11,739 nt of DNA, taken from Pseudomonadota bacterium (GTDB taxonomy: Bacteria > Bdellovibrionota > FAC87 > UBA2466). Below the pieces are notes generated by a model, which was not told where the DNA came from, made no database searches, and saw only the letters and a program-made list of their open reading frames with translations. The translations under genes were made by a program, and so were the position numbers. The DNA is taken from positions 1-11,739 of the forward strand of contig JAYUGC010000114.1 of the NCBI GenBank assembly GCA_043767805.1. Reading direction: 5' to 3'. This document shows positions 1-11,739 of the stretch, one piece after another (the stretch's first letter is position 1; every line of letters begins with the position of its first letter).

Positions 1-81
1 GGCTATCGTGAATTACTGACAATGGAGGTCGGCGTGCGACTCTACACCGCTCGACTCCCCGCCCTAAGTGACGAAAGATGA
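1..81 (+). CDS. Possible 3' end of a convergent gene entering from the left (GYRELLTMEVGVRLYTARLPALSDER*)
   Basis: Frame +1 is open from base 1 to TGA at 79-81 and ends 15 nt from the stop of the minus-strand 60-aa ORF. Too short to recognise; it could be chance. Confidence 0.35.
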   Translation, partial: GYRELLTMEVGVRLYTARLPALSDER

Positions 82-96
82 GCCCCGGGGAACGCC

Positions 97-279
97 CTAC
101 TCAACGGCTGGCTTCCCGTTTATTTCTTCGATTAGCTCACGGGAGGACTGGAGCTCGTCGTCATCGATATCTTGCTGATCGTTGGGGATGCTGGCGTAGC
201 GAAGCTTATTGCCCGGCGTCCACTCCGTACAATTTTTCTGATAGAGAAGCCTCCAGAGCGCGGTATTGGCTTCGGACAT
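97..279 (-). CDS. Small hypothetical protein (60 aa, acidic C-terminal half)
   Basis: ATG lies 2 nt after the thioesterase stop and is preceded by purine-rich AAAGGGAA. Composition is protein-like, but I recognise no family. Confidence 0.55.
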   Translation of the reverse strand: MSEANTALWRLLYQKNCTEWTPGNKLRYASIPNDQQDIDDDELQSSRELIEEINGKPAVE

Positions 280-281
280 GC

Positions 282-767
282 TCAGTTCCCTTTATTGAAG
301 TTGAGGCGCAGCGCCCGGCGGCGCTCGGCATCGGAAAACTTGCGCTTCTCCTCCGGCGTGCGCGCCTCGAAAGGAGGAACGGGTTTCGATTTGCGATTCT
401 CGTCGAGCGCGACGAAGGTTAAAAACGCCTGGGTCGCTTCGTGTCTCTCGCCCGTGGTGCTGTTTTCCGCTTCGACTACCGCTTCGATTTCCATCGAAGT
501 GCGCCCGGCCCAAGTGACCTCCGCCCGGATGTGGACGGTATGGCCGAGACGAATCGGCGCTTTGAAGTGCAGATAATCGATGGAGACCGTGACGCAGGCC
601 GCGCGGGCGTAGCGTTGAGCCGCGATGGCGCAGGCGATGTCCACCCACCCCATGACGACGCCGCCGAAAATGGTGCCGAGAGCGTTGGTGTGAGACGGCA
701 GCACCAGCTCGGTCATGATGACGGGTGACCGATCGGACGCGGCGGGCGTTTTGTTTTCAGTTTTCAT
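282..767 (-). CDS. Acyl-CoA thioesterase, hotdog fold (YciA-like)
   Basis: Motifs VLPSHTNALGTIFGGVVMGWVD, VTVSID..HFKAPIRLG, GRTSMEI and FLTFVALDE. ATGA overlap with the mltG stop at 764-767. Confidence 0.92.
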   Translation of the reverse strand: MKTENKTPAASDRSPVIMTELVLPSHTNALGTIFGGVVMGWVDIACAIAAQRYARAACVTVSIDYLHFKAPIRLGHTVHIRAEVTWAGRTSMEIEAVVEAENSTTGERHEATQAFLTFVALDENRKSKPVPPFEARTPEEKRKFSDAERRRALRLNFNKGN

Positions 768-1801
768 TTCTTGCTGGGGACCCGGTTGGTGTTGCGGGAT
801 TTCTGATACCGGGTCACGTAATCGTTGTGCTCTTTGTAGGTCTTGGAGAACAAGTGCGAGCCTTGCCCGTTCGCCACGAAGTAGAGGTACTCCTCGTTGG
901 CGGGATCGAGCGCCGCCAAGATCGCGTCCCAGCCGGGATTACAAATGGGGCCCGGGGGCAGCGCCTTGATCCGGTATGTATTGTACGGAGTCATCTCCAA
1001 GAGATGCGCCTTGGTGAGGTTGCCGTTGAAATCCTTGATCCCGTAGATCGTCGTCGGATCGCTCTGTAACCGCATCTTCTTCTTCAAACGGTTGTGAAAG
1101 ACCGCCGAGATGATTTTGCGCTCGGTGGGCACGCCCGTTTCTTTCTCGATGATGGAAGCGAGCGTAATCAGCTCGAGCGGAGTAAAACCCATTATGGCGG
1201 CCTTCTTCTTGTACTCCTCGGTGAACTTCGACTGAAACCGCCGCACCATGGTCTCCAAAATGCGCTCTTCGCCGTCGATGAGAGAAAACGAGTACGTATC
1301 GGGAAAGAGAAACCCTTCGAGGGAATCGGCGTTTACCTTGAGCTTCGAGGCCATCTCTTTGGAGAGCCCGAGGCTGGCAAACTTTTTCGCATCGCCCACG
1401 CCCGCCTTTTGTACGATGTCGGCGATCTGCCGCACGTTCCAGCCTTCGGGCACGGTAACCGCGTGCACGATGGGCTCACCTTCGTACAAAGTGTAAAGCG
1501 CGTCCATGGGCCGCATCGATTCGCGGAAGCGGAACTCGCCCGCGCGGACCCGGTGCTCGCCGTTCGTCATGCGAAGGAGCAGCCGAAACATGCCGGGGCG
1601 CTTGATGACGCCTTCCTTGGCGAGCCGCTCGGAGATGCGTCCGATGGTCGAGCCGCGGGGGATCAGAATGTCTTTTGCGGGACCCGAGGCCGAGCCTTCC
1701 ATGACGAAGTAACCGGCGGTAGCGAGCGACAACGCTCCCACGATCGCTAGTAGAATCAGGCTCGAACCAAGAAATCCGCTGCGCTTTTCGGAAGGTGGCA
1801 T
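764..1801 (-). CDS. mltG: Endolytic murein transglycosylase MltG (YceG family)
   Basis: N-terminal TM helix; VTVPEG, LEGFLFPDTY, LASIIEKET (catalytic Glu), VFHNRL, LQSDPT, PYNTY, LPPGPICNPG and YLYFVA motifs. Confidence 0.97.
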   Translation of the reverse strand: MPPSEKRSGFLGSSLILLAIVGALSLATAGYFVMEGSASGPAKDILIPRGSTIGRISERLAKEGVIKRPGMFRLLLRMTNGEHRVRAGEFRFRESMRPMDALYTLYEGEPIVHAVTVPEGWNVRQIADIVQKAGVGDAKKFASLGLSKEMASKLKVNADSLEGFLFPDTYSFSLIDGEERILETMVRRFQSKFTEEYKKKAAIMGFTPLELITLASIIEKETGVPTERKIISAVFHNRLKKKMRLQSDPTTIYGIKDFNGNLTKAHLLEMTPYNTYRIKALPPGPICNPGWDAILAALDPANEEYLYFVANGQGSHLFSKTYKEHNDYVTRYQKSRNTNRVPSKK

Positions 1802-1896
1802 TATTGGGAGGCCGGAAGCGGAGGTTGGTTCCCTCGCTCCAGGTGGCTCTGTAAGAGAATCAACGCGATGCTACTCAAGATTAACTTTCCGTCATT
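1801..1896 (-). pseudogene. Probable C-terminal remnant of RuvX/YqgF
   Basis: Frame reads NDGKLILSSIALILLQSHLERGNQPPLPASQ*, resembling the YqgF C-terminal helix (D..AA.IILQS.L[DE]). Its TAA (1801-1803) overlaps the mltG ATG as TAATG. An in-frame TAG lies upstream at 1897-1899 and there is no N-terminal part. Confidence 0.5.
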
Positions 1897-1952
1897 CTAG
1901 CACGGGGCTCGGAGGCCTCTCCCGCAGCAGCGCGATATGACAGCGCATTGTA
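1894..1952 (-). promoter_or_regulatory. Candidate sigma70-type promoter(s) for mltG
   Basis: Minus strand has an extended -10 TGcTAGAAT (1894-1902) and a second -10-like TACAAT (1947-1952). No convincing -35. Confidence 0.35.
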
Positions 1953-2002
1953 CTTAAGGGCCGCCGTTTGAGAAGGACTTTATGCTTCGCGGCGCGCTGA
2001 GC

Positions 2003-3520
2003 TTACTTCAGCCGAGGTAAAGCCGAAGGAACCGCGACTGGGCTCGATCCGGGAGCGGGCTTGGCGAGTCCCACGGGATAGGTGCATTGGTGGTACGCGA
2101 GACTTCCCATGGGCCGGCCGTTGCCGCTGCGGCGAAGACCGCCGAGAGGCAGGTTTTCGCAAGGGTGCGTGGTCGGCAGATTCCAGTGCAGCTGGCCGAC
2201 CCGCACTTCCTCCAGGCAGCGGCCGATTACGGTCTTGGACTGGGTATAGACGGACGCGACGAGCCCGTACTCGCTTTGGTTAATCCATTGCACGGCTTCT
2301 TCCAGATCGCGCACCTTATAAAAGGCGGCGTTGGGCCCGAAGATCTCGCTCTGCTCGTACACGCTCTTCTGCTTCGGCTCCTCGACCACGTGAATGGAAG
2401 GGGAGACGTAGTAACCGCGCTCTTTGCGCTCGAGCGGCTTGCCGCGCATGATCTCTTCCGCGCCTTCGCGCACCGCGATGCCTTGAATGCTCAAGTAGTT
2501 CTCTACGGATTTTTCCGAGAGCAAGGGCCCGAGGAAAGGAGTCTCTTCCCCTTCGACGAGTCCGTTACCGATTTTGCATTTTTTGGCGAGCTGGTGAAAG
2601 TCGTTCAAGAACTTATCGAAAATCTTTTCGTGGACGAGAATCCGGTGGGAGTTGAGGCTCCGCTGTCCCGAAGTGAGAAACGCCGAGAGAAACGAGTGGC
2701 TGAGCGCCGTTTCGTAGCTGGCATCGTCCCAGACGAGTAAGCTGTTTTTCCCGCCCGTATCGGTGACCAGAATTTTCGCGAAATCGCCCAGAATCTGTTT
2801 TTGGATCTTCTGCGCCTTCTCGAAAGAGCCGGTGAAGAAGATGACGTCGACGCCGGAGTGAGCGGCGAGGCGCCGTCCCATCTCGAAGCCGCCGTGGATA
2901 ACGTTGAAGACGCCGGCCGGAATCCCGGCCTCATGGCTCAGGTGCGCGAAGTACTGGCCCACGGTCGGCGCGTACTTAGTTGATTTCAAGACCACCGTGT
3001 TGCCGTACACCAGGGCCGGAAGGAAAGAACGGTGCGCGCCCAGCGCCGGGATGTCGGTCGCTCCGAATACGGCGGTGACTCCATGCGGGAAAAGGCGGAC
3101 GGCGCCGGTCATGCCCGGACCAGCTTCACTTAGCGCGGTTTCCAGGGGACGAGCCGCGGCTTCTTTCAAAACGAGATCGAAATAGGAGAGAGTTTCCGCC
3201 ACTTCCTGGCGCGATTCCCAAAGGGGCTTTCCGATTTCCAGGGTGATGAGCTGGGCCAGCGTCTCCTGATCCTTCGAGAGGGCTTCCCGGTAGCGGGAAA
3301 GTGCGGAAAGGCGATCGGAAAGCGGGATTCTGCGCCAGGTGGTGAAGCCGCGCTTGGCCGCGGTCACCGCTTCGTTCACGTGCTCGAAGCGGTAAGGGAA
3401 GGTGACGGCGGGGCTTTCGAGGTTGCCCGGGTTCTGGTTCGCTATCTCACCGTTCGCGTCGGTGACCTTCACGAACTTGCCCTGCAGATAGTCGCCTCGG
3501 TAACTATAGCTAAGCTTCAT
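2003..3520 (-). CDS. astD: AstD-like aldehyde dehydrogenase-fold protein (succinylglutamate semialdehyde dehydrogenase subfamily), catalytic residues substituted
   Basis: ALDH motifs EIGKPLWES, PHGVTAVFG, PALVYGNTVVLK, PAGVFNVIHG, FTGS, GGKNS, GQR, EIFGP, YGLVAS and LPLGG..RSGNGR; next to astA; SD GAGGTG. Canonical PFNFP, LEMGGK and GQRC read ATDIP, TDTGGK and GQRS. The symbol denotes ancestry, not proven activity. Confidence 0.85.
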   Translation of the reverse strand: MKLSYSYRGDYLQGKFVKVTDANGEIANQNPGNLESPAVTFPYRFEHVNEAVTAAKRGFTTWRRIPLSDRLSALSRYREALSKDQETLAQLITLEIGKPLWESRQEVAETLSYFDLVLKEAAARPLETALSEAGPGMTGAVRLFPHGVTAVFGATDIPALGAHRSFLPALVYGNTVVLKSTKYAPTVGQYFAHLSHEAGIPAGVFNVIHGGFEMGRRLAAHSGVDVIFFTGSFEKAQKIQKQILGDFAKILVTDTGGKNSLLVWDDASYETALSHSFLSAFLTSGQRSLNSHRILVHEKIFDKFLNDFHQLAKKCKIGNGLVEGEETPFLGPLLSEKSVENYLSIQGIAVREGAEEIMRGKPLERKERGYYVSPSIHVVEEPKQKSVYEQSEIFGPNAAFYKVRDLEEAVQWINQSEYGLVASVYTQSKTVIGRCLEEVRVGQLHWNLPTTHPCENLPLGGLRRSGNGRPMGSLAYHQCTYPVGLAKPAPGSSPVAVPSALPRLK

Positions 3521-3578
3521 TCGGCACCTCGAGGTTGAACGATGACTGAAACGATCTTATCGAGGGACCCTGGAGGGG

Positions 3579-4643
3579 TCAATCCGCCTCGGGACGAGCG
3601 GACTCGAGGCTGGTGGAGACGTAATGGATCTTTTCTCCCGGCCCGGTTCCGAGCACTTCCATGGCGGACTTGGTCAGCTGAATCCGGCCCCGGTTCGCAT
3701 GGCAGTGGGTCTGGATGCAACGGAACTCATCCTTGTTCATCAAGGCGACCAAGCCGAAATCCCCGTTCCTCTTCTTGAGAAGTTCCCGGCGGACGCTGAA
3801 CTTTTTAGCGTCCTTGATGAGGCTGACCTTGTCGGTCTCCGCCCAATAATGCGGGCCTCCGTCAAACGGGTCGATGTGCTGGCGCCATTTAAAGCCGATG
3901 CGTTCCAGCATGTGCTTCACCGGGTGCGCGCCCGGGCCCACTTGGCCGATGGCATCGCGCACTTCACCGGAGAGCAGGCACGTATAGATGTCACCCTTCG
4001 GAAAAAGGGAAGTGACGAACTCCTTGTTCTTACGAGAGAGCACGTCGGCTTCCGGATAAGAGAGGTTCGTGAACTTCCGGCCCAAGGCTTCCCAAAGAAT
4101 GCTCTCGCCGGTATCGGTGAGCGGCGGCATGAGCTCGGAAAGAATGTAATTCTTGAACCAGCGCCGCTTCATCTTCATGAAGACGAAGCGCGAGAAGGAA
4201 AGCTGGCGCCCGAGCTTGCCGGGGTGGCTTCTGAAGTTCGGATGAATCACGAGCCCGCCGATTTCCGTTGGGCCGTCGAAATCGAACTTTAGCCGAAGCA
4301 CGCGGTGGATGATGCCGGAGTGAATGGTCTCGCTGTACTTCTTCTTCTCGATGAGCTCGAAGTACATGTGCGGTTCGATGGGGCTTCCGTGGCGCGCGAT
4401 GACCATGGAGGTCCCCACCACGGAATTATCTTCCAGATTTTCCATCACGAGAATGTACTCGCGGGCGAACTTGTCCTCGATGGCGCCCGAGAAGGATTCC
4501 CGGGACTTCTTGATCTTGGCTTTCAAGACCTTCCGGTCGGCCGGAAGATTGATGAAGTAGACCATCTTGCTAAGCGCAAAGAGCCCGTCGAGATCTTCTT
4601 CCCGCACGCTACGGATCAAAAATTGCGAGTCCATCGAGCTCAC
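3579..4643 (-). CDS. astA: Arginine N-succinyltransferase (AstA family)
   Basis: Motifs FINLPAD, TEIGGLVIHPNFR, GRQLSFSRF, LWEALGRKF, LFPKGDIY, IGQV, LERIGF and IDPFDGGPH. GTG start overlaps the upstream stop (GTGA); an alternative ATG lies 3 codons later. Confidence 0.93.
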   Translation of the reverse strand: MSSMDSQFLIRSVREEDLDGLFALSKMVYFINLPADRKVLKAKIKKSRESFSGAIEDKFAREYILVMENLEDNSVVGTSMVIARHGSPIEPHMYFELIEKKKYSETIHSGIIHRVLRLKFDFDGPTEIGGLVIHPNFRSHPGKLGRQLSFSRFVFMKMKRRWFKNYILSELMPPLTDTGESILWEALGRKFTNLSYPEADVLSRKNKEFVTSLFPKGDIYTCLLSGEVRDAIGQVGPGAHPVKHMLERIGFKWRQHIDPFDGGPHYWAETDKVSLIKDAKKFSVRRELLKKRNGDFGLVALMNKDEFRCIQTHCHANRGRIQLTKSAMEVLGTGPGEKIHYVSTSLESARPEAD

Positions 4644-5932
4644 AAGTCCCCCGCCGCGGTGTGAATCATGTTGTAGTAGAACTTGGTGGCGATTTGCATC
4701 TGGCGGAGCGAGTTGTGCTCGTTCGGCCGATGCACGTTTCCCGTCGAGATGCCGGGACCGAAGACGATGGCATCGGCGCCCGCGAGATTGTAGAGCGAGG
4801 CCTCGGTCGAAGTGGCTTTGGTTTTTTTGACTGGCGGGGCACCCGCGGCTTTCAGCGCTTTTTCCGCGGCTTGAATGAACTTACCGTTACGGTTGCCCTT
4901 CAGCGGCGGATCCTGGACGACGGAAACGTTTTTGCCTTTTTCCGACTCGATGGCACGGCTCAGGCGCTGGACGAGCTTGTTCATGTCGATGTCGGGAAGC
5001 GTCCGCACGTCCATGGTGAACTGGATCTCGCCGTCGCGTGTGGTCGCGAGGTTCAAGCTTTGAGTCGTCACGGGCGGATTAAAACGAGTGTCCCGCCGTT
5101 TTCTGAGCTCGCGGCCGATGTCGTCGATCTTCTCCAGCAGGCGGAAGAGGCGGGCGGTCTCTTCGGAAGGGCCGGGCGAAAGGCGGGCCTCGCAGCGATC
5201 GGGCACCTTATTGGAGCCGTTGCCGCCGTCGAGACTCACTATGGCGTACCCGCGCTTACGAATGTCGGTGAGCGCTTTCAAGAGGGCGTTGTCACCGAGA
5301 TCGGGCGTCGCGCTGTGGGCGCTCTTTCCGCGCCATTTCTTATCGAGAAGCTCGGTGGATTTATGGTTACCGAGCGCCATCGTGAACGAAAGAATGATGT
5401 GGCCCTTATGAGCGTAGATGAGCTCGAGGTTCGAGGGCTCGCCGACCAAGGCAAAGCGCGGGATGACTTTCTTTCCGCTGAGAAGCGCTTGCGCTCCATT
5501 TAAGGCGCGTTCTTCGCCGAAGGTTCCCACGATGGCGAAGGGGCGGTTCCAGGGCTTCGCGTGGCGGGCCGCCCAAATCTTGCAAAGGATGTCGAGCTTC
5601 ACGTCCGCGGTGCCAAGCCCGTACACGCGGTCTCTTACGCGCGTGAAATGAAAAGGGTCCCCGCCGGTCTTCGTCCAATCTTCTTTCGCCCCGTAGTTCA
5701 CCGTATCGAGGTGGGTGTTGAGCACGAGGAGATCGGGGGCGTCGGGCGCGTGGTTGAAGGCGATGAGGTTTTTGAACTCGATCCCGTTCTCGACGACCTT
5801 CTGTTCGATGATTTGAAGGCCGGTCTCTTTGAGTAGCGGATGGAGAAAGCGCACGAGCTCTTCGTTGCTGAGTGTGGTGATCGAGTTGATCCGAATCACC
5901 TTTTCCATCCATTCGATTGGGGGGAGCTTCAT
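4640..5932 (-). CDS. M20 metallo-hydrolase, ArgE/DapE-like deacylase or desuccinylase
   Basis: Metal and catalytic motifs NTHLDTV, YGLGTADVK, GEE, GEPS, AHKG, GKSAHSA, N.VPD.C, FGPG and H.PNE are intact. No signal peptide. Confidence 0.9.
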   Translation of the reverse strand: MKLPPIEWMEKVIRINSITTLSNEELVRFLHPLLKETGLQIIEQKVVENGIEFKNLIAFNHAPDAPDLLVLNTHLDTVNYGAKEDWTKTGGDPFHFTRVRDRVYGLGTADVKLDILCKIWAARHAKPWNRPFAIVGTFGEERALNGAQALLSGKKVIPRFALVGEPSNLELIYAHKGHIILSFTMALGNHKSTELLDKKWRGKSAHSATPDLGDNALLKALTDIRKRGYAIVSLDGGNGSNKVPDRCEARLSPGPSEETARLFRLLEKIDDIGRELRKRRDTRFNPPVTTQSLNLATTRDGEIQFTMDVRTLPDIDMNKLVQRLSRAIESEKGKNVSVVQDPPLKGNRNGKFIQAAEKALKAAGAPPVKKTKATSTEASLYNLAGADAIVFGPGISTGNVHRPNEHNSLRQMQIATKFYYNMIHTAAGDL

Positions 5933-5943
5933 AGAGGACCCTC

Positions 5944-5973
5944 ACGCTACCCTTTGGCTCGAAACCTTGTCAA
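5944..5973 (-). promoter_or_regulatory. Candidate sigma70 promoter of the M20-astA-astD operon
   Basis: Minus strand has a perfect TTGACA (5968-5973), an 18-nt spacer and TAGCGT (5944-5949), ending 11 nt before the ATG. Confidence 0.5.
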
Positions 5974-5991
5974 TGCGACCCGCCCTGACAA
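5967..5991. promoter_or_regulatory. Inverted repeat TTGTCA-N13-TGACAA, candidate operator
   Basis: Perfect 6-bp arms at 5967-5972 and 5986-5991; one arm overlaps the predicted -35. Confidence 0.3.
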
Positions 5992-6184
5992 AGTCGTAAC
6001 CCATCGCAGCAAGGCCATGTAATTAAATAGGATTCCACCACTCGCCTTGCGCAGTACCTCCCGAATGTGATAGAAGGCGCCCACTTCGTCCCTTGAATTA
6101 TCTTGGTTTTCCGGGCCCTTCGGGCCGGGCGGGCGGGATAATCCAGGGGTCGGGAATCGCCAAGTTTTGGAGGGGTCTCGACTC

Positions 6185-6907
6185 ATGTCAGTGCTTGAAA
6201 ACGACGGTTCGGAACACCCGAACGTCGAAGCTTTGCTAGGCCACAGCTTCGTTCATCCGGAATTGCTCCGGGAAGCGCTTACGCATTCTTCCTATTCCAA
6301 CGAAAAAGCCAATCAGGAGACCGAGGTCCTCAAGGACAACGAGCGTCTGGAGTTTTTGGGCGATGCGGTCATTGGCCTCGTGGTCGGTCAGCTTCTCATG
6401 CAACGCTTTCCCGGCGCGAACGAAGGGTGGCTCTCCAAATGGCGGAGCTCGCTGGTCAGCCGCAAAACTTTGGCGGACCTAGCCATCGAGCTGAAGCTTG
6501 GCGAACACTTGCTTCTCGGCCGTGGCGAGCGCCGCTCGGGCGGCGCCGAAAAAACTTCGATCCTGGCAAGCGGTTTCGAGGCTTTGGTCGGCGCTATGTA
6601 CTTGGATGGGGGCATCGAGCCCGCGGGCAAATTTTTGGAACGTCTTTATGAGCGCCTCATCGGCGGCCTGACCGTGGGCGGGCGCGATATGATGGATAAG
6701 AAGACTCATCTTCAGGAAAAGACGCAGTCCCTCTACCGGGTGATCCCGGAATATCGTGTCATCGATTCCTGGGGCCGCGAGCACGAAAAGATTTTTCGGA
6801 TCGAGATTTGGATTCAGGGCAAGGCGATCGCCGTCGCCGAAGGCCGGAGTAAAAAGGAAGCGGAACAGGCGGCCGCGAGCATCGCCCTAGAAATTTTGGA
6901 GTTTTAA
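6185..6907 (+). CDS. rnc: Ribonuclease III
   Basis: ALTHSS, signature NERLEFLGDA, FEALVGAMYLDGG and a C-terminal dsRBD (KTHLQE, G.SKKEAEQ.AA). Start placed at ATG 6185 behind SD GGAGGGG (6169-6175), not TTG 6167. Confidence 0.98.
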   Translation: MSVLENDGSEHPNVEALLGHSFVHPELLREALTHSSYSNEKANQETEVLKDNERLEFLGDAVIGLVVGQLLMQRFPGANEGWLSKWRSSLVSRKTLADLAIELKLGEHLLLGRGERRSGGAEKTSILASGFEALVGAMYLDGGIEPAGKFLERLYERLIGGLTVGGRDMMDKKTHLQEKTQSLYRVIPEYRVIDSWGREHEKIFRIEIWIQGKAIAVAEGRSKKEAEQAAASIALEILEF

Positions 6908-6908
6908 G

Positions 6909-7841
6909 ATGGAAGAAAACACGAATCAGCCCCAAGAGTTCAAAAGCGGTTTCATCGCCCTGGTCGGGCCGACGAACTCCGGTAAGTCGACTTTGCTCAA
7001 CGCCCTGGTTGGGCAGAAGGTGAGCATCGTCTCCCCGAAAGTGCAGACGACCTATCACAAGATGAACGGCATCGTGAACGGTAAGCACGAGCAGCTGGTT
7101 TTCGTCGATACCCCCGGGTTTCAGCGCTTCGAGGAGTCGATGGCGCGGTTACTCAATAAGGTGGCCGATCGCGGCGCTGAGGAGTGCGACGTGCACGCCT
7201 GGGTGTTCGACTGCTCGGAAGGCCGGGCCTTGTCGCAGATCGAAAAGCTCCAGGACCGCATCAGCACCCTGGGTAAGCCTGAGAATCGCATTTTGCTTTT
7301 GAACAAGGTCGATAAGCTGAAGTTCAAGCCCGATCTCCTTCCGCTTCTCCAGCAGCTGACGGAGATGAAACTCTTTAGCGAAATCATCCCTATCTCGGCG
7401 CACAAGAAGAGCGGCCTCGATCGCGTTTTCGCAGCCGTGCGCGCCCGCATCGGCACCGGACCGCAACTTTTCCCCCAAGACCAGTACACGGATCGCTCCG
7501 AGCAGTTTCTCGTGGCCGAACTCATTCGCGAGCGGATTTACCGCGAGACCGGACAAGAGCTTCCGTACTCCGTCTGGATCGAGATCGAAAGCTGGGAGAC
7601 GCAAGAGACGAAGACCAGCAAAGTGCCCACCATCCGGGCCATCATCCACATCGATTCGGATTCCCGTAAGCGCATCCTCATCGGTAGCGGCGGTGGTCTC
7701 ATCAAGGAAATCGGCATCGGCGCCCGCAAGGGAATCGAAGAGCTCCTTGGTTACCAAGTTTGCTTGAAGCTTTTCGTCGACGTGCAGGACTCTTGGAAGA
7801 GCAGCAAAGGCACGATGACGAATTATCTGGAGCTCACATGA
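6909..7841 (+). CDS. era: GTPase Era
   Basis: KSGFIALVG..NSGKST, VSIVSPKVQTT, DTPG, NKVD, PISA, ELIRE, QELPYS and a KH domain. Starts 1 nt after rnc. Confidence 0.97.
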   Translation: MEENTNQPQEFKSGFIALVGPTNSGKSTLLNALVGQKVSIVSPKVQTTYHKMNGIVNGKHEQLVFVDTPGFQRFEESMARLLNKVADRGAEECDVHAWVFDCSEGRALSQIEKLQDRISTLGKPENRILLLNKVDKLKFKPDLLPLLQQLTEMKLFSEIIPISAHKKSGLDRVFAAVRARIGTGPQLFPQDQYTDRSEQFLVAELIRERIYRETGQELPYSVWIEIESWETQETKTSKVPTIRAIIHIDSDSRKRILIGSGGGLIKEIGIGARKGIEELLGYQVCLKLFVDVQDSWKSSKGTMTNYLELT

Positions 7842-9130
7842 AGGGCGAGATTTACACGGTAGGCATCATCGGGCGGCCCAACGTCGGCAAATCCTGCCTA
7901 TTCAACGCGCTCTTAAAGAGCAATCGTTCCATCGTGCTCGACATGCCGGGAACGACCATGGACGAGCTCGTCGAGAAATGCCGCTGGGAAGAGCGGGATC
8001 TCTACCTCATCGATACCCAAGGGGTGTTCGAGGAAGGCGATTTTCCGGTCGTCGATCGCAATATGAAGCGCTCGGACGCGGTCCTCTTCGTCGTCGACGC
8101 TCTCGCGGGCATTACGCCTTTCGATCGCTGGCTTGCCACCGAGCTGAAAGCCGCGCGTATTCCCACGCTCTTGGTCATCAATAAGGCCGAGAACAATAAA
8201 GAGCAGCACGCCGCCGAGTTCGCGGAGCTTGGCTTCGAGGAATTTACCGAAGTCTCGGCCGCTCACCGCCAGAACTTGAGCTCCATCACGGAATGGTGCG
8301 TGAAGAGCCTGCCCCAGTCGAAGATTCCCGAAGACAAAGTCGAGCCCGTGAAGGTCGCCATCGTCGGACGCCCGAACTCCGGCAAATCGACTTTGATGAA
8401 CCGTTTTTGCAAAGCTTCCGTCTCTCGGGTGAGCCCCATCGCTCATACCACTAGAGATCCGGTGCGGGCCGTAGTCGAAACCCGCCAAGGCCTCATTCAA
8501 TTCATCGATACGGCGGGCGTGCGTCGCCCGAACGCGAAGAAAGAGCCCGTGGAGTTTTTCTCCATCAAGGCCACCGAGCGGACCATCGAGGATTGCGACG
8601 TGGTTCTCTTATGCGTCGCGAGTCATGAGGACGTGACGGATCAGGACATGCGGTTACTGGGCCTCGTCGAAAAAGCCGGTAAACCCACCGTCGTGCTGCT
8701 CAACTTCTGGGACATGCTGGACCGCGAGTCGCAGGCGAAGTACCTGCGCAATTCCGAGTTTTTCCGTATCTTGAAAAAGTTCCCCCTCGTGAAGGTCAGC
8801 GGCAAGACGGGCTTCAACCTTTCCAAGATTCTCCCGCTCGCGACGCGCCTCTATAGCGCGAGTAATCGCCGGGTGCCGACCGCGAAGCTGAACAAAGCGG
8901 TGGAGACCCTGGTGCGCAAGAATCCGCCGCCGACCGTCGGAAAAGGCAATTTCAACATTCTCTACGCGAGCCAGGTCGCGGTCTCGCCGCCTACTTTCGT
9001 GTTCTTTATGAACCGCAAGGAAGCGTTGCCGACTAGTTACCGCCGGTATGTGGAGAATTCCTTGAAACAAGCGTTCGGCCTGGAAGGCCAGCCCATGCGT
9101 CTCTTATTCCGTGCCCGCGATCGCGTTTAG
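7838..9130 (+). CDS. der: Ribosome biogenesis GTPase Der (EngA)
   Basis: Two G domains (GRPNVGKS/DTQG/NKAE and GRPNSGKS/TTRD/DTAG/NFWD) plus a KH-like tail (YASQ, PPTFVFF, Y.RY.EN). The likely start is ATG 7838, overlapping the era stop (ATGA), not 7760. Confidence 0.97.
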   Translation: MKGEIYTVGIIGRPNVGKSCLFNALLKSNRSIVLDMPGTTMDELVEKCRWEERDLYLIDTQGVFEEGDFPVVDRNMKRSDAVLFVVDALAGITPFDRWLATELKAARIPTLLVINKAENNKEQHAAEFAELGFEEFTEVSAAHRQNLSSITEWCVKSLPQSKIPEDKVEPVKVAIVGRPNSGKSTLMNRFCKASVSRVSPIAHTTRDPVRAVVETRQGLIQFIDTAGVRRPNAKKEPVEFFSIKATERTIEDCDVVLLCVASHEDVTDQDMRLLGLVEKAGKPTVVLLNFWDMLDRESQAKYLRNSEFFRILKKFPLVKVSGKTGFNLSKILPLATRLYSASNRRVPTAKLNKAVETLVRKNPPPTVGKGNFNILYASQVAVSPPTFVFFMNRKEALPTSYRRYVENSLKQAFGLEGQPMRLLFRARDRV

Positions 9131-9776
9131 TTCGAGAAGGCCCTACGGCGTCATCTTGGAAGGCTTCGAGCCGTCTGAGCCAAGGCGTAAAATACAGACG
9201 GGGAATGACGAGGACGGCAATCGAGTAGTGCACTAATGCGTCCGATATTCGGTTCTTCCAGTCAGGTCCCGGCAGGCCTCTCGCCGCTAACCAGCACTCG
9301 TAGGGCAGAGAGTGAAAAGGCTCGTCCCGGCGGATGGTCTGTAAGAGGTTTCTCAGCCGGGCATCTCGCGCGATGAAGCCCCATTTCAGCAAGGCATCGA
9401 GTTGGGCAATCCCTCGTCGTTCGGTCGTAATCACCGCCCGGCAAAGCCGCGCGAAACTCTGCGGCGAGTCCACGAGCCCCGCTGAGCTTTCTGCAGTTCC
9501 CTTTTCTAAAAACCAGGAAGCCACGCGATCGAAGTAGCCGACCGAAGGACCGACCGCGAACGGGCGGACGTTCGAGGCGAGAAACCAGCCTTTGAACATG
9601 CGGTAGTGGCGCCGCTCATCGGCGGCGTGTTTCTTGACGCCCTTCAGAAACTCGTCCTCCTTGCCGACTCTCAGTTCGAGCTCCGGAATGAGATCGCTTT
9701 CGAGCTGAAGGTAGCCGCGCCACTCGTTGTAGAGGTAAACGCTTAGGATTAAGTCACGTAGCCGACGAGAAAACAT
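9033..9776 (-). CDS. Ferritin-like diiron-carboxylate protein of unknown function
   Basis: Ligand pattern YNE...DERRH...TE...DEPFH is typical of four-helix diiron proteins. Hydrophobic segment near the C-terminus; starts 3 nt after the upstream stop. The last ~35 aa look like low-information extension. Confidence 0.8.
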   Translation of the reverse strand: MFSRRLRDLILSVYLYNEWRGYLQLESDLIPELELRVGKEDEFLKGVKKHAADERRHYRMFKGWFLASNVRPFAVGPSVGYFDRVASWFLEKGTAESSAGLVDSPQSFARLCRAVITTERRGIAQLDALLKWGFIARDARLRNLLQTIRRDEPFHSLPYECWLAARGLPGPDWKNRISDALVHYSIAVLVIPRLYFTPWLRRLEAFQDDAVGPSRTKRDRGHGIRDAWAGLPGRTLVSRNSPHTGGN

Positions 9777-9779
9777 CCT

Positions 9780-11240
9780 TTAATCCAAAGACAGCGTTTT
9801 TACCGCGTCATGATAGAAGCGGATGGCGCCCGCGTAATCGGCTACGCTGATGCGCTCGTCGACGCCGTGAATGCGGGGAACGTCTTCCACGCCGAGCGGC
9901 ATCGGCAGGAAGCGGTACACATTTTTGGTGAGCCGGGTGTAGTGCTTGGTATCGGTGCTCGCAATCGTCAGAAACGGCACCACGAGCACACCCTCGAAGT
10001 GCGACTGAATCAGGCTTTTTAAACGCGCATAGGGCGTCGCCTTCGTATCGGAAACCGCCGAAGCCTCGCCGTGCACATGCCGGGTCAGCTCGATGTCCTC
10101 GTTTTGAATCGTCTGCTTCACGTGCTGAACCACCGTTTCCGATGTCTCTCCCGGCATGATCCGGAAATTGACCATGGCGCGCGCGGAAGCCGGAAGGACG
10201 TTGTCCTTAACGCCCGCCTGAAAAATAGTGGGCGCCGTGGTGGTGCGGATAGAGGCGTTGGTCGGAGGACTCGCGCTCAGCATTCTCAAGATGAGCGGCT
10301 CGAAGAGCCAGAGATTAGCAAAGGCCAATTGTTTCGAGAATCCCATCTCGGGCCCGAGAGCGATGAGCATTTCGCGAGTCGGCGAGCGCAAGGACGCGGG
10401 CAGGGGATGCTTCTCGAGGCGAGAGACGGCGTCGGCCAATTGCCCGATGGCGGTTACCGACGGCGGCATGGACGAGTGGCCACCGACGGCTTTCGAGATC
10501 ATTTCGACGCTGACGTAGCCTTTCTCCGCGACTCCCACGAGCCCTACCGGCCGCTGAACGCCGGGAAGCGCGCCGCGGGCGATGAAGCCGCCTTCGTCGA
10601 CGACCGCCTCGAGCTTGATACCCCGGGTTTCCAGAAGGGCCCCCATGGCGGAGGCACCGTCGACGCCACCGACTTCCTCGTCGTGGCCGAAAGCAAAGAT
10701 CAAAGTACGCTTGGGGCGGTAGCCTTCCTCGCCGAGAGTCTCGATGGCCTCGAAGAGGGCGATGAGCCCCGCCTTGTCATCGAGGGCGCCGCGCCCCCAG
10801 ATGAATCCCCCGGAAACTTTCCCGGCAAACGGCGGTTGCGTCCATTGGCCTTCGGTTCCAGGAGCGACGGGAACGACATCTTGGTGGGCGAGAAAGGCGA
10901 TCGGCTCTAAAGTACGATCGGCGCCGGGCCAAGTGTAGAGGAGGCTATATTTGGCGACGACTTCGCGGACCAGGGTTTTGTGCGCCTTGGGAAACGTTTT
11001 TTCGAGATAGGTGTGAAGGGCGAGCCATTGCGTGAAATCACGCTTGGCGACTTCGGGGTAGGAAACGGTCGAAAAACGGAGCGCGGCCGCTAAATGGTCG
11101 GCGACCTTGACCTCGTCGAGGGCGATTTTCGTCGTTTCGACCACCGAGCTCGGCTCCGACTTCAAGCCGAGAGCCCGAACCACCAAGACGCCAAACAAGA
11201 CCGCCAAGGCGACCCCAAGAACCATCAAGCCACGTTTCAT
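9780..11240 (-). CDS. Membrane-anchored or exported M20 hydrolase, Gly-Xaa carboxypeptidase S / PM20D1-like
   Basis: N-terminal TM (GLMVLGVALAVLFGVLVVRA); SLLYTWPG, LAHQDVVP, WGRGALDDK, FGHDEE, DEGG, AEKG, GGHSSMPP, RTTTAPT, KDNVLP and RIHGVDE motifs. Confidence 0.93.
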   Translation of the reverse strand: MKRGLMVLGVALAVLFGVLVVRALGLKSEPSSVVETTKIALDEVKVADHLAAALRFSTVSYPEVAKRDFTQWLALHTYLEKTFPKAHKTLVREVVAKYSLLYTWPGADRTLEPIAFLAHQDVVPVAPGTEGQWTQPPFAGKVSGGFIWGRGALDDKAGLIALFEAIETLGEEGYRPKRTLIFAFGHDEEVGGVDGASAMGALLETRGIKLEAVVDEGGFIARGALPGVQRPVGLVGVAEKGYVSVEMISKAVGGHSSMPPSVTAIGQLADAVSRLEKHPLPASLRSPTREMLIALGPEMGFSKQLAFANLWLFEPLILRMLSASPPTNASIRTTTAPTIFQAGVKDNVLPASARAMVNFRIMPGETSETVVQHVKQTIQNEDIELTRHVHGEASAVSDTKATPYARLKSLIQSHFEGVLVVPFLTIASTDTKHYTRLTKNVYRFLPMPLGVEDVPRIHGVDERISVADYAGAIRFYHDAVKTLSLD

Positions 11241-11261
11241 GTCGCGCAGCTTAGCTGCCCG

Positions 11262-11606
11262 TCAGGTCTTTTGGAAAGTGTAAGTGTGGGAATGGCCCGG
11301 CGTGCTGCCCGAAGTGACGGCCACCGCGGCTCCGGCGGCGACGCCTGCGACTTGAACGGAGGTCAGGGCCACGGTGTGAGTATGCCCACTACTCAAGCTG
11401 TCCTCACGGCTGATGTTGACAGGAGTGGCCAGTTCCTCGGCAGTGATGGTGAACTGATGGGTGTGCCCAACGCTGGACGAAGTTTCCGTGAGATCGCCTG
11501 CGCTGCCCGTGCCGCTGTTCTGGGAGCTCTGACAGCTGACTAAAACTTGAGTGCCGGACAGGCCAAGAAAAGAGATGAGGCCAAGTAGCATTTCTCGACG
11601 ATTCAT
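11262..11606 (-). CDS. Predicted Tat-exported lipoprotein with three His-x-His repeats
   Basis: MNRREML twin-arginine motif, hydrophobic region, lipobox LVSC, Ser/Gly linker, then GHTH, GHTH and GHSH, each followed by a beta-strand pattern. SD GGAG upstream. Confidence 0.8.
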   Translation of the reverse strand: MNRREMLLGLISFLGLSGTQVLVSCQSSQNSGTGSAGDLTETSSSVGHTHQFTITAEELATPVNISREDSLSSGHTHTVALTSVQVAGVAAGAAVAVTSGSTPGHSHTYTFQKT

Positions 11607-11619
11607 TGTGTCTCCAGAG

Positions 11620-11739
11620 TTAAGGTTTTTTCGCCTTCGTGACTCTCGTTCGTTTAGGCGGGGCGAGTTTCCCGGCGACCGCGCACGGCACTACCTCGGG
11701 GCCGACGTAATCGACGGGAACGTAAGCCGGCGCGAGCGG
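11620..11739 (-). CDS. 3' end of an upstream gene (PLAPAYVPVDYVGPEVVPCAVAGKLAPPKRTRVTKAKKP*)
   Basis: Frame is open from the window edge to TAA at 11620-11622, 13 nt before the next start. Basic tail; family not recognised. Confidence 0.55.
   Translation of the reverse strand, partial: PLAPAYVPVDYVGPEVVPCAVAGKLAPPKRTRVTKAKKP

Follow-up and report, generated by a model that had tools for sequence, protein, structure and literature searches.

The gene on the minus strand at positions 2003 to 3520 raises the question of what is encoded when a protein with the fold of an aldehyde dehydrogenase (ALDH) stands in the place of AstD (N-succinylglutamate-semialdehyde dehydrogenase) and carries none of the three catalytic residues: an error, a decaying gene, an enzyme of another kind, or a protein kept for something else. 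The window, that is, the whole stretch of 11,739 nt that was analyzed, comes from contig JAYUGC010000114.1 of the Pseudomonadota bacterium MAG GCA_043767805.1 (Bdellovibrionota; FAC87; UBA2466). Its own genome, G000, is 100% complete, and G001 is a congeneric genome. The answer that we consider likely is that the astD positional ortholog was converted in place to a non-catalytic ALDH-fold protein in one uncultured Bdellovibrionota lineage. The following features of the window are referred to below:

282-767, minus strand: YciA-like thioesterase, downstream syntenic gene (profile matches and synteny in relatives)
764-1801, minus strand: MltG, downstream syntenic gene (profile matches and synteny in relatives)
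2003..3520, minus strand: putative pseudo-AstD, 505-aa ALDH-fold protein without the Asn/Glu/Cys triad (ORF and PF00171)
2159..2161, minus strand: Cys454, TGC (codon reading)
2657..2659, minus strand: Ser288, AGC, at the position of the nucleophile Cys within a conserved GQR (alignment to solved AstD)
2759..2761, minus strand: Asp254, GAT, at the position of the general-base Glu (alignment to solved AstD)
2975..2986, minus strand: Lys179-Ser-Thr-Lys182, adenosine-ribose contact of the Rossmann site (clade and canonical column counts)
3053..3055, minus strand: Asp156, GAC, at the position of the oxyanion-hole Asn (alignment to solved AstD)
3525..3530, minus strand: Shine-Dalgarno sequence GAGGTG, 4 nt before the ATG at 3520 (direct sequence reading)
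3579..4643, minus strand: AstA-like arginine/ornithine N-succinyltransferase, directly upstream in the same operon (PF04958, E 2.9e-95)
4640..5932, minus strand: ArgE/DapE-type M20 deacylase, its stop overlapping the AstA start (PF01546/PF07687)
6167..9130, plus strand: divergent rnc-era-der housekeeping block, the anchor for positional orthology (profile matches and synteny)

The protein belongs to the ALDH superfamily both by profile and by its three-domain fold. PF00171 matched residues 25-480 with 348 bits (cut-off 23, E 8.8e-104), and in the AF2 model (mean pLDDT 95.3) the ALDH fold is predicted to be intact, with a TM of ~0.9 to many ALDH structures. The top Foldseek matches of the model were the AstD structures 5u0l, 4kna and 3ju8 (TMq 0.89-0.90, ~30% identity), and the same AstD chains were matched by sequence with phmmer (E 1.6e-73 to 5.6e-64). 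The best NCBIfam matches were also AstD models, neither of which reached its family cut-off (NF006992 with 306.2 bits vs 514, TIGR03240 with 287.1 vs 579.3).

The thiohemiacetal chemistry of ALDHs is carried by an Asn, a Glu and a Cys. In the window protein the catalytic Cys (equivalent to ALDH2 Cys302) is absent and Ser288 is present instead, and the equivalents of Glu268 and Asn169 are replaced by Asp254 and Asp156. In the phmmer alignments to the solved AstD chains, GATDIPA pairs with GPYNFPG (Asn to Asp; 5u0l, 4kna and 3ju8), LVTDTGGKN with LALEMGGNN (Glu to Asp), and GQRSLN with GQRCTC (Cys to Ser). The codons and the alignment agreed with the earlier note on the positions of these three residues and of Cys454, on the spacing of 34 residues between 254 and 288, and on an intact 505-aa reading frame with a Shine-Dalgarno sequence. 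As a control, the same alignment method found Asn and Cys at these columns in 11/11 other ALDHs of the genome, ten of them reading NEC; the CoA-acylating MMSDH of the same genome reads NLC at the triad columns.

Orthology to AstD is indicated by position next to astA. The order M20-AstA-ALDH-MltG recurs both in the loci of the clade to which the window protein belongs and in canonical loci, and a canonical AstD fills the same slot in other Bdellovibrionota (L082-L130; G026, G028, G029). These canonical proteins have the same length as the window protein, are 37-44% identical to it and share lineage-specific motifs with it, such as the 346-375 block. They keep NEC in 49/49 positional orthologs, together with GPFNFP, FTGSxxxG and ALEMGGKN, features that are lost in the window's faster-evolving clade. 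The best sequence and fold matches of the window protein are proteobacterial AstD (3ju8 and 4kna; 5u0l is deposited under the same molecule name), with which it has the AstD-type C-terminal motif SGN.RP...C in common. It differs from them in reaching only about half of the AstD cut-off scores, in lacking the triad, and in belonging to a genome without astB and astE. The AstA-like protein next to it scores under the NCBIfam equivalog cut-offs. In the alignment of the M20 protein to ArgE 7rsf, the His, Asp, Glu-Glu, Glu and His motifs are all present, and of the six motif positions, five are conserved in 24/24 and one in 23/24 of the clade members.

The clade includes 102 protein clusters and 31 species genomes, all Bdellovibrionota MAGs, in two genome-taxonomy families. 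It was monophyletic with an SH-aLRT of 100 in a quick IQ-TREE analysis of 31 clade and 17 canonical rows, and it sits on a long stem in a FastTree tree of 120 proteins. The L072 row was dropped from one alignment, and its AstA reference has an in-frame stop.

An assembly or sequencing artefact, or a gene heading for loss as the remnant of an AST pathway in decay, is a rival account of the missing residues. The serine codon AGC is one base away from the cysteine codon TGC, neither astB nor astE was found in the 100% complete genome, and the copy of one relative (G022) is broken into three frames by two frameshifts beside intact neighbours. Against an artefact, all three residues recur in the congener G001 (86% aa identity), whose adjacent codons differ synonymously from those of the window, and Logan contigs of two further samples, X2 and X3, which span the three codons, show 0 differences; as contigs of the same study they are only weakly independent evidence. 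Against decay, dN/dS was 0.082 in comparison to the congener, at a dS of 1.12 that is near saturation, and 0.084 in a second, unsaturated pair at dS 0.20, while ten other pairs tried were saturated. In other lineages dN is 0.04-0.2 while synonymous sites are saturated. The value for the ALDH-like gene was no higher than those of its neighbours era, der and mltG, and purifying selection on it is as strong as on the neighbours; AstA had a dN/dS of 0.097 in comparison to the congener. No stops were present in 20/20 relatives' copies examined, and the frame was intact in 30 full-length clade loci. No RNA datasets carrying the stretch 2003-5932 were listed, the four runs found being DNA contigs of one study. 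Decay or artefact is already largely refuted and we regard it as highly improbable.

The earlier note had argued that sequencing error was an unlikely cause and had proposed a probable pseudo-enzyme, to be checked by whether relatives share the substitutions at a dN/dS below 1; changes unique to this genome, with neutral divergence, would have pointed to early pseudogenisation. The changes are not unique, the loss of the triad spanning the clade under strongly purifying selection, and the proposal gains support. Judged from these alignments, the window protein is probably a pseudo-enzyme, and not the product of an error or of early pseudogenisation, and it falls within an operational definition of pseudoenzymes by which orthologs share the loss of motifs and are under purifying selection.

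The three positions are hypervariable across the clade. Position 156 is occupied in the clade by V, I, T, S, D and others, with Asn in 0/31 loci (canonical Asn 49/49). Position 254 reads E13 D9 Q5 N2 V1 G1 and position 288 reads Y9 R7 C7 S3 V2 F2 among the 31, the canonical residues being E and C, respectively, in 49/49. Of the 102 clusters, 8 have Asn, 41 Glu and 37 Cys, and a single one has the full triad. Glu and Cys thus drift independently within the clade, and Asn is almost always gone. A second lineage with Glu and Cys lost was seen in G023 (NGS at the triad columns), in which genome AstA was not found.

The acceleration is specific to the ALDH-like protein relative to AstA, M20 and MltG of the same genomes. 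Pairwise identity among the 22 clade genomes vs the 37 canonical genomes was 0.51 vs 0.68 for the ALDH, and in the same genomes 0.68 vs 0.61 for AstA, 0.55 vs 0.47 for M20 and 0.55 vs 0.49 for MltG. The clade retains 70/165 of the canonical-invariant columns of the ALDH vs 64/87 of those of AstA, and several canonical-invariant AstA columns are fixed to a new residue. The relaxed blocks of the ALDH-like protein are 121-165, 226-255, 316-330, 451-465 and 481-495, the tightest being 346-375. They comprise the Asn, Glu and Cys loops, the pyrophosphate/nicotinamide turn of the cofactor site and the substrate-tunnel loop.

Could the protein still be an enzyme, either a feeble ALDH or a new hydrolase- or esterase-type catalyst that uses Ser288 and Asp254 (or Cys454) in the old pocket? 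All three changes are chemically conservative, and a Cys-to-Ser ALDH mutant retains a trace of activity, which together are a point against complete inactivity. Cys in 37 and Glu in 41 of the clusters also mean that some members may retain weak catalysis. Residues G285, Q286 and R287 are each invariant in 31/31 clade members, as is the GGKN after 254. Two switches, N163H and Y478Q, are fixed in every clade member counted, and further new residues, F425Y and A252V, are fixed near the pocket, which suggests a pocket reshaped and not abandoned. Furthermore, the esterase activity of ALDHs takes place at the same site as the dehydrogenase activity, according to the part of a review that deals with it (PMC8160307). 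However, the candidate nucleophiles themselves vary among orthologs. The earlier note had left room for a new chemistry with Ser288 or Cys454, yet Ser at 288 and Cys at 454 each occur in 3/31 clade members, and as a conserved chemistry needs a conserved nucleophile, a new chemistry there is unlikely. Residue 254 also varies, the combination DDS was found in just 3/102 clusters, all at least 85% identical to the query, and relaxation is strongest in the substrate-tunnel and cofactor loops. On balance, continued enzyme function of either type seems improbable. We infer that aldehyde oxidation has been lost in the window protein, and it is very likely that the protein is dead for ALDH chemistry and at the same time under selection; presumably it has been retained for a binding or scaffold role.

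The cofactor site gives some indication of what might be bound. The earlier note had described the cofactor motifs as kept. This holds for VLK (Lys179), FTGS and EIFGP, and does not hold for the second Gly of GSxxxG, which is Ala236, or for the equivalent of the NAD-specifying Glu, which is Lys182. Lys179 and Lys182 are what we take to be the equivalents of ALDH2 Lys192 and Glu195, the latter presumably the NAD-specifying residue. Lys179 is invariant in both groups (clade 31/31, canonical 49/49), while position 182 reads E42 D7 in the canonical proteins and R12 K10 S4 Q3 E1 D1 in the clade. Retained residues of the site are Lys179, Gly203, Asn206, Gly210, Gly231, Glu392 and Gly395-Pro396. The contacts to nicotinamide and pyrophosphate vary in the clade (T230 in 17/31, S232 in 17/31, G236 in 12/31 and F394 in 20/31), and dinucleotide binding may thus also be lost; in the window protein Gly231-Ser232, Glu392 and Phe394 are present. 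By these counts the adenosine side of the site appears conserved with its charge changed.

The preferred reading, conversion in place, would then run as follows. The sole astD ortholog would have had its triad replaced with the fold kept, and the remnant Rossmann site, through its retained residues, could still bind an adenosine-containing ligand. The change of the acidic NAD-specifying residue to Arg or Lys in 22/31 clade members would fit a 2'-phosphorylated or more anionic nucleotide, and the protein may act as a ligand-dependent partner of another protein, not as an enzyme. The nucleotide-binding detail is tentative, possible although on the doubtful side.

Another reading makes the protein the inactive subunit of a hetero-oligomer with an active ALDH paralog, as the earlier note had suggested. 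ALDHs are obligate dimers or tetramers, and Asn and Cys are present in each of the 11 further ALDH genes of the genome. That suggestion fared poorly: no second active astD was found in the complete genome in the TIGR03240 search, the best match being the window gene itself (287 bits vs the cut-off of 579); the other ALDHs are at most 33% identical to the window protein; and the oligomerisation strands 121-150 and 481-495 rank with the most poorly conserved stretches of the clade's proteins. We consider a hetero-oligomer of this kind very improbable. Displacement of AstD by a paralog was also considered and rejected, the 11 ALDHs being of generic, MMSDH or P5CDH types, none of them AstD-like or astA-linked. 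The complete AST pathway context (astB, astC and astE) is not present in the genome, where the search for astC returned generic class-III aminotransferases alone (~310 bits vs a cut-off of 610). Few relatives have astB; at the one astB locus scanned (L137 in G005), astB lies beside a NagZ-like gene and outside any ast operon, and in G009 a generic ALDH adjoins astB.

Alternatively, the protein may be a scaffold or regulatory subunit of a neighbour: AstA, M20 or, in relatives, the GT9 glycosyltransferase encoded downstream. Most clade genomes retain the M20-AstA-ALDH order, and it is in precisely this clade that AstA and M20 have acquired new fixed residues, indicating that the whole operon shifted together. 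A GT9 gene directly follows the ALDH-like gene in 18/30 clade loci with room for it and in 0/46 canonical loci, and in relatives it was found solely adjoining the ALDH-like gene. In G006 the two stay together, apart from AstA and inside a glycan-type cluster. On the other hand, each of the proposed partners is absent somewhere despite an intact ALDH-like gene: no AstA turned up in G002 (93% complete), the G005 locus lacks M20, and the search for GT9 was negative in G000, G001 and the second family. As no neighbour is always present, an obligate partnership with AstA or M20 is doubtful, and gene neighbourhood by itself is weak evidence for binding. The predicted complex of AstA with the ALDH-like protein scored 0.00 in both runs, which were made without control folds and count neither for nor against binding. 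A role as subunit of a neighbour is unlikely.

A further reading is that the AstD of Bdellovibrionota had a pre-existing non-enzymatic second job, which alone was kept here. The remnant Rossmann site with its Arg or Lys would then sense an anionic adenosine nucleotide (NADP(H), CoA/succinyl-CoA or an ADP-sugar) or present it to another protein, which for most of the family would be the clade-specific GT9 encoded directly downstream. We think this rather improbable; if it were true, the loss of Glu and Cys in G023 would have arisen in parallel from that same second job.

Some known ALDH-derived proteins resemble the one described here. Some taxon-specific ALDH crystallins are without activity, and like the window protein they are ALDH-derived modules in structural use, as is the C-terminal domain of PutA. 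They differ from it in that the crystallins are eukaryotic lens proteins and the PutA module is an incomplete domain attached to an active enzyme. In the relevant passages of two reviews, ALDH crystallins are listed among non-catalytic structural roles (PMC8160307) and the ALDH-like C-terminal domain of PutA is described as not binding NAD+ (PMC12041015). Vertebrate ALDH16A1, the textbook case among ALDH pseudoenzymes, is also an ALDH fold without the triad, with a proposed binding or regulatory role, and in passages of the same two reviews ALDH16 of vertebrates is the only inactive ALDH named (PMC8160307, PMC12041015). ALDH16 has an additional C-terminal Rossmann-like domain, as far as the latter review describes it (PMC12041015). 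The window protein falls outside this separate family, with 505 aa and a single PF00171 match that ends at residue 480: it is a bacterial single ALDH module derived from AstD, and the gene inactivated is the sole ortholog, not a duplicate. A literature search for AstD or Bdellovibrio as an inactive ALDH found nothing relevant.

Pseudoenzymes have mostly been described in eukaryotes and mostly from duplicates. Here, the sole ortholog of a catabolic enzyme would have turned non-catalytic within its own operon, and the resulting protein would have been maintained in no fewer than 31 species and 102 protein clusters, with synonymous sites saturated many times over. In the source databases members of the family are labelled as 'succinylglutamic semialdehyde dehydrogenase' or 'aldehyde dehydrogenase family protein', and with such labels metabolic reconstructions would wrongly assign the AstD step to these relatives of predatory bacteria. 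The clade is also a natural experiment, including members with Cys kept, members with Cys changed to Tyr, Arg, Ser, Phe or Val, and one full-triad member, and it could be used to probe which function keeps a dead ALDH fold under selection.

The aldehyde dehydrogenase (ALDH)-like gene of the window is preceded by a GAGGTG ribosome-binding site 4 nt upstream of its ATG. The PF00171 profile matched its product as a full-length aldehyde dehydrogenase (348 bits over residues 25-480), and the best curated families were two AstD models scoring about half of their cut-offs, NF006992 (306 bits, cut-off 514) and TIGR03240 (287 bits, cut-off 579). The top three matches of the Protein Data Bank sequence search, 5u0l, 4kna and 3ju8, are deposited as N-succinylglutamate 5-semialdehyde dehydrogenase, and the fold search gave TMq values of 0.89-0.90 to the same entries. 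In the alignments to these AstD chains, GATDIPA of the window protein pairs with GPYNFPG, LVTDTGGKN with LALEMGGNN and GQRSLN with GQRCTC. Because of this motif pairing, Asp156, Asp254 and Ser288 are placed at the positions of the oxyanion Asn, the general-base Glu and the nucleophile Cys, a triad consistent with passages of two reviews (PMC8160307, PMC12041015). The alignment thus confirmed the triad loss first observed from the sequence alone, and direct reading agreed exactly with the codon coordinates reported for the three residues.

2003-3520, minus strand, ALDH-like ORF, open, 505 residues
3053-3055, minus strand, Asp156 codon GAC
2759-2761, minus strand, Asp254 codon GAT
2657-2659, minus strand, Ser288 codon AGC
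2159-2161, minus strand, Cys454 codon TGC

When the other 11 ALDH genes of the genome were aligned by the same procedure, Asn and Cys were found in all 11; ten carried the whole triad (NEC, in the order Asn/Glu/Cys) and the CoA-acylating methylmalonate-semialdehyde dehydrogenase was NLC. A congener (G001), with 86% protein identity, has the same Asp/Asp/Ser, and its adjacent codons differ synonymously. Two further samples of one study gave contigs that showed zero differences over all three triad codons, which adds weak support against error, the samples being from the same campaign. A search for RNA data covering 2003-5932 found none.

On the minus strand the order of genes is M20, AstA, ALDH-like, MltG and thioesterase, divergent from rnc-era-der.

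4640-5932, minus strand, M20 deacylase
3579-4643, minus strand, AstA-like succinyltransferase
764-1801, minus strand, MltG
282-767, minus strand, YciA-type thioesterase

This order recurs in genomes of the clade with the eroded triad, and M20-AstA-AstD-MltG is found in canonical genomes, those whose AstD keeps Asn/Glu/Cys; the dead protein therefore sits in the astD slot. No active second astD, proposed in the earlier note as a partner, turned up in the genome, which is 100% complete by markers: there was no second AstD-type gene, the top TIGR03240 match was the ALDH-like gene itself, and the 11 unrelated ALDHs are each at most 33% identical to the window protein. The dead protein is itself the astD ortholog and not a spare copy. 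Neither astB nor astE was found in this marker-complete genome. Elsewhere in the window, two ORFs had no Pfam or NCBIfam match: 9033-9776 (minus strand, 247 aa), which runs convergently into the end of der over about 100 nt, and 11262-11606 (minus strand, 114 aa). The listed der ORF starts at TTG and overlaps era by 82 nt (7760-7841); its family match sets in at residue 33, which probably puts the true start downstream of the listed TTG.

A protein search with the window protein gave 120 clusters, two at 85-86% identity to the query, 99 at 45-56% and 18 at 39-42%. All 18 distant clusters were canonical in the alignment, with GPFNFP, LALEMGGKN and GQRC. Among the 102 closer clusters, the query included, Asn was retained in eight, Cys in 37, Glu in 41 and the full triad in one, and the flanking motifs GQR and GGKN were fixed. 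The commonest combinations were IDR (18), VQY (15), SEC (9), TDC (7), AEC (6) and VDC (4), and DDS, that of the window protein, occurred in just three. From contigs of species-representative genomes 80 loci were fetched; the 49 at 44% identity or less were all NEC, and Asn was absent from all 31 at 45% or more. The record titles of the clade loci name Bdellovibrionota, Bdellovibrionales or Pseudobdellovibrionaceae MAGs, some under older 'Deltaproteobacteria' labels.

The quick maximum-likelihood tree of 31 clade and 17 canonical rows (every third of the 49 canonical; the partial L056 dropped) supported the clade with SH-aLRT 100 and indicated repeated loss of Cys inside it, with for example VEC beside VEY and SEC beside HEF. 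The FastTree of all 120 proteins was consistent with it and placed the clade on a long stem. Within the set of 31 nearest genomes, the window's genome and 20 relatives, from two genome-taxonomy families, each have one copy of the clade form. Four genomes of other families had a 37-40% match, three of them NEC and one (G023) NGS. G023 is a 1.5-Mb genome from a different family of the phylum, and no AstA was found in it; its AstD-like gene (L044:7060-8475) adjoins mltG and carries Asn/Gly/Ser (VMGTGGKN, GQRSNG), apparently having lost Glu and Cys independently.

The earlier note had tied a retained pseudo-enzyme to changes shared by relatives at dN/dS below 1, and both were found. Against the congener, dN/dS of the ALDH-like gene was 0.082 (dS 1.12), as low as that of AstA (0.097) and M20 (0.093) and below MltG (0.119), era (0.112) and der (0.207). 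The closer pair L074/L075, both SEC, gave 0.084 at dS 0.20; in seven other lineage pairs dN was just 0.04-0.2 with synonymous sites saturated. Stops were absent from all 20 relatives' copies examined. In one 81%-complete genome (G022) the gene (L141:6580-8083) lies over three reading frames with two frameshifts, and the adjoining AstA, M20, MltG and thioesterase genes are all intact; this represents either a real late loss that left a pseudogene or assembly indel errors. The main reading of the earlier note, an intact AstD-like ALDH that is a probable pseudo-enzyme, is supported, the window protein being probably both non-catalytic and selected.

In the comparison limited to genomes with all four genes (22 clade, 37 canonical), likeness within the clade versus within canonical genomes was 0.68 versus 0.61 for AstA, 0.55 versus 0.47 for M20 and 0.55 versus 0.49 for MltG; the clade is therefore the shallower group. 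For the ALDH the relation was reversed (0.51 versus 0.68). Canonical proteins conserve 165 of its columns at 95% or more; only 70 of these stay at 90% or more in the clade, and on the same measure AstA kept 64 of 87. The relaxation is peculiar to the ALDH-like gene and its active site. The blocks of excess variability were 121-165 (including the Asn loop), 226-255 (the FTGSxxxG cofactor turn and the Glu loop), 451-465 (the substrate-tunnel loop), 316-330 and 481-495, and residues 346-375 were more conserved in the clade than in canonical proteins. Canonical Arg94 is mostly Phe in the clade, Lys113 Leu, Thr117 Phe/Tyr and Ser455 Tyr/Phe, and without exception the members have His for Asn163 and Gln for Tyr478. 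These substitutions fit the loss of a charged pocket for a dicarboxylate substrate, and the pocket would have been filled or reshaped.

AstA and M20 look functional: AstA has 52 invariant columns across 59 sequences, and the M20 metal and catalytic positions, taken from the alignment to ArgE 7rsf, were conserved in all 24 clade members, except for one position conserved in 23. Precisely in the dead-AstD clade new residues have become fixed, among them G108H, E256H, G193N and K84R in AstA, and N292S, G294N and V407N, plus two deletions, in M20. The operon as a whole thus took on a different character when the clade arose, which suggests a putative substrate change for all of it. In one clade locus (triad TQY) the AstA gene, L072:4887-5924, has an in-frame stop within the blastx-matched stretch.

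No neighbour is indispensable to the ALDH-like gene. G002 yielded no AstA, and its M20 directly adjoins the ALDH-like gene; the locus of G005 has no M20; and in G006 the gene (L033:7195-8709; L142) is separated entirely from both, standing with a family-9 glycosyltransferase (GT9) gene in a compact cluster that also has two methyltransferases, a GT2 and an NAD-dependent epimerase. Among the 30 clade loci whose sequence reaches far enough, 18 have a GT9 gene (PF01075) immediately downstream, against none of 46 canonical astD loci.

GT9 genes: L036:8782-9765; L038:8641-9588; L033:6187-7194; 18 loci of L052-L079

GT9 occurred in 11 of the 31 nearest genomes, all of one family, adjoining the ALDH-like gene in ten; the eleventh copy lies where its contig begins. 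No GT9 was found in either the window's genome or that of its congener, and it therefore cannot explain the retention of the ALDH-like gene in that genus.

Among the 31 Bdellovibrionota genomes searched, astA and an AstD-type gene were nearly universal, true astE was present in one and astB in four, being missing from 27, canonical-AstD genomes among them. Since astB is mostly missing even with canonical AstD, the M20-AstA-AstD trio of the phylum is not the textbook arginine succinyltransferase pathway, and its starting substrate may be ornithine or another amine. The astB gene of G005 is a solitary one with a NagZ-like neighbour. In G009 a generic, high-scoring ALDH (C85:6904-9417; PF00171, 609 bits) directly adjoins astB and might have taken over the AstD step as a non-orthologous substitute. 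A P5C dehydrogenase that scores above its family cut-off and class-III aminotransferases are encoded in the window's genome, so a non-succinylated ornithine-to-glutamate route is possible, and this could have made AstD chemistry dispensable.

The earlier note had the cofactor motifs kept, which is partly right. The clade preserves the adenosine side of the Rossmann site: Lys179, Gly203, Gly210, Gly231 and Gly395-Pro396 are each kept in 31 of 31 loci, and Asn206 and Glu392 in 29. Of the nicotinamide and pyrophosphate contacts, Thr230 (17/31), Ser232 (17/31), Gly236 (12/31) and Phe394 (20/31) are loose. Where an acid specifies NAD, all 49 canonical proteins have Glu/Asp, and 22 of 31 clade members have Arg/Lys (Lys182 in the window), a change with a direction and not drift. 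The favoured hypothesis, a tentative one, is that the protein would have given up hydride transfer yet may still hold an anionic adenosine nucleotide, because the adenosine side is kept, position 182 has switched and the nicotinamide contacts are loose.

By sequence and fold search AstD is the closest known enzyme, and the window protein departs from what defines that family: it scores below the cut-offs and lacks both the catalytic residues and the pathway partners. It would work like a pseudoenzyme of the ALDH16A1 kind, and it lies outside the ALDH16 family because the extra C-terminal domain is absent. Vertebrate ALDH16 is the sole inactive member named in passages of the ALDH reviews PMC8160307 and PMC12041015, and the 2025 one of these two mentions neither AstD nor succinylglutamate. 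Full-text literature searches gave nothing relevant on Bdellovibrio arginine N-succinyltransferase, on the catalytic cysteine of succinylglutamate semialdehyde dehydrogenase or on ALDH pseudoenzymes. The window protein would belong to a putative family of bacterial ALDH pseudoenzymes that is orthologous and operon-resident.

Follow-up and report, generated by a model that had tools for sequence, protein, structure and literature searches.

We regard the three genes for an M20 hydrolase, an AstA-family transferase and an AstD homologue as probably the remnant of a unit occurring throughout the Bdellovibrionota, the intact form of which would degrade ornithine or a like diamino acid, with an AstD homologue that became non-catalytic but was maintained. 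The preliminary description had proposed the locus as the best candidate for an undescribed system. It is, however, not free-standing, but a lineage-specific remnant of a larger operon. New here is a variant of a known pathway together with a conserved bacterial pseudo-aldehyde dehydrogenase (pseudo-ALDH). The features of the window (the whole stretch of 11,739 nucleotides that was analysed) are given in Table 1.

Table 1. Features of the window relevant to the locus, with positions, strand and supporting matches.
Feature	Positions	Strand	Support
M20 metallo-hydrolase, ArgE/DapE type	4640..5932	-	430 aa; PF01546 80.4 bits, PF07687 27.7 bits
AstA-family N-succinyltransferase	3579..4643	-	354 aa from GTG; PF04958 319.2 bits, E 2.9e-95 (gathering score 29.4; model positions 2-336 of 337)
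AstD-derived pseudo-aldehyde dehydrogenase	2003..3520	-	505 aa; PF00171 348 bits
MltG (YceG) endolytic transglycosylase	764..1801	-	PF02618 305 bits; TIGR00247 244.5 bits vs. cut-off 103.4
Divergent intergenic region, M20 gene / rnc	5933..6166		ORF map

The ORF map and the family matches agreed on three co-oriented genes on the minus strand, as described before, and the reported GTGA overlap of the M20 and AstA genes is present in the DNA (...GACTTGTGAGCTCGATGGAC...). Among 47 AstA homologues the N-terminal consensus is MxxxFLIRS, which favours an ATG 9 nt downstream of the GTG (4634-4632); judged from these sequences the ATG at 4634 is the likelier start. It would leave a 5-nt spacer past the M20 stop and no overlap. 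Whichever start is used, the two genes are tightly coupled, by a 4-nt overlap or a 5-nt gap. The divergent intergenic region upstream of M20 is the spot where relatives with an active AstD have an aminotransferase gene; rnc-era genes adjoin M20 in the degenerate-ALDH clade only.

Across the Bdellovibrionota the unit comprises a class-III aminotransferase, M20, AstA, a catalytically intact AstD and MltG, and cultured Bdellovibrio carries all five genes including the aminotransferase. ALDH orthologues were found in 39 of 41 related genomes. The gene order M20-AstA-ALDH was seen throughout the relatives, the M20-AstA adjacency is conserved over the phylum, and ALDH was followed by MltG in 28 of 36 rows (window plus fetched genomes), including a lineage without AstA and M20. 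An aminotransferase gene lay upstream of M20 in 36 of the 114 tabulated loci, and Asn, Glu and Cys of the ALDH were intact in all 36. In these intact-AstD relatives it was found at most 209 nt from M20, mostly abutting or overlapping it, while no degenerate-clade locus contained it. Counted by genome, 7 of the 12 outside the window's order and 0 of the 29 belonging to it had an orthologue of the aminotransferase. An ArgD/OAT-type enzyme was present in 0 of the 7 aminotransferase-bearing genomes outside the order and in 27 of the 29 within it. As the genomes are related, only a small number of independent events underlie this complementary distribution. Like the three proteins of the window, the aminotransferase of the relatives scored below the curated AST equivalog cut-off.

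Of the 29 genomes in the window's order, 28 had ALDH, 27 had AstA and 26 had M20. As each of the three was missing singly in some genera (AstA was not found in G002, M20 in G005 and G015, ALDH in G008), none of them is indispensable. AstB turned up in 7 of the 41 relatives, always elsewhere than at the locus; 6 of the 7 belong to the window's family. A hybrid route of another kind may therefore operate in some relatives. In several genera AstA and ALDH were separated by other genes on either strand, for example by a same-strand serpin gene in one genus and, in a second genus, by DUF4360 and MutH-like genes on the opposite strand.

The whole assembly of the window (4.52 Mb, 204 contigs, completeness of 100% by marker genes, contamination of 2.8%) was searched for the remaining pathway genes. 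It yielded zero matches for AstB (PF04996) and AstE (PF04952) and a single copy of AstA. None of its 12 ALDH matches scored above the AstD cut-off, and no ArgD/AstC-family protein exceeded its cut-off. The two best aminotransferases were ornithine aminotransferases (OAT equivalog 619.5 and 495.7 bits vs. cut-off 378.4), which reached about 307 and 311 bits on the AstC model TIGR03246 (vs. 609.95). The absence of astB, astC and astE noted earlier for the locus thus holds for this complete genome, for AstC in the sense of no match above cut-off. A canonical five-gene set (AstB, AstC and AstE with an active AstD) was looked for elsewhere in the genome and not found.

The ALDH homologue had AstD as its top NCBIfam models, with 287.1 bits on TIGR03240 (cut-off 579.3); the Bdellovibrio orthologue also stayed below this cut-off with 455.6 bits. 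In alignments to the AstD-type chains 5u0l and 4kna, the oxyanion Asn was replaced by Asp156 (FGPYNFP to FGATDIP), the catalytic Glu by Asp254 (LEMGGNN to TDTGGKN) and the catalytic Cys by Ser288 (GQRCTC to GQRSLN), and KPSE read KSTK. The NAD(P)-binding motifs (KPSE...TP and GSxxxG) were degenerate as well (KSTKYAP and GSFEKA). Since the catalytic motifs are degenerate against both chains, the former label of an apparently inactive AstD was correct. Of 75 positions invariant in the active-AstD clade 48 were kept, and all 27 lost ones, among them 180, 184 and 226-236, fell in catalytic/active-site or NAD-cofactor motifs. Non-catalytic positions close to the substrate site, GQR and R293 among them, were retained, and the clade has a His163 of its own, which we take from ALDH2 numbering to lie in the substrate-tunnel region. 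The ALDH fold is preserved, as indicated by the PF00171 match and by a structural model (pLDDT 87.7) with a TM of 0.84 to 5u0l_A and of 0.84-0.87 to ALDH structures. Compared with a genus-mate, dN/dS was 0.082 for ALDH, 0.093 for M20 and 0.097 for AstA, a range of 0.082-0.097 over all three genes. In five more pseudo-ALDH pairs and one f3 pair pN was far below pS, in the same range as in three active AstD pairs. The dead AstD homologue is maintained as a folded protein by purifying selection.

In the tree, 33 degenerate ALDH homologues including that of the window formed one clade (SH-aLRT 100, stem 0.71). Over this clade S, R, Y, F, V, T or C was read at the Cys position and D, E, Q, N, V or G at the Glu position; a few members still had Glu and Cys and, going by these residues, could retain residual activity. 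A second degenerate lineage, separate from the window's clade, kept Asn and had Glu changed to Gly and Cys to Ser. It retains ALDH-MltG, and AstA, M20 and the aminotransferase were not found in its genomes. Degeneration of the ALDH hence arose at least twice within one phylum. A second dead-ALDH lineage with MltG alone means that the role of the pseudo-ALDH need not depend on AstA or M20; we infer a non-catalytic role, ligand-binding or structural, for which neither is strictly needed. A more general proposal, possible in our view but rather doubtful, is that AstD-derived ALDH-fold proteins of the Bdellovibrionota have a second, non-catalytic function which outlives the enzyme. It would have arisen or been exposed at least twice, would be under purifying selection no weaker than on the active enzyme and would persist with MltG alone in reduced 1.5-Mb genomes. 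In the window's order such a protein could be a ligand sensor or scaffold tying the N-succinyl cycle of AstA and M20, or cell-wall turnover via the co-transcribed MltG, to amino-acid status.

The other two proteins kept their conserved cores, with 54 of 56 clade-invariant positions retained and 2 lost in AstA and, in M20, 48 retained and 2 lost out of 50 that do not vary in the active-AstD clade; presumably both are still active enzymes. AstA matched PDB 1yle (E 6.8e-27) and stayed below the NCBIfam cut-offs (TIGR03243 (AOST) 219.1 vs. 284.35; TIGR03244 (AstA) 196 vs. 391; NF007770 173.4 vs. 521). The M20 positions H74, D76, E140, E141, E165 and H401, which we assume from the general M20 motifs to be metal-ligand/general-base positions, were conserved in 16 orthologues. 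On the ArgE/DapE membership models TIGR01892, TIGR01246 and TIGR01910, the M20 protein remained below every cut-off, namely with 141.6 bits vs. 297.7 on its top model, ArgE TIGR01892, and with 103.1 vs. 217.6 on the DapE-ArgE and 58.4 vs. 361.8 on the DapE model. The genome encodes a cluster of dapA, dapB, a DapL-like aminotransferase (491.3 vs. 507) and dapF, DapD was not found in it (21 bits), and argC and argJ are both encoded; with this equipment it has no need of DapE or ArgE. The M20 enzyme is therefore not an ordinary member of either type, and it is linked to AstA. The earlier suggestion that it may replace AstE gained support of a comparative kind: M20, AstA and an intact AstD share an operon phylum-wide, an AstC-like aminotransferase lies upstream in the 36 loci, and AstE occurred in 1 of 41 genomes (G036), which is without M20. 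The M20 enzyme is probably the desuccinylase of the pathway, an analogue of AstE.

From the family assignments and the operon structure, the intact unit would most likely break down ornithine or a similar diamino acid via N-succinyl intermediates. AstA would succinylate the alpha-amino group, the aminotransferase would form the N-succinyl semialdehyde, AstD would oxidise it, and M20 would remove succinate in place of the non-homologous AstE; the AstB step is missing from this scheme of the locus. Loss of the aminotransferase gene falls at the base of the window's order, in which an OAT-type enzyme is present instead; the catalytic Asn and the NAD motifs of the AstD homologue also disappeared there, and Glu and Cys drifted afterwards. 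A direct ornithine aminotransferase route may have made the middle steps redundant. Because the proteins score below the AST equivalog cut-offs, they may in fact act on a substrate other than ornithine or arginine. AstA and a desuccinylase without the middle steps look futile, which argues either for other enzymes bridging the missing steps or for specificities unlike those assumed.

A complete but rewired pathway, in which AstA succinylates ornithine or arginine, an OAT/ArgD-type enzyme encoded elsewhere takes N-succinylornithine, another ALDH oxidises the semialdehyde, M20 releases glutamate and the dead AstD homologue serves only as structural partner, appears unlikely to us. It would agree with the conserved cores of AstA and M20, with the 11 further ALDH-family matches in the genome and with the presence of an OAT/ArgD-type enzyme exactly where the operon aminotransferase is absent; ArgD and AstC activities overlap in E. 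coli and Pseudomonas. However, the two best aminotransferases are OAT equivalogs rather than AstC, and none of six scanned ALDH paralogues was AstD-like. By their best models four were of the BADH/StyD or hydroxymuconic-semialdehyde type and one was an MMSDH; two scanned paralogues gave zero matches at the 1e-120 threshold, and C129 was BADH-like. It is also hard to see how a still-needed AstD should lose catalysis while its gene is under selection. We consider it quite improbable that AstA and M20 form a self-contained pair writing and erasing N-succinylation on a free amine or another target, with the pseudo-ALDH as regulatory or sensor subunit, a reading that goes back to the preliminary description. 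The tight coupling of AstA and M20, the co-occurrence of the three genes in most of the order, the retained non-catalytic positions near the substrate site and His163 fit such a pair, but the second, independently degenerate lineage has kept its ALDH in genomes in which neither AstA nor M20 was found, and the split of AstA and ALDH by other genes also speaks against it.

It is very improbable that the ALDH homologue continues to act as an enzyme with a changed chemistry, e.g., as a hydrolase or esterase using the Ser as nucleophile and Asp. Its fold is intact and Asp, Asp and Ser are found in both the window and the genus-mate; nevertheless, no common nucleophile or base is conserved over the clade, and the NAD motifs are degenerate too. 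Just as little credence is given to an ordinary ArgE/DapE merely lying beside AstA, or to decay of the whole triad into a functionless relic. M20 has its best NCBIfam matches in the ArgE and DapE models, yet the scores below cut-off, the use of argJ, the DapL-type route without DapD, the phylum-wide M20-AstA adjacency and the dN/dS values of about 0.09 in all three genes disfavour these readings.

The closest known system is the AST pathway, AstA-AstB-AstC-AstD-AstE of E. coli, and the corresponding arginine/ornithine succinyltransferase pathway AruCFGDBE of Pseudomonas. Common to both and the Bdellovibrionota unit are an AstA-family transferase and an AstD-family ALDH in one operon and, in the relatives' loci, an ArgD/AstC-like class-III aminotransferase as well as a deacylase for the final step. 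The shared gene types indicate the same logic in the relatives: alpha-amino protection by succinate, transamination, oxidation, deprotection. In contrast, AstB is missing at the locus, a non-homologous M20 hydrolase stands in place of AstE and no member reaches its curated equivalog cut-off; in the window's order, moreover, the aminotransferase does not occur and the AstD homologue is without Asn, Glu, Cys and NAD motifs. As the M20 fold differs from that of AstE/AspA (PF04952), the enzyme could take the part of AstE without belonging to its family. With the ArgE/DapE/N-acetylcitrulline deacetylase group (PDB 7rsf, 7uoi, 2f7v) it shares the M20 catalytic and dimerisation domains. It is only distantly similar to E. 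coli ArgE (E 4.7e-17), has a longer lid region than the group and belongs to a cluster that is mostly from Bdellovibrionota, and its genome context excludes both the ArgE and the DapE role.

Non-catalytic members of the ALDH superfamily are, for example, mammalian ALDH16A1 and the lens crystallins of ALDH fold; a bacterial AstD-derived pseudoenzyme was not found described in the literature searched. The protein of the window resembles them in having a full ALDH fold without the catalytic cysteine, maintained by selection. It differs from them in being bacterial and derived from AstD, in residing in its ancestral operon and in having arisen at least twice in one phylum.

The three co-oriented genes named in a preliminary description of this DNA were all recovered on the minus strand with unchanged coordinates (see table). 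Compared with the NCBIfam models, the M20 hydrolase was found closest to ArgE (TIGR01892, 141.6 bits), the AstA-family protein scored 219.1 bits with the AOST model (TIGR03243) and the aldehyde dehydrogenase (ALDH) 287.1 bits with the AstD model (TIGR03240), each below the respective curated cut-off of 297.7, 284.35 and 579.3. The GTGA overlap described for the first two genes is present in the DNA; the N-termini of homologues, however, favour an ATG 9 nt downstream, which gives a 5-nt spacer. Consensus scans of positions 1700-6300 yielded 3 promoter-like sites against 1.2 expected and 5 terminator-like sites against 6.3, and say nothing on the limits of an operon.

Features of the window and of loci in related genomes (G, related genome from a set of 41; L, fetched locus; C, contig)
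Feature	Position	Strand	Remarks
M20 hydrolase	4640-5932	-	430 aa; PF01546 80.4 bits, PF07687 27.7 bits
AstA-family protein	3579-4643	-	354 aa; PF04958 319.2 bits
Aldehyde dehydrogenase	2003-3520	-	505 aa; PF00171 348 bits
MltG	764-1801	-	downstream of the triad, same strand
YciA-like acyl-CoA thioesterase	282-767	-	PF03061 70.5 bits; 4-nt overlap with the MltG start
rnc, era, der	upstream of the triad		divergent transcription
Second M20 peptidase	9780-11240	-	unrelated, outside the triad; NF006113 517.8 bits, above the cut-off of 503
ORF	9033-9776	-	247 aa; no match in Pfam or NCBIfam
ORF	11262-11606	-	114 aa; no match in Pfam or NCBIfam
Second degenerate AstD homologue	L034:7977-10579 and L035		genomes G029, G038; 1.5-Mb genomes
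Operon aminotransferase, Bdellovibrio bacteriovorus strain s4	L124:4556-5991		three ORFs in different frames
Pseudo-ALDH	L073:8349-9924		broken into three overlapping ORFs
M20 hydrolase	G006:C15:13228-14484		in-frame TAA
Inserts between AstA and pseudo-ALDH, two genera	L081:8345-9508, L083:8338-10792		serpin; MutH-like and two DUF4360 proteins

ALDH orthologues were found in 39 of the 41 related genomes. The loci surveyed for synteny, 35 by handle and 78 via the M20 alignment from a species-genome collection (some contigs belong to both sets), showed the gene order M20-AstA-ALDH throughout. In 36 of 114 tabulated rows, among them six cultured Bdellovibrio genomes, a class-III aminotransferase of about 460 aa lies immediately 5' of M20, at a distance of at most 209 nt and mostly abutting or overlapping; its best models were ArgD, acetylornithine and GABA transaminase at about 140-170 bits. 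The ALDH of all 36 loci retains GPFNFP, KPSE, LEMGGKN and GQRC, and the Bdellovibrio protein scored 455.6 bits on the AstD model; MltG then overlaps the ALDH end by 1-10 nt in Bdellovibrio. We therefore reconstruct the ancestral unit as aminotransferase, M20, AstA, AstD and MltG. This unit is AST-like, without AstB and with the M20 hydrolase in the place of AstE. The former claim of an undescribed system is partly real, and the window locus is most aptly seen as the datable remnant of a pathway in which a dead enzyme has been preserved. In Bdellovibrio bacteriovorus strain s4 the aminotransferase, a single ORF in the five other Bdellovibrio genomes, is split, through a frameshift in the gene or an error in the assembly.

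When aligned to the solved AstD-type chains 5u0l and 4kna, the window ALDH has Asp at the oxyanion Asn position and KSTK in place of KPSE; its general-base Glu is replaced by Asp and its catalytic Cys by Ser. These changes bear out the earlier suspicion of an inactive AstD, and by its residues the window dehydrogenase should be catalytically dead. A maximum likelihood tree was built from 78 non-identical ALDHs. Its 33 degenerate members nearest the window fall into a single clade (SH-aLRT 100) on a stem of 0.71 changes per site. Asn and KPSE are missing in all 33, the Glu position is occupied by D, E, Q, N, V or G, and the Cys position by S, R, Y, F, V, T or C. This pattern fits a course in which the clade would have lost catalysis at its base, with the remaining catalytic positions drifting afterwards. 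Using positions at least 95% invariant among 43 intact ALDHs (n=75), 48 were found kept and 27 lost in the degenerate clade, the latter in the Asn loop (153-165), KPSE..TP (180/184), the GSxxxG region (226-236), LEM (253-255), the Cys loop (288-292) and at 452-459. By the same measure, AstA kept 54 of 56 and M20 48 of 50 positions. Residues conserved specifically in the degenerate ALDH clade include His163 and Tyr425. Compared with a genus-mate, dN/dS was 0.082 for the pseudo-ALDH, 0.093 for M20 and 0.097 for AstA. In five additional pseudo-ALDH pairs and in an f3 pair, pN was 0.04-0.19, far under pS of 0.65-0.86, and three active-AstD pairs lay in this range too. Structure prediction returned a full ALDH fold (pLDDT 87.7, pTM 0.88, TM 0.84-0.87 to solved ALDHs). 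On the basis of dN/dS, of pN versus pS and of this predicted fold, the gene is not decaying. Signs of decay were seen in single members, in one pseudo-ALDH and in one M20 gene (see table).

The assembly in which the window forms one entire contig (4.52 Mb, 204 contigs, completeness 100%, contamination 2.8%) yielded no match to AstB or AstE, no second AstA and no ArgD/AstC-family protein above cut-off, and none of its 12 ALDH matches exceeded the AstD cut-off. The lack of astB, astC and astE noted before thus holds genome-wide, and a canonical AST set with active AstD was found nowhere else in the genome. Two ornithine aminotransferases pass the OAT equivalog cut-off of 378.4 bits (619.5 and 495.7 bits), one of them adjoining argH, and one arginase-family protein was identified. 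Present are also argC and argJ, together with a dapA-dapB-DapL-like-dapF cluster; DapD was not found in this genome. Consequently, the genome has no need of the M20 hydrolase as ArgE or as DapE, and either role, which the preliminary description had named as the ordinary alternative, was ruled out by this genome context. The other ALDH paralogues scanned had BADH/StyD-, hydroxymuconic-semialdehyde- or MMSDH-type best models, or no match at the threshold used; as a replacement for AstD none was AstD-like, a promiscuous one being possible.

Using E <=1e-89 as cutoff for true orthologues, the operon aminotransferase was found in 7 of the 12 genomes that lie outside the window's order and in none of the 29 within it, where the matches are paralogues of about 30% identity only. 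It is missing from all degenerate-clade loci; rnc-era flanks M20 at its former place, and a YciA-like gene follows MltG. Enzymes of the ArgD/OAT type (TIGR00707, E <=1e-85) were detected in none of the 7 aminotransferase-bearing genomes, in 27 of 29 inside the order and in 31 of 41 overall. A direct ornithine-aminotransferase route may have removed the need for the steps of succinyl-ornithine transamination and oxidation; as the genomes are kin, this proposal rests on few independent events. The OAT/ArgD-type enzyme as a mere marker of arginine prototrophy was ruled out, ArgJ being present in 7 of 41 genomes versus 31 of 41. YciA-like homologues were found downstream of MltG in 39 degenerate-clade loci and in 0 active-AstD loci. 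An acyl-CoA thioesterase co-directional with a transferase that uses succinyl-CoA may be meaningful or coincidental.

The M20 hydrolase is related to ArgE/DapE only distantly (E 4.7e-17 against E. coli ArgE), and a look-up in the ESM Atlas returned clusters named only generically as M20, of which the first came largely from Bdellovibrionota; they gave no hint of function. A match to AstE (PF04952) was found in one of the 41 relatives, G036, whose operon has the order aminotransferase-AstA-ALDH and in whose entire genome no M20 orthologue was found. Complementarity of M20 and AstE rests on this one case, since neither was found in genomes G030 and G039. The proposal that M20 may replace AstE stands as a functional analogy, not as membership in the AstE family; from operon membership and the G036 case, we lean toward the M20 hydrolase as the pathway's desuccinylase. 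In the control genomes, AstA and AstB matched E. coli and Caulobacter vibrioides, AstE (PF04952) E. coli alone, and therefore other AST lineages may also use a different desuccinylase. AstB occurs in seven of the 41 relatives, away from the triad locus (G005, G009, G012, G015, G019, G023, G037); six of these carry a degenerate ALDH, and M20 was not found in G005 and G015. These genera may run a hybrid arginine route.

On ornithine, AstA with only a desuccinylase beside it would form a futile pair, and hence the remnant may be read in three ways. The pathway may have been rewired, with other enzymes filling the gap between AstA and the desuccinylase; the AstA/M20 pair may act on something else, as in the writer/eraser idea of the preliminary description; or the three proteins may no longer share one role. 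Within the order, ALDH was found in 28, AstA in 27 and M20 in 26 of the 29 genomes, with co-occurrence in most. Each of the three genes is missing singly in some genus, and unrelated genes separate AstA from ALDH in several genera. The inserts of two genera are listed in the table. Complex prediction for AstA with the pseudo-ALDH gave a score of 0.00, which, obtained without controls, counts neither for nor against binding. A search for sequencing runs returned four holders of DNA reads, all of one study, and none of RNA. A second, independent degenerate lineage (stem 1.41) keeps the Asn and carries Gly for Glu and Ser for Cys; its ALDH overlaps MltG by 1 nt, with unrelated HAD hydrolases upstream, and neither AstA nor M20 nor the aminotransferase was found in its two genomes. 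As this lineage keeps the ALDH, the non-catalytic role of the pseudo-ALDH would need neither AstA nor M20, and we commit to the reading that the AstD homologue is a conserved pseudoenzyme that would bind a ligand or serve as a structural component.

A literature search, with subscription journals outside its coverage, found no paper on the Bdellovibrio operon, an M20 substitute for AstE or a bacterial AstD pseudoenzyme. If true, our findings would describe, for predatory bacteria and among them the model Bdellovibrio bacteriovorus, a succinyltransferase pathway variant of phylum-wide occurrence in which a non-homologous M20 enzyme appears to do the job of AstE and a divergent aminotransferase that of AstC, and would provide testable names for four genes so far annotated generically. 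They would also represent a natural experiment in pathway decay, where a single order dropped one step and disabled the following one, with both outer enzymes retained. The pseudoenzyme would be a clean, datable bacterial case that has a second, independent origin and can be compared directly with the active orthologues of sister lineages. To our knowledge, such cases are rare outside eukaryotes, and they would help to ask why dead enzymes are retained. Compared with the AST/AOST pathway, the window system differs in being without AstB, AstC and AstE, in the loss of the AstD catalytic residues and in scores that all lie under the equivalog cut-offs; in the way it would work, it is alike.
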